Virus genome (UHGV): UHGV-1555466
Direction: 5' to 3' (one strand)
Source of the DNA: a virus
Length of the DNA: 43,198 bases
Shown: positions 1 to 43,198 of the stretch, one piece after another
Layout: the number at the start of each line of letters is the position of its first letter
Position numbering within the stretch: position 1 is the first letter of the stretch
Notes under the pieces: model-generated
The model's input: the letters and a program-made list of their open reading frames with translations, nothing else
What the model was told of the DNA's origin: nothing
Database searches by the model: none
Program-made: the position numbers and the translations under genes

Positions 1-16
1 AATAATACCGTTCTCT

Positions 17-105
17 TTAAAAAGTAAAACCCCCGAACTGGTAAGGAACAGGGGGTTTACTTTACAACTTTAATTTTGTGCAGCACGCACCCTCAACAAG
101 AGCGA
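17..105 (-). ncRNA. ohsC: candidate OhsC-like antisense sRNA of the shoB locus (boundaries approximate)
   Basis: Hairpin ccccc(30-34)/ggggg(51-55) with a U-run on the minus strand; 78-101 is a near-copy of shoB leader 326-349, so a minus-strand RNA here is antisense to the shoB 5' UTR; fits the known shoB-ohsC arrangement beside yfhL. Confidence 0.35.
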
Positions 106-419
106 TTATGGATCAGGGCGGTTATCTTTTACAAGCAACTTGCAATCTTTAGCATAAAAACTCGAGCCTTTACGAAGAAAACAATATTGATGGAAAGATT
201 AACGTGACCGCCAATTCGGAAGTACATTAAAATTGGCTTCGTTATTGGCGATTTTGCTGTGCTTTATACCATGCCACAGAATTCCCCCATTGAAACGAGT
301 GGTGTCGTCAAAGCTCTGGTGTGGAGTGCAGCATGCACCCTCAATAACTCGCACGTTCAGTTTTGGGGAGATGTAAGGGCTAATCTGAACGGCTGCATTC
401 CTTGTTTAAGGAAAAACGA

Positions 420-500
420 ATGACTGATTGCCGATACCTTATTAAACGGGTCATCAAAATCATCATTGCTGTTTTACAGCTGATCCTTCTGTTCTTATAA
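420..500 (+). CDS. shoB: type I toxin ShoB, 26-aa hydrophobic peptide
   Basis: ATG 420, TAA 498-500; translation MTDCRYLIKRVIKIIIAVLQLILLFL read directly; below the ORF-track size cutoff. Confidence 0.85.
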   Translation: MTDCRYLIKRVIKIIIAVLQLILLFL

Positions 501-517
501 CATAAGGAAACGTACTT

Positions 518-552
518 AAGGCGCGTCAGGTTAACCAGCCAGGCGCGCCTTT
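518..552 (+). terminator. putative intrinsic terminator after shoB
   Basis: aaggcgcg(518-525) pairs with cgcgcctt(544-551), followed by an A/T-rich run. Confidence 0.4.
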
Positions 553-694
553 AATAATTATAAATAAGTGCTTATACAGATAGTGTTATCATTCATGAAA
601 TAATTGATATTTATGATCACATCACGAAAATAAATATAAGAACCTGAAGGCTCACACTATAAAGTCAACAATAGTCTACTCCAGGAGCAGAATA

Positions 695-964
<270 letters not shown>

Positions 965-1164
965 TTACCGTTAAATCATTTTAAAAATCAGTAAGTTGTA
1001 TCGAGTTTGTATGCTTTACTGTCATTAACTTACTGTATGTTGATCCAGTGTATTTAACCTTGATAAACTCAGTCCAGTAACACAAAGCCGCAACACATTG
1101 CATTTTGTCCCGTAGAAAAGACTTGTATGTGTGTGCTTGTTTTCTGCGCCTACGCAGATAAGGA

Positions 1165-2568
1165 TTGAGAATGCCGCGCACTGTAACACATAATCCGGAT
1201 AGCCCCAATAATGACGATGTTTTAGCCGCATCTGAAAAATGGGACGCCTGTAAACCCCCCTATACCAGCGCACACATGAAAATCTGTGTTGCTGCCGCCA
1301 AAATCATCCTCGCTGCTTCCGGCGTGGCTCGCCGTTCCAAATACGAAAAAGAGAACTATCTCCGTATCGATTTCAGCAAAGCCGGTAAGGTTACATTTTA
1401 CGCCGAGTTTCCAAAAAAGATGGGCCTCAAAGGTAAAAAGCTCGGCGAGTGGCCGGAGCTCGCTATCCAGCTGGCGCGCGAAAAAGCGCTAGGTATGGCT
1501 GACGGTGGCCTGCGGGCAGAGTCCGTACATGCAGCGCTGGAAATGTACCGGGATGACCTCAAAGCCAAAGTCGCCCGGCAGAAGCTGAGCCCGGACAGTT
1601 TCACAACCTACGGGGTGCGTATCGACCGGATTAAAGCAACGTTCGGCGAGCGCGAGGTGTTCAGCGACGTAACATACAATCGGCTGGTGGAAGTGCTGGA
1701 CGAGTGGATCGCTACTCGCTCGAACAATAACGCCCTGGAGTTGTTTGCCGAGCTCTGTCGGTTCTGGAAGTTCTGCGCACCTACTCTTTGCAACGGCCGC
1801 AATGTTGCCGCCAGTCTGCCAGATGATTATGTTTCCTCCCGCGTACAGAAACCTACCCCCACACGGCTTTTTACCGATATTGAATCAATCGCCCGACTCT
1901 GGCTCAATGTTGCTGCCTGCACCTCTGTACACCAGAAGAATGCTGTTCGCTTCATGATCATCACTGGTGTTCGTCCGATTAATGTCCATAACCTGCGCTG
2001 GGACTACGTTCACGAGGAGGCTGGTGAAATTGTTTATCCGGAAGGGGTTATCGGCATGCGAGGGGCTATGAAAACACAAAAGGCTTTCCGCCTGCCGATA
2101 ACCCCTGAGATCCGGCGGATTATCGACGAGCAGAAAGCCTGGCGTGATTCAGTTCCTGAGTGCAACAGGGATTATGTATTTTTGCAGCCACGTGATCCAA
2201 TGCAGCCATTTTCAAAACGATCACTGGATAAGCTGGTGAAAACATACAGCCCGGACGGGGCTGTAAAAGGAATAAAACATGATGGGACTGTTAAAGGGAA
2301 AGACGGTGCATTTAATACGATGTGCCGTAAATTCCTTAAGAGCAATGTTATTGCCTTGATGAAGGAAAGAGGCTATTCCCGCTCAGACCGAAGGGAAATC
2401 AGCCTCCTTTGCCTTCACCACTCCAGCAAGTCAGATGACCCGATGGCAGAACATTACGACTTTTCTGATGAGATTTTACAGGAAGAGATTGCGTTGAAGC
2501 GCGAAGCTTTCGAGGCTCACGAGCGGAGCATACTTGCGCAGGTGGCATTGCTACGGCGGCGAGGTTAA
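1165..2568 (+). CDS. putative phage integrase (divergent tyrosine-recombinase-like)
   Basis: 467-aa ORF directly inside attL; C-terminal region has candidate R..H..Y catalytic residues (RFMIITGVRP, LHHSS, AEHY); family call is inferential. Confidence 0.6.
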   Translation: MRMPRTVTHNPDSPNNDDVLAASEKWDACKPPYTSAHMKICVAAAKIILAASGVARRSKYEKENYLRIDFSKAGKVTFYAEFPKKMGLKGKKLGEWPELAIQLAREKALGMADGGLRAESVHAALEMYRDDLKAKVARQKLSPDSFTTYGVRIDRIKATFGEREVFSDVTYNRLVEVLDEWIATRSNNNALELFAELCRFWKFCAPTLCNGRNVAASLPDDYVSSRVQKPTPTRLFTDIESIARLWLNVAACTSVHQKNAVRFMIITGVRPINVHNLRWDYVHEEAGEIVYPEGVIGMRGAMKTQKAFRLPITPEIRRIIDEQKAWRDSVPECNRDYVFLQPRDPMQPFSKRSLDKLVKTYSPDGAVKGIKHDGTVKGKDGAFNTMCRKFLKSNVIALMKERGYSRSDRREISLLCLHHSSKSDDPMAEHYDFSDEILQEEIALKREAFEAHERSILAQVALLRRRG

Positions 2569-2765
2569 TACTGGCTGCGACATTTTTGAATAAAAGCGTC
2601 GATATTTCGGCGCTCATAACGAACTACTTTTGCACTGAAACGAATTGGTGCCAGGATAGCCCGATGACGATGCTTAATATTCCACTCACATAGCGTTTTC
2701 TGTGTAATACCTAACTTTTGGCATACTTCATCCGGGGTGAGTAAATCGTCGGGTTTCTCGCTCAT
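2565..2765 (-). CDS. AlpA/excisionase-family HTH DNA-binding protein (putative Xis)
   Basis: 66 aa; LLTPDEVCQKLGITQKTL HTH then PIRFSAKVVRYERRNIDAFI, typical of the AlpA/Xis family; last gene of the leftward operon, 4-nt overlap with the helicase. Confidence 0.65.
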   Translation of the reverse strand: MSEKPDDLLTPDEVCQKLGITQKTLCEWNIKHRHRAILAPIRFSAKVVRYERRNIDAFIQKCRSQY

Positions 2766-4156
2766 GCTATACCTCTCTTTTTCATGGCATCGAGCAGGAT
2801 GTCCTGCACTGTTCGTTTTGAGTTGCGCCGCTCCATCACCATTTCATCCATAGTGTCGGCAGCAATAATGTGGTGAATAAATACCGGACGATTGTGTCCG
2901 GCCTGTATCTGCCTGGTGGGGCCGATACGTTCAATAATTTGCTGATATTGCTCCAGGTCCCACCAGTGTGAGAAAAATACCAGTATATTTCCGCCGTCCT
3001 GCATGTTCAGGCCGTGGCCCGCGCTGGCTGGGTGTGCAAAGAGAACAGGAATCTTTCCGGAATTCCAGTCGCGCAGTGTCTGTGGATCCTGGTCGAGGTG
3101 ACGACCGCGAGGGAATGCTTTAAGCAAGCGTTCAAGATCGTGTTTCCAGTGATAAGCAACCAGCACAGGTGCGCCAGCTGCTTCGGTCAGTATGCTGTCC
3201 AGCGCCTGTAGTTTGGTGTCATGCAGTTCTGACCAACTTCCGGTGTCATCTGTGTATACTGCGCCGCTGGCGATTTGCAGACACTTCAGTGTCTTTGCCG
3301 CGGCGTTCGGTGCTTCGATGCCTTCGCCATTCAGCTCGAGGAACATTTCCTTTTCCATTTCACGATACTGCTGACGGGCCTTCGGTGGCATATCCACGCG
3401 GATTACGTTATGGATGGGGTCTTTGATATCGAACCAGTCGGCCGCATCCAGCGAGAGGGTTACATCGGCTAACGCTCGCTGTATTTCACCCTGTGAGTGA
3501 GCAAAAGGCTCCAGTTTGGTCCAGCTCTGCCCCGGAAACTGTATCGAGTTGAACCAGCGTGAGGTAAACGCGCCGTAAGTGCGCCCGAGACGTTGCCCCT
3601 GGTCCACAAACCACGATTGTCCCCACAAATCTACCAGGCCGTTCGGTGCTGGCGTACCGGTGAGATTTATCCAGCGCCGGACATACTTATGCGCCACTTT
3701 GCCCAGCGCCGCCGCGCGCTTACCACCACCGCGCAGCCGGAAGGATTTTAGCCGGGTGCTTTCATCTGGAATGACAGTACCGAACGGCCATCGTTCTCCC
3801 AATTCTTCAATCAGCCAGACAAGGTTATCGTAGTTGATGGTGAACACGCTTGCGTTGCTGTTCGTCAGCGCCATAGAGCGCGCTTTGGCATTACCAATAA
3901 TTGGCTGCACCTCGATATTGCGCAAATGTCCCCACTTCAGTGCTTCATCCGGCCATGTGCTGGCAGCCACGCGCAGCGGCGCGAGGACCAGTGCGGGGCA
4001 TGTTTCTGCCCCTGCCATAAAGAGATCTTCCAGCGCAGTGAGCGTTGCCACGGTTTTACCCATTCCCATCCCCGCCCAGATGTTGCCGCGCAGGGTTTCG
4101 GTTTCGTGGTTGATAATGAGAACTTGGTAGGGGCGAGGTATATATTTTGGGGGCAT
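2762..4156 (-). CDS. SNF2-family helicase (phage replication/recombination)
   Basis: Walker A GMGKT, DEST(DExx) box, LTGTPAPNG motif III, C-terminal helicase domain. Confidence 0.8.
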   Translation of the reverse strand: MPPKYIPRPYQVLIINHETETLRGNIWAGMGMGKTVATLTALEDLFMAGAETCPALVLAPLRVAASTWPDEALKWGHLRNIEVQPIIGNAKARSMALTNSNASVFTINYDNLVWLIEELGERWPFGTVIPDESTRLKSFRLRGGGKRAAALGKVAHKYVRRWINLTGTPAPNGLVDLWGQSWFVDQGQRLGRTYGAFTSRWFNSIQFPGQSWTKLEPFAHSQGEIQRALADVTLSLDAADWFDIKDPIHNVIRVDMPPKARQQYREMEKEMFLELNGEGIEAPNAAAKTLKCLQIASGAVYTDDTGSWSELHDTKLQALDSILTEAAGAPVLVAYHWKHDLERLLKAFPRGRHLDQDPQTLRDWNSGKIPVLFAHPASAGHGLNMQDGGNILVFFSHWWDLEQYQQIIERIGPTRQIQAGHNRPVFIHHIIAADTMDEMVMERRNSKRTVQDILLDAMKKRGIA

Positions 4157-4218
4157 ATAATATGGCTCCTAAACAACAAAAGGCCAATTTAGACCTTTTG
4201 TTGTTTTAAAAATGTTAT

Positions 4219-5136
4219 TTATAATAGTGCTGTTACTATTGCATCTTTAAAAATATTTTCTTCTTCATTTATTAAAGGTGATGACAGATGAATAATTACT
4301 TCTTTTCCTGTCAATACTATTTGCTCGACTTGAAATCCTGCGTTGTGTAGTCTTTGGCGTAACTTTTCTAGTGCTGATTTTGATATACTAAATCCTTCAC
4401 TCCTTATAGTATAACTGGCAACTCCATTTTTAATAATATCTACAGAGTTGTCAATTTCCTGCTGCGAGTAATTTTTCGGTGAGTCGAAAAATCTGGATTT
4501 TGTCGTTGCTGTTGCCCTAAGAGATATCAATAATGATTTGATATCTTTAATCTCAGATGCCAGATACTCAGTTTCTGATACTTCTTTCTGGTCTAGTTGT
4601 GCAACTTTGAAAGTGCCAAAATGTTTGAGGAATGTTGTGTATTCAGGATCAGTTACTGACTTTAAATATGTTTCTTTTATCTTGCTCGCAAGTCTTTCTT
4701 TGAATAAATTGATTGATTGGTATCTTAAATCCGAAGGGTACTCTAAATGTTCAATTGATGAAATGTCAAAGCTATAAGGAGTGCGCTCGTCCTTAATAAT
4801 TACGGTCGGTTTGTCAAATGCGAGACGCATTCCTAATTCAAACATTACATTAGCGTTTCGAGCACTTATATCGCAAACAACTATGGGGTTTTCATAAAGA
4901 TTTTGAACAATTCGTTTTTGTATTACTGCAACATCATCATCTGAACTTACCAAATTTGCCTTGAATCCGGCATCATTTGATGCTTCACAAATAATGTCAT
5001 GAACATTTCTCCAATGTCCAGTGGGATAACCTTCTATGTCCGCAATTGGCATAATAATGCCGCATATATGAGGTGGCATATTTTTGTTGTCTTTTACATC
5101 ATCTTGGTTTATTTCTTTCGTTTGTTGCTTAGCCAT
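4219..5136 (-). CDS. hypothetical protein with N-terminal TIR-like/nucleoside-deoxyribosyltransferase-like flavodoxin-fold domain; AT-rich moron
   Basis: 305 aa; motif IVVCDISARNANVMFELGMRLAFDKPTVII...EYPSD parallels the 253-aa protein at 5866-6627; strongly AT-rich versus neighbours. Confidence 0.5.
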   Translation of the reverse strand: MAKQQTKEINQDDVKDNKNMPPHICGIIMPIADIEGYPTGHWRNVHDIICEASNDAGFKANLVSSDDDVAVIQKRIVQNLYENPIVVCDISARNANVMFELGMRLAFDKPTVIIKDERTPYSFDISSIEHLEYPSDLRYQSINLFKERLASKIKETYLKSVTDPEYTTFLKHFGTFKVAQLDQKEVSETEYLASEIKDIKSLLISLRATATTKSRFFDSPKNYSQQEIDNSVDIIKNGVASYTIRSEGFSISKSALEKLRQRLHNAGFQVEQIVLTGKEVIIHLSSPLINEEENIFKDAIVTALL

Positions 5137-5151
5137 AGCTTACACAGACTC

Positions 5152-5436
5152 CTATTGTAATTTTTTGCCTAATATACATGAAAGCTCCTTACTATCCAGT
5201 ACTACCACGGTAAAGCCCAGTTTTCGCAGACGTTCATGCTCGCGCAACTGATCAGGTCGTGGTGGTTTGCCTGGTGCTTTGCATTCGACAAAGACGATGC
5301 GACCGCCGGGTAGCAGAACAATGCGATCTGGTACCGAGCGGAGACCGGGAGATACGAACTTAAAGGCAACCCCGCCAGCCTTTTTTACTTCAGCGACGAG
5401 GTGCTTTTCGATTAGGTTTTCACGTTCATAGGCCAT
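5152..5436 (-). CDS. VRR-NUC domain nuclease
   Basis: 94 aa with PD-(D/E)xK-like core (PDRIVLL...VFVECKAPGKPPRPDQ); the usual partner of phage SNF2 helicases. Confidence 0.75.
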   Translation of the reverse strand: MAYERENLIEKHLVAEVKKAGGVAFKFVSPGLRSVPDRIVLLPGGRIVFVECKAPGKPPRPDQLREHERLRKLGFTVVVLDSKELSCILGKKLQ

Positions 5437-5630
5437 TAGCTTTCGCCTTCCTGCTTTTTGCGTTTCTTCATGCAGATAGCGCAGTTCTCAGGATGGTCAT
5501 GCCATTCGTCAATCCTGATACCTGTGAACATCCATTTTCCGCATAGTGATATGGCTTCCCCCGAATTAAAGAAATGTGCTTTTTTCGACAGGGCGGGGAA
5601 CCCCCAACCTTTATTATCGATATTAGACAT
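5436..5630 (-). CDS. small hypothetical protein, possible zinc ribbon
   Basis: 64 aa, start/stop overlaps VRR-NUC; C..C...H.H...C..C spacing. Confidence 0.45.
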   Translation of the reverse strand: MSNIDNKGWGFPALSKKAHFFNSGEAISLCGKWMFTGIRIDEWHDHPENCAICMKKRKKQEGES

Positions 5631-5810
5631 CGTCCACCTCCTTACGCTTTTCGCGCATGTTCTGCATCAGACAAAAATCAAACCGACGTTCGCTTTGGCC
5701 CAGACCTGCATCGCCCGGTCGTACCCGCTGGACTGTTCAAGGCGCAAAGCCTCCCGTGCAGTCCGGTAATAAAGCGGACTGTCCCGGTATTTAAATGACA
5801 TAGGGTTTTT

Positions 5811-5841
5811 ATTCCCAAATAAAAAACCCCGCAATGCAGGG
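5811..5841 (-). terminator. intrinsic terminator after the 253-aa TIR-like gene
   Basis: Hairpin 5827-5841 followed on the minus strand by UUUUUUAUUU. Confidence 0.55.
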
Positions 5842-5865
5842 TTGTAATCAACAATAAGGGGGTAA

Positions 5866-6627
5866 TTACGAGGAAGCGTTAGCTATTTGAGCTTGTGTAA
5901 ATTCGAAACCAGAATTTTGTAACCGTTGCACTAGACGAGGAACTGTTTCACGTACATGGTCGTTGAAATTCAGATACAAAATCCCGTTAGCATCAGAAGG
6001 CTGTTCTAGGTGCTGTTTCTGAAGGATTGCTACATTGCTGCGCCCTAAGGACGAAAGAAGCATACCCATCTCGAGTACAACGTTCTGTCTTGCGCGGGGT
6101 TGGATTTCTGCTTCACCGGCGCGCTTTGAGTATCCCATATCATCAGGTGTCAAAAGAACAATCCCGAAACGAGTAGCAGTTTGTCCTTGCCCAATTTCAC
6201 GTTCAAGCTCTTCAATAATGGTGAGTCCAGTCCCTCCCGTATTCTGCAAAATGAAATGGTCTGGTAATCCAAGTTTATGAAGGATTAGCTCAAGTTGTTC
6301 CTTTGCAGTATGGTCATGGCCGTGAACAATGAATATCTTTTTGGGAAGCTCAGATGGCTGTTCTACGGCTAGTGGTGTTGCCGTGGGGGGCGTTCCTAAA
6401 TGGGACATTATTGCAGTTTCAACATTGGGACGTTCTTGAGGGTTCCCTTGAAACTGAATGGTCCGGGTGGTGTAAAGGTTAACAATTACGCCATTCGTTA
6501 AACGATAGCAGTCATAAGTCTCACGCTGTTCGTGGGAAAAATTGGTGAACCCACACTCCCTCAAAAAGTCAGGAAAAGATTCTCTCGGGTATGGATAGTT
6601 GATCGGCATTTCAGTTAGTTCCTGCAT
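5866..6627 (-). CDS. TIR-like domain protein (COG4271/PF10137-like C-terminal domain, unknown N-terminal domain)
   Basis: 253 aa; KKIFIVHGHD...FGIVLLTPDD...RARQNVVLEMGMLLSSLGRSNVAIL...EQPSD; own terminator downstream. Confidence 0.55.
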   Translation of the reverse strand: MQELTEMPINYPYPRESFPDFLRECGFTNFSHEQRETYDCYRLTNGVIVNLYTTRTIQFQGNPQERPNVETAIMSHLGTPPTATPLAVEQPSELPKKIFIVHGHDHTAKEQLELILHKLGLPDHFILQNTGGTGLTIIEELEREIGQGQTATRFGIVLLTPDDMGYSKRAGEAEIQPRARQNVVLEMGMLLSSLGRSNVAILQKQHLEQPSDANGILYLNFNDHVRETVPRLVQRLQNSGFEFTQAQIANASS

Positions 6628-6691
6628 AAGTATTGTTCCTTTAATTTACTCGAATTCAGCATGTCGCCATAGCTCGATAAGGTGAGTTATA

Positions 6692-8755
6692 TCAATCTTT
6701 TTTGTAGTGGTACGCCTCAAAGCCGCCAGCGTTCAGCGGAATATCGGGTGCCCATTCGGGGTTAGTGGAGAGAAGCGCGGAAAGCGCTTTATCGTTGAAA
6801 TCTTCTGTGTCTGGTGCTTCGGTGATCACCTCGTCGTGTACCGTTAGCACAATGCTGTAACCGGCACCCTCGATCAGCGGCATGTTTCTGGCTAGAACGT
6901 CGCGGGCGGCCGCCTGGGTGACGTTCTCCACCAGCTTTCCGCCGTAGGTTTTGAGTCGTTGCCATTTACGCGAATAAGAGTTAACACCCATGTAGGTGAT
7001 ATTCCCTTGTTCGATAACCGGAGACGGGTAGCATACAGCGCGTCCGGATGGTAGCTGTATGCGCAGCCACGCGCCATCACGTCGGATTTTAAGATAGCCG
7101 CAATACAATGTTTTTTGCGGTGTGGCGATTGCTGTGCGGACAGTGCGCTCCAGCTCGTACCAGAAATCGCAGGTCGCCGGGTGCGCCCTGCGCCACAGGC
7201 GCTTGAGCGAGTCACATGCGATGAATACACGCTCGGACAGGCCAAAGGTCGACTTACGCTTAACCGATTCGTCGTACCAGCTTTTTGCCTCGCGGATAAC
7301 ATCGCGGGGAATGTTTGGCAGTGCGGCGTTCGCCAGCTCGTCGAGATCGAGACCGTAAACCAGAGCAAAAGTGATGAAAGCCGATACACCACCTCCATAA
7401 CCCAGACCGAGTTCCATGACTTTACCGATCTGACGCATGTGTTTATCAACATCATCTGGTGCAATATCGAAAGCTTTTGCATACGCCAGTTTATATAAGT
7501 CCGGACCCGTTCCAGCGTCATACTCTCTGAATGCATTCAGTTTCCATTCTTCTCCCGCCAGCCATGCCAGCATACGGCCTTCAATGTTTGACAAGTCACT
7601 TACCACTAGTTTTTTGCCTGTTGGCGCGATAATGCAGCCACGTAACGCTGAACTGGTTAGTTCCATGATATTGTCAAACAGCAGGTCTGCACATCCGGCT
7701 TTCAGTGCTTCGATGCCTTCGTCTATTTGTTCCTGTTTTAGTGAAGGGCGGGGAAGGTTCTGGGGCTGGAATAGCCGTCCGGCCCAACGACCGGTACGTG
7801 ACGCCCCGCAGAACTGTAGCGTACCGCGTAAGCGCCCGTCGTGGCTTACGCCTTTCATCAGTGCCTTGTATTTACTGGTGCTGGTAGTACTGGCTTGCAG
7901 GCGGATAGCCAGCAGTTCTTTCACGGCAGATGATAAATCGGGGTCGGCCATACGACGTTCCAGGGTACTGCGTTGCATGTCTGGTAGCTCCACACCGTAG
8001 GATTCAACGATGTGCTTAATCAACGCGTCCCGTTGTGTGGCTGCCTGCACTTCGCCATCAGTCATTTCCTGTGTACGCTTTGCCAGGCGCTTTTGCTCCT
8101 GGTCTACCGCTTCGATCGCAGCGCGCGCGAGTTGCATGTCCATGCAGACGCCCCGGTCGTTGATCTGCTGATCACGATGCCAGAGCGCCAGCTCTGTCCC
8201 CTGATAATTCCACTTCGGCAGACGTTTATAGACTTCACGCATTGCTTCGATATCCAGTCCGGCGTAAGCAACAAAGCGCCGCCATTCTTCCGGATGGGTT
8301 TTACTGGTGGCCCGACGCAGTTTGCTGTTTTTCGGACGTGGCTTACAGAACAGCTGGATCAGCGCTTTACCTTCTTTGTCCTTCGCTTTGTCTTGCGGGA
8401 CGCCTAGTACTTCGCAGAGTTCCCCCAGAGACCCCGGGAGACCGTGCGCCAGCGCCTGCACCATCGTGTCGCGCCAACGTTCGACTGGCGGTGCCAGTCG
8501 CGGCATTGCATAACGCAGAACGGTGCGGTCGAAGTGAGAGTTATGGAAATAAAGCAGGGTTTCAGGGTCTGCGATTGCTTCGTATAAGCCGTGTGGAATA
8601 CCACCACCGGCAGTGATATCCCACACGTTTACTGGCCCGTCGTTGATAGCCCATGCGAAAAGCATCACTTCAACGCCTTCGGCATACGCATGGGTACCGT
8701 TCGTAATAGGGATTTCGCAATAGGTTTCCAGGTCGCCCCATAGTATATTGGACAT
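6692..8755 (-). CDS. family A DNA polymerase with N-terminal 3'-5' exonuclease domain
   Basis: 687 aa; motif A DLSNIEGR, motif [13 protein letters not shown], motif C VHDEV. Confidence 0.85.
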
Positions 8756-8801
8756 GTGTTTACCTAGGTTTTTATTCTATTAACTGATTAAAAGATTAAT
8801 T

Positions 8802-9431
8802 ATGCATATGATCCAATACTTGATTGACCATACAGAGCATCTGGAGAAAATAGCTGGATATATTTTTTCATGTTTGATTGTTATGGGAGTCTGGATAAGA
8901 AAGATCATTTTTAATTATAAGTATAAAGAGCCTAAATATGTCAAGAAGTTAATTTTATATTTAATTAAGTATGAACGTTATCTGGATAAGGAGGATAAGA
9001 AAGCCATAGAAAAAAGAATAAATGATAAAATTATTCGTGATGCGCTGAAATTGCAATCCTCTTATAACCGAAGAGATGTTATTTACATTTGCAATAGATT
9101 AGAAAAAAGACAGTATATAAATCAGTTGATTAAGCTTCAGAATTATATAGAGAAAGATAACGGAGTGTTTTTTATTAATGTTGATTTTTCAGGTTTTTTA
9201 TTTATTATTAGTCGTCTGTTTTCCTTTCTGTGTTTTGTGCTGTTTACCCTTTTTTCTATTATCTGCATTATTTCCATAGGGCAAAATGAAGGCCTTTTAA
9301 ATTATCTTGTGTATATGGTTATGATAATAGTTTTAGAGACTGTTGGTTTTTGGATGTATGATACTTTCCCGTCTAAGAAAAAGATCTGTGAACTAAATAA
9401 AGAATTGAGAAAGATTAAGATTCCTGAGTGA
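8802..9431 (+). CDS. hypothetical membrane protein (AT-rich moron, antisense to replication operon)
   Basis: 209 aa, very AT-rich; N-terminal hydrophobic segment and C-terminal transmembrane cluster flanking a Lys/Glu-rich region. Confidence 0.6.
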   Translation: MHMIQYLIDHTEHLEKIAGYIFSCLIVMGVWIRKIIFNYKYKEPKYVKKLILYLIKYERYLDKEDKKAIEKRINDKIIRDALKLQSSYNRRDVIYICNRLEKRQYINQLIKLQNYIEKDNGVFFINVDFSGFLFIISRLFSFLCFVLFTLFSIICIISIGQNEGLLNYLVYMVMIIVLETVGFWMYDTFPSKKKICELNKELRKIKIPE

Positions 9432-9449
9432 TTATACGCCTAATCAGTA

Positions 9450-9468
9450 GCCCGGTGTTTAACCGGGC
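9450..9468. terminator. hairpin between convergent genes (putative bidirectional terminator)
   Basis: gcccgg(9450-9455) / ccgggc(9463-9468), loop tgtttaa; no clean U-run. Confidence 0.35.
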
Positions 9469-9483
9469 GTCTATGAAGTAGGG

Positions 9484-10032
9484 TTAAATTAGTGCTTCAG
9501 CATCAGCACCTTCGCTGATATCGTCGAAATCGTCAGCGCTTGCCACTCCGCCGCCAGCGAATGCATCGCCGTCTCGCAGGAACTGGACTCCGCCGAGTGA
9601 GGCATTAATGCGTTTACCGAAATTATTGTCCTGTGCCCAGATATCGATAACGGCGTTTACATAGCACCCTGCATAAGGACGTCCGTCAGCCTGAATAAGT
9701 GGCGAACGATCGCGATCAAGAACAGCTGGGCGCGCTTTGTTAGCAGCATTCAGGAAGAAATTGCCGGGGAAGCCTTCATACTCTGCTTTTTCATCACCAT
9801 CATGCAGGCACAGATTGAGTTTTTTCTCCAGCTGGTTATAAATGGGCTCCCACTTCTCTCCCCATTTTTCCTTCGCTACCTGCTTCATAGCTTTACGGAT
9901 TTCTTCCAGTTGTGGGTGTTTGGGAGACATTAAAAATACTGCGGAGAAACGCGGATCGCCTTCGCCGTTTACAGTTTTAGCTTCAAACAGAGACGGGAAG
10001 GCCAGACGAACATTGTTCAGCTTCAGTTTCAT
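9484..10032 (-). CDS. DUF2815-family phage single-stranded-DNA-binding-like protein
   Basis: 182 aa; acidic C-terminal tail ADDFDDISEGADAEALI typical of SSBs. Confidence 0.65.
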   Translation of the reverse strand: MKLKLNNVRLAFPSLFEAKTVNGEGDPRFSAVFLMSPKHPQLEEIRKAMKQVAKEKWGEKWEPIYNQLEKKLNLCLHDGDEKAEYEGFPGNFFLNAANKARPAVLDRDRSPLIQADGRPYAGCYVNAVIDIWAQDNNFGKRINASLGGVQFLRDGDAFAGGGVASADDFDDISEGADAEALI

Positions 10033-10047
10033 GGGTATTTCCTTAAA

Positions 10048-11349
10048 TCAGATGAGGTCTGCGGTTAGCGTATCGTCGGATACGTCGTCGAAATCATTTA
10101 CAGGGTTGATATTGAGTGCGGGGCGTGGGTCTGACTCGGGAACGACGGTTGGTTTACCATCAGCTCGTGTTATCAGTGCCTCGACTTTTGACCAACGGCG
10201 TGGACTGGCCTTTTTGATAAGTTTTTCGGCTTTTGTGGGACTAATAAGTTTAAAGTCGAATACTTCTTCAGTTTTGTACCTGAACTGGTCCTTCAGAAGT
10301 GCGCGAGCTGCCTCTTCATCACTCCAGGCCCGGTTACCTTGTTTTCCTGTTACCAGTTTAAACCCCGGTACCGGATGTCCGGCATTGAGTTCATTGTGAA
10401 CCCGGTCCCGTACTGCCTTTAGCCAGGACTCAATAAAGTCGGCCTGGCTATAGATCTCCGCAAGCTGCTCAATGGTTAACAGAGGTACACGTGCGCTGGC
10501 ATTGGTGATTATTTCGCTGACAGGCTTTGTCAGATCTTCAAAGTCGCTGGCCGCTGTTTGTAAATGCTGCATTTTCTGGGCAGTGCAAATAGCTTTTGCT
10601 TTACAGAAGCGGCACTGCTTTTCTCCAGGTATGAAGTTTTCCAGCGGTAGTGTCTCAATGCCTTCGCATTCAGCAATATTGAGAACAAGGATCGCACTGG
10701 TTGCGGCCTCCTGTGCTCGTTTACCGAAAGACTGAAGTTCCTGCACGGTTAACGACCATTCTGAAACGTGGTTGAGCCTTGGCTGGTGAATAAATAATCT
10801 TACAGTCTCAAAGTCATACAGCATGCTGAATTGTTCGAGAGCACCCAGAGCATACAGTTGTAGTTGCTCATTTTGTTCTGCATCAATGCGGACGCCTTTG
10901 CCATATTTCAGGTCGTGGATTTGTAATTCGCTACCAGCGATGATTATGCCGTCGGCAGTTCCGAAAGATTCTTCCACACCCGTTATATGTGAGAAATCAA
11001 CACGTTGTTCAACCAATAGTTCATTATTCTGTGCAAGAGTCCAGACCGTATCAACATACCGGCCAACGGCTTCGACCATTTCATCATCCACCTGTGGGCC
11101 AGATGTATCATCAGGATTTTCGCGAAGGGGGTATGAGCCGAGAAACATAGAAACATTGCATCCGGCGTAGTGTTCCGGGTGGCTTTGCCTGTTTCGTAGA
11201 ACTTTTTCAGCAAGCGCGTGCGCTGCAGTGCCCTCGATTGCAAAAGTTGTTTCTTTATCCGGTTGTGTGGCCTCCAGCGCCAGACTTCCTGGGCAGCGCA
11301 TCCATCGATGCGCTGATGATGGAGAAAGTTGTGCATGAACGTCTGGCAT
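10048..11349 (-). CDS. DUF2800-family PD-(D/E)xK nuclease (Cas4-like, C-terminal Cys cluster)
   Basis: 433 aa; N-terminal [22 protein letters not shown] core, [14 protein letters not shown] cysteine cluster, acidic C-terminus. Confidence 0.7.
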
Positions 11350-11351
11350 GA

Positions 11352-12254
11352 TTAACCCTCCAGTGCTTTTTCAGCCAGGGTGATTACTTCAGCGAGATTT
11401 TCATCCGTTACTTCACCAAGTTTCCTGGCTCCCTGTTTTTCCAGAATTGCAATAGCTTCTGCCCGGTAACCCCCTTTTGCTAACTGGAGGATCAACCCTT
11501 CAGCTTGTTTGCGTAGTGCCGCGAAATCAATTGTATGGTCATCTTTGGCGTCATTATTCTGGCTGGAATTTGCTGTGTCTCTGCGTGCAAATTCTTCCTG
11601 CAGCTGAAGGTACTCAACACGGTTGGTCTCGATATGGCCTTTTTTCAGCATCTCGTTCAACTTGCGTAAGGTGTGGAGTTCACTGGCTGCTGTGCCGGAT
11701 ACATTTTTGACGTAAAACGGCCCCGTGCGTTCTCCATCTTTGTTACTGGCCTTTTTCGGCTTAACTTCATCACGCCCATCCGCAGGTGCATCAAGTAGCT
11801 GCTCGGCAAAAGCACGTCGCTCGCCGATGGTTGGCAGGTCGTCCCAGAACTTAAGGATGTTACGGGACAGGTCCAGGAGAGCAGGTTTAAGCAGCGCCCT
11901 GGCTCGTTTGACGCCCTGCAATGCGCTGTCGAGAGCATCAATCTGAACTACTCGTTTATCGCCTTCAGCATCACGGTAGGCAACAGCACGTTGCAGCATG
12001 TCTTCTGTGATAGGGGTGGCTACTGGGTAGAAACCAGCCAGTGCGATAACGTCGCTGAACTCCAGATCATCCAGTGTCATTGCCGCTGACATATTTTCAG
12101 TTTCAGTTGCTGTATCCCGACATTCCTGCACTCGTGAAATCGTGTCAGGATGCATAACAATACCTGATGCCATTGTGCGGATAAGACGTTCAAGCAGCGC
12201 ATTATGTTGTGCCAGAAGTTGATTATTAAGTTCGAGACTGGTTTCTAAACTCAT
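11352..12254 (-). CDS. hypothetical phage early protein
   Basis: 300-aa ORF in operon; ATGA overlap with upstream small ORF. Confidence 0.6.
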
Positions 12255-12400
12255 ACTGTGGTCCTCGCTACAAGGAGAATGAAAGTGATGATCAGACCGA
12301 GCGCAGTGGCAACGGCCAGACCGGTCATCAAATCGAAGTTTTTACGGCGATAACGGAGAACATCGCGCCCCGTCAGTCGATAGAGGTGTTCAGGTTTCAT
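12251..12400 (-). CDS. small hydrophobic peptide (49 aa), first gene of the leftward operon
   Basis: [49 protein letters not shown] read from the minus strand; AGGA about 10 nt upstream; stop overlaps next ATG. Confidence 0.35.
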   Translation of the reverse strand: MKPEHLYRLTGRDVLRYRRKNFDLMTGLAVATALGLIITFILLVARTTV

Positions 12401-12460
12401 CGGTTGTATTCCTTTTTTCATATCGGGGAGCGCGCTGTTGCGAGTGCGCTTTCAGACATA

Positions 12461-12485
12461 AAAAAGCCCGTCATTTGCGGCGGGC
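12461..12485 (-). terminator. intrinsic terminator-like hairpin upstream of the leftward operon
   Basis: gcccg(12466-12470)/cgggc(12481-12485) followed on the minus strand by UUUUUUAU. Confidence 0.4.
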
Positions 12486-12624
12486 AAAGACTACACACAG
12501 CAATTACATGGATATCATCGAGTGCCTGCTTTTAACCACATCAGGCGAGGTGGTTCTCCTTGTACCCCTACAGTGAGAAATCGTCTAATATCTCTTCACC
12601 CCTACAGTTTGAGAGAGATTAGAT

Positions 12625-13194
12625 ATGTCTGAAGAAAAAGGAATTCTTTCCCGGATAACTGAATCGTTATCCGGCGTGGGAGGAGCAATTAAAGGCGCGG
12701 TTGGAGCAGCAAGAGAGATTCAGAATCTGACTGTCGACTATGCAGTTAAAGAGAAGACGCACACCTTACTCGATAAGCTAATGGATGTTCAGATGCAGCA
12801 AATGTCGCTTCAGGAGCTGCTGATTGCGGCTAAGGAGAAAATTGTTGAACTGGAAAATGAGAAAGTAAAGCAAGAGAACTGGGCCGCTGAAGCGGCGAGC
12901 TATGAACTTTACCAGCCTATGCGGGGTACTCTGGTCTATCGCAGCAAGCTTTCTGCAGATACTGACCAATCTCCGGTTTATATTTGTCCCAATTGCTACG
13001 AGCAAAAGAGAAAATCTATATTGCAAGCGGAAGGTCTGGTTATTAAGCCAGGCCTTGGGCGAGCCGTTAATATGGTTTGTTCGCACTGTAGGGCTTCCTA
13101 TCTGTTCAACCGAAATGCTTTAGAGGCCAGACTGCCTGCTGAAGATGAAAATCCGGGGAAGGCAATCACGGATTACGATCCTTACAACCAGTAA
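12625..13194 (+). CDS. hypothetical protein, coiled-coil plus C-terminal zinc ribbon (immunity-region moron)
   Basis: 189 aa; heptad-rich middle, CPNC...CSHC; GAGAG RBS; own downstream hairpin. Confidence 0.6.
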   Translation: MSEEKGILSRITESLSGVGGAIKGAVGAAREIQNLTVDYAVKEKTHTLLDKLMDVQMQQMSLQELLIAAKEKIVELENEKVKQENWAAEAASYELYQPMRGTLVYRSKLSADTDQSPVYICPNCYEQKRKSILQAEGLVIKPGLGRAVNMVCSHCRASYLFNRNALEARLPAEDENPGKAITDYDPYNQ

Positions 13195-13244
13195 TTTCTT
13201 TAAGCATGGGTACCCTTCCGGCCACCCAGAGTTAAAGGAACTAA

Positions 13245-13270
13245 GCGCCCCATCGTCGGGGCGTTTCAAC
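13245..13270 (+). terminator. hairpin after the 189-aa gene
   Basis: gcgcccc/ggggcg stem with short U-run. Confidence 0.4.
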
Positions 13271-13500
13271 TTGCGTGACTTATCAGTTCGTCGCGGTGTT
13301 GTCCTCTACGCTTACCGTACGCATACGGACTCGGCGCTTACCTCGATCCCATCGGGTGCCATTTCATTTTGCCAGGAGTACTGCGGCTTACCTGTCACGC
13401 GGTTCAGTTTGTTAAAGAGCTGGTATTAAAAAACGCATTAATTATGCGGTATCGTATTTATATGCGTTATGGGATTTTGCGTCAATACGAAAATGAATTA

Positions 13501-13540
13501 TTTTGCAAATAAGAAAACCGCCCTTGTGGAGAGCGGTTTG
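13501..13540 (-). terminator. intrinsic terminator after cI
   Basis: aaccgc(13516-13521)/gcggtt(13533-13538), then UUCUUAUUUG on the minus strand. Confidence 0.45.
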
Positions 13541-13569
13541 ATCAGAAGTAAGTTATCAGACTGTAAAGG

Positions 13570-14244
13570 TTAGTACATGCGTAGCGCGGATTTGGCGATC
13601 CCCGCCACGTAATGGATTTTTTCAATGTTTTCGCGTGGTACTCTGACTGGTGGATGATCTTCATTTACAGACATTAGATGGAACAGGCCATCGCGTTCGA
13701 ACAAGAAGGTTTTAACCATGACCTCACCGTCCCGGGTAACCACAAGTACTTCATCACCAGGAGTGTAGTCGTGGTTGGGTTCGACGATTACGAACTCACC
13801 CTCTTTGATTCTAGGCATCATTGAATCACCAACACATTTCAGGGCGTATGCATCTTCATCCTTTGTCGGCCAGTATATGAAACCATCACTGCTACCTACT
13901 GAATATTGGGTGTCGCTCCAAAGTCCTCCAACGCCTAGCTGAGTGTTTCCCAAAACAGGTACTTTATTAAACCTAAGAGAAATATACGTTTTTATACCCG
14001 TCGCGTCCTCTTTCTCCATTTCTTGAAGGCTCCTTTCTGCCAGGTCTATTGGTGACACGTGGAAGTAGTCGGCGATCTGCTTTAACGTTGCGTATTTCGG
14101 ATCTTTCACCTCTCCTGATACCAGCCTGTGTAGCGTTGGTTGGTTCAGTTGTAACCGACGTGCCAGCTCAGTTATCGAGCTTATCTTGGCTTTGTCCATC
14201 AGGTACTTGATGTTTTGAGAAAGGATATCGGTAGTATCAATCAT
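13570..14244 (-). CDS. CI-like repressor (HTH plus S24 LexA-type peptidase domain)
   Basis: 224 aa; N-terminal HTH; C-terminal GDSM and downstream Lys characteristic of autocleaving repressors. Confidence 0.85.
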   Translation of the reverse strand: MIDTTDILSQNIKYLMDKAKISSITELARRLQLNQPTLHRLVSGEVKDPKYATLKQIADYFHVSPIDLAERSLQEMEKEDATGIKTYISLRFNKVPVLGNTQLGVGGLWSDTQYSVGSSDGFIYWPTKDEDAYALKCVGDSMMPRIKEGEFVIVEPNHDYTPGDEVLVVTRDGEVMVKTFLFERDGLFHLMSVNEDHPPVRVPRENIEKIHYVAGIAKSALRMY

Positions 14245-14385
14245 TTGGATTCATCCATGTTGTATACAGGGACGGTGATTATGCGTTATCGGATATTTTA
14301 ATCCAGGATGATATAGAATTGCCGTATTGCTGAATAATCCGTTTTCGTATAAATTTGCGCTATAGACGAAAGTGGAGACTTAAAT
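14245..14385. promoter_or_regulatory. divergent cI/cro promoter-operator region
   Basis: Intergenic between divergent repressor and Cro-like genes; candidate rightward promoter TTGCTG (~14328) and TATAAA (~14349), GGAG RBS before cro. Confidence 0.5.
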
Positions 14386-14586
14386 ATGTCCGGACTAACA
14401 CCACAAGAGATGGTCAAAAGCTTGATTGATTCAGGGTATACCCAAAACCAAATTGCCGAAATTGCAGGCGTGAAGCAGTCTTCTATTAGTCGGCTTCTCA
14501 CCGGGGTTCATTCTGACCCTCGCTTTTCTACAGTACGTGCGATAGAAAAGCTTTTTCAGGAAGTGACAGCTAGACAAAAGGCGTAA
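14386..14586 (+). CDS. Cro-like HTH regulator
   Basis: 66 aa; YTQNQIAEIAGVKQSSISRL helix-turn-helix; divergent from cI. Confidence 0.7.
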   Translation: MSGLTPQEMVKSLIDSGYTQNQIAEIAGVKQSSISRLLTGVHSDPRFSTVRAIEKLFQEVTARQKA

Positions 14587-14589
14587 CCC

Positions 14590-16851
14590 ATGTCTGATAA
14601 CAAACCATGGGGAGCTACGCCCGATGAGTGGTTCCACTTCGATCTGGTGTTGGGGATGACAGACAGGCTTTTACCTGTGGTGTCCAATCCCTGTGCAGAA
14701 CTGTCGCCTAATAGCAAGCTGTCTCATAATTTCGGCAAAACCCCCAGTCGCTACAATGGCCAACGTAAGGTTGTTGGTATCCCCGACTGGGCTAACTATG
14801 TTGTTACGGAAAACGATTTTGCCCGGTGGTCGAACGAACCCGATTACGGTATTTGCGTTCGTACTGGCGACGGGGTGGTGGCTCTGGACTGCGATATCAA
14901 TGACGCCGGGATGCAGGAGATCGTACGCAATATTATCCTGTCATGCCTGGGGGAACTTCCGCCACGTCGCTGGCGGGCTGACAGTCATAAATGCCTGTAC
15001 CTGATTGCTGTTGATGGCGACTACCGTAAACGTGGTCACCGCCTGGAAGGCGAAAACAAACAAATAGAGCTGCTCGCTAAGGGCCAGCAGTTTGTGGCTT
15101 GTGGTACCCATCCGGCAGGCGAACGTATTCAGTGGGACTGCGGTCTGCCCGGCGAACCTCTGAAAATTACATCTGAACAGCTCGAAAGCCTGTGGCAGCG
15201 TCTGGCGGATAACTTACCCGTGAAAGACAGCTATACCGCAGGTGCAGGACGTCAGCGTGATCTTTCCTGTGTTGATCCTTCCGCGACAGATGATGTCGCC
15301 GACTGGCTTGACGCGAACGGGTGGACTCTGTCAGTCAGCTCTGATGGTTCCCGCAATCTGAAACCGTTTCGGGATGAGTCAGAATACAGCAACGGTTGCA
15401 GCGAAACATCCATTAAGTATTTCCCAAAAGGGACGGGGGGATTTGAACAGGGACATTTTAAAAGCATGCACAACACCGATGCGGGGCTTACTGATGCCGA
15501 CTGGCTGGAAGGCTACGGCTATACGCAATCCCTGTTCGAAGATCTCACGGTGGTTGAAGATGGCGATAAGCCTGAATTTACCGATATTAATACAGATATG
15601 ACAGCTCATTTTCTGGAACGCTTTATCTACGTCATCGAGGGTGACCAGGTATGTGATCTTAGCCGACCGCCATATCAGTGCATGATGGATATGAAGTCGT
15701 TCAAAAACCTGATGGCGCCTTACCAGTTCCCGCCAGAAGGGAAAGGGCAACCAACTCCCGCAACCAAACGGTGGATAGAGCATCGGCATAAGAAGATTGC
15801 TGAGACGACAGGCTATAAGCCCGGTGCGGGACGTATTATCGAGCGTTTCGACGGGCGGTTTGAGATAAACGAATTTTATATGCCTGAGCATCCACGTACA
15901 GCGGATACAAGTAAGGTGTCCACGTTCCTTAATCATATGGCGTATCTGGTACCTGATGCCTGGCAGCGCGAGTTTTTCATCGCCCGTCTGGGGTGGATGG
16001 TTCAGCGTCCGGAGCGTCGATGCCCGATTTCTATTCTGCATGTGGCTTCCGCACATGGTACGGGCAGAGGATGGGTCAGCCAGTTAATGGAGCGCGTGCT
16101 TGGTCCGTGGAACTGTGCTCGTACTCGCATGAAGATCCTGTGCGATAACCAGTTCCATGACTATCTGTACAATACGCTTCTATGCACCATTGACGAGGTG
16201 CGCGAAAATGATAAGCGGTATGAGGTGAACGATAAGATCCGTGACGTGCTGACAGAACCACGGTTTGAAGTGAACCGCAAATATGGCAGCAAAAAAACGA
16301 TGGATATATACACCGGCTTTCTGTTCTACACCAACCACTTTGATGCGCTGGCGCTGCCAGAGGAAGACCGACGTATCGCTGTGCTGGGGGGCCCTGACTT
16401 CGCCGCAACTGAAGAGCATTACGCCAGCCTGTACGGTGCGCTAAGCGACAGCGACTTTATCGCCCAGGTGTACTGGTATCTGATGGGCGTTGACCTGTCT
16501 CGCTTTAACTGGCAGCGCGCCCCCGAGACGAAAGAACGCCTTCTGATGATTGAAAGCAATAAGAGCGATGTGGAGGCTGCTCTTATTGAAATCCTGGATA
16601 ATCCGCCTGTGCCAGCAATGACTTATCAACAAATTGTTAACGCAATACTGGCAGAAGCAGGAATGGATGTAGAAATTAACCAGAAGCATATTACTCGCAT
16701 TTTGAAAGAAAGAACAAAGCGGGAACCCGTACGCGTAAAAATTGACGGGTTTGTATATAGGATTTGGATTCTTGTAAAAAATAACGATTTCAGCAACGAA
16801 GAATTGCGCGAAATATATAAATCTTGCGAAATTTTGCAATCTGGATTGTAA
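14590..16851 (+). CDS. putative replication initiation protein / DNA primase (prim-pol-like N-terminus)
   Basis: 753-aa ORF right after cro and followed by an iteron cluster; domain call by position and loose motif resemblance. Confidence 0.55.
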   Translation: MSDNKPWGATPDEWFHFDLVLGMTDRLLPVVSNPCAELSPNSKLSHNFGKTPSRYNGQRKVVGIPDWANYVVTENDFARWSNEPDYGICVRTGDGVVALDCDINDAGMQEIVRNIILSCLGELPPRRWRADSHKCLYLIAVDGDYRKRGHRLEGENKQIELLAKGQQFVACGTHPAGERIQWDCGLPGEPLKITSEQLESLWQRLADNLPVKDSYTAGAGRQRDLSCVDPSATDDVADWLDANGWTLSVSSDGSRNLKPFRDESEYSNGCSETSIKYFPKGTGGFEQGHFKSMHNTDAGLTDADWLEGYGYTQSLFEDLTVVEDGDKPEFTDINTDMTAHFLERFIYVIEGDQVCDLSRPPYQCMMDMKSFKNLMAPYQFPPEGKGQPTPATKRWIEHRHKKIAETTGYKPGAGRIIERFDGRFEINEFYMPEHPRTADTSKVSTFLNHMAYLVPDAWQREFFIARLGWMVQRPERRCPISILHVASAHGTGRGWVSQLMERVLGPWNCARTRMKILCDNQFHDYLYNTLLCTIDEVRENDKRYEVNDKIRDVLTEPRFEVNRKYGSKKTMDIYTGFLFYTNHFDALALPEEDRRIAVLGGPDFAATEEHYASLYGALSDSDFIAQVYWYLMGVDLSRFNWQRAPETKERLLMIESNKSDVEAALIEILDNPPVPAMTYQQIVNAILAEAGMDVEINQKHITRILKERTKREPVRVKIDGFVYRIWILVKNNDFSNEELREIYKSCEILQSGL

Positions 16852-16854
16852 AAA

Positions 16855-17118
16855 GGTGACGGCTAGGTGACGGCAAAACGCTTAAGCGTCACCTTAAAAA
16901 GTATATATAAAACAATGGGAAATGTGCTAAAGGTGACAGGTGACGGCAGAATTTAAAACTATATACGCGATAGTGTGTATTTTAGGTATTATACGATCGC
17001 TTATATATAGAGAACTAAAATCAACCGTCACCTGTCACCTAAAACATCTTCAGGCCTTATATGGCGCGCTTTGCAGCAGGTGACGGATATGTAATTACGC
17101 GTCACCTAGCCGTCACCC
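16855..17118. repeat. iteron cluster: at least 9 copies of GGTGAC(GG) in both orientations around an AT-rich core; candidate replication origin
   Basis: GGTGACGG at 16855, 16866, 16939, 17079; GGTGAC at 16932; inverted copies at 16887-16895, 17025-17040, 17100-17118; 16855-16873 is the inverted partner of 17100-17118. Confidence 0.6.
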
Positions 17119-17166
17119 GGAAATTAACTTGAAAAAATTAGCAAATAACTAAATGAGGATACGACG

Positions 17167-17457
17167 ATGTCAAAGATATTCCGCCAATGTATGCCTTACG
17201 GTATCCGCAAAACAGCTGAGGGGGCTTGGGAAGCATTCAACAGAGACTACCAGCCCTTAGGGGAGGCTTTTTTCTTCAAAAGAGCACTAACGCAGGCCAC
17301 TCGAGATGTGTTGGCGCCACCGCCGGTAACTCAGCGCGACGACTGTGTATGGCTGTATAGCGATATCGAGCACCCGATGCACTCTGAGGCTTACTGGAAA
17401 GCGTATTGCCAGCGGCTTAAACATCTTTCTAACCTCAAAATGAAAGATGAACGGTAA
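17167..17457 (+). CDS. hypothetical phage protein
   Basis: 96-aa ORF with GAGGA RBS. Confidence 0.5.
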   Translation: MSKIFRQCMPYGIRKTAEGAWEAFNRDYQPLGEAFFFKRALTQATRDVLAPPPVTQRDDCVWLYSDIEHPMHSEAYWKAYCQRLKHLSNLKMKDER

Positions 17458-17482
17458 GTAGCAAAACGTAGAGGTCAGAGCT

Positions 17483-17905
17483 ATGCGTGATATTCGACTG
17501 GTTTTAGAGCGATGGGGGGGCTGGGCTGCGAGCGAAGGTTGCAGTGTCTACTATCCACCTGTTTCCGCTGGATTTAAGAATCTGCTACCTGCAACGCAAG
17601 CCGGGCGGCTGAAGTGCAGTGACAATGACGGTCTGATCATCAGCTCTGCTATGAACTGCCTGAAGAAAAAAGATCCGTACCTGTGTACGCTCCTTGAGTG
17701 GCATTACATCCAGGCGATGCCTGTGAGGGCTATGGGTGTGAAGCTCGGCGTATCACACACTCAAGTTCTGAAGAGGCTCCAGGCTGCAGAGGGATTTATC
17801 GACGGCTGCCTGGCTATGCTGGACGTGGTTCTGGAAATGGATCAAGCAGTTCAGTCAAAGCCTAAGGCTATCAGGACTTTGCGAAGGAGCTGCCCGGCGG
17901 CATAA
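17483..17905 (+). CDS. antitermination protein Q
   Basis: 140 aa; MRDIRLVLERWGGWAA N-terminus and KRLQAAEGFIDGCLAMLDVVLEMD resemble lambdoid Q proteins such as QuuD. Confidence 0.75.
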   Translation: MRDIRLVLERWGGWAASEGCSVYYPPVSAGFKNLLPATQAGRLKCSDNDGLIISSAMNCLKKKDPYLCTLLEWHYIQAMPVRAMGVKLGVSHTQVLKRLQAAEGFIDGCLAMLDVVLEMDQAVQSKPKAIRTLRRSCPAA

Positions 17906-18058
17906 TATCCAGTAATCAATCACGTAAGGGAATCAGATGGTATTCAGGATTGCCGTAAACACCTGACGGCTTCAGGTATCAAGGTAAGATAAAAAATAGT
18001 TGTGGAATTCCAAAAAGCCGATTAGCCTGATATCTGTTGAAAACAGTTCATCACGAAG

Positions 18059-18083
18059 AGGCTTCCGCAAGGGGGCCTTTTTT
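18059..18083 (+). terminator. intrinsic terminator downstream of Q (tR'-like)
   Basis: 8-bp stem 18059-18066/18071-18078 with GCAA tetraloop, then UUUUU. Confidence 0.5.
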
Positions 18084-18313
18084 ATTGCCCCATTCTGGGG
18101 AAAAGTTAATAAAACAGGGCTTTCGCTGCGAAAAAACGCTATGCAGTTTTTGCCCTTTTTTATGCACCTTTTATTCACTCGAATTTCGTCATTCTGGACC
18201 ACTTAAGTTGATTAAATAGGCCTTTCATCGCAAATCTATTGCGAGCGGGGATCGTGTGGTTCCTATAACGTACATTATGTTAAATAACTTCCTTTTTTAA
18301 CAAATTTAACAAG

Positions 18314-18337
18314 GTTCGCTATGGCGAACTTTTTTTG
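18314..18337 (+). terminator. second intrinsic terminator before the lysis genes
   Basis: gttcgc/gcgaac stem, loop tatg, then UUUUUUU. Confidence 0.55.
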
Positions 18338-18437
18338 TATTCAGGGCCCACCGAAGGACGGCTCATAACCCAATCCTACGGGCGTATACGCAGGGCCCGC
18401 CTTTCAACAACACCCCGTAATGGCGGAGGTGGGAAGT

Positions 18438-18779
18438 ATGAAAATGCACAATGCTCCTCATTCCTGGCCTGACTTACTGGAACTCTTACAAAGTTGGTGG
18501 CGTGGAGATACGCCGTTGGGCGCAGTGGTTATGTCAATTGTTATGGCTGGCTTGCGCATTGCCTATTTTGGCGGTGGCGGCGGCTGGAAACGAAAAACGC
18601 TTGAGATTTTGCTCTGTGGTGCTCTGACGCTGACTTTTGCATCCGCTCTTGAGTATGTCGGATGGCCTAAATCGCTTTCTGTTGCCATTGGTGGTGGTGT
18701 TGGGCTGATCGGTGTCGATGCTATTCGTGGGGCTGCAATGCGAGTAATCGGTAACAAGTTTGGTGGCTCTAAGGAGTAA
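18438..18779 (+). CDS. class I holin (lambda S-like, probable dual-start MKM)
   Basis: Three hydrophobic segments; GGAGGTGGG RBS ahead of the ATG at 18438; Met-Lys-Met start resembles lambda S107/S105. Confidence 0.7.
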   Translation: MKMHNAPHSWPDLLELLQSWWRGDTPLGAVVMSIVMAGLRIAYFGGGGGWKRKTLEILLCGALTLTFASALEYVGWPKSLSVAIGGGVGLIGVDAIRGAAMRVIGNKFGGSKE

Positions 18780-18782
18780 TTC

Positions 18783-19259
18783 ATGCAGACACTAAATTCC
18801 CAACGTAAAGCTTTCCTGGATATGGTGGCATGGTCAGAAGGAACGGATAACGGGCGACAACCGACACGTAATCACGGTTATGACGTTATCGTCGGAGGTG
18901 AGTTGTTCACTGATTACTCCGATCACCCTCGCAAACTTGTCACGCTAAACCCGAAGCTTAAATCAACAGCCGCAGGCCGGTATCAGCTTCTTTCACGCTG
19001 GTGGGATGCCTACCGCAAGCAGCTTGGCCTGAAAGATTTTTCGCCAGAAAGTCAGGACGCTGTGGCGCTGCAGCAGATTAAAGAGCGTGGCGCTTTACCG
19101 ATGATTGACCGTGGCGATATTCGTCAGGCAATCGACCGTTGCAGCAATATCTGGGCGTCGTTACCTGGTGCAGGTTACGGTCAGTATGAACATAAAATCG
19201 GTGACCTGATTTCCAGGTTTAAAGATGCTGGTGGGGTGGTAAATGAAGCTGACTTATAA
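18783..19259 (+). CDS. R: endolysin, lambda R-type lytic transglycosylase
   Basis: 158 aa, near-identical over most of its length to lambda R as recalled (QRKAFLDMxAWSEGTDNGRQ...). Confidence 0.9.
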   Translation: MQTLNSQRKAFLDMVAWSEGTDNGRQPTRNHGYDVIVGGELFTDYSDHPRKLVTLNPKLKSTAAGRYQLLSRWWDAYRKQLGLKDFSPESQDAVALQQIKERGALPMIDRGDIRQAIDRCSNIWASLPGAGYGQYEHKIGDLISRFKDAGGVVNEADL

Positions 19260-19767
19260 GATTGTCATCGCGGCATTTTTCTTCTCTGCCTTTGGGGCGC
19301 TCGTCTGGTCTGCAAACCATTACCACAGCAAGTATCAGGCAGAAAAGTTGCGGGCTGATAAAGCGGAAGGTGAAGCTGAATATCAAGGGAAAGTGATAGC
19401 TAATCAGGCATTAAACTTCAATCGTTTTAACCAGATAGCAGAAAACGCAAGCCGATTAAATTCTCTGGTCGACATCGGTCACGAGAAGACAGTCATCAAA
19501 TACCGTGAGGTTCTGCTCCGTGAAAAGAACTGTGATTTCCCTGTTCCTGCTGATATTGCTGTCGGGTTGCTCAACTACGCGAACCGTTTACGCGCCAGCG
19601 CATTGCACGCCGATTCCGGGTACATTGACCCAGCCGGTGATCGTGCCACTACCACCAGAACGTTGACATATTGCCAGGCTGTTCTGTGGATTAACCCATT
19701 GTTGGCAGCCATCGAGAAGGCGAATAACCAGTTGGCTGGTGTCCGACAAATAGAACAGTCCCGGTAA
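19243..19767 (+). CDS. Rz: i-spanin (Rz-like)
   Basis: 174 aa; N-terminal transmembrane segment then coiled-coil periplasmic domain; overlaps endolysin end. Confidence 0.7.
   Translation: MKLTYKIVIAAFFFSAFGALVWSANHYHSKYQAEKLRADKAEGEAEYQGKVIANQALNFNRFNQIAENASRLNSLVDIGHEKTVIKYREVLLREKNCDFPVPADIAVGLLNYANRLRASALHADSGYIDPAGDRATTTRTLTYCQAVLWINPLLAAIEKANNQLAGVRQIEQSR
19520..19666 (+). CDS. Rz1: o-spanin lipoprotein (Rz1-like) embedded in Rz in the +1 frame
   Basis: GTG start with GAGG RBS; VKRTVISLFLLILLSGCSTTRTVYAPAHCTPIPGTLTQPVIVPLPPER; lipobox LSGC, Pro-rich. Confidence 0.6.
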   Translation: MKRTVISLFLLILLSGCSTTRTVYAPAHCTPIPGTLTQPVIVPLPPER

Positions 19768-19828
19768 TAGCATTACAGAAGCTCTTCCAGGAGGGGCTTC
19801 GATAATGACCTGATAACTGGAAAATAAA

Positions 19829-20401
19829 ATGACTAAGAAGCTGAAAGCAAAACACGAGGTGTTTTGTCGCGAGTTTCTTGTCGATCTGAATGCTACACAA
19901 GCAGCTATTCGCGCAGGCTACGTCTCCAGGCGAGCACATGTTACGGGGGCTGAACTATACGGTAAACCTGAGATACGCGCCCGTATTAACGAGCTAAAGC
20001 AGGAGCGTATTGATCAACTGGGCATTGATGCGAATTATGTGCTGATGCGACTGGTTGAGATCGACAGGCTCGATGTGGCTGACATCCTAGAGGACGATTT
20101 AAGTATTAAGCCTCTGTCTGCGTGGCCGGAATCGTGGCGTCGGTACCTGAGTGGATTTAACCTCGCTGAAATGTTTGAGGGGCGAGGAGATGACAGAGAA
20201 ATGGTCGGGATCCTTAAAAAGATTAAGTGGCCTGATAAGGTTAAAAACCTTGAGTTGCTTGGGCGTCATGTTTCTGTTCAGGCGTTTAAAGACAACGTCA
20301 AAAATGAAGTGACTGGCGCTGATGGAGGACCAGTCAGAACAGAAATTACCAACTTAACGCCGGAGCAGGCTGCAGAGGCGTATAGAAAAATGATGGGCTA
20401 A
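19829..20401 (+). CDS. terminase small subunit
   Basis: 190 aa; N-terminal [24 protein letters not shown] typical of small terminase. Confidence 0.7.
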
Positions 20402-20403
20402 GT

Positions 20404-22026
20404 ATGCCGTTACCATTCCCCTTCGATTTTAAACATCCTGATTACCAGATGGTTTTTGAATGGCGGATGGAACGCCTACAGCGCATTCGCCAGAATCCTG
20501 AAATATTGCCTGCACTAAAACAGTTTTACCGAACCAATCCGGCTCAGTTCATCATCGACTGGGGCATGACAACGGACCCGCGTAATATTGATTATGGCCT
20601 GCCGGTGACCATTCCGTTTTTACTCTTCCCTAAGCAGGAGGAGTGGATCCACTGGATTATGGAACGCTGGGGCAATCGGGAGAATGGTATTACCGAAAAA
20701 TCCCGTGAAATGGGGCTCAGTTGGACCGCGATCGGACTGGCATGTTCGCTTTGTCTCTTCAACAAAGAAATGGTTATCGGTTTCGGCTCCCGTAAAGAGG
20801 AATACGTCGACAGCACCGGTGACCCGAAAGCATTGTTCTGGAAGGCGCGCAAGTTCGTGGAAACACTGCCTGTAGAGTTTCGCGGTTCGTGGAGCGAGAA
20901 GAAGCACGCGCCATATATGCGTGTTGAGTTTCCTGAAACTGGTGCCGTTATCAAAGGCGAGGCTGGCGATAATATTGGTCGTGGTGACCGTACCACGCTT
21001 TATCTGGTTGATGAGGCTGCATTCCTTCAGCGTCCTCTGCTGATTGATGCGGCGTTGTCACAAACGACGCGTTGCCGTATCGACCTGAGTTCAGTTAACG
21101 GCATGGCTAACCCGTTCGCTCAGAAGCGTCATGGCGGGAAGATACCGGTATTCACATTCCACTGGCGGGATGATCCTCGCAAGGATGAAGAGTGGTATCG
21201 CAGGGAATGCGAGAAAATCGATAATCCGGTGGTGGTGGCACAGGAACTTGATCTGAACTACAGCGCATCAGCGGAAGGCGTCCTGATTCCATCCGAATGG
21301 GTACAGGCTGCCGTTGATGCGCATATCAAACTGGGTATCCAGCCAACAGGCAAACGACTTGGCGCGATGGATGTCGCCGACGAAGGCAGGGACAAAAATG
21401 CCTTTTCCACCCGTCATGGCTTCCTCCTGGAAAATGTGCGGGAATGGTCCGGTGTGGGCAGCGACATTTATCAGTCCGTCAAGAAGGTTTTCGGCTTTTG
21501 CGAACAGGACAACCTCGAAGAGTTTCGCTTTGACGAGGACGGGCTGGGCGCTGGCGTTCGCGGCGATGCACGCGCTATCAACGAACTGCGTAACGCTGCG
21601 CGTCGACCGTCAATACTTGCCACACCGTTTCGAGGTAGTGGCGCGGTATTTGATCCGGATGATGAAGCTGTTCGCGGGGACAACGGGCAAGCCGCACGTC
21701 TGAACAAGGACTTCTTCGCTAACGCCAAAGCCCAGAGCTGGTGGCGGTTACGTAAACTTTTTCAGAATACCTGGCGCGCCGTGGTTGAAGGTATGGCTTA
21801 CAACCCGGACGAAATCATCTCAATCAGCAGTAGCATGGCACTCAAAGATAAACTCATCATCGAGCTTTCGCAGCCGACCTATTCCATTAATGGTGTGGGA
21901 AAAATAGTTATTGATAAACAGCCTGATGGAACCCGATCGCCAAACCTTGCCGACTCGGTGATGATCAACTATGCCCCAATGAATTCAGCCCTGAACATCT
22001 GGGAGCTGCTAGGGAGACAGGCCTGA
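20404..22026 (+). CDS. terminase large subunit
   Basis: 540 aa; Walker B-like LYLVDEAAF; directly after the small subunit. Confidence 0.75.
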
Positions 22027-23492
22027 TGGCACGAAACAAACAAGCCCTGCGGCGAACTGCGCAGGCCACAGCTGATGGTTATGAGAATTTTATTGCCCGC
22101 GTAGGGATGCAGACACCTAACCAGCACTCAGCATCCACCTACCGGGCTAATTTCACCAGTCGTAACCGCATGCTGGTGGAATGGTCCTATCGTTCGTCCT
22201 GGATCATCGGCGAAGCAGTCGATGCTATCCCGGATGATATGACCCGCAAAGGCATTCGCATCACTTCGGAAATTGATGCAAAAGATCGTGGCATTCTCGA
22301 ATCACAACTGGATGAGTTGCAAATCTGGGATGCGCTGAATGACGTGCTGAAATGGTCGCGCCTCTACGGCGGCGCGGTGGGTTTCATCATGATTGAGGGG
22401 CAGGCACCAATGACCCCGCTGCGACCCGAAACCATCGGTAAGGGCAAGTTTAAGGGAATTCTCCCGCTCGACCGCTGGATGATTGACCCGGTACTGACCC
22501 GCCGCATTAAAGATATGGGGCCGGACCTGGGTAAACCTGAGTTTTACGATGTGGTGACCACAGCAACGGGAATTCCTGCCTGGCGCATTCATCACAGTCG
22601 ACTGATTCGCTTTGATGGCGTCACGCTGCCATTTCAGCAGAAGATGACCGAGAACGAATGGGGAATGTCGGTTGTAGAGCGTATCTGGGATCGTCTTACC
22701 GCGTTCGACAGCGCTACTGTCGGCGCGGCGCAGCTGGTCTACAAAGCGCATTTGCGTACCTACAGCGTGGAGAAGCTACGCGAGCTTATCGCACTTGGTG
22801 GTCCTGCGTATGAAGCGTTGCTGAAGAATATTGACCTGATTCGACAGTTCCAGAGCAATGAAGGCATGACTCTCATGGACTCGCGGGATAAGTTTGAAAC
22901 CCATCAGTACAGCTTCAGTGGTCTGGATGACATCCTTTCACAGTTTGCAGAACAGATTAGTGGCGCTGTTGGTATCCCACTGGTGCGGTTGTTCGGACAG
23001 TCCCCGAAGGGATTTTCTACCGGCGATGCAGACCTTGCCAACTATTACGACCGGGTAAGCTCGTTGCAGGAGAGGCGTTTACGTCTTCCGGTGCGGCGGA
23101 TACTGGACATCATGCATCGTTCGGAACTTGGCAAGCCGCTGCCGGACGATTTCACGTTTGAGTTTAACCCGCTCTGGCAAATGTCTGATGTCGATCGCTC
23201 AACGGTGGCGTTAAACACTACCAACGCAATCAGTACAGCGCTGGGTGATGGTCTGATGACACTGAAAGCCGCTATGACTGATTTGCGAGAAAATTCTGAC
23301 GTAACCGGCATCGGGGCATCCATTACCGACGAGGACATCGAGAATGCCGAAGATGAAGCGCCGCCCGGCATCGGCGAACCTGATGACGAACCGCAGGAAC
23401 CGTCAGGCGGAAATCCGGTATCGAACCAGCCTACGCAGGATAGCGCGGGCGGTCGGGGACATCGTAAATGGTCACTACGATGGTTCAAATGA
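22026..23492 (+). CDS. portal protein
   Basis: 488 aa following terminase; acidic C-terminus. Confidence 0.65.
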   Translation: MARNKQALRRTAQATADGYENFIARVGMQTPNQHSASTYRANFTSRNRMLVEWSYRSSWIIGEAVDAIPDDMTRKGIRITSEIDAKDRGILESQLDELQIWDALNDVLKWSRLYGGAVGFIMIEGQAPMTPLRPETIGKGKFKGILPLDRWMIDPVLTRRIKDMGPDLGKPEFYDVVTTATGIPAWRIHHSRLIRFDGVTLPFQQKMTENEWGMSVVERIWDRLTAFDSATVGAAQLVYKAHLRTYSVEKLRELIALGGPAYEALLKNIDLIRQFQSNEGMTLMDSRDKFETHQYSFSGLDDILSQFAEQISGAVGIPLVRLFGQSPKGFSTGDADLANYYDRVSSLQERRLRLPVRRILDIMHRSELGKPLPDDFTFEFNPLWQMSDVDRSTVALNTTNAISTALGDGLMTLKAAMTDLRENSDVTGIGASITDEDIENAEDEAPPGIGEPDDEPQEPSGGNPVSNQPTQDSAGGRGHRKWSLRWFK

Positions 23493-24117
23493 CAGTATCA
23501 CGGAAATTATTGAGGCGCTGGAGCGCTACAGTGAAATCATCACCCCCTGGGCGACAAAGGTCGCGGAAAACTTTACCGCCGATATTGTGCGCAAGAATGA
23601 TGAGCAGTGGCGTAAACACAGCAAAACCATCAGCCGTGAGCTACGCAATCTGGTAAACAGTGCCCCGCCAGGGCAGGTGATGAAATCCATCGTTGCTGAA
23701 CAGGTTAAGTACATTAAATCGCTACCCCTCGAGGCGGCTGACAGGGTGTACGACATCCAGAATCGGGCGATTGAAGCTGTTGTGACCGGTGGGAGAGCGG
23801 AACATTTTGCTAAAGAAATAGCCGCATCGGGTGATATAGCAAAGTCCAGAGCTGACCTGATTGCCCGTACTGAACTTGGACGTGCAACCGGCGCGCTGGA
23901 TCAGGCGCGTGCGCTGGCAATTGGTTCGAATGGTTATATCTGGCGTACAGCCGAAGATGGTGACGTCAGGCATTCTCATCGGGAAATGGAAGGTAAATTT
24001 GTCGAATGGGGCAAACCTCCAACGCTTGATGGCATGACCGGTCACGCTGGCGAGCTCCCGAATTGCCGCTGTTATAAAGAAATCGTTTTTCCCACCTCCC
24101 ATTCTTATCCCGCCTGA
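23344..24117 (+). CDS. head morphogenesis protein (Mu F / SPP1 gp7 family)
   Basis: ARTELGRA and RHSHREMEGK...PNCRC motifs; overlaps portal 3' end so the true start may lie later. Confidence 0.65.
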   Translation: MPKMKRRPASANLMTNRRNRQAEIRYRTSLRRIARAVGDIVNGHYDGSNDSITEIIEALERYSEIITPWATKVAENFTADIVRKNDEQWRKHSKTISRELRNLVNSAPPGQVMKSIVAEQVKYIKSLPLEAADRVYDIQNRAIEAVVTGGRAEHFAKEIAASGDIAKSRADLIARTELGRATGALDQARALAIGSNGYIWRTAEDGDVRHSHREMEGKFVEWGKPPTLDGMTGHAGELPNCRCYKEIVFPTSHSYPA

Positions 24118-24131
24118 ATCGCAGGTAACAC

Positions 24132-25352
24132 ATGAAATATTTTTTCAATACCCGGCTGGGGGAAACCCGCTATCAGCTGGCTGACGGCTCGTTGCTGTGC
24201 AAAGACGTGCCGATAGGACGAACAGGTAAGCAGCTCTATGGTGCTGATGACCTGCCAAAACTGAAACCCGATAAGTTCGGTGAAATAGTCGTCACGCGTT
24301 CTCCTGAGCAGGTATTCCATCCGGCCACGCTCGCCTCATTCGAAGGGATGAGCATCACGATCCTGCATCCTGAAGATGAAAACGGGAATGTGCGGCTGGT
24401 AAATCCCGAGAACTGGAAAGAGCTTGCTGTCGGGCACCTCCAGAATGTCCGGCGCGGGACGGGTGAGCAGTCTGATTTGATGCTGGCTGACCTTATCGTC
24501 AAAGACGAAAACGCCATTCAGCTTATCGAAGATGGCCTGCGAGAAGTGTCGTGCGGCTATGACGCGGAGTACGAGCAGACCGAGCCAGGTAAAGCCGGGC
24601 AGGTCGATATTACCGGAAACCATGTGGCTCTTGTCCCCAAAGGCAGAGCCGGAAATCGTTGTGCAATTGGAGACAGAGACACAATGGCAAATCAAAAGAA
24701 AAACTGGTGGAACCGCATGCGTGCAGCCATCAAGACAGGAGATGCCGACACCATGAACGAACTGGTGGAGTCGGCTCCCGCATCGGTTACAGGAGATGAG
24801 GGGGATTTGCCGCAGGGCGTTAATCTCAACATCAACCTGTCCCCGCAGCAACCACTACCGGACAAAGCACCAGAGATGGGTGGAGGTCCAACCGGCGACA
24901 GTGATGATGACCTCAAAACATTACTGAAAGCCCTGCTGGCTAAGCTGGAAGGAAATGCCACGGGCGATAACGATAATAAGCCTGACGATAATCCGACCGG
25001 TGACGGCGAGGACGATGAAGAGGAAACCACGATTACTGGTGACTCAGCCTGGCGTGCCGAAGTTATCGTTCCGGGTATCGATCTGAGCCGTAAGATGAAA
25101 CCGACCGAGTTCAAACGCGAGGTTCTGGCTTCCGCAGATAAAACGCTGGTTCGCCAGATTGTCGGTGATGCGGATATCCGCAAATTGCCGAAACAATCGG
25201 TCGACATGGCGTTTAATGCCGTGTCTGAGATTGCCAAAGGGCGAAACACCCGCGCCACCACCGGCGATGCACAGCGCCTAAACATGGGCATGACCAGTAT
25301 CGCTTCCCTGAACAAACAAAACGCTGAATTCTGGGCAAACCGTAAAGGGTAA
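24132..25352 (+). CDS. putative head scaffolding / prohead protein
   Basis: 406 aa with acidic low-complexity centre, sits between head morphogenesis and capsid genes. Confidence 0.45.
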   Translation: MKYFFNTRLGETRYQLADGSLLCKDVPIGRTGKQLYGADDLPKLKPDKFGEIVVTRSPEQVFHPATLASFEGMSITILHPEDENGNVRLVNPENWKELAVGHLQNVRRGTGEQSDLMLADLIVKDENAIQLIEDGLREVSCGYDAEYEQTEPGKAGQVDITGNHVALVPKGRAGNRCAIGDRDTMANQKKNWWNRMRAAIKTGDADTMNELVESAPASVTGDEGDLPQGVNLNINLSPQQPLPDKAPEMGGGPTGDSDDDLKTLLKALLAKLEGNATGDNDNKPDDNPTGDGEDDEEETTITGDSAWRAEVIVPGIDLSRKMKPTEFKREVLASADKTLVRQIVGDADIRKLPKQSVDMAFNAVSEIAKGRNTRATTGDAQRLNMGMTSIASLNKQNAEFWANRKG

Positions 25353-25355
25353 AAA

Positions 25356-25862
25356 ATGAATAATGTATTTCTGTACCGGATGCCTGTTGGCATTGCCGGG
25401 GCTGTCTCTCGCCCGCAGGACTTAACCGTCGAACCGGTGGTCCTTAAATCCGATAACGCCTTCGCTGCCTATGGCCTGGCTGGTAAATACGATGATGACG
25501 GTTTTTTCGTGCCGCTGGCAGATGGTGATACCGCAGACAAGGTAAAGGGGATCTACGTGCGCCCTTATCCGACCACGTCGCAGCCGGACATGGTTCGCCA
25601 GGTGGGAACAGGCAAGAACTTCCCGGGCGACGCCATGAAGCGTGGCTACGTGACTGTTAATCTCGGTTCTGATTTTGATGCCAGCACCATCAAAAAAGGC
25701 GACCCGGTATACGTTGTCGTCTCCACTGATGAATCCATCAAAGTGCCGCTGGGGGGATTCATGTCCACGTCAGTCAGTGGCAAAAATGTGGTGCTGACCA
25801 ACGCTGAATTCACAGGTGCCGGTGATGCTGACGGCAATGCAGAAATTTCCTGGAAGATTTAA
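25356..25862 (+). CDS. putative capsid-associated protein
   Basis: 168-aa ORF immediately upstream of major capsid gene. Confidence 0.45.
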   Translation: MNNVFLYRMPVGIAGAVSRPQDLTVEPVVLKSDNAFAAYGLAGKYDDDGFFVPLADGDTADKVKGIYVRPYPTTSQPDMVRQVGTGKNFPGDAMKRGYVTVNLGSDFDASTIKKGDPVYVVVSTDESIKVPLGGFMSTSVSGKNVVLTNAEFTGAGDADGNAEISWKI

Positions 25863-25873
25863 GGAACAGACGA

Positions 25874-26815
25874 ATGATTACTTTTGATCAGGCAACCGTT
25901 GACAGCTCTGGTGCCTTTCTCATCGGGGAGCTGGAGCGACTCGACCAGACGCTGAACCTGCCACTGGTGGGGTACACCTGGACCCGCGATATTCAGTTGC
26001 GTGAAGATGTCTCTATCGCAGATGACATTTCCAGCTGGACGAATACCAGCTTCGCCGCTGCGGGTACTGGTGCAAATCCGAATGGCAAAAACTGGGTAGG
26101 CAAAGACTCAACCGCTATTGCTGGCGTGAACGTGGATATCGGCAAATCCGGTAACCCGCTGAACCTGTGGGGGATGGAACTTGGCTGGACGGTCATAGAA
26201 TTGCAGGCTGCTCAGCAGGTCGGCCGCCCGATTGATACGCAGAAGTATGACGGTATGCAACTGAAATGGCAGATGGATAACGATGAACAGGTATATGTTG
26301 GCGATTCCGCATTAAACCTGAAAGGCCTTGTTACCCTGGACGGCGTGCCTGTCAACAACGCTGCCAAAACGTGGGCAACCTCAACACCGGACGAAATCCG
26401 CGCAAGCATTAACCAGGTGCTGTCTGATGCGTGGGCCGCTTCCGGTTACTCTGTGGTTCCGCGTGATTTGCTGATCCCGCCTGAGCAGTTTGCTCTGTTG
26501 TCCAGCATCATCGTTTCATCTGCGGGTAACCAGTCCCTGTTGACGTATCTTCAGACCAACACCATCAGCTATCACCAGAACGGTGTTCCGCTGAATATCC
26601 GCGCGGTTAAATGGCTGAAAGGCCGTGGTGTGAGGAAAAAGGATCGCATGGTTGCGTACACCAACGATAAAAAATACGTTCGCTACCCGCTGGTTCCGCT
26701 TCAGAGCGTGCCGGTGCAGTATCGCGGTCTGTATCAGATCGTCACTTACTACGGCAAGCTGGGTGCGGTTGAGCCAGTGTACAAAGAAACCATTTCGTAC
26801 GTTGATGGCATTTAA
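25874..26815 (+). CDS. major capsid protein
   Basis: 313 aa in the expected position and size; composition typical of a coat protein. Confidence 0.6.
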   Translation: MITFDQATVDSSGAFLIGELERLDQTLNLPLVGYTWTRDIQLREDVSIADDISSWTNTSFAAAGTGANPNGKNWVGKDSTAIAGVNVDIGKSGNPLNLWGMELGWTVIELQAAQQVGRPIDTQKYDGMQLKWQMDNDEQVYVGDSALNLKGLVTLDGVPVNNAAKTWATSTPDEIRASINQVLSDAWAASGYSVVPRDLLIPPEQFALLSSIIVSSAGNQSLLTYLQTNTISYHQNGVPLNIRAVKWLKGRGVRKKDRMVAYTNDKKYVRYPLVPLQSVPVQYRGLYQIVTYYGKLGAVEPVYKETISYVDGI

Positions 26816-26856
26816 CAGCCACATGGCCCCCTGGCGGGGCCATTAAGGATGACCCG

Positions 26857-27078
26857 ATGGCAAAAAATAATGCAGTAATACACGTACATACCCCGTTTGT
26901 GCTCACGCTTCCCGACGGTTCACGGCGCGAGTTTGTTAAAGGCCGTCATGCTGTGGAGGAAGACGTTGCCACGCACTGGTTCACTCGTGCGCACGCGGAA
27001 GTATCCGTTGGCAAAGCCACAGACGCGCGTAACGAGGTAAAAAATGCCAAAGAATCAAAATCTGCCAGCGGTAAGTGA
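26857..27078 (+). CDS. small hypothetical head protein
   Basis: 73-aa ORF in structural operon. Confidence 0.4.
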
Positions 27079-27451
27079 TTTTCGCCGCGACTTCCCGCAG
27101 TTTGCTGACCCTGCCAAATATCCCGAAGCGCAAATCCAGTTTCGTCTGAATCTGGCCGATGAACTGCTGAGCGAAAACGTCACCGGCAAAAAGTTGTTTC
27201 CGTATTTTGCCGGATTGTTCGTTGCACACTACATGACGCTCTGGGCGGCAGACAGCCGGGCGATGCTGGCTGGCGGGCCGGGCGGTTCAACCAATGGTGT
27301 TCAGTCCTCAAAGTCCGTTGACAAGGTAAGCGTCAGCTATGACACCAGCGCGACGCTGAATCCTGATGCAGGTTTCTGGAATAACACCCGATATGGCGCT
27401 GAATTTTATCAGTTGATCACGATGTTCGGTGCAGGCGGTCGCCAGCTATGA
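27044..27451 (+). CDS. putative head-tail connector protein
   Basis: 135-aa ORF by position. Confidence 0.45.
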
Positions 27452-28002
27452 GTTTCAAAAGCGGTGTAACAACGAGGGTGGATAACGCTAAGGCCATTCT
27501 GGATGCGCTCAGGTCGTTAACCAAAAAAGATGTGCTGGTCGGCATCCCTTCGGAAGACAGCGGGCGGGATGATGTTCCGTTTGGTAATGCGGGCATCGGT
27601 TACCTCAACGAATACGGCTCACCAGAGCAGAACATCCCGCCACGACCTCACCTGGTCCCCGGCGTTAAATCGGCAGAAGAGCAGACGGTGCCGCAGCTCA
27701 AAACCGCGGCGCAGGCTGCTCTTGATGGTAATGCTGCGGGAGCAGAACGCGCACTCAACCGTGCCGGAACGCTGGCCGCTAATGGCGTCAGGCGTTACAT
27801 GACTATTACCGGCTTTACGCCGCTTGCTGACAGCACTGTTGAAGCCCGGGCTCGTCGGGGGCGCAAGGGGGCAACACTGGAACTTGCCCGGCGTGTTGCT
27901 GGCGAATCTCCCGGAACCGATCTGGCGAAACCATTAATTGACACCGGGCAATATCGCAGAGCTATTACCCATGTAGTGAGGGATAAAGATGCCGACTCTT
28001 GA
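27448..28002 (+). CDS. putative head completion / neck protein
   Basis: 184 aa, start/stop overlaps with neighbours. Confidence 0.45.
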
Positions 28003-28378
28003 TGTAACAGATGTGCTTTTTGACCCCGATTTTTGCGGCTTCAATTTGTGGGTAACACGCCGAGTGCAAACGGTGGATGAGGACGGGATCGGCAGCGACA
28101 GTGAAGTTAAAAAGCAGTTTGCCGGAGTCGTAACTGTTGATCGCTCTCTGGAAAACCGTCGTATGCAGGCCGGGCAGGTAATCAGTGGTGCAATTCTGAT
28201 TGTGACGACTGAGCGACTGACACAGGGACAGACTGGCCGTGATGCCGATATCGTGACGTATCAGGGCCGTGATTATCGTGTGACTTTCGTCGACCCGTAT
28301 ACAGCGTATGGTGCCGGATTCGTTCAGGCGCATTGTGAGTTGATGCCGTTTGATGGGGGAACTCCGGTTGAGCAATAA
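27989..28378 (+). CDS. putative neck / tail completion protein
   Basis: 129 aa, overlaps neighbours. Confidence 0.45.
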   Translation: MPTLDVTDVLFDPDFCGFNLWVTRRVQTVDEDGIGSDSEVKKQFAGVVTVDRSLENRRMQAGQVISGAILIVTTERLTQGQTGRDADIVTYQGRDYRVTFVDPYTAYGAGFVQAHCELMPFDGGTPVEQ

Positions 28379-28916
28379 CACCAGTACAGAGCGCGGATGG
28401 TTAATACCAACCAGTGGCGATCCGGATTATGACGAAGCGCTCGACAGGCTGTTAAGCCAGTGGATGCGTAACGTTTCCGGCCTGTCTGCCGGGATGGTTC
28501 GCCCGCGCTGGCAGAAAGAGCAGCCGCCACTGCTACCGGTTGAAACGAACTGGTGTGCGTTTGGGGTTATCGGATGGTCAGGTGATGACAGTCCGGCATT
28601 CACCAGACAGACCGATGATGGCTCTCAGCTCTGGCGGCATGAAACGATTGAGTGTATGGCTTCGTTTTATGGACCGGCGGGGATGGTGTATGCGTCCCGG
28701 TTTCGTGACGGTATATCTGTGCCGCAGAACAATGCAGCACTGAATGCGCTGGGGCTGTCTCTTGGCGATTACACAGGTCTGACTCCCTTCCCTGAACTTA
28801 TTAATCAGCAATGGGTCCGCCGCTACGATATGACGGTGCGCCTGCGCCGGAAGGTTGTGCGCGAGTACGGTATTAAATCGCTGGTGGAAGCACCTGTCAT
28901 CTTTTTCGGAGATTAA
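28350..28916 (+). CDS. putative tail completion protein
   Basis: 188-aa ORF upstream of sheath. Confidence 0.45.
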   Translation: MMGELRLSNNTSTERGWLIPTSGDPDYDEALDRLLSQWMRNVSGLSAGMVRPRWQKEQPPLLPVETNWCAFGVIGWSGDDSPAFTRQTDDGSQLWRHETIECMASFYGPAGMVYASRFRDGISVPQNNAALNALGLSLGDYTGLTPFPELINQQWVRRYDMTVRLRRKVVREYGIKSLVEAPVIFFGD

Positions 28917-28919
28917 GCT

Positions 28920-30065
28920 ATGGCACAGGGCTTGCCTGTATCAAACGTTGTTAATGTTGATGTGATCATGTCGCCGCGTGCAGCATCAGGGCGAAATTTT
29001 GGTGCATTACTCATTCTCGGCCCGTCCACAATCATTCCGGTAAGTGAGCGCATTCGCCGTTATTCTGCCGCGGAAGATATTGGAAAAGATTTTGGCGTGG
29101 AATCACCAGAATATAAAGCTGCGCAGGTGTTTTTCTCACAATCACCGAAACCTCAGGAGGTTTTTGTTGGTCGTTGGGTGAAAACGAAGGGAGACAGCGA
29201 ACAGGCCACGCCTGAGACGCTGGAGCAGGCTGTGAATGCCATGCTTGATTATACTTCATGGTATGGGCTGGGGATTGCAGACGATGCAGATATTCCGGAT
29301 GCAGACTGGCTGAAAGTGGCTGCGGCGATCGAATCCTCTTCTGTAAGCCGTATTCTGGCGATTACGACAAGCGATGAGAAATGCCTGCAGACTGCATCCA
29401 GAGATGATTTGGCATCAAAACTGAAAAGCGCCGGATATTCACGCAGTTTTATACAATATTCATCGGGTAATAAATTCGCTGCGTTATCTGCATTTGGCCG
29501 GGCATTCACGGTTAATTTCAATGGCAGTAATACCGCGATTACGCTCAAGTTTAAGCAGGAGCCGGGTGTCGGGTATGAAACACTGACAGTCAGCCAGGCA
29601 TCGGCACTTGATGCAAAAAACTGCAATGTGTTCGTGTACTACCAGAATGATACAGCTATCCTCCAGCAGGGAGTGATGGCTAACGGCGATTTCTTTGATG
29701 AACGCCACGGCCTGGACTGGTTACAGAATTATGTGCAGACCAACCTCTATAACCTGCTTTATACCAGCACCACGAAGGTTCCCCAGACTGAAGCCGGTAT
29801 TACCCGACTGTTATCAAATGTTGAAAAATCACTGGATCAGGCCGTTCAGAATGGACTGATTGCTCCGGGCGTATGGAACGGTGGCGACCTTGGCCAGTTG
29901 TCATCAGGTGACACGCTGCCCAAAGGTTATTACGTATACGCCCAGCCGCTGGATGAACAGGCACAATCAGAACGTGAAGCCCGTAAGGCTCCGGTGATTC
30001 AGGCTGCAATAAAACTTGCAGGCGCGGTTCATTACGCTGACGTACAGATTAACGTTGTTCGCTAA
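28920..30065 (+). CDS. tail sheath protein
   Basis: 381 aa followed by tube and chaperone genes, the contractile-tail order. Confidence 0.65.
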
Positions 30066-30075
30066 GGGGAAGTGA

Positions 30076-30516
30076 ATGTCTACCTATTCTTTTATGGATG
30101 TCACTGCGACGCTGACCGGGCCGACCGGTTCGATTGACCTCGGGTACGGTTCGGCAAGTTCTGAAGAGGGGATTGTGGTTGCGATGGGCGGTCCTAAAAA
30201 CACCATGACCATCGGTGCTGATGGTGAAGTGATGCACAGCCTCCATGCAGATAAAAGCGGGACGATTACCGTTAACCTTCTGAAGACATCACCGACAAAT
30301 AAAAAATTGTCGCTGGCGTATAACGCACAGAGCCAGTCTTCTGCCACATGGGGGAATAACGTTATCGTTATCCGCAACAAGGTCAGCGGCGACATCATCA
30401 CGGCACGCAGTGTTGCGTTCCAGAAACAACCGGATAACGCCAACGCTAAAACCGGTAATACGATGCCGTGGGTGTTTGACTGCGGCAAGATTGACCAGGT
30501 TCTCGGGGAGTTTTAA
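30076..30516 (+). CDS. tail tube protein
   Basis: 146 aa directly after sheath. Confidence 0.6.
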   Translation: MSTYSFMDVTATLTGPTGSIDLGYGSASSEEGIVVAMGGPKNTMTIGADGEVMHSLHADKSGTITVNLLKTSPTNKKLSLAYNAQSQSSATWGNNVIVIRNKVSGDIITARSVAFQKQPDNANAKTGNTMPWVFDCGKIDQVLGEF

Positions 30517-30519
30517 TGC

Positions 30520-30972
30520 ATGGAATTCGAAATTAAAGGCGTGAAATATCGCACGGCAAAACTCAGCGTTTTTGACCAGCTGAAAGTGACCCGCAAACTT
30601 CTGCCGGTGCTGGCAGGAATGATGTCAGATTTCGGGAGTATTCGCTCCCGTTTGCCTGCTGACGGCAAAATCGACACCGTGAAATTCGAACAGTTAAAAC
30701 CGGTGTTTGAAACCATGCTCCCGCGTATCGCTGAGGAACTGTCTTCCCTGACCGAAGATGACACCGATGCGATTATTCATCCCTGTCTTGCGGTGGTATC
30801 GCGGCGTCATATGGACGGATGGGTGCCGGTATTTACCCAGGGCGAACTGATGTTTGATGATATTGACTTGCTGGTCATGCTGCAGCTGGTGGCGCGGGTG
30901 GTCGCCGATTCGCTGGGAAATTTTTTGCCTACACCCCTTACCAGCACGACGCAGAGCCTGCAACAGGGCTGA
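30520..30972 (+). CDS. tail assembly chaperone
   Basis: 150 aa between tube and tape measure. Confidence 0.55.
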   Translation: MEFEIKGVKYRTAKLSVFDQLKVTRKLLPVLAGMMSDFGSIRSRLPADGKIDTVKFEQLKPVFETMLPRIAEELSSLTEDDTDAIIHPCLAVVSRRHMDGWVPVFTQGELMFDDIDLLVMLQLVARVVADSLGNFLPTPLTSTTQSLQQG

Positions 30973-41202: not shown

Positions 41203-41518
41203 TATGCTTATTGGCTATGTACGTGTGTCAACAAATGACCAGAACACAGATCTACAACGTAATGCGCTGAACTGTGCAGGATGCGAGCTGTTTTTTGAAG
41301 ACAAGATAAGCGGTACAAAGTCCGAAAGGCCGGGACTGAAAAAACTGCTCAGGACATTATCGGCAGGTGACACTCTGGTTGTCTGGAAGCTGGATCGGCT
41401 GGGGCGCAGTGTGCGGCATCTTGTCGTGCTGGTGGAGGAGTTGTGCGAACAAGGTGTTAATTTTAGTAGTTATGTTATTACAGGTGGGGGATTTCTCCCC
41501 CTTATGCAGATTTTCTAG
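41203..41518 (+). pseudogene. truncated serine DNA invertase (Gin/Pin/Hin family), C-terminal DNA-binding domain lost
   Basis: MLIGYVRVSTNDQNTDLQRNAL...GDTLVVWKLDRLGRS matches the invertase catalytic domain; similarity stops near 41467 and the ORF ends at 41518 (about 105 aa versus about 185). Confidence 0.7.
41486..41501. terminator. hairpin at the junction of invertase remnant and cargo
   Basis: ggggga tttc tccccc perfect 6-bp stem; sits just 3' of the 281-aa gene stop. Confidence 0.35.
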
Positions 41519-41522
41519 TTAA

Positions 41523-42368
41523 CTATTGGCGAAGTGGCCATATTTTTCTGTTTTTTAAAAAACTATCTTCAACTATATAACTGCAACAATGTTCACTAAG
41601 GCCATAAAAACTAATTATTCCATATTTATGAGAAGCTATATCAGACAGTTCTGCTAATACTGTGGCAAGCCAACGAGCGATGCTAAGAGAATAGAATCTT
41701 CCCCACTTTTGAACAATGGTATTTTGTCCAGTACGGATGGAGGCTGATATAAGGTCTTGCATAATGTTGGTACTTTCATTCATATACATGACCGTTGTAT
41801 ACGGTGAAAGAGTGGCATTGATAAACCTAGCATTTTCTTCAACACGTCTTTGTTCAACTGTATAATAATAATGTTTTTCAAGGATACTCTCGGCTACTTC
41901 TCCCCACCATTTATTAATAGGTTCATTATTGGTTAAATTGGGGCTGCTTAATGAGGAGAAATTTGCGTAACGTCCCCGTCGGGCATCAGCAAAGGAATCT
42001 AAACATTCAAGTATTTTGTAGGTAATTTTATGTGTAGGACGTGAATATCTCAGAGATAGTTGCATTTTTTTAGAAATACTATCAACCTCGTTGGTTAATT
42101 CAATGAGCTTATGTCCAAATTTTCTTACAATATTCTCATCAGGCATTTTCCCTTTGTGTTCAATGGCATAGTGTGCAACAAGTATTAGTTTAGCAAGTCT
42201 CTCAAAACCTACAGAAAGCCCAAAAAATGCTGTGTAATATTCACCTATTTTGTCTGCATAATTGGCTTTACCTATGGCTGTTGCCCCAGAACCAATGAGC
42301 TGTGTAACTAAAGATGCTTCTCGGCCCAGAGCGTGCCATGCTGGAATATCCCAGGGATTTTTATTCAC
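41523..42368 (-). CDS. hypothetical protein (AT-rich cargo gene)
   Basis: 281-aa ORF, AT-rich; no family recognised by eye. Confidence 0.55.
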   Translation of the reverse strand: MNKNPWDIPAWHALGREASLVTQLIGSGATAIGKANYADKIGEYYTAFFGLSVGFERLAKLILVAHYAIEHKGKMPDENIVRKFGHKLIELTNEVDSISKKMQLSLRYSRPTHKITYKILECLDSFADARRGRYANFSSLSSPNLTNNEPINKWWGEVAESILEKHYYYTVEQRRVEENARFINATLSPYTTVMYMNESTNIMQDLISASIRTGQNTIVQKWGRFYSLSIARWLATVLAELSDIASHKYGIISFYGLSEHCCSYIVEDSFLKNRKIWPLRQ

Positions 42369-42495
42369 TTTATTATTTTCCTTTGCTCATAAATTTAAAT
42401 TGTTTGAGTATCTCATAAAATATAAGGAGATGGTTAAGGTTGTTGATCGCATATAATAGCTATTGAAAGTCAAGAACTCGGTTTTATGTTCTACC

Positions 42496-42536
42496 ACTAA
42501 TTAATATATTGTGAGTTTGACAATATATTAATTAGT
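42496..42536. repeat. perfect 17-bp inverted repeat with 7-bp spacer
   Basis: actaattaatatattgt (42496-42512) / acaatatattaattagt (42520-42536), between the 88-aa and 281-aa genes. Confidence 0.8.
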
Positions 42537-42669
42537 ATGATCAAACCAGCCATCAACTGATTCCTTGTATCTTTCAGAGTCTCCAGAACAAAAGCCTTAA
42601 CGAATTCCTTATTTGTGAGTGCCTTACCAAAAGCCCATTGTTGCAGGGAACGAGTATAAAACTCGCCAG

Positions 42670-42936
42670 CTACTGGAGCAGGCTACCTGATTGTCGATCG
42701 ATTCCTGCGTCCATATAGTCGATGGTCTTCTGGAGCTCTTCGATTAGGGCAATAGCTTTTGCTCGAGAAATGCATATTAGTTGATCCGGAAATTCTTGTA
42801 AGGGCCAGTTTGGTATACAGGCCATGTTATCAGTGAAGGATGCAGACAAGTAAACTTCATTGGTAACTAGGGAATAGCTTACCTCAAAATTGGTGAGTTC
42901 CGGCAAACTGCTAACGTTTGATTCTTTTCTGCGCAT
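42670..42936 (-). CDS. hypothetical small protein (AT-rich cargo gene)
   Basis: 88-aa ORF upstream of, and co-oriented with, the 281-aa gene. Confidence 0.45.
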   Translation of the reverse strand: MRRKESNVSSLPELTNFEVSYSLVTNEVYLSASFTDNMACIPNWPLQEFPDQLICISRAKAIALIEELQKTIDYMDAGIDRQSGSLLQ

Positions 42937-43078
42937 AATATTATCCAGGACTGTAATTATGTACAGTTAATGGTCTTCAATTTCGAAGAGGGAGTCAAGG
43001 GGGAGTCTCAAATGAACCTTTATAGAAAGGGGAGCTCTTTGTGTTGCTGAACGTATGCAAAATTTTTTTGCACCATAA

Positions 43079-43102
43079 ATTCAATAACACATTCAATAAC
43101 AC
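43079..43102. repeat. tandem 12-bp direct repeat (attcaataacac x2) next to attR; candidate integrase arm-type sites
   Basis: Two exact tandem copies; related AACACA(TT) motifs occur in the attL arm (about 1085-1120). Confidence 0.4.
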
Positions 43103-43134
43103 ATTACTGCATCACCATGAAAATAAATGTATTT

Positions 43135-43191
43135 TTATTTAATTTCACACATATCACAATTGATGCATTTTTTAGTGATTAACAGCGCCAT
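43135..43191 (-). pseudogene. yfhL: displaced original 5' end of yfhL (16 native codons then stop)
   Basis: Minus-strand ATG at 43191 encodes [16 protein letters not shown] then EIK-stop where the frame leaves the core into phage DNA. Confidence 0.6.
43144..43161. repeat. attR core (18-bp direct repeat)
   Basis: Exact copy of 908-925. Confidence 0.65.
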
Positions 43192-43198
43192 AAGGAAA

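What the first reader, a model, noticed from the sequence alone, without database searches (positions are those of the whole stretch)
4219..6627. Two different TIR-like-domain proteins inserted in the prophage replication operon
The 305-aa protein (4219-5136, domain at the N-terminus) and the 253-aa protein (5866-6627, domain at the C-terminus) share a block: ...CDISARNANVMFELGMRLAFDKPTVII...EYPSD versus ...RARQNVVLEMGMLLSSLGRSNVAIL...EQPSD, each preceded by a hydrophobic strand plus acidic turn (ICGIIMPIAD; KKIFIVHGHD). This resembles the flavodoxin-fold TIR-like family found in CBASS/Pycsar/Thoeris-type effectors that degrade NAD+ or nucleotides. Each is fused to a different unrecognised partner domain. 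The first is sharply AT-rich; the second has its own terminator (5811-5841). They sit among VRR-NUC, a small Zn-ribbon ORF, the SNF2 helicase and PolA, not in a known defence layout. Candidate phage-borne abortive-infection or counter-defence effectors.
Basis: partly seen in the sequence, partly recalled or inferred. Interest (0 to 1): 0.8.

Follow-up and report, generated by a model that had tools for sequence, protein, structure and literature searches.

The report
Two defence-type cargo genes in prophage
An E. coli prophage carries two separately acquired single-gene cassettes inside its replication operon: one is an already catalogued TIR-domain defence candidate, and the other belongs to a very large unannotated family with a conserved TIR/NDT-like enzyme domain and a hypervariable tail, sitting exactly where related prophages carry the proven defence gene BstA.

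Summary
Both ORFs exist on the minus strand, share the NV..E.G…HLE.PSD block, and are discrete insertions in a conserved replication operon of an E. coli prophage integrated between yfhL and yfhH.

- **Accessory distribution:** among 5,426 complete E. coli genomes, the polymerase gene is in 159, gene B in 37 and gene A in 24.
- **Gene B (253 aa):** it is a clear member of Pfam PF10137, the Cap12/PycTIR-type TIR (E 3e-31). It matches PADLOC candidate PDC-S35 over its full length (E 1e-108). Its N-terminal domain weakly resembles the RnlA/LsoA repeat domain. RefSeq already annotates it as a TIR protein, so it is catalogued, though only as an untested candidate.
- **Gene A (305 aa):** this is the more interesting gene.
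  - It has no Pfam, NCBIfam or PADLOC family of its own, yet it has 9,370 cluster representatives at E ≤ 1e-3.
  - Its N-domain is only remotely TIR/NDT-like, with a near-invariant Glu100.
  - Its C-terminal ~100 residues are essentially unalignable between relatives.
  - It occupies the slot that holds BstA in related prophages, and homologues are single-gene cargo in other prophages, an integron array and an integrative element.

The best reading is two independent abortive-infection-type effectors. Their activity, triggers and expression are inferred, not shown.

The parts
4219..5136 (-). Gene A, 305 aa: a member of a very large unannotated family with a conserved TIR/NDT-like N-domain and a hypervariable C-terminal region
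   Evidence: The ORF is. The family has 4,466 homologues and 9,370 50%-cluster representatives at E<=1e-3, of which 1,398 are at E<=1e-30. No Pfam or NCBIfam family reaches its cutoff.
4651..5070 (-). Gene A N-domain (aa 23-162): a five-strand flavodoxin-like alpha/beta domain with the motif CDIS.RN.NVMFELG.R.A.DKP and a near-invariant Glu100
4225..4446 (-). Gene A C-terminal domain (aa 231-304): predicted beta-beta-alpha-beta-beta-alpha fold at pLDDT about 90, hypervariable across the family; proposed sensor or specificity module
   Evidence: The model is. Only 14 of 6,903 pairs of representatives have alignable C-terminal regions, against 7,260 of 7,260 for the N-domain. Identity to A is 6-7% in this region.
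4162..5188 (-). Cassette A: the variable segment between the SNF2 helicase start and the VRR-NUC 3' end, which holds different cargo in relatives
   Evidence: Homology to five related prophages stops at about 4120-4161 and resumes at 5189.
4171..4206 (-). Strong hairpin immediately 3' of gene A, inside the cassette and just upstream of the SNF2 ribosome-binding site; a possible terminator or RNA-stabilising element
   Evidence: It is a 13-nt perfect inverted repeat. It folds at -20.8 kcal/mol, z -5.1. The scan does not call it a canonical terminator.
5866..6627 (-). Gene B, 253 aa: RnlA/LsoA-NRD-like N-domain, linker, then a Cap12/PycTIR-type TIR domain; PADLOC candidate PDC-S35
   Evidence: PF10137 scores E 2.9e-31. 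PDLC05003 PDC-S35 scores E 1.2e-108 over the full length. phrog_16442 scores E 7.5e-107. RefSeq names it 'TIR domain-containing protein'.
5962..6339 (-). Gene B TIR domain (aa 97-222) with invariant Glu186 in the motif RQNVVLEMG and the motif E.PSD
   Evidence: The Pfam match is. Sequence matches to solved Cap12 (7un8, 9lmq) and PycTIR (8jsj) are. Foldseek's top hits are Cap12 at probability 1.0.
6400..6606 (-). Gene B N-terminal domain (aa 8-76): alpha-beta4-alpha fold at pLDDT about 90 with the motif GT.Q.QG; proposed sensor
   Evidence: The model is. Pfam RnlA_toxin matches 6/52 members (best 8.5e-4) and DUF3378 matches 3/52. The family profile against LsoA residues 106-197 gives E 0.14. 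Foldseek also lists RNase H3 4py5.
5805..6703 (-). Cassette B: a segment absent from relatives in which the ANR regulator gene abuts PolA
   Evidence: The blastn boundaries against L005 and L006 are.
5825..5843 (-). Intrinsic-terminator-like hairpin plus U tract, 3' of gene B and inside cassette B
5623..5801 (-). Frameshifted remnant of the ANR-family regulator gene next to the B insertion; the gene is intact in the relatives examined that lack B
   Evidence: RefSeq annotates a pseudogene and an intact gene. One search shows the interrupted homology.
2762..4156 (-). Core SNF2-family helicase, flanking the A slot
5152..5436 (-). Core VRR-NUC nuclease, flanking the A slot; its last 12 codons lie inside the variable segment
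6692..8755 (-). Core family-A DNA polymerase, flanking the B slot

Best explanation
The two genes are independent single-gene cargo cassettes (morons) carried in two variable slots of the leftward early replication operon of a temperate E. coli myovirus-type prophage. Most likely each one protects the lysogen against other phages by abortive infection.

**Gene B.** A small N-terminal RnlA/LsoA-NRD-like domain is proposed to sense an infection cue. A Cap12/PycTIR-type TIR domain is proposed to oligomerise and hydrolyse NAD+ through Glu186. B needs no cyclic-nucleotide synthase partner.

**Gene A.** A strongly conserved TIR/NDT-like N-glycosidase-type domain, with catalytic candidate Glu100, is proposed as the effector. 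Its substrate would be NAD+ or a nucleotide. The hypervariable C-terminal domain, joined by a helical linker, is proposed to set trigger specificity.

**Shown:** domain assignments, cassette boundaries, accessory distribution, hotspot context, and the conservation pattern.
**Inferred:** enzymatic activity, substrates, triggers, expression in the lysogen, and the anti-phage phenotype.
For: **Accessory distribution.**
- The PolA gene is in 159 of 5,426 complete E. coli genomes, B in 37 and A in 24.
- One copy of A is disrupted by IS1.

**Discrete cassettes.**
- Cassette A spans 4162-5188 and cassette B spans 5805-6703.
- Each carries its own 3' hairpin.
- Their base composition is foreign to the flanks.

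**The slots are defence hotspots.**
- The A slot holds BstA (PADLOC E 3e-110) plus a Dcm methylase in 15 genomes. Elsewhere it holds DUF6338, Rha/Arc genes or other cargo.
- The neighbouring PolA|SSB slot holds a SIR2-family gene in one relative.
- A 71%-identical allele of B sits in the same post-PolA slot of a related prophage.

**Gene B.**
- It matches PF10137 at E 2.9e-31 and PDC-S35 at E 1.2e-108.
- Solved Cap12 structures are its best fold matches.
- Glu186 is invariant in 52 of 52 family members.
- Homologues lie in islands beside an RT, DUF4062 and ParDE modules, and on an integrase-bearing island beside an SMC-like ATPase.

**Gene A.**
- All 58 members tested hit a CBASS TIR effector model.
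- Glu100 and its surrounding motif are at least 95% conserved from enterobacteria to Streptococcus, Latilactobacillus and Dorea phages.
- Homologues are stand-alone cargo in a lambdoid nin region, in a Vibrio parahaemolyticus integron-like cassette array that also holds a BstA_C cassette, and in a small integrative element.
- In Gram-positive temperate phages they sit in the lysogeny module, in the orientation of integrase and repressor.
- The N-domain is alignable in every pair of representatives, while the C-region is alignable in 0.2% of pairs. This is the pattern expected of a constant effector with a diversifying sensor.
Against: - No experiment exists for either family. PDC-S35 is only a candidate, and no paper was found.
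- Both genes lie on the strand of the early lytic operon.
- A has only 15 nt of upstream intergenic sequence, and promoter-like sites are no more frequent than chance (11 found, 9.1 expected). Expression from the repressed prophage is therefore unproven.
- A's TIR/NDT assignment is below every curated threshold, and its fold matches generic flavodoxin-like domains about as well.
- The 150 representatives used for the conservation contrast are the best-scoring of 9,370, which inflates the apparent N-domain conservation.
- Both models have only moderate confidence, with mean pLDDT of 74.
Confidence: 0.6

Rival explanations
1. One or both genes serve the phage as counter-defence or host-takeover enzymes. 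They would be expressed early in the lytic cycle with the replication genes, for example to destroy host immune signalling nucleotides or to reshape NAD+ or nucleotide pools.
For: - Both genes are co-oriented with the early leftward operon.
- A starts 15 nt after the VRR-NUC stop, and no convincing promoter of its own was found.
- Klebsiella homologues of A lie in the early nin region, in the early orientation.
Against: - B carries its own terminator, which would break an early operon.
- B homologues sit in chromosomal defence-type islands with no phage around them.
- A homologues are integron cassettes and lysogeny-module genes oriented with the repressor.
- Both are rare in sequenced phage genomes: A-family matches occur in 20 of 50,697 records and B-family matches in 4.
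- A hypervariable tail is unusual for an enzyme that attacks a conserved small molecule.
Confidence: 0.13
2. Gene A is a nucleotide-metabolism or DNA-modification enzyme of the NDT/DNPH1/MilB type that serves phage DNA synthesis, not immunity.
For: - NDT PF05014 is the most frequent weak Pfam match, in 33 of 58 members.
- MilB, DNPH1 and NDT structures are among the fold hits.
- Relatives carry other nucleotide-modification genes at nearby positions: DUF4406, Nmad5, Dcm and a SAM methyltransferase.
Against: - A is present in only 24 of 159 related prophages, and it is replaced by BstA or unrelated genes.
- It occurs as a lone integron cassette and in non-phage islands.
- A metabolic enzyme would not be expected to carry a tail that is unalignable between close relatives.
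- No NDT model reaches its threshold.
Confidence: 0.08
3. The genes are selfish toxin or addiction-type cargo, or they act against plasmids or other mobile elements. They would give no specific anti-phage phenotype.
For: - Both are single genes with likely toxic effector domains on mobile elements.
- They sit next to toxin-antitoxin modules in one island.
- One copy of A is inactivated by IS1, which suggests a fitness cost.
Against: - No cognate antitoxin or immunity gene is conserved beside either family.
- Sharing a slot with BstA and SIR2 points to phage defence.
Confidence: 0.09
4. Gene A's N-domain is a non-catalytic flavodoxin/receiver-like scaffold, and its resemblance to TIR/NDT domains is convergent or superficial. 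The protein would then work as a regulator or adaptor.
For: - Foldseek's best PDB hits are lysine-decarboxylase wing and response-regulator receiver domains.
- The profile-profile match to the B family has only 48% probability.
Against: - No receiver-domain HMM match was found, and the acidic pair expected on strand 1 of a receiver is absent.
- The only sequence models that match are TIR and NDT, and they do so consistently across the family.
- The matched block contains the catalytic-Glu motif and the PSD motif characteristic of PF10137.
Confidence: 0.1

Closest known systems
PADLOC candidate system PDC-S35 (single-gene, PF10137 TIR)
   Same: Gene B matches model PDLC05003 end to end at E 1.2e-108, and matches the other four PDC-S35 models through the TIR domain. 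It has the same single-gene architecture.
   Different: PDC-S35 is a computational candidate, and no experimental paper was found. Here the gene sits inside a prophage replication operon. Gene A does not match PDC-S35.
Cap12 (TIR-STING) and PycTIR effectors of CBASS and Pycsar
   Same: - B shares the PF10137 TIR domain, the R.NVV.E.G catalytic-Glu motif and the P[ST]D motif.
   Different: - Neither A nor B has a STING, SAVED or cyclic-nucleotide-binding sensor domain.
- No CD-NTase or pyrimidine cyclase is encoded anywhere in the prophage.
- NCBIfam Cap12 equivalog scores are 31-35 bits against a cutoff of 450.
- The sensor domains differ: RnlA/LsoA-like in B, hypervariable in A.
BstA, a prophage-encoded abortive-infection protein
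   Same: - BstA occupies exactly the SNF2|VRR-NUC slot in related prophages.
- It is also a single-gene prophage cargo.
- A BstA_C cassette shares a Vibrio integron-like array with an A homologue.
   Different: There is no sequence relationship: A has no PADLOC BstA hit. BstA is an HTH/DNA-binding protein, not a TIR-like enzyme.
Nucleoside 2-deoxyribosyltransferase superfamily (NDT, DNPH1/Rcl, MilB; PF05014)
   Same: A's N-domain gives weak PF05014 matches in 33 of 58 family members. It also gives fold matches to MilB, DNPH1 and NDTs, with a Glu at the equivalent position after strand 3.
   Different: All scores are below the gathering threshold (13 bits against 28.8). A carries an extra helical linker and a hypervariable C-terminal domain. 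Its distribution is that of mobile cargo, not of a metabolic gene.
RnlA/LsoA HEPN toxins and the RNase HIII N-terminal domain
   Same: B's N-terminal alpha-beta4-alpha domain weakly matches the RnlA_toxin and DUF3378 Pfam models, and the LsoA repeat domain.
   Different: B has no HEPN RNase domain. The matches are weak: best E 8.5e-4 in 6 of 52 members, and E 0.14 against LsoA.

Membership tests
Pfam PF10137 CAP12-PCTIR_TIR (STIR clan) | HMM score at or above the gathering cutoff (24.7 bits): gene B | tested here: met
   B scores 108.4 bits at E 2.9e-31, covering profile positions 1-118 of 119. All 52 family members tested match.
Pfam PF10137 CAP12-PCTIR_TIR (STIR clan) | HMM score at or above the gathering cutoff (24.7 bits): gene A | tested here: not met
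   A scores 16.2 bits at E 0.011 with a partial match. Only 12 of 58 family members match, best E 0.011.
Pfam PF10137 CAP12-PCTIR_TIR (STIR clan) | Conserved Glu in the N-V-x-x-E-x-G motif after strand 3, plus the downstream P-[ST]-D motif | tested here: met
   In B, E186 and P210-S211-D212 are invariant in 52 sequences. In A, E100 is at least 95% conserved in 155 sequences, P134 is invariant and D136 is 90-95% conserved.
Pfam PF10137 CAP12-PCTIR_TIR (STIR clan) | TIR/flavodoxin-like fold closest to solved Cap12 or PycTIR structures | tested here: inconclusive
Pfam PF10137 CAP12-PCTIR_TIR (STIR clan) | NAD+ hydrolase activity on activation | not testable with these tools
   This needs biochemistry.
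PADLOC PDC-S35 | Full-length match to a PDC-S35 model, as a stand-alone gene | tested here: met
   B matches PDLC05003 at E 1.2e-108, aa 10-253 on profile positions 3-245 of 245. A has no match.
PADLOC PDC-S35 | Demonstrated anti-phage activity | not testable with these tools
   It is a candidate system only, and no paper holds the term.
CBASS / Pycsar / Thoeris systems | A partner signal-producing or signal-sensing gene (CD-NTase, PycC cyclase, ThsA/ThsB pair) beside the effector, and a nucleotide-sensing domain in the effector | tested here: not met
   No such gene is among the neighbours or anywhere in the prophage annotation. NCBIfam Cap12 scores are 31-35 bits against a cutoff of 450. No STING, SAVED or cNMP-binding domain was found.
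Nucleoside 2-deoxyribosyltransferase PF05014 | HMM score at or above the gathering cutoff (28.8 bits): gene A | tested here: not met
   A scores 13.2 bits at E 0.1. The best E among 58 relatives is 0.0037.
RnlA/LsoA toxin family | HEPN RNase (Dmd-binding) domain plus NTD/NRD repeats | tested here: not met
   Only a weak match to the repeat domain was found. B has no HEPN domain.
Prophage moron / defence-hotspot cargo | Patchy presence among otherwise collinear relatives, sharp boundaries, foreign composition, and alternative cargo (including known defence genes) at the same site | tested here: met
Prophage moron / defence-hotspot cargo | Own promoter, giving expression from the repressed prophage | tested here: inconclusive
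   Promoter-like sites are no more frequent than chance. One 9/12 match at 5198-5171 lies upstream of A, and none was called upstream of B.

The most novel reading that the evidence does not exclude
Gene A may represent a widespread, undescribed family of single-protein immune sensors. The family has 9,370 50%-cluster representatives at E<=1e-3 and no Pfam, NCBIfam or PADLOC family of its own. In this reading, a nearly invariant TIR/NDT-like N-glycosidase effector is joined, at a fixed junction near residue 200, to a freely exchangeable and hypervariable C-terminal recognition module. Specificity for different phage triggers would then arise by tail swapping. The genes travel as minimal cassettes through prophage hotspots, integrons and islands in both Gram-negative and Gram-positive hosts.
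Probability: 0.3. Interest if true: 0.75.

Novelty: new variant of a known kind. Interest (0 to 1): 0.5.

Why it matters
If gene A protects against phages, it would add a very abundant, minimal (about 300 aa) single-gene system to the known defence repertoire. Its natural library of hundreds of unrelated C-terminal modules on one constant enzymatic domain would make a convenient system for studying how immune specificity is generated and exchanged.

Gene B would give experimental footing to PADLOC candidate PDC-S35. It would also show a Cap12-type TIR working without a cyclic-nucleotide signal, triggered instead through an RnlA/LsoA-like domain.

The locus also shows that this E. coli prophage family carries three cargo slots interleaved with essential replication genes. 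These slots hold BstA, SIR2, TIR and unknown genes, which makes them a useful place to look for further systems.

Tried and rejected
- **Thoeris-like pair.** I considered A and B working together. B occurs without A in at least 10 listed genomes, and A-family genes occur alone elsewhere, so I rejected this.
- **CBASS or Pycsar effector role.** No cyclase is present and neither protein has a sensing domain, so I rejected this.
- **Receiver-domain reading of A.** No receiver HMM matches, and the acidic pocket is missing.
- **PDB sequence searches for A.** Both the single sequence and the family profile gave nothing.
- **Foldseek against PDB for A.** It returned only generic flavodoxin-like hits and said nothing useful about the C-terminal domain.
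- **AlphaFold database library.** It was unavailable.
- **Other effectors fused to B's N-domain.** The search with the 85-aa N-domain alone returned only two fragments. That search was wasted.
- **Literature searches.** Searches for PDC-S35, PF10137 or COG4271 in a prophage context, the WP accessions, and the three phage names gave nothing specific. The integron-defence and DefensePredictor papers do not mention a TIR or NDT-like cassette of this kind in their main text.
- **Promoter scan.** It was no better than chance.


Full report
**What the window is.** The 43-kb window is a complete temperate-phage genome integrated in E. coli between yfhL and yfhH.
- It is identical to a region of strain WP3-W18-ESBL-08 and about 20 other complete genomes.
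- It is also identical to three deposited phage records: vB_EcoM-689R2, -611R5 and -606R2.
- An integrase gene (plus strand) sits at the left end.
- A leftward early operon on the minus strand follows. It runs DUF2800 nuclease, Enc34-type SSB, PolA, gene B, an ANR-regulator remnant, a 64-aa ORF, VRR-NUC, gene A, SNF2 helicase and an HTH_17 protein.
- Beyond that lie a CI-like S24 repressor, a primase-helicase, a Q antiterminator, and the lysis and myovirus structural genes.

**Check of the observation.**
- The two ORFs are at the stated coordinates.
- Gene A is AT-rich, with GC 0.31-0.37 against about 0.55 in the flanks.
- A canonical terminator-like hairpin with a U tract follows gene B at 5825-5843.
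- The shared block is recovered objectively. BLASTP aligns NVMFELGMRLA…EHLEYPSD with NVVLEMGMLLS…QHLEQPSD at E 0.042.
- A profile-profile comparison of alignments of the two families aligns the same 33 columns at E 1.9e-4, probability 48%. Nothing else in the two proteins is detectably similar.

**Both genes are insertions, not core genes.**
- By megablast against 5,426 complete E. coli genomes, the polymerase gene is in 159 genomes, gene B in 37 and gene A in 24. All hits are chromosomal and single-copy.
- Pairwise comparison with five related prophages places sharp boundaries.
- Homology stops at the start of the SNF2 gene (about 4120-4161) and resumes at 5189, inside the last codons of VRR-NUC. 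That defines cassette A, about 1 kb.
- In relatives that lack B, the ANR regulator gene abuts PolA directly. Window positions 5805-6703 (cassette B, about 0.9 kb) have no counterpart there.
- Cassette B brings its terminator with it.
- Cassette A brings a 15-bp-stem hairpin (-20.8 kcal/mol, z -5.1) that ends at the SNF2 ribosome-binding site.
- In every B-carrying relative examined, the ANR gene is a frameshifted pseudogene. It is intact in those without B.

**The slots are cargo hotspots that hold known defence genes.**
- SNF2|VRR-NUC slot (gene A's slot): it holds gene A here.
  - In O103:H2 12009, ETEC H10407 and EC20017429 it holds a 309-aa protein that is a full-length BstA (PADLOC E 3.2e-110) plus a Dcm methylase. 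That arrangement is in 15 genomes.
  - Elsewhere it holds DUF6338 plus a small ORF, a Rha/Arc set, a 265-aa unknown, or a small unknown with Dcm.
- Post-PolA slot (gene B's slot): it holds B, a 71%-identical 246-aa B allele, an Ant antirepressor, a small ORF, or nothing.
- PolA|SSB slot: it holds an AT-rich, opposite-strand membrane-protein ORF in this window. It holds a SIR2-family gene in strain 21KM1392 and an unknown plus Nmad5 in others.
That criterion is clearly not met.

**Gene B.**
- Residues 97-222 match Pfam PF10137 (CAP12/Pycsar effector TIR) at 108 bits, E 2.9e-31.
- The whole protein matches PADLOC PDC-S35 model PDLC05003 at E 1.2e-108 and phrog_16442 at E 7.5e-107.
- The only solved relatives by sequence are Cap12 (7un8, 9lmq) and PycTIR (8jsj).
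- The AlphaFold model (pLDDT 74) finds the same Cap12 structures first, at probability 1.0.
- Glu186 in RQNVVLEMG and the PSD motif are invariant in 52 relatives.
- The N-terminal domain (aa 8-76, alpha-beta4-alpha, pLDDT about 90) carries a conserved GT.Q.QG motif.
  - It gives weak but convergent matches to RnlA_toxin (6 of 52 members, best 8.5e-4; PF15935 is precomputed for one relative).
  - It also matches DUF3378, the RNase HIII N-domain (3 of 52), and the LsoA repeat domain (E 0.14).
- NCBIfam Cap12 equivalogs score 31-35 bits against a cutoff of 450, and there is no cyclase or STING/SAVED/cNMP domain. B is therefore a stand-alone TIR protein, not a CBASS or Pycsar effector.
- Homologues lie in a Vreelandella island beside DUF4062, a reverse transcriptase and two ParDE pairs. 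Others lie on a Vibrio cholerae integrase island beside an SMC-like ATPase.
- RefSeq already calls B a 'TIR domain-containing protein'.
- I found no paper on PDC-S35 or on these accessions.

**Gene A.**
- No Pfam, NCBIfam or PDB sequence match reaches significance. It matches two function-unknown PHROGs.
- The family is nevertheless very large. There are 4,466 homologues in the 90%-clustered collection. There are 9,370 representatives at E ≤ 1e-3, and 1,398 at E ≤ 1e-30, among 1.84 billion 50%-cluster representatives.
- The model (pLDDT 74) has three parts: a five-strand flavodoxin-like N-domain (aa 23-162), a long helix (188-209), and a compact beta-beta-alpha-beta-beta-alpha C-domain (231-304, pLDDT about 90).
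- The case for a TIR/NDT-like N-domain is consistent but sub-threshold.
  - PADLOC's CBASS 'Effector TIR' model PDLC00733 matches A at E 1.1e-6 and matches all 58 relatives tested, best 1e-8.
  - PF05014 (NDT) matches 33 of 58 and PF10137 matches 12 of 58. Neither reaches its cutoff.
  - Foldseek ranks lysine-decarboxylase wing and receiver domains above DNPH1 and NDT.
- What singles out TIR/NDT is the motif: CDIS.RN.NV[ML][FY]ELG.R.A.DKP followed by FD and YP.D.
  - Glu100 is at the position of the catalytic Glu of Cap12-type TIRs and the nucleophile Glu of NDTs. That equivalence rests on established knowledge of those families and was not tested here.
  - Glu100 and the flanking residues are at least 95% conserved in 155 sequences, including homologues from Streptococcus, Latilactobacillus and Dorea phages.

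**The hypervariable tail of A.**
- Among 121 representatives, the 155-residue N-domain is alignable in all 7,260 pairs, with median identity 61%.
- The region beyond the linker (median 102 residues) is alignable at E < 1e-3 in only 14 of 6,903 pairs. It falls into 106 single-linkage clusters out of 118.
- Mean identity to A is about 0.7 for residues 61-140 and about 0.07 for residues 211-305.
- Caveat: these are the best-scoring 150 of 9,370 hits, so N-domain conservation is overstated. The contrast within the same proteins still stands.

**Contexts of A homologues.** They are always single genes without a conserved partner.
- Klebsiella lambdoid prophages carry one in the nin region, between replication genes and Q.
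- Vibrio parahaemolyticus carries one in an integron-like one-gene-per-cassette array that also holds a BstA_C cassette.
- Pseudomonas carries one at the edge of a small integrase/Arc element.
- Aeromonas carries an isolated copy.
- In Streptococcus phage Javan306 and Latilactobacillus phage TMW 1.46 P1, the gene lies in the lysogeny module. It shares the orientation of integrase and repressor and faces the antirepressor and replication genes. From general knowledge of these phages, that is the classical place for superinfection-exclusion or Abi genes.
- Only 20 of 50,697 phage records carry an A-family gene, and 4 carry a B-family gene. All are temperate or prophage-derived.

**Interpretation.**
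- The best-supported reading is two independent, stand-alone cargo genes that most likely protect the lysogen by abortive infection.
- Each pairs a TIR-type N-glycosidase effector with its own recognition module.
- I put about 0.6 on this, higher for B than for A.
- Enzymatic activity, substrate, trigger and expression in the lysogen are all inferred.

**Main weaknesses.**
- Both genes are co-oriented with the early lytic operon.
- A has only a 15-nt upstream spacer.
- The promoter scan was no better than chance.
- For these reasons a counter-defence or host-takeover role cannot be excluded.
- A nucleotide-metabolism role for A is made less likely by its patchy, replaceable distribution and its variable tail.

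**Novelty.**
- B is an already catalogued candidate in an ordinary setting.
- A is an unannotated, very abundant family with an unusual constant-effector and variable-tail architecture, sitting in the slot where related prophages carry BstA. It is a good, cheap experimental lead rather than a conceptual surprise.
- Overall I rate this a new variant of a known kind, interest about 0.5.

Noticed in passing
window 8802-9431 (+): A third cargo slot lies between PolA and the SSB gene. Here it holds a very AT-rich ORF (GC 0.27-0.30) on the opposite strand. The ORF is 209 aa with hydrophobic segments. It matches phrog_10579 (unknown function) and has no Pfam or PADLOC hit. In strain 21KM1392 the same slot holds a SIR2-family gene. 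In other relatives it holds a 229-aa unknown plus an Nmad5 nucleotide-modification gene.
   Followed up: partly
window 5623-5801 (-): The ANR-family regulator gene is a frameshifted pseudogene in every B-carrying relative examined. It is intact in the relatives without B. The insertion of cassette B may therefore have coincided with loss of this regulator.
   Followed up: partly
window 5436-5630 (-): The 64-aa ORF (phrog_2358; one CxxC plus one more Cys) occupies a position that varies among relatives. Some carry a DUF4406 gene there, itself an NDT-like family. One carries a class I SAM methyltransferase. This is a fourth variable position in the operon.
   Followed up: partly
NZ_AP045179.1 1259624-1261318 (hit H35), equivalent to window 4219-5136: Gene A is interrupted by an IS1 element in strain JNEC-KY203. 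This shows that the gene is dispensable, and it may carry a cost.
   Followed up: no
window 12625-13194 (+): A 189-aa ORF with two CxxC pairs (CPNC…CSHC) lies on the opposite strand between the leftward operon and the CI-like repressor. It has no Pfam or PADLOC hit, and relatives carry a different-sized gene there (525 against 570 nt). It may be another moron.
   Followed up: partly
window 41523-42368 (-): A 281-aa ORF with no Pfam or PADLOC hit lies at the extreme right end of the prophage. It sits beyond a truncated recombinase (tail-fibre invertase remnant) and next to the host yfhH gene, which is a typical position for lysogenic-conversion cargo.
   Followed up: partly
gene A aa 253-272 (window 4321-4380) against gene B aa 226-245 (window 5893-5952): A second short similarity lies outside the catalytic block: KSALEKLRQRLHNAGFQVEQ against RETVPRLVQRLQNSGFEFTQ. 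It is 40% identical over 20 residues, with E 0.01 for the single comparison. It is probably chance.
   Followed up: no
L021 / L022 (Vibrio parahaemolyticus contigs), A homologue at 7001-7822, BstA_C gene at 11681-12553: The array is integron-like: many co-oriented single-gene cassettes are separated by tiny ORFs. It holds both an A-family gene and a BstA_C-domain gene. These are the same two cargo types that alternate in the E. coli prophage slot.
   Followed up: no
L005 9797-10438, L036 8797-9438, L037 8458-9096; L005 5203-6216: Related prophages carry Nmad5, DUF4406, Dcm and SAM-methyltransferase genes interleaved with the replication genes. This suggests that some members of this phage family modify their DNA. 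None of these genes is present in the window.
   Followed up: no

What the first reader, a model, noticed from the sequence alone, without database searches (positions are those of the whole stretch)
8802..9431. Lone AT-rich membrane-protein gene antisense to the replication operon
A 209-aa protein with an N-terminal hydrophobic segment, a Lys/Glu-rich middle and a C-terminal cluster of transmembrane helices is encoded on the plus strand between PolA and the SSB-like gene, both minus-strand. Its GC content is far below the flanks and a hairpin follows (9450-9468). This is the signature of an independently expressed moron; membrane proteins here are often superinfection-exclusion or abortive-infection factors.
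Basis: partly seen in the sequence, partly recalled or inferred. Interest (0 to 1): 0.6.

Follow-up and report, generated by a model that had tools for sequence, protein, structure and literature searches.

The report
Orphan membrane gene in prophage hotspot
A real but uncharacterised three-pass inner-membrane protein gene sits as swappable, AT-rich cargo between the DNA polymerase and ssDNA-binding genes of an E. coli prophage. Relatives sit in the accessory-gene slots of other mobile elements, so it is a good but untested candidate for a new single-gene phage-exclusion factor.

Summary
ORF 8802..9431 (+) encodes 209 aa, is the lowest-GC stretch of the window (0.287 vs 0.49), and lies antisense between family-A DNA polymerase and an Enc34-type ssDNA-binding gene.

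It is exchangeable cargo. The backbone occurs in 159 of 5,426 complete E. coli genomes, and homology breaks exactly at the polymerase start codon. The slot holds this gene (67 genomes), a 199-aa protein (13), or unrelated genes. The 199-aa protein is a very distant homologue (hhalign 98%, 18% identity).

The family is tiny: 10 hits among 1.8 billion representatives. Members are always solitary, and AT-rich in the 10 loci measured. They sit in other accessory slots: the P2 orf30 locus, upstream of lambdoid Q, next to a TraG_N conjugation gene, and in a Serratia island beside Septu-like and type I R-M genes.

Charge distribution predicts N-out/C-in with three TM helices, a basic ~95-aa cytoplasmic domain, and a conserved cytoplasmic motif.

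There is no Pfam, NCBIfam, PADLOC or fold match, and no detectable homology to SieA, SieB or P2 Orf30.

The "moron" reading is supported. An exclusion or abortive-infection function is plausible from context only. The hairpin belongs to the backbone and lacks a U-tract.

The parts
8756..9449 (+). Exchangeable cargo cassette in the polymerase|ssDNA-binding-gene slot
   Evidence: Alignments of sister prophages lose homology exactly after the polymerase start codon (8753-8755) and regain it around 9445-9480. Slot content differs among 159 E. coli genomes.
8802..9431 (+). CDS, 209 aa; orphan family (PHROG 10579, unknown function)
   Evidence: Start at M1/M3 rather than M28: residues 1-27 (Y-x-x-[DE]-H-x-E...) are conserved in homologues at 26-43% identity, although the PHROG profile starts at residue 28.
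8756..8801 (.). 46-bp AT-rich (GC 0.22) divergent intergenic region. It must hold the polymerase RBS (minus strand) and the start signals of the plus-strand gene.
   Evidence: The only promoter-like match is TGGACA(8749)-18-TATTCT(8778), 9/12, and the number of promoter-like matches in the scanned region (5) is not above the shuffle expectation of 3.4.
8850..8912 (+). TM1 (aa ~17-37), preceded by an acidic 16-aa N-tail predicted periplasmic
   Evidence: Hydropathy, helix 11-37 in the AF2 model, charge distribution across 17 family members.
8913..9191 (+). Basic cytoplasmic domain (aa 38-130): four helices plus a beta-hairpin
   Evidence: 22-23 K+R vs 13 D+E. AF2 model with alignment: pLDDT 78; H44-56, H63-82, H90-99, H104-111, E116-125.
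9192..9365 (+). C-terminal helical hairpin TM2 (aa 131-160) and TM3 (aa 165-188), with a 4-5-residue periplasmic turn. R138 and membrane-embedded E179 are invariant in the four closest members (alignment A7).
9369..9413 (+). Most conserved motif of the family, cytoplasmic, just after TM3: P190-x4-I195-x3-N199-x-E-L202-x-K204
   Evidence: N199 and L202 are invariant; I195 and K204 are >=90% conserved across 17 sequences that include the 18%-identical 199-aa clade.
9450..9468 (.). GC-rich hairpin between the two convergent genes; backbone feature, no U-tract
6692..8755 (-). Family-A DNA polymerase (left flank, backbone)
   Evidence: PF00476, E 2.4e-14; annotation.
9484..10032 (-). Enc34-type ssDNA-binding protein, DUF2815 (right flank, backbone)
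   Evidence: PF10991, E 7.6e-44.

Best explanation
The gene is horizontally mobile, single-gene accessory cargo (a moron) of a temperate E. coli myovirus. It encodes a three-pass inner-membrane protein with the N-terminus out and the C-terminus in. Almost all of its mass is in the membrane and the cytoplasm.

My favoured mechanism is as follows. The protein is made from the repressed prophage. There it is free of the convergent early-operon transcription that would oppose it during lytic growth. It protects the lysogen against other phages at the inner membrane, most likely by interfering with genome entry. This would be functionally analogous to P22 SieA, which is also a 3-TM inner-membrane protein with a conserved cytoplasmic motif after its last helix.

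The extreme divergence of the two alleles found in the same slot (18% identity) would then reflect changing target specificity or simply long independent history.

Shown: coding status, cargo behaviour, composition, family limits, predicted topology, and absence of homology to known families.
Inferred: expression in lysogens, anti-phage function, and the step that is blocked.

Approximate probabilities: mobile accessory cargo 0.9; some anti-phage or anti-mobile-element function 0.5; specifically an entry block rather than abortive infection 0.3.
For: Cargo behaviour.
- 159 of 5,426 complete E. coli genomes carry the backbone.
- 67 carry this gene, 13 carry a 199-aa homologue, and the rest carry Nmad5, BRO-N, an 89-aa 2-TM protein or a 229-aa protein in the same slot.
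- Junctions are exact.
- GC is 0.287, the lowest in the window.

One family, many slots.
- hhalign of the 209-type against the 199-type profile gives probability 98.2%, E 6e-14, over 190 columns.
- Homologues are lone genes, and in the 10 loci measured the gene GC (0.28-0.40) is below the surrounding GC (0.41-0.54).
- P2-like prophages: between gpS and gpV. The literature names this orf30 locus as a horizontal-acquisition site (PMC3091744).
- Lambdoid prophage: upstream of antiterminator Q, two genes from a dGTPase defence gene.
- Antisense between a PAPS-reductase gene and RecT.
- At a prophage end.
- Beside a TraG_N conjugation gene.
- In a Serratia integrase island adjacent to Septu-like PtuA/PtuB and a type I R-M specificity gene.
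- No partner gene is conserved across these contexts, which implies autonomous function.

Retention. The gene is intact in ETEC H10407, where the adjacent polymerase is frameshifted. All 12 alleles examined are intact, with dN/dS about 0.25-0.4.

Topology. Charge counts fit the positive-inside rule in the 209-218-aa members and, with alignment-derived boundaries, broadly in the rest. The AF2 model has pLDDT 78.

Analogy. P22 sieB is a ~190-aa gene lying antisense in the early-left operon with its own promoter. P22 sieA is a low-GC (0.34), opposite-strand gene for a 3-TM inner-membrane protein. SieA comes in types that are <30% identical, and its best-conserved motif is cytoplasmic.
Against: - No similarity to any Pfam, NCBIfam or PADLOC model at meaningful E-values.
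- hhalign probability <1% against SieA type A, SieA type B, SieB and P2 Orf30.
- No promoter or terminator above chance.
- DNA this AT-rich is, from general knowledge, typically H-NS-silenced in E. coli, so expression in lysogens is not assured.
- Periplasmic exposure is minimal (16-aa N-tail, 4-5-aa loop). This fits a cytoplasmic sensor-effector as well as an entry blocker.
- Guilt by association rests on a handful of loci.
- No paper or dataset mentions the protein.
Confidence: 0.45

Rival explanations
1. Abortive-infection effector. The basic cytoplasmic domain senses a phage product. The TM2-TM3 hairpin, with its conserved membrane-embedded Glu and juxtamembrane Arg, then oligomerises into a pore or ion leak that kills or arrests the infected cell.
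Confidence: 0.2
2. Accessory membrane protein with a non-defence role. Examples: lysogenic conversion of envelope physiology, entry exclusion against conjugative elements, or a niche-fitness factor.
For: One homologue lies near a TraG_N conjugation gene. One member gives a weak Pfam TraS hit at E 0.1. Morons commonly encode host-fitness factors (PMC3594210, listed).
Against: Most members are in prophages rather than conjugative elements. In the TraG_N locus the gene is upstream and on the opposite strand, not in the traS/eex position. The TraS hit is not significant.
Confidence: 0.15
3. It serves the phage's own lytic cycle, for example by anchoring replication to the membrane or by tuning lysis timing.
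For: It is embedded in the replication module. There is a weak PHROG holin hit at E 0.37.
Against: It is replaced by unrelated genes in about half of otherwise near-identical prophages. It occurs in tail operons and non-phage islands elsewhere. It is antisense to the replication operon. The window has its own lambda-family holin and endolysin.
Confidence: 0.08
4. Selfish or decaying AT-rich insert with no current function.
For: Narrow distribution (10 hits in 1.8 billion representatives). No recognisable signals. A few truncated copies exist (P0002, P0003, P0022).
Against: The full-length ORF is maintained across 18-44% identity, with conserved motifs and topology. dN/dS is below 1 between the main alleles. 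It is retained where the neighbouring polymerase is broken.
Confidence: 0.07

Closest known systems
P22 SieA (superinfection exclusion protein A, Pfam PF26849; Leavitt et al. 2024, PMC10883804)
   Same: Both are small (164-212 aa) prophage-encoded inner-membrane proteins with three predicted TM helices: one N-terminal and a C-terminal cluster. In both, the best-conserved motif is cytoplasmic and lies just after the last helix. Both are low-GC, lone, opposite-strand genes. Both families have types that are <30% identical at the same locus.
   Different: No detectable homology: hhalign probability 0.2-0.3% to types A and B, and no precomputed PF26849 hit. The motif differs (P-x4-I-x3-N-x-E-L-x-K vs FxRYPxEAxxFNK). 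The cytoplasmic loop is about 95 aa instead of about 50. SieA is confined to P22-like prophages between genes 16 and 9, whereas this family roams among many element types.
P22/lambda SieB (Pfam PF14163)
   Same: A ~190-aa gene lying antisense inside an early operon of a temperate phage and annotated with its own promoter. It has an N-terminal hydrophobic helix and an in-frame internal start (esc). The window ORF also has an in-frame ATG, at codon 28.
   Different: No sequence similarity. SieB has one strong hydrophobic segment rather than three. There is no evidence that the internal start is used here.
P2 Orf30 and the P2 orf30 acquisition locus
   Same: A homologue at 38% identity occupies exactly the gpS|gpV slot of P2-like prophages. 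P2 Orf30 is likewise a non-essential protein with several hydrophobic, TM-like segments visible in its translation.
   Different: Orf30 is 261 aa and unrelated in sequence (hhalign probability 0.8%). Its function is also unknown.
PADLOC candidate PDC-S47
   Same: One family member (P0010) matches it over TM1 plus the first half of the cytoplasmic domain (E 4e-4, 17.9 bits).
   Different: The other 16 members, including the window protein, do not match. PDC-S47 is itself an unvalidated candidate, and no paper mentions it.
CorA/MRS2-type channels (structural resemblance only)
   Different: The match is non-specific (thousands of helical hits). There is no GMN motif and no sequence similarity. 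The extra N-terminal TM helix is absent from CorA (general knowledge).

Membership tests
Moron / hotspot cargo (Hendrix-type definition) | Present in some genomes and absent or replaced in close relatives, at a precise junction | tested here: met
   67 of 159 backbone-bearing E. coli genomes carry it. Others carry a 199-aa homologue, Nmad5, BRO-N, or 89-aa or 229-aa genes. Homology breaks at the polymerase ATG.
Moron / hotspot cargo (Hendrix-type definition) | Nucleotide composition distinct from the surrounding genome | tested here: met
   GC 0.287 and GC3 0.32, against 0.45-0.59 GC3 in neighbouring genes. It is the lowest-GC stretch of the window. The same holds in the homologous loci measured.
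Moron / hotspot cargo (Hendrix-type definition) | Own promoter and terminator (autonomous transcription unit) | tested here: inconclusive
   The antisense orientation requires its own promoter. However, only a 9/12 sigma-70 match was found, and the number of such matches in the scanned region is not above the shuffle expectation. No intrinsic terminator was found, and the hairpin lacks a U-tract and is shared with the backbone.
SieA (PF26849) | Sequence/profile similarity to SieA types A or B | tested here: not met
   hhalign probability 0.2-0.3%. The precomputed Pfam field is empty for the protein cluster.
SieA (PF26849) | Conserved cytoplasmic motif FxRYPxEAxxFNK after the last TM helix | tested here: not met
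   This family has P-x4-I-x3-N-x-E-L-x-K at that position. The placement is similar, but the sequence and spacing differ.
SieA (PF26849) | Three-TM inner-membrane protein | tested here: met
   Three hydrophobic helices and a charge distribution that fits the positive-inside rule. This is prediction only; there is no fractionation.
SieA (PF26849) | Blocks DNA delivery by superinfecting phage | not testable with these tools
   Needs plating, potassium-efflux and DNA-entry assays.
SieB (PF14163) | Match to the SieB profile | tested here: not met
   P22 SieB matches PF14163 at 4e-29. The window protein has no hit at E<=10, and hhalign probability is 0.1%.
Known or candidate defence systems in PADLOC 2.0 | Match to any of 5,027 models | tested here: not met
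   Zero hits for the window protein. Only one distant member hits PDC-S47, weakly.
Holins | Match to a holin family, and position in a lysis cassette | tested here: not met
   The best hits are PHROG holin at E 0.37 and Pfam holin at E 0.25 in 2 of 17 members. The lysis cassette is elsewhere in the prophage.
PHROG 10579 (unknown function) | Profile match | tested here: met
   E 7e-107 over residues 28-209. The family has no annotation.

The most novel reading that the evidence does not exclude
This is the founding member of a previously unrecognised single-gene family of membrane-embedded anti-phage proteins. Its fold has no solved or viral-predicted neighbour. The family hops between the accessory hotspots of at least five architecturally different mobile elements: a polymerase-encoding myovirus prophage, P2-like prophages, lambdoid prophages, a conjugative element and a defence island. 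It diversifies so fast that two alleles in the same slot share only 18% identity.
Probability: 0.4. Interest if true: 0.55.

Novelty: new member of a known kind. Interest (0 to 1): 0.4.

Why it matters
If the protein does exclude phages, it would add a compact (630-bp), partner-independent membrane defence gene to the E. coli repertoire. Current defence-finders miss it: it has no PADLOC, Pfam or NCBIfam model.

The analysis also marks two slots flanking the prophage polymerase gene as cargo hotspots that could be mined. The first holds this family and three other plus-strand cargo types. The second holds a PDC-S35-type TIR protein and alternatives.

The pair of 18%-identical alleles in one slot is a natural experiment for specificity determinants.

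If the gene has no phenotype, it remains an ordinary hypothetical moron.

Tried and rejected
Searches that gave nothing useful:
- Pfam, PHROG, PADLOC and NCBIfam scans of the window protein and of 17 family members. These gave only PHROG 10579 (unknown function) and sub-threshold noise from TM segments (DUF2207_C, FA_desaturase, TraS at E 0.1, SLATT-containing DRT model at E 0.085).
- A PDB sequence-profile search returned only E>1 hits.
- The afdb50 library was not available.
- tblastn found only the three near-identical phage records and no plasmid hits.
- Promoter and terminator scans of the window and four homologous loci were at or below the shuffle expectation.
- Literature searches for accessions, phage names, PHROG and PDC identifiers returned nothing.

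Hypotheses tested and rejected:
- Homology to SieA types A and B, SieB and P2 Orf30.
- A two-gene system with the nearby TIR protein. The two genes assort independently among genomes.
- M28 as the true start. The N-terminal 27 residues are conserved in distant homologues.
- The hairpin as this gene's own terminator. It is shared with a minus-strand cassette and has no U-tract.

Technical note: the search for related loci with the broad alignment failed because it had no conserved stretch. A narrower alignment worked.

Full report
**1. Observation**

In DNA of this composition a stop is expected every 11-12 codons. The chance of 209 open codons is therefore about 6e-9, and the other five frames of the same stretch carry 8-26 stops.

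GC is 0.287 (GC3 0.32), against 0.541 for the polymerase gene on the left and 0.492 for the gene on the right. It is the lowest-GC 600-bp stretch in the whole 43-kb window.

The flanks are as described:
- 6692..8755 (-) is a family-A DNA polymerase (PF00476).
- 9484..10032 (-) is an Enc34-type ssDNA-binding protein (PF10991, DUF2815).
- Next to it lies a DUF2800/PD-(D/E)XK protein.

The protein has these segments:
- a moderately hydrophobic helix at about residues 17-37;
- a region from 38 to 128 with 22 Lys/Arg and 13 Asp/Glu;
- two strongly hydrophobic helices at about 131-160 and 165-188;
- a basic tail.

The hairpin at 9450-9468 is real, with a 7-bp stem and a 5-nt loop. The 66-nt region folds at -21.2 kcal/mol, z = -2.9.

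**2. What the window is**

The window is essentially identical to Escherichia phages vB_EcoM-606R2, -611R5 and -689R2. It also occurs as a prophage next to yfhL in E. coli chromosomes. The prophage has an integrase, an SNF2 helicase, a polymerase, a CI-like repressor, a primase-type gene, Q, a lysis cassette and myovirus structural genes.

**3. The gene is exchangeable cargo in a hotspot**

A 2.5-kb query spanning the slot finds the backbone in 159 of 5,426 complete E. coli genomes. Only 67 of these contain the 209-aa gene. In the others the flanks are 96-99% identical and the interval holds one of the following:
- a plus-strand 199-aa gene (13 genomes);
- an 89-aa two-TM plus-strand gene with a minus-strand Nmad5 gene;
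- a 229-aa plus-strand gene with Nmad5;
- a minus-strand BRO-N gene.

Alignment of the junctions shows that homology stops exactly at the polymerase start codon (8753-8755), so each cassette supplies the polymerase's ribosome-binding region. Homology resumes around 9445-9480.

The hairpin and the sequence to its right are shared with the BRO-N cassette, where the cargo is on the minus strand. A similar hairpin occurs in the Nmad5 cassettes, and none occurs in the 199-aa cassette. With no U-tract on either strand and no terminator call, the hairpin is best read as a backbone element downstream of the ssDNA-binding gene. It is not this gene's own terminator.

**4. The family**

The word-indexed search of 5.8 billion proteins found only the protein's own 90% cluster and fragments of it. 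The exhaustive HMMER scan of 1.84 billion representatives found 10 proteins. Full-length relatives at 23-44% identity are 209-218 aa, with one of 261 aa.

The 199-aa protein that occupies the same slot in other E. coli, Klebsiella aerogenes and Enterobacter prophages is a very distant member of the same family. Profile-profile probability is 98.2%, E 6e-14, over 190 aligned columns at 18% identity.

About half of all backbone-bearing E. coli genomes (80 of 159) therefore carry one of two extremely divergent alleles of this family in this slot.

Residues 1-27 are conserved in the distant homologues (Y-x-x-[DE]-H-x-E-x-L-x-K). The long ORF is therefore the real one, even though the PHROG profile begins at Met28.

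All 12 E. coli/IMG-VR copies inspected are intact, and dN/dS between the two main alleles is about 0.25-0.4 on few substitutions. In ETEC H10407 the gene is intact although the adjacent polymerase gene is frameshifted.

**5. Where relatives live**

Every homologue examined is a solitary gene, and no partner gene recurs. In the 10 loci where composition was measured, the gene's GC (0.28-0.40) is below that of its surroundings (0.41-0.54).

| Context | Calls |
|---|---|
| gpS\|gpV interval of P2-like prophages | 34; same ORF layout in 74; four IMG/VR contigs at 38% identity in 72, contexts not examined |
| Lambdoid prophage just upstream of antiterminator Q, two genes from a dGTPase defence gene (PADLOC E 5e-144) and near a methylase/HNH pair | 35, 76 |
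| Antisense between a PAPS-reductase gene and RecT | 37 |
| End of a prophage, after tail-fibre assembly and lectin genes | 36 |
| Beside DUF1367 and an integrase | 32 |
| An 87-kb contig next to a TraG_N conjugation gene | 31 |
| Integrase-bounded island of Serratia sp. Ag1, directly beside a Septu-like PtuA/PtuB pair and a type I R-M specificity gene | 71, 73, 75, 76 |

The gpS|gpV interval is the orf30 locus. The literature lists it as one of three sites where P2-like phages carry horizontally acquired genes (PMC3091744).

This is the behaviour expected of an autonomous accessory gene, and several of the neighbourhoods are defence-rich. It is still guilt by association from a small number of loci.

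**6. Topology and structure**

Across the 17 aligned members the regions have these charges:
- The N-tail is short and in most members net acidic.
- The loop between TM1 and TM2 is 95-100 residues and net basic (+4 to +12).
- The TM2-TM3 turn is 2-9 residues.
- The C-tail is basic in most members.

By the positive-inside rule this gives N-out/C-in with three TM helices and almost no periplasmic exposure.

AlphaFold2 with the family alignment gives pLDDT 78 and pTM 0.55. It predicts four cytoplasmic helices, a beta-hairpin (116-125), a long helix running into TM2, then TM3 and a C-terminal amphipathic helix. The single-sequence model was poor.

The most conserved part of the family is the cytoplasmic stretch after TM3: P190-x4-I195-x3-N199-x-E-L202-x-K204, with N199 and L202 invariant. 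R138 and the membrane-embedded E179 are invariant in the four closest members.

**7. Comparison with known systems**

No Pfam, NCBIfam or PADLOC model matches the window protein. Across the family only one member weakly hits the unvalidated PADLOC candidate PDC-S47 (E 4e-4).

I extracted P22 SieA and SieB, E. coli HS SieA type B and P2 Orf30 from public records and compared them with the family profile. All give hhalign probabilities below 1%. The gene is therefore not a member of those families.

The functional analogy is nevertheless close:
- **SieA.** It is a low-GC, opposite-strand, 3-TM inner-membrane protein. Its types are <30% identical, and its best-conserved motif is cytoplasmic and follows the last helix.
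- **SieB.** It is a ~190-aa gene antisense within the early-left operon, with its own promoter and an internal start.

**8. Mechanism**

What is shown: a real, mobile, compositionally foreign, solitary gene for a predicted three-pass inner-membrane protein of an orphan family.

What is inferred is the following. In the lysogen the minus-strand replication operon is repressed, so the plus-strand gene can be expressed unopposed. After induction, convergent transcription would counteract it.

I favour protection of the lysogen against other phages at the inner membrane, most likely at genome entry (about 0.3). An abortive membrane-permeabilising effector is the main rival (about 0.2). Non-defence accessory roles, a role in the phage's own cycle, and no function at all remain possible.

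Points against any strong claim:
- No promoter is above chance.
- H-NS silencing of such AT-rich DNA is likely (general knowledge).
- There is no expression or phenotype record.

**9. Relation to the neighbouring TIR gene**

The 253-aa CAP12/Pycsar-type TIR protein at 5866..6627 matches PADLOC PDC-S35 at E 1e-108. It lies in a second variable slot on the other side of the polymerase.

It assorts independently of the 209-aa gene. Genomes exist with both, with either alone, or with other cargo there (Bro-N, Ant, a SAM-methyltransferase, a different TIR protein). The two genes are not a two-gene system.

**10. Verdict**

The moron interpretation is supported and sharpened: this is a defined hotspot with alternative cargo, including a deeply divergent allele of the same family. 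The exclusion or abortive function remains a reasonable but untested hypothesis.

In kind this is a familiar thing, a prophage moron encoding a membrane protein. The protein family itself is uncharacterised and invisible to current defence-finders. Interest is moderate.

Noticed in passing
window 5866..6627 (-): A 253-aa CAP12/Pycsar-type TIR-domain protein (PF10137, E 3e-31) that matches the PADLOC single-gene candidate PDC-S35 at E 1e-108. It occupies a second variable slot between the polymerase and the ANR-family regulator. In other genomes that slot holds Bro-N, Ant, a SAM-methyltransferase, a different TIR protein, or nothing. It assorts independently of the 209-aa gene.
   Followed up: partly
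window 4219..5136 (-): A 305-aa hypothetical protein between the SNF2 helicase and the VRR-NUC gene. It is the second most AT-rich stretch of the window (GC about 0.33 at 4100-4800). It has no Pfam hit and a weak PADLOC TIR-effector hit at E 1e-6.
   Followed up: partly
window 12625..13194 (+): Another lone plus-strand gene (189 aa, no Pfam or PADLOC hit). It lies between the start of the minus-strand early operon and the CI-like repressor (13570..14244), the position where lambda and P22 carry rex/sieB-type genes. It is conserved in the Klebsiella aerogenes prophage at L010 9789..10358.
   Followed up: partly
window 8753..8801 and sister loci L002-L004, L010: Homology between cassettes ends exactly at the polymerase start codon, so each cargo cassette brings a different ribosome-binding region for the polymerase gene. 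The backbone hexamer TGGACA, which overlaps the polymerase's first codons, could serve as a shared -35 element for the plus-strand cargo genes. This is speculative.
   Followed up: no
L017 (E. coli ETEC H10407, NC_017633 2985408-2988119): The prophage polymerase gene is annotated as frameshifted, while the adjacent 209-aa gene is intact.
   Followed up: no
L020 6805..11592 (Serratia sp. Ag1): An integrase-bounded island holds a DUF6338 membrane protein, the family homologue, a Septu-like pair (PtuA E 8e-31; PtuB/PDC-M01B E 1e-13) and a type I R-M specificity subunit.
   Followed up: partly
L003 1413..1682 (+) and L004 1418..2107 (+): Two alternative plus-strand cargo genes of the same slot: an 89-aa protein with two hydrophobic helices, and a 229-aa soluble protein with a Gly/Ser linker. 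Neither has a Pfam or PADLOC hit.
   Followed up: partly
L039 440..1225 (-) (phage P2 orf30): P2 Orf30 is non-essential and of unknown function. Its translation shows hydrophobic, TM-like segments near both ends and in the middle. It is encoded antisense between the S and V operons.
   Followed up: partly

Follow-up and report, generated by a model that had tools for sequence, protein, structure and literature searches.

The window, as the term is used here, is the whole stretch of 43,198 nt analysed, from UHGV virus genome UHGV-1555466. An ORF of 189 aa with an ATG start at 12625-13194 (+), identified from the sequence and the ORF list, is flanked on one side by an early-left ORF (12251-12421, -) and on the other by a gene for an S24-peptidase/HTH repressor (13570-14244, -), with which it forms a convergent pair. 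The ORF list and the repressor domains therefore bear out the sequence-only reading, which had placed a 189 aa gene between the early-left operon and cI, convergent with cI. The RefSeq name for the product is hypothetical protein WP_001551500.1, and the gene is also annotated in the GenBank records of two induced phages, vB_EcoM-606R2 and vB_EcoM-611R5. Across these two phages, and prophages beside yfhL in 49 complete E. coli genomes, the region is identical. The gene is referred to below as rip1. The features relevant to this analysis are as follows.

12251..12421, minus strand: first ORF of the early-left operon (49-56 aa, phrog_11981), starting about 40-60 nt past the terminator.
12460..12505, minus strand: module resembling the RprA 3' domain, comprising AAUUGCUGUGUGUAGUCUUUGCCC, a terminator hairpin (12485..12461) and U6; from Rfam and DNA alignment.
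12522..12632, minus strand: predicted sas-like antisense RNA region, complementary to the start codon, Shine-Dalgarno sequence, 5' UTR and promoter of rip1.
12555..12550 and 12539..12534, minus strand: arms of hairpin C of the sas-like region.
12546..12542 and 12528..12524, minus strand: arms of stem D of the sas-like region, which forms a pseudoknot with hairpin C.
12561..12598, plus strand: predicted sieB-type rip1 promoter, with -10 TAATAT at 12586-12591 and a probable start at A12598 that was mapped from the P22 annotation by alignment.
12564-12574, plus strand: direct repeat copy 1, ACCCCTACAGT, overlapping the -35 and, on the minus strand, lying within the hairpin B loop of the sas-like RNA.
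12598-12608, plus strand: direct repeat copy 2, ACCCCTACAGT, the 11 nt with which the predicted rip1 mRNA begins.
12625..13194, plus strand: rip1 homologue, 189 aa, by family homology.
13244..13268, no strand assigned: GC-rich hairpin 50 nt past the rip1 stop, likely the rip1 terminator on the plus strand and also a hairpin on the pL transcript.
13409..13420, minus strand: rrn-type boxA with the first part of the rrn spacer, GCUCUUUAACAA, which a transcript from the predicted pL would reach after about 30 nt.
13443..13508, no strand assigned: OL-like operator cluster, found by repeat search, that mirrors the OR region at 14280-14350.
13457..13485, minus strand: predicted early-left promoter pL (TTGACG, 17 nt spacer, TATAAA), read from the sequence.
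13570..14244, minus strand: CI-type repressor (HTH and Peptidase_S24), whose gene has a separate terminator at 13539..13515.

Rip1 (ring interacting pore 1) has reportedly been described by Patel et al. in 2026 (Nature 651:1060; PDB 9oox), from HK446 and Pseudomonas aeruginosa prophages. The HMM and structure search proposed in the sequence-only reading was run, and Rip1 was found both by phmmer against PDB 9oox_L (E 8.5e-48, residues 3-166) and by a profile search (E 1.3e-47). By BLASTP, the window protein is 52 % identical to the Rip1 of HK446 (gp37), and tblastn found homologues in Pseudomonas phages of the D3112/JBD30/DMS3 type. The Rip1 family includes 3,411 clusters at 50 % identity. The homology to HK446 Rip1 extends over the full length, and both proteins have an amphipathic N-terminal helix, a long helix and a C-terminal domain with four Cys. 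The window protein is divided as follows.

Residues about 7-34: N-terminal Gly/Ala-rich amphipathic helix.
Residues 39-90: long helix.
Residues 93-166: C-terminal 4-Cys zinc-ribbon domain.
Residues 167-189: lineage-specific tail (..ITDYDPY..).

The AlphaFold model (pLDDT 70.8, moderate confidence) has helices at 7-34 and 39-90 and, after them, a C-terminal domain rich in beta structure, and thus shows the N-terminal amphipathic helix and the ring-contacting C-terminal half that define the Rip1 fold. Carriage by a prophage or phage, the other family trait considered, is also seen. The zinc ribbon read earlier from the CPNC and CSHC motifs is present (C121 and C124, C152 and C155), and all four Cys are unchanged across the 47 family members aligned. 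A near-invariant His ahead of the first CxxC in this alignment is missing from the Rip1 subfamily that includes the window protein, which differs from the HK446 and Pseudomonas proteins in this loss and in the added 23-residue C-terminal tail. Because of these two differences, the trigger range of the window Rip1 may not be that of its relatives. The partner chain in 9oox gave no sequence match with the small terminase encoded by the resident phage (19829-20401). Scans of the protein and the 47 family members with Pfam, NCBIfam and PADLOC returned only sub-threshold zinc-ribbon and coiled-coil noise.

The proposed comparison of this locus across related prophages was also carried out, and HK446 rip1 and HK620 hkaP were found to share the sieB slot. 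The neighbours of rip1 in HK446, where it is on the opposite strand, are N and ral/cIII, and hkaP in HK620 is placed likewise; those of sieB in P22 are gene 24 and ral. The order in the phage relatives of the window is early-left ORF (-), rip1 (+), in some cases small ORFs (-), and cI (-). Homology places the window rip1 in the sieB slot, with the early-left (pL) operon on the other strand and, upstream, a portable cassette of about 100 bp in common with lambda and P22 sieB. Like that of the window, the HK446 gene is prophage-borne, antisense within the pL operon and preceded by the same upstream cassette. However, the host phages are of different types; the window phage has a polA/DUF2800/DUF2815/primase replication module, has Q but not N, and related records carry a myovirus name. 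The hkaP product, listed as a 'putative superinfection exclusion protein', is a distant protein of the same family (29 % identity) in the same slot and behind the same cassette, but is far more divergent than HK446 Rip1, and HK620 has N, nutL and annotated tL1/tL2 terminators.

The predicted pL is embedded in operator repeats that mirror OR. These include three copies of TATGCGnTAT.. (family D1) and an inverted pair, I1, of 24 nt that is 83 % complementary. A sequence of the form TTGAC[AG]-17-TATAAAT is conserved at this position in L006 and L007, two related phages whose operators differ. From pL, the minus-strand route to the early-left ORFs crosses the cassette upstream of rip1 without an intervening minus-strand gene start. 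An independent minus-strand promoter within the 5' end of rip1 was looked for by eye and only a weak AAGAAT was seen, which we do not claim as a promoter. The boxA element GCUCUUUAACAA occurs as a single exact copy in the window; the rrn boxA-spacer sequence is ugcucuuuaacaauuua (PMC2724277). No N-like ORF or Pfam match was found between pL and the early-left operon, and inspection by eye revealed no boxB-like hairpin adjoining boxA, as a lambda-type N/nut system would have. N, a nut boxB and HK022 put-like elements downstream of pL were rejected, as there is no N-like ORF and folding of the leader is unremarkable, no better than that of shuffled sequences (z -0.39). No homologues of the pL leader were found outside the window phage. 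The GC-rich hairpin at 13244..13268 has fold energies of -15.8 kcal/mol on the plus strand and -15.4 kcal/mol on the minus strand. As rrn-type boxA antitermination is documented against Rho-dependent terminators and not intrinsic ones (PMC2724277), boxA may not account for the passage of pL transcription through the hairpins.

The minus-strand terminator reported at 12461-12485 is present, as a hairpin (GCCCG..CGGGC, stem energy -9.2 kcal/mol) followed by T6. It was omitted by the automatic terminator scan, which accepts loops of 3-8 nt, because its loop is 10 nt. It had been described as having no obvious gene to terminate, but it lies on the predicted pL transcript just ahead of the early-left genes, the leader of whose first ORF is conserved in L006-L008. 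This position is consistent with the earlier suggestion of an attenuator of early-left transcription.

The sequence preceding the terminator resembles the small RNA RprA. On the minus strand, window positions 12505..12460 agree with nt 59-104 of rprA, the last 46 nt of E. coli RprA, at 39 of 46 positions (84.8 %), with 24 consecutive identities; rprA is an annotated gene in essentially all E. coli genomes. The match covers the 24 nt before the hairpin, the terminator stem, which is compensated, and the U-tract. The last 47 nt of RprA make up RprAproc, a functional processed form (PMC9262595), and it is this 3' domain of about 47 nt with its terminator that the module shares with RprA and RprAproc. 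The Rfam RprA model (RF00034) scores 50.2 bits (E 1e-5), below its gathering score of 70, and a scan at gathering thresholds gave no match. The 5' domain, which includes the rpoS/hdeD seed stem-loop, was aligned by the covariance model with low posterior probability and few identities, and DNA alignment gave a similar result. The module thus differs from RprA in its sub-gathering score, in the 5' two-thirds that cannot be aligned convincingly, and in being fused downstream of a phage antisense region. No Rcs-type promoter was identified for it. The similarity of a phage terminator to RprA appears to be undescribed in the literature.

It is possible, though doubtful, that this is simply an intrinsic terminator of the ordinary tL type, with the likeness to rprA a relic of recombination or a convergence, without sRNA function or a discrete RNA. 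The Rfam score and the unaligned 5' half fit this explanation, as do the tL2A and tL2B terminators annotated at the equivalent place in HK620 and the absence of the module from lambda and P22. However, the 24 nt ahead of the hairpin are the most conserved stretch of RprA and are not needed for termination. The module also recurs in unrelated phages, after the thymidylate synthase gene in Erwinia phage Ea9-2 and before kil in Cronobacter phage phiES15, and cassette matches include it together with different cargo genes.

Over 79-99 nt, the 100 bp upstream of rip1 have 81-87 % identity with the part of lambda and P22 that contains the sieB promoter. Both this promoter and its RNA start site are annotated in the P22 record and were used to place the promoter in the window, where the -35 region is poor. 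The sieB-esc-sas locus of P22 and lambda is a superinfection exclusion locus, reportedly described by Ranade and Poteete in 1993. In the P22 system, an inhibitor, Esc, is made from an internal start. The window shares with this system a slot antisense to pL, a homologous promoter with both ACCCCTACAG copies and a start that corresponds to the mapped mRNA start, and a complement homologous to the sas antisense RNA. It differs in that N is not beside the locus and the cargo protein is unrelated, SieB-type and Rip1-type cargo being separated by BLASTP. No convincing Esc-like internal start with a ribosome-binding site was read in rip1, and self-immunity may therefore work differently or be unnecessary. 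A survey of the cassette gave 130 matches, 129 with a downstream ORF (SieB at 90 loci, Rip1/hkaP at 32 and other ORFs at 7). At least four kinds of exclusion cargo lie behind the cassette within the sampled matches.

The two repeats reported upstream of the gene are exact copies and belong to this sieB-type cassette. Both are also found in lambda, P22, HK446, HK620 and a Yersinia prophage, loci that were recovered without use of the motif. In the alignment from the pattern scan, invariance of the repeats is built in by the pattern and was left out of the evidence. Across the whole window, shuffled controls allowing one mismatch to ACCCCTACAGT gave a mean of 0.40 matches, and three matches were reached in only 1 of 100. 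A near-copy inside rip1 (13085-13095, minus strand, 1 mismatch) is within chance expectation. Within the cassette the ACCCCTACAG copies are conserved, one over the predicted -35 and the other at the predicted 5' end of the mRNA. However, L006-L008, the closest phage relatives, have rip1 and lack both repeats, which are therefore not essential for Rip1 expression generally.

The sequence of P22 sas RNA, given in Table 2 of PMC13397905, is the complement of the cassette, and the RNA was detected in infected cells (PMC13397905). Nucleotides 27-112 of P22 sas and window positions 12607..12522 (minus) are 88 % identical over about 85 nt, which supports the earlier suggestion of a small antisense RNA. 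This RNA and the other RNA species at the locus are predictions from sequence. Across the alignment, 91.5 % of cells in the sas-like stems are paired, compared to 34-50 % when the stems are slid, and five pairs are changed on both sides, a number matched by none of 500 shuffles. The fold of the whole sas-plus-terminator region is not better than that of shuffles (z -0.83). On the minus strand, repeat copy 2 lies in the loop of a hairpin (-9.3 kcal/mol). This hairpin is strong in the window, but lambda and P22 do not have it, and it was rejected as a general feature of the cassette.

It seems to us unlikely that the ACCCCTACAG copies are not RNA elements but serve chiefly as DNA binding sites, at about -30 and +5, for a protein that controls the promoter, such as an activator or repressor from the host or the phage. 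Their arrangement would suit such a role. By the P22 annotation, copy 1 lies over the poor -35 and copy 2 at +1 to +11, and they are direct copies 34 bp, or about three helical turns, apart. In the independently found loci the 10-mers are fixed while the sequence between them varies. However, a candidate binding protein is lacking. A LexA box (CTGT-N8-AGAG) was rejected, as the match fails at the conserved C and the centre has a high GC content, and CI operators were rejected because the operator motif of the phage is of the TATGCGnTAT.. form. The complement of the whole region is, moreover, the RNA detected in P22-infected cells (PMC13397905), and a compensatory change flanking copy 1 maintains an RNA stem.

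It is very improbable that the 189 aa protein serves the life cycle of the phage itself, as a regulator with a zinc ribbon or as an accessory factor in recombination. In favour of this, many nucleic-acid-binding proteins have zinc ribbons and coiled coils, the sub-threshold Pfam matches include Zn-ribbon families and the gene adjoins the replication and recombination operon. However, the protein has strong full-length homology to the structurally characterized Rip1, its gene is on the strand opposite the early operon and behind a promoter that drives SieB in other phages, and no DNA-binding family reached threshold in the Pfam, NCBIfam and PADLOC scans.

We therefore consider, with a probability of roughly 0.75, that the 189 aa protein is a Rip1-family, single-protein abortive-infection defence of an inducible E. 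coli prophage, expressed under a sieB-type cassette scheme. The homology and the slot support the original guess of a sieB- or rex-type exclusion gene. A known role as a conserved recombination or regulatory protein had been named as grounds for abandoning that guess; a published role for the family does exist, but it is exclusion, as guessed. The exclusion gene is real and the guess correct, yet the finding is mostly explained by known systems. What is new beyond them is the RprA-like tail and the N-less pL with an rrn-type boxA. The likeness to lambda RexAB, a membrane-acting abortive-infection function of the immunity region expressed by the prophage, is that rip1 is also predicted to be a prophage exclusion function in the immunity region that acts on the membrane. 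However, RexAB is two proteins, co-transcribed with cI from pRM and without sequence relation to the window protein, whereas rip1 has its own predicted promoter and is convergent with cI.

In summaries of Patel et al. (PMC13434031, PMC12908700, PMC13601566), the triggers are oligomeric small terminase or portal, the product is a 12-mer ring and a membrane pore, and Rip1 alone is non-toxic and protects against phages. The Pseudomonas rip1 is located between terminase genes (PMC13434031). In the lysogen, the window rip1 would be transcribed rightward from the sieB-type promoter, starting at about 12598, as the family mechanism suggests. The protein would be harmless until an invading phage makes its ring-shaped small terminase or portal. 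A ring of Rip1 would then assemble around this oligomer via the C-terminal zinc-ribbon half, the N-terminal amphipathic helices would form a membrane pore, and the cell would die before the invader matures.

On induction, by analogy with P22 sas, transcription from pL (13485..13457) would read antisense through rip1 and across the cassette, producing a sas-like RNA whose sequence is the complement of the start codon and 5' UTR of rip1. This RNA, together with convergent transcription, would switch off Rip1 synthesis, and we propose that the resident phage is therefore spared by its own defence. Antisense pairing plausibly starts at hairpin loops, where both repeat copies can sit. As the N gene is absent, we propose that the rrn-type boxA near the start of the pL transcript protects it from Rho, and this untranslated transcript of roughly 1 kb is probably shielded in this way. 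The terminator at 12485..12461 (-) would be a partial terminator of the tL type that attenuates entry into the early-left genes and leaves the antisense transcript with a 3' end that resembles RprA and probably binds Hfq. A more speculative extension, which we regard as rather improbable, is a composite lytic sRNA (minus strand, about 12632 to 12460) with two functions. Its sas-like domain would silence the phage's own Rip1 in cis, while a 3' domain mimicking RprAproc would bind Hfq and could act in trans on, or titrate, host RprA targets, the whole being made from an N-less pL that relies on the rrn-type boxA and host Nus factors.

The rip1 homologue is found, as a "hypothetical protein", in about 1 % of complete E. 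coli genomes, and a Rip1-type abortive-infection defence is now predicted for it. The family has no Pfam, NCBIfam or PADLOC model and is currently missed by annotation pipelines. Rip1 genes use the same promoter/antisense cassette, of roughly 100 bp, as SieB in lambda and P22, and antisense shut-off from pL is a suggested answer to the question of how a prophage survives its own terminase-sensing pore. The RprAproc-like module found in unrelated phages would, if functional, be a phage-borne sRNA mimic.

The 43-kb stretch is an E. coli prophage whose integration site adjoins yfhL and shoB/ohsC. The induced phages vB_EcoM-606R2, -611R5 and -689R2 carry this region with 100 % identity, and 49 of 5,426 complete E. 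coli genomes carry at least 80 % of it. The features that define the chromosomal flank and the rip1 locus are listed below.

Features of the prophage (window coordinates)
21-97, minus strand: OhsC antitoxin sRNA (Rfam RF02495, 99 bits), marking the chromosomal flank
12251-12421, minus strand: first early-left ORF, flanking rip1 on one side
12625-13194, plus strand: rip1 ORF, 189 aa
13539..13515: cI terminator
13570-14244, minus strand: HTH/Peptidase_S24 repressor (cI), flanking rip1 on the other side
14386-14586: Cro-like gene

The 189-aa protein has no family in Pfam, NCBIfam or PADLOC and falls in phrog_1244 of PHROGs, for which the function is unknown. The CPNC and CSHC motifs and the long central helix described in the sequence-only reading are all present. 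A word-indexed search returned 16 relatives, and a full HMMER profile search returned 3,411 cluster representatives, approximately 150-170 aa long, that share its layout. Among these, W86, Y93 and all four Cys never vary (the Cys across 47 members), and none of the 47 sampled members reaches the Pfam or NCBIfam threshold. The match that decided the identity was found in the Protein Data Bank, namely chain L of 9oox, the phage HK446 protein 'ring interacting pore 1 (Rip1)'. It was matched over essentially the full length by both the family profile (E 1.3e-47) and the window protein alone (E 8.5e-48). By BLASTP, the window protein is 52 % identical to HK446 Rip1. Given the strong homology and shared fold, the gene was therefore assigned to the Rip1 family, and its activity and trigger are predicted on that basis. 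Relative to HK446 Rip1, the window protein has an extra 23-residue C-terminal tail (..ITDYDPY), which is common to the rip1 relatives in this phage type, and lacks the near-invariant His that precedes the first CxxC in the family. The highest helical hydrophobic moment is in the N-terminal Gly/Ala-rich segment.

A review and two other papers (PMC13434031, PMC12908700 and PMC13601566) summarize the work of Patel et al. (2026, Nature 651:1060). According to them, Rip1 is prophage-encoded, acts as a single protein and does no harm by itself. Twelve copies encircle an 11-mer small-terminase ring, the C-terminal half binding the ring and the N-terminal amphipathic helix forming a membrane pore, and the infected cell is permeabilized ahead of phage maturation. 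[quoted passage not shown]

The position of the gene had been likened to that of sieB, and this is correct, as the slot is shared with HK446, HK620 and P22. In HK446, rip1 is antisense to the pL operon, between N and ral/cIII. The equivalent slot is occupied in HK620 by a distant family member, hkaP, long annotated as 'putative superinfection exclusion protein', and in P22 by sieB/esc, between gene 24 and ral. Together with the Rip1 homology, this supports the interpretation as an exclusion gene. The order early-left ORF (minus), rip1 (plus), cI (minus) is kept in phages of the window type, which carry a DUF2800/DUF2815/polA/primase module. Among the closest relatives (L006-L008), three small minus-strand ORFs in L007 and L008, and one of 143 aa in L006, lie between rip1 and cI, so that leftward transcription from the repressor side crosses rip1 antisense. 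In a Yersinia prophage (L009/L010:4546-5163), an N-peptide gene and Rfam matches to C4 antisense RNA and isrK are found beside rip1, an immunity RNA arrangement of the P1/P7 or Gifsy type.

Two exact copies of ACCCCTACAGT are present 5' of rip1, at 12564-12574 (copy 1) and 12598-12608 (copy 2), as had been noted. The approximately 100 bp containing them aligns closely with the regions 5' of HK446 rip1, HK620 hkaP and the Yersinia prophage rip1, and BLAST recovered 144 phage records at 80-87 % identity, including lambda (34403-34499) and P22, the P22 record being the one that marks the 'sieB promoter' and 'sieB RNA start site'. Both ACCCCTACAG copies and the upstream hairpin AACCAC..GTGGTT are invariant in aligned loci found independently of the motif. 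When the P22 annotation is transferred via the alignment, copy 1 overlaps the -35 region, and the inferred transcription start, A12598, is the first base of copy 2. The -10 is placed as follows.

12586-12591, plus strand: -10 TAATAT (transferred P22 annotation)

A scan of viral contigs for the double-repeat pattern found at least 120 loci. Together with the loci collected previously, the set comprised 130 cassette matches, of which 129 are followed by an ORF.

Cargo of the cassette (downstream ORFs, n=129)
P22-type SieB: 61
lambda-type SieB: 29
HK446-type Rip1: 17
hkaP-type: 8
window-type Rip1: 7
other: 7

As one cassette precedes SieB, Rip1, hkaP and other ORFs, the repeats are part of a mobile promoter cassette whose exclusion cargo can be exchanged. 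The repeats of the promoter cassette are not universal to rip1, as L006-L008 differ in the proximal sequence. There, an imperfect palindrome, CTGACAGT-TCTCAC-ACAGTCAG, rather than two direct repeats, precedes rip1 (L006:780-850; L007/L008:3930-4000), and the upstream hairpin, in which the C-G to A-T change from L007 to L006 is compensatory, and the RprA-like terminator are retained. Within rip1, the second-CxxC codons (..CACTGTAGGGCT..; 13080-13095) are complementary at 10/11 positions to the inferred mRNA 5' end/repeat and could pair with the 5' UTR, a complementarity that is within chance expectation for the window.

The P22 sas RNA, as listed in a 2026 RNA-seq paper (PMC13397905, Table 2), is the exact complement of the cassette over a span that begins at the sieB start codon and takes in both repeats as well as the hairpin. 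Nucleotides 27-112 are 88 % identical to window 12607..12522 (minus strand), which supports the earlier guess of a small antisense RNA. According to reviews, this antisense RNA acts as a switch on the translation of sieB and allows P22 to avoid exclusion by its own SieB. In 54 distinct cassette sequences, pairs were counted in three stems, one enclosing copy 1, one a CCAC/GUGG hairpin and the third a GCCUG/CAGGC stem pseudoknotted with the hairpin. These are 91.5 % paired, compared with 34-50 % when the partners are slid, and five pairs are changed on both sides, a number reached in 0 of 500 shuffles. As there is little variation and the sequences were chosen by repeat pattern, this is supportive rather than strong evidence for conserved RNA stems in the cassette complement. 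The sequences flanking copy 2 likewise form a hairpin in the window (-9.3 kcal/mol, z -3.8), one that is not general among the cassettes compared. Plausibly, loops of the antisense RNA would offer CUGUAGGGGU to the mRNA 5' end (ACCCCUACAG). A role of the repeats as DNA sites bound by a protein is a live alternative. Ranade and Poteete (1993) reportedly found sas to be a processing product of the pL transcript.

The operator repeats between cI and cro have a mirrored counterpart that adjoins the cI terminator on its left, and a pL promoter is predicted within this counterpart.

13485..13457, minus strand: predicted pL, TTGACG-17-TATAAA, read from the sequence
13420..13409, minus strand: boxA match GCUCUUUAACAA, approximately 30 nt downstream of the predicted pL start, with no other exact copy in the window

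L006 and L007 share this promoter core, although their operators are different. No minus-strand gene start was found between the predicted pL and 12421 or 12400, so that transcription from pL would yield approximately 1 kb of RNA that is untranslated and antisense to rip1 ahead of the early-left genes, and no N-like gene is present at the locus between pL and the early-left operon. GCUCUUUAACAA is identical to E. coli rrn boxA (positions 2-9) followed by the first four spacer bases. The rrn boxA-spacer is described in PMC2724277, citing Berg et al., as suppressing Rho-dependent termination, which would suit a long untranslated transcript that has to be carried across rip1. This suggests host-factor (Nus) antitermination of the leader in an N-less phage. 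As the reported effect is on Rho-dependent termination, boxA would not account for read-through of the intrinsic hairpins on the pL path, which are probably partial attenuators. GCTTACC (GGTAAGC on the pL transcript) occurs three times in 83 bp of the leader (13310-13316, 13336-13342 and 13386-13392), against five copies, and four of GGTAAGC, on the plus strand of the whole window. The leader has no homologues outside the window's phage and no fold better than shuffles.

The minus-strand terminator (hairpin and T6, 12485..12461), which had been thought to have no obvious gene to terminate, was confirmed. It lies on the predicted pL path, approximately 40-60 nt before the first early-left ORF, and HK620 has annotated terminators, tL2A and tL2B, at the equivalent spot. 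It is thus accounted for as a putative tL-type element, in line with the suggestion of an attenuator of early-left transcription. In a permissive Rfam scan, 12569..12456 (minus strand) matched RprA (50.2 bits, gathering score 70; E 1e-5). The real similarity is limited to the last 46 nt (window 12505..12460 vs rprA nt 59-104, 39/46 identical, including 24 consecutive identities, AAUUGCUGUGUGUAGUCUUUGCCC), and the terminator stem that follows AAUUGCUGUGUGUAGUCUUUGCCC differs in sequence from that of RprA. Processing of RprA yields a functional form, RprAproc, that consists of its last 47 nt (PMC9262595). The module is also present in L007, and was found in 4 of 7 window-type, 1 of 17 HK446-type and 6 of 61 SieB-type cassettes. 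By sequence comparison it recurs in unrelated phages and contexts, namely Cronobacter phage phiES15 (L135:1510-1548), 5' of kil, and the virulent Erwinia phage Ea9-2 (L134:600-648), 3' of thymidylate synthase. The 186 nt around the phiES15 copy also reach 40.6 bits for Rfam STnc100 (gathering score 47). A phrase search of the available literature found no description of phage-borne RprA-like elements, and the module, with a putative function, is the one possibly new observation.

Two further genes were noted. A 209-aa ORF (8802-9431, plus strand), antisense to the early-left replication operon and flanked by polA and the DUF2815 gene, has a GC content of 28.7 % (49 % for the window), appears hydrophobic, matches phrog_10579 (function unknown), has no PADLOC match and is a candidate for a second moron or accessory gene. 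Inside the early-left operon, a TIR-domain protein gene (5866-6627, minus strand), annotated in RefSeq and GenBank entries for identical records, could have a defence or counter-defence function.

The core of these findings is already known, as the Rip1 family was published in 2026 and the sieB promoter/sas cassette, of which the repeats are part, has been known since 1993. The added interest would lie in the RprAproc-like 3' module on the antisense region, in an N-less pL with an rrn-type boxA, and in the sharing of the SieB cassette. The use of the SieB expression/antisense cassette by Rip1 genes suggests that a pore-forming defence may be subject to antisense self-immunity.

Follow-up and report, generated by a model that had tools for sequence, protein, structure and literature searches.

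Gene neighborhood of the iteron array

The window, that is, the whole 43,198-bp stretch of viral DNA analyzed here (UHGV-1555466), is a temperate E. coli myophage, found as a prophage of E. coli. The 2.9-kb stretch around the repeat array described below is 100% identical to phages vB_EcoM-606R2, -689R2, -611R5, and -683R1, and the annotated record of the induced myophages vB_EcoM-606R2/611R5 includes terminase, head, tail-sheath-type, and lysis genes. The genes run in the order cI, cro, the gene of a 753-aa putative initiator, the array, orf96, and Q, followed by the genes for holin, endolysin, and terminase, the latter located about 3 kb from the array:

13570-14244, minus strand: S24-type cI repressor
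14386-14586: Cro-like HTH protein
14590-16851, plus strand: gene of the 753-aa putative initiator (Pfam, PDB/Foldseek, PHROG 1156 'DNA primase')
16615-16848, plus strand: region coding for the predicted C-terminal winged-helix domain, aa 676-753
17167-17457: orf96
17483-17905: Q antiterminator

The left arm of the genome encodes an SNF2-type helicase, a family-A DNA polymerase, an Enc34-type SSB, and a DUF2800/PD-(D/E)XK nuclease, so that the phage supplies much of its own replication machinery. The element is present in 45-46 of 5,426 complete E. coli genomes (~0.8%), in all cases on the chromosome and never on a plasmid; each carrier genome has one copy, except for one record with two matching places, and co-resident prophages of differing iteron type were not seen in any of these 45-46 genomes.

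A two-fold symmetric array of ten iterons

The array starts 3 nt past the TAA stop codon (16849-16851) of the 753-aa ORF and is intergenic. It consists of ten copies of an iteron with the extended 9-bp consensus AGGTGACGG, which is matched exactly by six of the ten copies and with one mismatch by the other four:

16854-16862, plus strand: iteron 1, AGGTGACGG
16865-16873, plus strand: iteron 2, AGGTGACGG, 11 bp past iteron 1
16886-16894, minus strand: iteron 3, AGGTGACGC, inverted
16895-16930: left spacer, 78% A+T, containing TATATATA
16931-16939, plus strand: iteron 4, AGGTGACAG, overlapping iteron 5 in a 7-bp register
16938-16946, plus strand: iteron 5, AGGTGACGG
16948-17024: central core, 77 bp, 74% A+T, proposed DNA-unwinding element (A+T content, alignment)
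17025-17033, minus strand: iteron 6, AGGTGACGG
17032-17040, minus strand: iteron 7, AGGTGACAG
17041-17077: right spacer, 51% A+T
17078-17086, plus strand: iteron 8, AGGTGACGG
17099-17107, minus strand: iteron 9, AGGTGACGC
17110-17118, minus strand: iteron 10, GGGTGACGG

The hexamer GGTGAC occurs 36 times on both strands of the window, a number that none of 100 shuffled sequences reached (16.7 +/- 4.4), and a hexamer scan identified the array as the densest hexamer cluster of the whole window. The preliminary description, made from the letters of the sequence, had reported at least nine such elements in direct and inverted orientation; both orientations are indeed represented, and the count is ten exact cores within 16855-17117, five on each strand, against 0.16 predicted in 263 bp from the background rate (Poisson P = 2.5e-15). 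The cores start at 16855+, 16866+, 16888-, 16932+, and 16939+ in the left half and at 17027-, 17034-, 17079+, 17101-, and 17112- in the right half. The array is two-fold symmetric about position ~16986: reading from the left, two forward sites and a reverse one are followed by a spacer, two forward sites, the core, two reverse sites, the second spacer, and finally one forward site and two reverse ones. The outermost segments, 16855-16872 and 17100-17117, are exact reverse complements over 18 nt, as had been noted at the outset, and the inverted similarity extends to 40-nt arms at 78%. The A+T-rich core between the elements was likewise recognized correctly, and so was the distinction from CRISPR, given that the units are 9 bp long, partly overlapping, in both orientations, and without regular spacers. 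The core contains a nested inverted repeat (16960-16974/16993-17007) that is kept across iteron types, and in the right spacer, the block GGCCTTATATGGCGCGC (17053-17069) shows recognizable similarity across iteron types in the alignment.

Because the iterons are inverted, a single strand of the array can form an extended hairpin (dG -57.6 kcal/mol, z = -8.75), which may help extrusion or melting. An Rfam search of the 13-19 kb region in E-value mode produced sub-threshold matches only, including one to a miRNA-precursor model that just mirrors this hairpin. Consensus searches of 16800-17200 yielded no IHF match, one DnaA-like site with two mismatches, outside the array, and one GATC. The promoter/terminator scan found no plus-strand site inside the array and no plus-strand terminator-like site between the initiator gene and orf96; with no terminator predicted before the array, early rightward transcription probably passes through it. 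The cumulative GC skew of the window climbs almost monotonically with the direction of transcription and gives no origin signal. There is no second iteron cluster in the 43-kb window, which comprises the whole phage; outside the array, matches resembling AGGTGACGG occur only singly. An ORF within the array (16940-17083, 47 aa, GTG start) was rejected as a coding sequence because relatives show 1-, 2-, and 4-nt indels there.

The adjacent primase-helicase

The 753-aa protein consists of three parts, namely an N-terminal primase of the Prim-Pol (archaeo-eukaryotic) type, a central SF3 helicase (DUF5906, NrS-1-like), and a C-terminal winged helix, the last being a predicted domain. Pfam places Prim-Pol at aa 75-185 and DUF5906 at aa 487-595, in agreement with the original placement of the array downstream of a primase gene; in public records, the protein is labeled 'hypothetical' or 'DUF5906'. 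Sequence search against PDB returned only NrS-1 (helicase 6k9c, E = 4e-8). Foldseek search with the full-length AF2 model (pLDDT 78.8) additionally matched the NrS-1 CTR (4e-14), poxvirus D5/E5, the ASFV PrimPol, the prim-pol domain of pRN1 ORF904 (1rni, 1e-4; 9aam and 3m1m also matched), SaPI PriRep1 (7pds, 2e-4), and the SaPI5 primase-helicase (7ola, 5.5e-4). The P-loop of the protein has an arginine (R493). The predicted winged helix comprises strand b1 (aa 676-678), two helices (679-690 and 698-709), strands b2 (714-718) and b3 (721-727), and a C-terminal helix (736-752).

Conservation of the array among relatives

The preliminary description had proposed a comparison with the origins of related phages. 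At least 40 relatives, from E. coli to Pasteurellaceae (34-100% identity over the compared segment), carry the same array after the same gene, with a differing core. The protein has ~460 homologs in databases. An IMG/VR scan yielded 78 loci, and the C-terminal half of the protein is kept in 24 relatives (L002-L025, 67-100% identity). Most of these have a ten-element array with matching offsets from the stop codon (approximately 3+, 14+, 36-, 80+, 87+, 175-, 182-, 227+, 249-, and 260-); L016, L022, and L025 have 8-9 exact core copies, and the array was not seen in the partial relative L026. The iteron cores vary among the relatives and include GGTGACGG, GGTGACAG, GGTGGCAG, GGTAACAG, GGTGTCAG, GGTTGCAG, TGACACAG, and others. 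In most arrays, every copy has the array's own core, the exceptions being one or two odd copies. At the level of complete sites, AGGTGACGG is found in the window and nine other loci, AGGTGACAG in L016, AGGTGGCAG in six loci, AGGTAACAG in five, and AGGTGTCAG in three.

Three phages in which the primase half of the protein is 97% identical but the helicase half is of the VapE type have ten AGGTTGAGTA sites, and in 50 VapE-type relatives (L030-L079), the commonest hexamer of the array is present 4-9 times. The cI-cro-initiator-array-Q synteny, together with the array, is common to Xenorhabdus, Arsenophonus, Limnobaculum, and Avibacterium: the Xenorhabdus relative (59% identity) has ten GGTTGCAG at the same offsets as in the window, the Arsenophonus relative (64%) has fourteen AGGTAAC(A), the Limnobaculum relative (46%) nine TGACACA(G), and the Avibacterium relative (36%) nine GGTGGC. 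The same synteny with an array was also detected by a GTDB scan in Erwinia, Izhakiella, Serratia, additional Xenorhabdus, and Testudinibacter. In an Arsenophonus endosymbiont, there are two degenerate copies in which the tail is disrupted and the array is gone.

Co-variation of the wing hairpin with the iterons

The 24 aligned proteins were labeled by iteron type (A, that of the window; B, GGTGGCAG; C, GGTAACAG; D, GGTGTCAG) and scanned for mutual information between alignment columns and type. The top columns, 715, 721, 722, 723, 725, and 745, are all within the last 40 residues, and the information per 20-residue block is the highest in the last block. In the model, residues 715 and 721-725 map to strands b2 and b3, which form the wing hairpin; the residues of the window protein that co-vary with the iteron type are R715, F721, V722, Y723, and I725.

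16729-16770, plus strand: wing beta-hairpin, aa 714-727, VRVKIDGFVYRIWI, proposed specificity determinant (mutual-information scan, alignment, 22-tail table)

Across protein backbones and genera (22 distinct tails), each wing dipeptide at positions 722-723 goes with one core:

VY: core GGTGACGG
AQ: core GGTGACAG (E. coli-type L016, Erwinia, Izhakiella)
TV or TL: core GGTGGCAG
GY or AY: core GGTAACAG (E. coli type, Serratia, Arsenophonus)
TN or TQ: core GGTGTCAG
TE: core GGTTGCAG
KE or KL: core GGTGGCAG
QV: core TGACACAG

Within Xenorhabdus, the wing KTE is found with GGTTGCAG and KKE with GGTGGCAG, that is, one residue changes per one base of the site, the tails differing elsewhere too. Comparison of the window with L004/L005 over 14590-17490 delineates the variable segment: the divergence is confined to 16690-17117 (65-84% identity), whereas each 100-bp bin of 14590-16690 is at least 95% identical and the orf96 stretch, 17190-17489, at least 94% identical.

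16690-17118, plus strand: candidate exchangeable specificity cassette, comprising the 3'-terminal ~53 codons of the initiator gene and the entire array (window versus L004/L005)

Pairs of relatives of the same iteron type are separated from pairs of different types with an AUC of 0.89 by the segment 60-165 nt upstream of the stop codon, compared with 0.71 for the last 60 nt, which are nearer to the array, and 0.59 for the DNA just beyond the array; physical linkage alone, therefore, does not explain the association. The iteron type is not tracked by cI/Cro, by orf96, or by the DNA beyond the array, and in the vicinity, only the wing residues follow it. In the VapE-helicase lineage (L030-L079), the residues informative about eight iteron types cluster within the last ~30 aa, in the same G-K-x-x-[KR]-[VI]-[WF] hairpin; this lineage is an independent replicate of the wing-iteron pattern.

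Two other candidates for proteins acting on the array were considered and rejected. Phages of types A and B have near-identical orf96 products, and within type A, two phages were found to differ, L002 having an array as in the window along with a different orf96; being shared across types and differing within type A, orf96 is not the specificity factor. An operator of cI/Cro was rejected as well, with GGTGAC absent from 14245-14385, between cI and cro.

Comparison with known replication systems

The closest parallels to this arrangement are found in satellite elements. SaPI origins are located immediately 3' of rep and contain 6-12 penta- or hexamer iterons, which form two sets of opposite orientation that flank an A+T-rich region; the SaPI Rep is a self-loading SF3-type helicase that binds the iterons through a C-terminal winged helix, with a primase fused in SaPI5, and the Rep/ori specificity is element-specific (PMC9371898). 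The array described here similarly follows the stop codon of the putative initiator gene by 3 nt, at the same place in the relatives, and has five 9-bp sites on each side of the A+T-rich core, the inner pairs converging. As in SaPI and PICI, the presumed initiator combines an SF3-type helicase with a C-terminal winged helix (predicted in our case) and a fused primase, and the full-length model matches the SaPI structures 7pds and 7ola. The differences are that SaPI1, SaPIbov1, and SaPI5 (PriRep5) are satellites of the Gram-positive Staphylococcus aureus, whereas the present element is an E. coli phage; that the PDB sequence search detected no sequence-level similarity of the window protein to the SaPI proteins; and that here the primase is of the Prim-Pol type and the iterons are 9 bp long in a strict 5+5 dyad, in contrast to the SaPI iterons of 5-6 bp.

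[quoted passage not shown] 2018, PMC6092414). We located this element in CFT073 and found that 288 bp after the primase gene contain eleven GGTAGA(C/T)A sites in both orientations. Thus, in the same host, a primase-family gene is followed by ~290 bp of iterons, and both proteins contain Pfam DUF5906. However, the EcCICFT073 protein has 584 aa and the domain set D5_N, DUF5906, and Pox_D5, and the PICI, as a satellite, lacks structural genes; BLASTP of the 753-aa protein against the EcCICFT073 Pri-Rep gave no significant alignment, the only shared feature being Pfam DUF5906. The array would work like a PICI origin, yet the element is not a PICI because it is a full phage.

In the satellite phage P4, the alpha gene is immediately followed by crr with its ten 8-bp type-1 iterons GGTGAACA, at a distance of 4.5 kb from the annotated ori. 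The likeness consists in a protein with a primase, an SF3 helicase, and a C-terminal DNA-binding domain, in iterons 3' of its gene, and in the iteron itself, GGTGAACA(G), which resembles the AGGT..CAG family of the present arrays. On the other hand, the alpha protein combines a Zn-ribbon/Toprim primase, D5_N, DUF5906, and Pox_D5, of which only DUF5906 is common to the 753-aa protein, and hhalign of the two proteins showed no similarity (probability 0.1%); by domain content, the 753-aa protein is not a homolog of P4 alpha. The cis sites differ too: P4 needs two separate ones, ori and crr, compared with the single cluster here, and crr consists of two 120-bp direct repeats rather than one dyad.

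[quoted passage not shown] The three domains within one polypeptide (related proteins are encoded by some phages) and the cis element 3' of the gene are the same as here, and the present array also folds as a long hairpin, with the difference that in this case the hairpin is built by the iterons.

In lambdoid phages, the origin-binding domain of O and the iterons of ori-lambda co-vary as an exchangeable specificity module. The lambda iterons lie inside the O gene, and the host DnaB is recruited through P, in contrast to the intergenic array here; the annotation of the phage record contains neither a replication protein O nor a P. The origin-binding domain of RepA and the iterons of the V. cholerae PLE also exchange and co-vary as a module (PMC8263062). 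The PLE initiator is a RepA_N protein with ~30-bp iterons, and neither PLE nor lambda encodes an SF3 helicase-primase.

Probable function of the array and alternative explanations

Taken together with the comparisons above, the computational evidence supports the interpretation, already put forward in the preliminary description, that the array is an origin bound by the adjacent initiator. We consider it highly probable that this is the replication origin of the phage, of the SaPI/PICI/P4 kind, because the relatives keep the ten-site layout while the sequence of the sites changes together with a few residues of the initiator tail, because the adjacent protein is a primase and SF3 helicase with a predicted winged helix, because relatives from E. 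coli through to Pasteurellaceae have the array in an unchanged position, and because SaPI and PICI origins that were validated experimentally show this layout. By type, the array most likely belongs with initiator genes followed by their own origins. A plasmid offers a parallel: pW47-1, an 8.9-kb circular record, carries the gene of a DUF5906 relative (28% identical over aa 341-753), and the 268 bp downstream of this gene contain ten GGTTACAA sites, compared with 0.23 expected, which fits the idea that such a gene and its array can form a self-sufficient replicon.

The steps of binding, melting, double-hexamer loading, and priming that we infer are as follows. Binding of the 753-aa protein to the ten AGGTGACGG sites would be mediated by the C-terminal winged helix, whose wing hairpin (aa 714-727) would recognize the variable bases in the middle of the iteron. 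[quoted passage not shown] The core would then melt, the SF3 helicase domains would unwind the DNA outwards, the N-terminal Prim-Pol domain would make the first primers, and the family-A polymerase and the Enc34-type SSB of the phage would take over after priming.

An initiator-bound array need not be the place where synthesis starts: it could be an auxiliary cis site similar to crr, serving looping, loading, or handcuffing copy control, with synthesis starting elsewhere. P4 provides the precedent and the chief reason for caution, given that the ten type-1 repeats of crr, in both orientations, are directly 3' of the alpha gene and 4.5 kb away from the annotated ori. We regard this as unlikely for the present phage: the window is a whole phage without a second iteron cluster, the array has its own A+T-rich core between convergent sites, as in the validated SaPI and PICI origins, and the domains of P4 alpha are different ones (Toprim, D5_N, and Pox_D5). 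A role in regulation of the early operon, either as an operator array controlling read-through into orf96/Q or as a transcript hairpin (terminator, attenuator, or RNase III site) timing the late genes, would be in line with the location of the array, which separates the early genes from the gene of the Q antiterminator, with the stable single-strand hairpin, and with the sub-threshold, hairpin-type Rfam match to MIR169_8 (27.4 bits versus a gathering score of 107). A hairpin, however, requires co-change of paired positions only, whereas the variant is shared by all ten copies, even by direct repeats that are not base-paired to one another, and the spacers in the arms are poorly complementary, at 78% versus 51% A+T. 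Moreover, there is no plus-strand terminator-like T-run after the array, the cI/cro operator region does not contain the motif, and the sole co-varying protein segment comes from a primase-helicase rather than from a transcription factor, all of which makes a regulatory element quite improbable.

Short clusters of direct and inverted repeats are also known in parC/parS and pac sites, R1 parC being an example, so that a partition (centromere-like) or packaging site bound by another phage protein has to be considered. The phage record has no annotated Par proteins, the element is chromosomal and never plasmid-borne in the 45-46 complete E. coli genomes, the terminase genes are ~3 kb off, and the array is tied to the initiator gene by position and by co-variation across genera; accordingly, we give this explanation hardly any weight.

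Possible exchange of initiator specificity

The kind of origin that we assign to the array is already known; what is added here is the allelic wing-iteron series and the ~430-bp exchangeable cassette, the latter being put forward as a candidate. Searches of the literature with the phage name, and for iterons with DUF5906 or primase-helicases in prophages, found no prior description of the array as an origin in the searchable literature. With the origin interpretation, a group of prophages that is widespread among enterobacteria gains a probable origin and initiator, and the layout of SaPI/PICI origins, which had been described as unique to these satellites, is seen to be present in complete temperate phages as well. 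The natural allelic series of wing residues versus iteron bases makes the recognition rules of a self-loading helicase-initiator approachable by few point mutations.

Much more tentatively, the last ~53 codons and the array could be viewed as a ~430-bp exchangeable cassette that exists in at least eight orthogonal initiator/iteron pairs and is governed by a simple wing-hairpin code, such that a T to K change in the protein would go with a T to G change in all copies of the site. Under this speculative scheme, the diversification would be driven by conflict, and the mixed arrays of L016 and L025 might represent a switch in progress; the candidate pressures are avoidance of cross-initiation between related prophages, of hijacking by satellites, or of origin-directed nucleases like ICP1 Odn. 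If the pairs are orthogonal, they might be of use as compatible replicon parts.

Modularity of the initiator gene and its array

The gene for the 753-aa initiator is mosaic, with two halves (window positions 14590-15580 and 15580-16690) that correspond to the primase and helicase parts of the protein. Among the IMG/VR relatives of the locus, L010-L013 encode an initiator with a primase half that is 59-62% identical and a helicase half that is 96-98% identical to those in the window. In L027-L029, a primase half with 97% identity is joined to a VapE-type helicase and a different tail, and the array differs as well, consisting of AGGTTGAGTA x10. The two loci from the Arsenophonus endosymbiont of Aleurodicus floccissimus (L094 and L096) contain degenerate copies of the initiator gene in which the C-terminal tail is disrupted, and no iteron array was found downstream of either copy; thus, the protein and the array appear to have decayed jointly. 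Two arrays are mixed: that of L016 is of the GGTGACAG type with one copy of GGTGTCAG, at an offset of about 227 after the stop codon, and that of L025 is of the GGTGTCAG type with one copy of GGTGACAG, in the inner right pair. Such mixing may have been left behind by a change from one specificity to a neighbouring one.

Conserved elements other than iterons

Two elements inside the array are distinct from the iterons:

16959-16974 and 16993-17009, inverted repeat in the A+T-rich core
17053-17069, right-spacer block GGCCTTATATGGCGCGC, rich in G+C

The inverted repeat takes the form CTATATACGCG ... CGTATATAG in most relatives, across iteron types, and could be a melting site, a priming site or a site for a host factor. 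The block GGCCTTATATGGCGCGC is likewise recognisably similar between arrays of different iteron types, and its presence makes the left and right spacers unequal (78% vs 51% A+T).

Arrays in a plasmid and in phage P4

Proteus mirabilis plasmid pW47-1 (L100), a small circular record of 8,955 bp, has a gene for a DUF5906 relative, and an array lies about 300-560 bp downstream of it:

L100:5597-5864, ten GGTTACAA sites, direct and inverted, in a 268-bp stretch

Because the record also carries a fragment of a tail tape-measure gene, pW47-1 may be a phage-derived mini-replicon or a satellite. The type-1 iteron of phage P4, GGTGAACA(G) (crr, L099:4291-4590), resembles the AGGT-NN-CAG sites of the initiator's family; no similarity was detectable between the C-terminal domains of the P4 protein and the initiator.

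The helicase P-loop

The Walker A motif of the initiator helicase is HGTGRGW (aa 489-495, window 16054-16074), in which R493 occupies the position of the catalytic lysine, whereas NrS-1 (GTGKG), like P-loop ATPases generally, has the lysine. An alignment of 22 family members shows no variation across G490-W495. Walker B (TIDEV) is retained, as are the sensor asparagine and the DRR motif.

Other genes and signals

A weak Rfam match located between the antiterminator gene Q and the holin gene is probably due to chance:

18057-18088 (+), ctRNA_p42d, 26 bits against a gathering score of 50, E = 0.02

The phage has a set of replication genes of its own, all on the minus strand:

2762-4156 (-), 6692-8755 (-), 9484-10032 (-) and 10048-11349 (-), genes for an SNF2-type helicase, a family-A DNA polymerase, an Enc34-type SSB and a DUF2800/PD-(D/E)XK nuclease

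Amid these left-arm replication genes lies one that may function in defence or counter-defence:

5866-6627 (-), TIR-like domain protein gene (annotation of ON470588)

What the first reader, a model, noticed from the sequence alone, without database searches (positions are those of the whole stretch)
41203..42936. AT-rich two-gene cargo with a perfect 17-bp palindrome between a truncated invertase and attR
Invertase homology ends abruptly near 41467 and AT-rich DNA follows, carrying a co-oriented 88-aa gene and 281-aa gene of unrecognised family. Between them lies a perfect 17-bp inverted repeat (42496-42536, 7-bp spacer) that could be an operator or RNA processing element. The prophage end next to an invertase is where Mu carries mom and e14 carries mcrA, a classic defence-cargo position. 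Candidate two-gene defence or addiction module whose insertion appears to have destroyed the invertase.
Basis: partly seen in the sequence, partly recalled or inferred. Interest (0 to 1): 0.75.

Follow-up and report, generated by a model that had tools for sequence, protein, structure and literature searches.

The report
Solo HEPN-like defence gene in prophage
A foreign AT-rich DNA segment at the end of an E. coli prophage carries one intact gene from a large unnamed protein family that probably defends against other phages. The neighbouring 88-aa gene is ordinary phage backbone, not its partner.

Summary

The two-gene module reading does not hold.
- A sibling prophage in O55:H7 CB9615 shows that 1184 bp (41471-42654) replaced the invertase 3' half plus a 215-aa gene.
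- The only intact gene in that segment is ORF281.
- ORF88 lies outside the segment. It is a backbone gene of SEN34-like prophages and occurs without ORF281 in about 85 complete E. coli genomes.

Homologs are solitary genes with no shared partner. They sit in P2-like prophage accessory slots, on an integrase island, and inside Type I R-M operons (hsdM-hsdS-X-hsdR, the PrrC position).

The palindrome abuts a frameshifted dinI remnant. Its arms never vary, its loop does, and it is absent upstream of homologs in other genera.

Best reading: a single-gene, HEPN-like abortive-infection moron. The defence role and the RNase chemistry are both inferred.

The parts
41205..41470 (+). 5' part (about 88 codons) of a Pin/Gin-type serine invertase. 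The ORF runs on into foreign DNA and stops at 41518. It lacks the end of the catalytic domain and the DNA-binding domain.
   Evidence: Pfam Resolvase positions 2-98 of 145. PGAP calls it 'incomplete, missing C-terminus'. Homology to the intact 182-aa pinE of CB9615 ends at 41470.
41471..42654 (.). Foreign AT-rich segment of 1184 bp (36% GC). It replaces the 1045 bp that in the sibling prophage hold the invertase 3' half and a 215-aa gene.
   Evidence: BLAST breakpoints against L020. GC values. The segment differs by at most 1.4% between genomes, while the adjoining invertase fragment differs by up to 17%.
41486..41501 (.). Short G+C hairpin (GGGGGA-TTTC-TCCCCC) between the convergent ends of the invertase stub and ORF281. 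It is a possible terminator, but has no clear T-run.
   Evidence: Read from the sequence. The terminator scan did not call it.
41523..42368 (-). ORF281: 281 aa, GTG start. It is the only intact gene in the foreign segment and has a HEPN-like all-helical fold. It is a candidate single-gene abortive-infection effector.
42369..42428 (-). Leader conserved with enterobacterial homologs (AAAGGAAAAT-N6-GTG and about 55 nt upstream). A promoter-like site TCAACA-16-TATATT lies at 42446-42419.
   Evidence: Alignment of upstream regions from five genera. Promoter scan, a consensus match only.
42496..42536 (.). Perfect palindrome with 17-bp arms and a 7-nt loop, 128-168 nt upstream of ORF281. The predicted RNA hairpin dominates a fold of -22.9 kcal/mol (z -3.6).
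   Evidence: In 26 loci there are 3 alleles, and all 3 variable sites lie in the loop. It is absent upstream of homologs in other genera.
42528..42647 (-). 3' remnant of a dinI-like gene with two 1-nt deletions (pseudogene). Its stop-codon region forms the first 9-10 nt of one palindrome arm.
   Evidence: 74-76% identity to DinI genes of lambdoid phages and E. coli prophages. Alignment to mEp460 dinI and translation showing stops.
42670..42936 (-). ORF88: conserved backbone gene of SEN34-like prophages, function unknown. It is not part of the cargo.
43144..43161 (.). attR core, repeated at 908-925 (attL). The prophage sits in the 5' end of yfhL.
   Evidence: Exact 18-bp direct repeat. Flanking genes are yfhL and yfhH.

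Best explanation
The region is the variable accessory ('moron') slot at the right end of a functional SEN34-like temperate myophage integrated in yfhL.

One illegitimate or flank-guided recombination event replaced the invertase 3' half and a resident 215-aa gene with a 1.18-kb AT-rich fragment from a non-E. coli donor. That fragment holds a decayed dinI 3' end, a 41-bp perfect hairpin and one intact gene, ORF281.

ORF281 is a self-contained single-gene unit: about 55 nt of leader, a GTG start and the coding sequence. It belongs to a large, horizontally mobile and so far unnamed family with a HEPN-like helical fold. The family's invariant residues are E56, R57 and K60 on the second long helix, H86 between helices, and R133-Y134 after the next helix pair.

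I infer that ORF281 is a latent, metal-independent endoribonuclease of the abortive-infection type. It would be expressed at a low level in the lysogen and switched on by an infection cue. It would then cut host or phage RNA and stop a superinfecting phage. Where homologs sit between hsdS and hsdR, the cue may be loss of the R-M complex, as for PrrC.

ORF88 is a separate, conserved phage backbone gene of unknown function. The palindrome most likely acts as a hairpin that insulates or tunes ORF281 expression, at the RNA or DNA level. It is a local feature of the E. coli cassette, not a defining part of the system.

**Shown:** the gene content, the breakpoints, the independence of the two ORFs, the family's size and conservation, and the contexts of homologs.
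**Inferred:** the defence function, the RNase chemistry, the trigger and the role of the hairpin.
For: **Replacement and breakpoints**
- Homology to CB9615 covers 41076-41470 and 42655-43198, with different DNA in between.

**Independence of the two ORFs**
- 129 complete E. coli genomes hold the ORF88-attR block, but only 44 hold ORF281.
- SEN34 has ORF88 but not ORF281.
- No shared neighbour family was found in 59 homolog loci.

**ORF281 is a real, selected gene**
- 486 hits with the word-indexed search and 938 clusters at 50% identity with the full HMMER search, nearly all 265-290 aa.
- Nine residues are invariant down to 27% identity.
- dN/dS is 0.10-0.26.
- Four nucleotide differences between E. 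coli haplotypes leave the protein unchanged.

**Fold**
- About 18 of the top 54 hits are HEPN proteins, including Csm6, HepN toxins, AF0298, AbiV, HepS, Swt1 and AbiA.
- One of 38 distant members gives a weak Pfam HEPN_AbiV hit, E 0.002.
- An acidic residue on helix 2, a histidine between helices 2 and 3, and a retained arginine match what PMC3710099 describes for AbiV/AF0298-type HEPN domains.

**Context of homologs**
- Enterobacter: directly after hsdM-hsdS-hsdR on a P4-type integrase island.
- Serratia: P2-like prophage, between gpA and the portal gene, beside a PvuII R-M system. That slot is a proven defence hotspot (PMC9122126).
- Morganella: P2-like prophage, between the tail-fibre assembly and sheath genes. 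From my own knowledge, this is where P2 carries the accessory gene Z/fun.
- 10 of 59 loci have hsdM-hsdS immediately upstream, and 7 of those have hsdR 10-18 nt downstream or overlapping by 10-13 nt.
- Other immediate neighbours include TIR, Abi_C, reverse transcriptase, Fic and PvuII genes.

**Spread**
- The cassette is nearly identical across backbones whose invertase stubs differ by up to 17%.
- The exact protein is indexed in 4019 blocks of the assembly collection, and it lay at this same locus in all 29 contigs read.
- Three sequenced phage records (vB_EcoM-606R2, -611R5, -683R1) match 41468-43143 at 100%.
Against: - There is no experimental evidence for defence, toxicity or nuclease activity.
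- The canonical HEPN Rx4-6H motif is absent. No invariant R and H lie 4-6 residues apart.
- Foldseek against the PDB found nothing significant. Profile searches against PDB sequences also found nothing.
- I could not see which half of the protein aligned to HEPN domains, nor whether the invariant residues cluster in three dimensions.
- No PADLOC model matches.
- About three quarters of homolog loci have no R-M gene as an immediate neighbour, and some sit between housekeeping genes.
- The window has no adjacent R-M system, so a PrrC-like trigger cannot apply here in cis.
Confidence: 0.6

Rival explanations
1. Two-gene addiction or defence module. ORF88 and ORF281 work together, as antitoxin and toxin or as sensor and effector, with the palindrome as their shared operator.
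For: Both are co-oriented on the - strand at the prophage end, and both lack a known family. They are adjacent in every E. coli copy of the cassette.
Against: - ORF88 lies outside the replaced segment and is a 94%-conserved backbone gene in prophages that lack ORF281.
- None of 59 homolog loci has an ORF88-like or any other common partner.
- The 301-bp gap holds a dinI pseudogene remnant and a strong hairpin.
- ORF88 homologs are confined to E. coli, Salmonella and Citrobacter, whereas ORF281 relatives span many phyla.
Confidence: 0.05
2. RNA-protein (type III-like) pair, as in lactococcal AbiV. The transcript containing the 17-bp hairpin upstream of ORF281 binds and restrains the HEPN-like protein, and infection releases it.
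For: - AbiV needs an upstream non-coding RNA, abiV2, and binds a small hairpin in it (bioRxiv 10.1101/2024.05.05.592566).
- The hairpin lies 128 nt upstream on the coding strand and folds strongly.
- In 26 loci the arms never vary, while 3 of the 7 loop positions do. The chance of that is about 0.005 if changes were spread evenly.
Against: - The hairpin is absent upstream of homologs in Enterobacter, Serratia, Acidibrevibacterium and Methylocella, and sequence conservation ends about 55-60 nt upstream of the start.
- In R-M operons the gene starts 8-18 nt after hsdS, leaving no room for such an RNA.
- One arm is partly built from the dinI stop region, which suggests an accidental origin.
- There is no Rfam match and no tandem repeats of the ToxI type.
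Confidence: 0.12
3. ORF281 is a non-catalytic HEPN-like adaptor or regulator, or an anti-defence factor that serves the phage, for example by modulating host Type I R-M. It is not a nuclease that aborts infection.
For: - No Rx4-6H motif is present.
- Tight, sometimes overlapping coupling with hsdR would also fit a structural or regulatory R-M subunit.
Against: - Nine charged or aromatic residues are invariant across very distant members (E17, E56, R57, K60, H86, R133, Y134, W154, R232). That pattern is more typical of a catalytic site than of a scaffold.
- Most homologs have no R-M gene as an immediate neighbour.
- The family occupies accessory slots of P2-like prophages, one of which is an experimentally tested hotspot for host-protective systems.
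Confidence: 0.15
4. Decaying passenger DNA. The segment is a recombination scar with no current function, and the palindrome is a by-product of the junction.
For: - The segment contains a frameshifted dinI remnant and truncates the invertase.
- At least one strain (PEC411) has a frameshifted ORF281, and one viral contig (L096) shows an altered reading frame.
Against: - ORF281 is intact in nearly all copies, and the differences between E. coli haplotypes are synonymous.
- The family is under purifying selection.
- The cassette has spread across diverged prophage backbones.
- The palindrome arms are invariant.
Confidence: 0.05

Closest known systems
HepS of Salmonella prophage Gifsy-1 (single-protein HEPN abortive-infection system; PMC13043305)
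   Different: No detectable sequence similarity. HepS is 218 aa with a canonical HEPN active site (an H105A mutant was used for the structure). ORF281 is 281 aa, lacks Rx4-6H and has an extra C-terminal helical half. The HepS trigger (siphovirus tail tip) and target (tRNA anticodon loops) are known, whereas nothing is known here.
Lactococcal AbiV (HEPN RNase with upstream RNA abiV2; Pfam PF18728)
   Different: The window protein does not match PF18728. AbiV has R91 and H97, a usable Rx4-6H motif, and ORF281 does not. The upstream hairpin is not conserved with the gene in other genera.
PrrC anticodon nuclease of the E. coli prr locus (hsdM-hsdS-prrC-hsdR)
   Same: In 7-10 of 59 homolog loci the gene sits exactly where prrC sits, between hsdS and hsdR, with gaps of 8-18 nt or overlaps. 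PrrC's nuclease domain is HEPN (PMC3710099).
   Different: ORF281 has no N-terminal ABC-ATPase domain and no Rx4-6H motif. The E. coli copy has no adjacent R-M system. No sequence similarity to PrrC was detected by any profile library.
Accessory exclusion genes at prophage ends or hotspots (P2 old, tin and Z/fun; Mu mom; e14 mcrA)
   Same: The genomic logic is the same: a variable, AT-rich, non-essential gene at a fixed slot next to the tail-fibre/invertase module or next to att, swapped between related prophages. Homologs occupy the P2 gpA-Q hotspot and the P2 G-FI slot.
   Different: The proteins are unrelated. The comparison concerns position and evolutionary behaviour only. The positions of mom, mcrA and Z/fun come from my own knowledge and were not tested here.

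Membership tests
HEPN superfamily | Four-helix up-and-down bundle fold | tested here: met
HEPN superfamily | Conserved Rx4-6H endoRNase motif | tested here: not met
   The invariant residues in 38 diverse members are E17, E56, R57, K60, H86, R133, Y134, W154 and R232. No R and H lie 4-6 residues apart. A variant arrangement like that of AbiV/AF0298 is possible but was not verified in three dimensions.
HEPN superfamily | Profile match to a described HEPN family (Pfam) | tested here: not met
   The window protein has no Pfam hit at E up to 1. One of 38 relatives hits HEPN_AbiV at E 0.002.
AbiV-type RNA-protein system | Essential upstream non-coding RNA with a hairpin bound by the protein | tested here: inconclusive
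   A 17-bp perfect hairpin lies 128 nt upstream, with invariant arms and a variable loop. It is absent upstream of homologs in other genera. Binding cannot be tested with these tools.
PrrC/RloC anticodon nucleases | N-terminal ABC-type NTPase fused to the nuclease domain | tested here: not met
   The protein is 281 aa with no NTPase domain in Pfam or NCBIfam. Family members are almost all 265-290 aa.
PrrC/RloC anticodon nucleases | Gene embedded in a Type I R-M operon between hsdS and hsdR | tested here: inconclusive
   Met for 7-10 of 59 homolog loci. Not met in the window, which has no R-M genes nearby.
Two-gene toxin-antitoxin or defence pair (ORF88 + ORF281) | The two genes co-occur and are co-inherited across genomes | tested here: not met
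   ORF88 occurs without ORF281 in about 85 complete E. coli genomes and in SEN34. ORF281 homologs occur without ORF88 in 59 loci.
Two-gene toxin-antitoxin or defence pair (ORF88 + ORF281) | Operon-like adjacency (short or overlapping junction) | tested here: not met
   The gap is 301 bp and holds a dinI pseudogene remnant and a strong hairpin.
Described anti-phage systems (PADLOC-DB 2.0) | Match to a model of a known or candidate defence protein | tested here: not met
   No hit for ORF281 or ORF88 at E up to 1. Among 38 relatives only two stray weak hits appeared. Libraries newer than 2023 could not be searched.
Pin/Gin/Hin serine DNA invertases (the truncated gene) | Complete catalytic domain plus C-terminal helix-turn-helix DNA-binding domain (about 180-190 aa) | tested here: not met
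   Only positions 2-98 of the 145-position Resolvase profile are present. The intact sibling gene encodes 182 aa, and homology ends at 41470.

The most novel reading that the evidence does not exclude
ORF281 founds a new HEPN-like nuclease family with a non-canonical active site (E-R-x2-K, then H, then R-Y). It would work as a one-protein abortive-infection system. In many bacteria it would be wired into Type I R-M operons as a PrrC-like guard that needs no NTPase domain. In the E. coli phage cassette it would additionally be restrained by a cis-encoded hairpin RNA.
Probability: 0.3. Interest if true: 0.65.

Novelty: new member of a known kind. Interest (0 to 1): 0.45.

Why it matters
- **Scale of the family.** It has about 940 clusters at 50% identity across Proteobacteria, Actinobacteria, Chloroflexota, Nitrospinota and other phyla. 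No model in Pfam, NCBIfam, PHROGs or PADLOC matches it.
- **Abundance in E. coli.** The E. coli allele is indexed in thousands of blocks of the public assembly collection and is carried by phages that have been sequenced.
- **If it is a defence gene.** It would add a widespread single-gene system to the catalogue. It would also give a second, simpler example of an RNase placed between hsdS and hsdR, which would make the 'R-M guard' idea known from PrrC testable in many bacteria.
- **For annotation.** The case shows that adjacency at a prophage end does not make a module. Comparison with sibling prophages separated the cargo from the backbone.

Tried and rejected
**Family and structure searches that gave nothing useful**
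- Pfam, NCBIfam, PHROGs and PADLOC scans of ORF281 gave nothing. For ORF88 the only hit was an unannotated PHROG.
- Profile searches of A1 and A3 against PDB sequences gave only noise.
- Foldseek against the PDB gave nothing significant. The afdb50 library was unavailable.

**Ideas tested and dropped**
- Internal duplication (tandem HEPN) in ORF281: hhalign of the N-terminal half against the C-terminal half gave probability 1%.
- Palindrome as an intrinsic terminator: no T-run on either strand, and the scan did not call it.
- Palindrome as a known RNA: no Rfam hit at E up to 1.
- ToxI-like repeats: none found.
- Palindrome as an invertase crossover site: the real sites are 39309-39328 and 41123-41142 and are unrelated in sequence.

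**Search for the donor of the cassette**
- No E. coli genome or phage record holds the palindrome or ORF281 in any other context.
- Collection scans for the palindrome, and for its flanks alone, returned only copies of this same cassette.

**Literature**
- Searches for the protein accession, the phage names and R-M-embedded HEPN genes found no description of this family.
Full report
**1. What is in the sequence**

The window is an E. coli chromosome segment with a 42-kb prophage inserted in the 5' end of yfhL.
- An 18-bp core, TTCACACATATCACAATT, is repeated at 908-925 and 43144-43161.
- The integrase gene is at the left end, and yfhH follows the right end.
- Three GenBank phage records (vB_EcoM-606R2, -611R5, -683R1) match 41468-43143 at 100%.
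- Its closest classified relative is Salmonella phage SEN34, genus Brunovirus.

- The serine-recombinase ORF matches only positions 2-98 of the 145-position Resolvase profile. PGAP marks it as missing its C-terminus.
- DNA to its right is AT-rich: 36.1% GC for 41471-42654 against 49.6% for the rest of the prophage.
- ORF281 (41523-42368) and ORF88 (42670-42936) are both on the - strand.
- The inverted repeat 42496-42512 / 42520-42536 is perfect. It is the longest in the window. The longest arm reached only 11 in 500 shuffles of the segment and 11 in 30 shuffles of the whole window.

**2. Cargo and backbone, separated by comparison with sibling prophages**

About 129 of 5426 complete E. coli genomes match some part of 41468-43143. 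Only 44 hold most of it, and most of the remainder match only 42655-43143, at about 94% identity.

E. coli O55:H7 CB9615 has the same prophage architecture. It carries an intact 182-aa pinE, then a 215-aa hypothetical gene, then an ORF88 homolog, then yfhH.

Pairwise BLAST places the homology at 41076-41470 and 42655-43198. So 1184 bp in the window (41471-42654) stand where 1045 bp stand in CB9615. The event was a replacement. It removed the invertase 3' half and the resident 215-aa gene.

The slot is variable in other relatives too. IAI1 has an acyltransferase plus the 215-aa gene, and SEN34 has an acyltransferase and a small ORF.

ORF88 lies outside the replaced block.
- It has 60 homologs, confined to E. 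coli, Salmonella and Citrobacter.
- The homologs have a constant 87-88 aa length and 66-86% identity.
- In the circular SEN34 genome it is divergent from the integrase gene across attP.
- It is therefore a backbone gene.

**3. Contents of the replaced segment**

ORF281 is the only intact gene.

Positions 42528-42647 are 74-76% identical to the 3' end of dinI-like genes of lambdoid phages and E. coli prophages. Aligned with phage mEp460 dinI, the remnant shows two 1-nt deletions and translates with stops. The segment's right breakpoint therefore lies inside a dinI gene of the donor.

The dinI stop-codon region (ACTAATTAA) forms the first 9-10 nt of one palindrome arm.

No E. coli genome or phage record carries the palindrome or ORF281 in any other context. 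The donor was probably not E. coli.

Between genomes the cassette differs by at most 1.4%, whereas the adjoining invertase stub differs by up to 17%. This indicates that one acquisition spread by recombination across diverged backbones.

**4. The ORF281 family**

- A word-indexed search found 486 relatives, with 56-74% identity among the 120 best listed. They come from Enterobacter, Citrobacter, Serratia, Klebsiella, Morganella, Vibrio, halomonads and alphaproteobacteria, and all are named 'hypothetical'.
- A full HMMER profile search found 938 clusters at 50% identity. Of these, 687 have E below 1e-10, and almost all are 265-290 aa.
- A genome scan added Mycobacterium, Nitrospinota, Fibrobacteraceae, Chloroflexota, Longimicrobiaceae, Binatia and Mailhella.
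- In 38 members down to 27% identity, nine residues are invariant: E17, E56, R57, K60, H86, R133, Y134, W154 and R232.
- dN/dS between enterobacterial copies is 0.10-0.26.
- The enterobacterial copies all start with GTG and have 37-41% GC.
- They also share about 55 nt of leader.
- Outside E. coli they share a downstream hairpin with a compensatory change.
- No Pfam, NCBIfam, PHROG or PADLOC model matches.

**5. Fold**

The AlphaFold2 model built from 30 sequences is all-helical, with pLDDT 80 and pTM 0.81.
- These are interleaved with generic helical bundles.
- Foldseek against the PDB found nothing. Sequence profiles against the PDB also found nothing.
- One of 38 relatives gives a weak Pfam HEPN_AbiV hit at E 0.002.

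The canonical Rx4-6H motif is absent. Anantharaman et al. (PMC3710099) describe HEPN families, AbiV and AF0298 among them, in which three things hold. An acidic residue sits on helix 2. The motif keeps the basic residue but lacks the histidine. An alternative conserved histidine comes from the insert between helices 2 and 3. In the model, E56, R57 and K60 lie on the second long helix (42-70). H86 lies between that helix and the next. R133-Y134 follows helix 114-127 in a low-confidence loop.

This fits that description. I could not inspect coordinates, so the fit is an inference. There is no sign of an internal duplication.

**6. Where homologs live**

| Host / locus | Position of the homolog |
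|---|---|
| Enterobacter | Directly after hsdM-hsdS-hsdR on an island with a P4-type integrase |
| Serratia | P2-like prophage, between gpA and the portal gene, beside a PvuII R-M system |
| Morganella | P2-like prophage, between the tail-fibre assembly and sheath genes |
| Klebsiella | Beside umuDC-like genes |
| Acidibrevibacterium, Methylocella | Alone between housekeeping genes, one next to a tRNA |

The Serratia slot is an experimentally tested defence hotspot (PMC9122126). The Morganella slot is where P2 carries Z/fun, which I state from my own knowledge.

I clustered the neighbours of 59 loci.
- Ten loci have hsdM and hsdS immediately upstream on the same strand.
- Seven of those have hsdR immediately downstream, with gaps of 8-18 nt or overlaps of 10-13 nt.
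- Other immediate neighbours include TIR, Abi_C, reverse transcriptase, Fic, C5-methylase, PvuII, integrase and transposase genes.
- No family is shared beyond the R-M genes.

The gene is therefore a single-gene unit with a recurrent R-M association. In those operons it occupies the position that prrC has in the E. coli prr locus (PMC3710099).

**7. The palindrome**

- As RNA on the coding strand it dominates a fold of -22.9 kcal/mol, z -3.6.
- It lies 128-168 nt upstream of the GTG and about 50 nt upstream of a promoter-like site.
- It has no T-run, no Rfam match and no ToxI-type repeats.
- I retrieved loci by their flanks alone, to avoid selecting for intact arms. That returned the same six viral contigs as the arm-based search, plus three metagenome contigs.
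All three variable sites fall in the 7-nt loop and none in the 34 arm positions. The chance of that is about 0.005 if changes were spread evenly.
- This points to constraint on the stem, or to a mutable extruded loop.
- The palindrome is absent upstream of homologs in other genera. Conservation there stops about 55-60 nt before the start codon. In R-M operons there is no room for it.
- I read it as a local regulatory or insulating hairpin of the E. coli cassette. An AbiV-like RNA partner remains a minority possibility.

**8. Verdict**

- This is foreign cargo in a swap-prone slot.
- Its arrival truncated the invertase.
- It is one gene, not a pair.

The most likely function is a single-protein, HEPN-like abortive-infection or exclusion factor. 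It is comparable in logic to HepS of Gifsy-1 (PMC13043305) and, where embedded in R-M operons, to PrrC. The defence role and the RNase chemistry are inferred from fold and context, and no experiment supports them yet.

The family appears undescribed, but it falls within a well-known kind of system. Interest is therefore moderate.

Noticed in passing
window 5866-6627 (-): A 253-aa TIR-domain protein in the prophage early region. It matches PADLOC candidate system PDC-S35 (E 1e-108) and Pfam CAP12-PCTIR_TIR (E 3e-31). This would be a second likely defence gene in the same phage.
   Followed up: partly
window 39309-39328 and 41123-41142; locus L026: These are the crossover sites of the invertible tail-fibre segment (AAAC[C/G]TTGGTTTGGGAGAAG in inverted orientation). 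L026 is 100% identical on both sides but has segment 39329-41122 flipped, although its invertase is truncated in the same way. Either another Pin-family invertase in the cell still flips the segment in trans, or the inversion predates the truncation.
   Followed up: partly
window 41123-41470 versus 41471-42654: Between genomes the invertase stub differs by up to 17% (58 of 348), while the adjoining cassette differs by at most 1.4%. The same breakpoint and cassette therefore sit on diverged backbones, which points to spread by homologous recombination through the flanks.
   Followed up: partly
L020 4310-4957 (-), also L018 4310-4957: The same slot in O55:H7 CB9615 and IAI1 holds a 215-aa protein (WP_001288816 / WP_001288814) with no Pfam or PADLOC match. 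It is another uncharacterised cargo candidate.
   Followed up: partly
window 695-955 and 43162-43198: The prophage supplies a replacement 5' end for yfhL at attL, so the gene stays intact (annotated as the 86-aa YfhL). The original 5' end ([16 protein letters not shown]...) is left as a stub beyond attR.
   Followed up: partly
window 42986-43007 and 43079-43105: Two short tandem repeats (AAGAGGGAGTC x2 and ATTCAATAACAC x2.2) lie between ORF88 and the attR core. They may be arm-type binding sites for integrase or an accessory factor.
   Followed up: no
L002, L007, L091, L093, about 50 nt after the stop codon of the ORF281 homolog: The enterobacterial homologs outside E. coli share a downstream hairpin, GCTC[A/G]CAAC...GTTG[T/C]GAGC, with a compensatory A-T to G-C change. 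It is probably the terminator of the mobile unit. The E. coli cassette has a different hairpin at 41486-41501.
   Followed up: no
L088 (strain PEC411), window-equivalent position 42064: A 1-nt insertion frameshifts ORF281 in this strain, and PGAP annotates only a 113-aa fragment. This is an occasional loss of the gene.
   Followed up: no
L019 (strain CAU16175): Here the prophage end is rearranged. An IS4-family (IS421) element sits between the invertase stub and ORF281, and the cassette is joined to a truncated tail gene. An IS1 insertion was seen in another strain (H17) and an IS3 insertion in H40.
   Followed up: no
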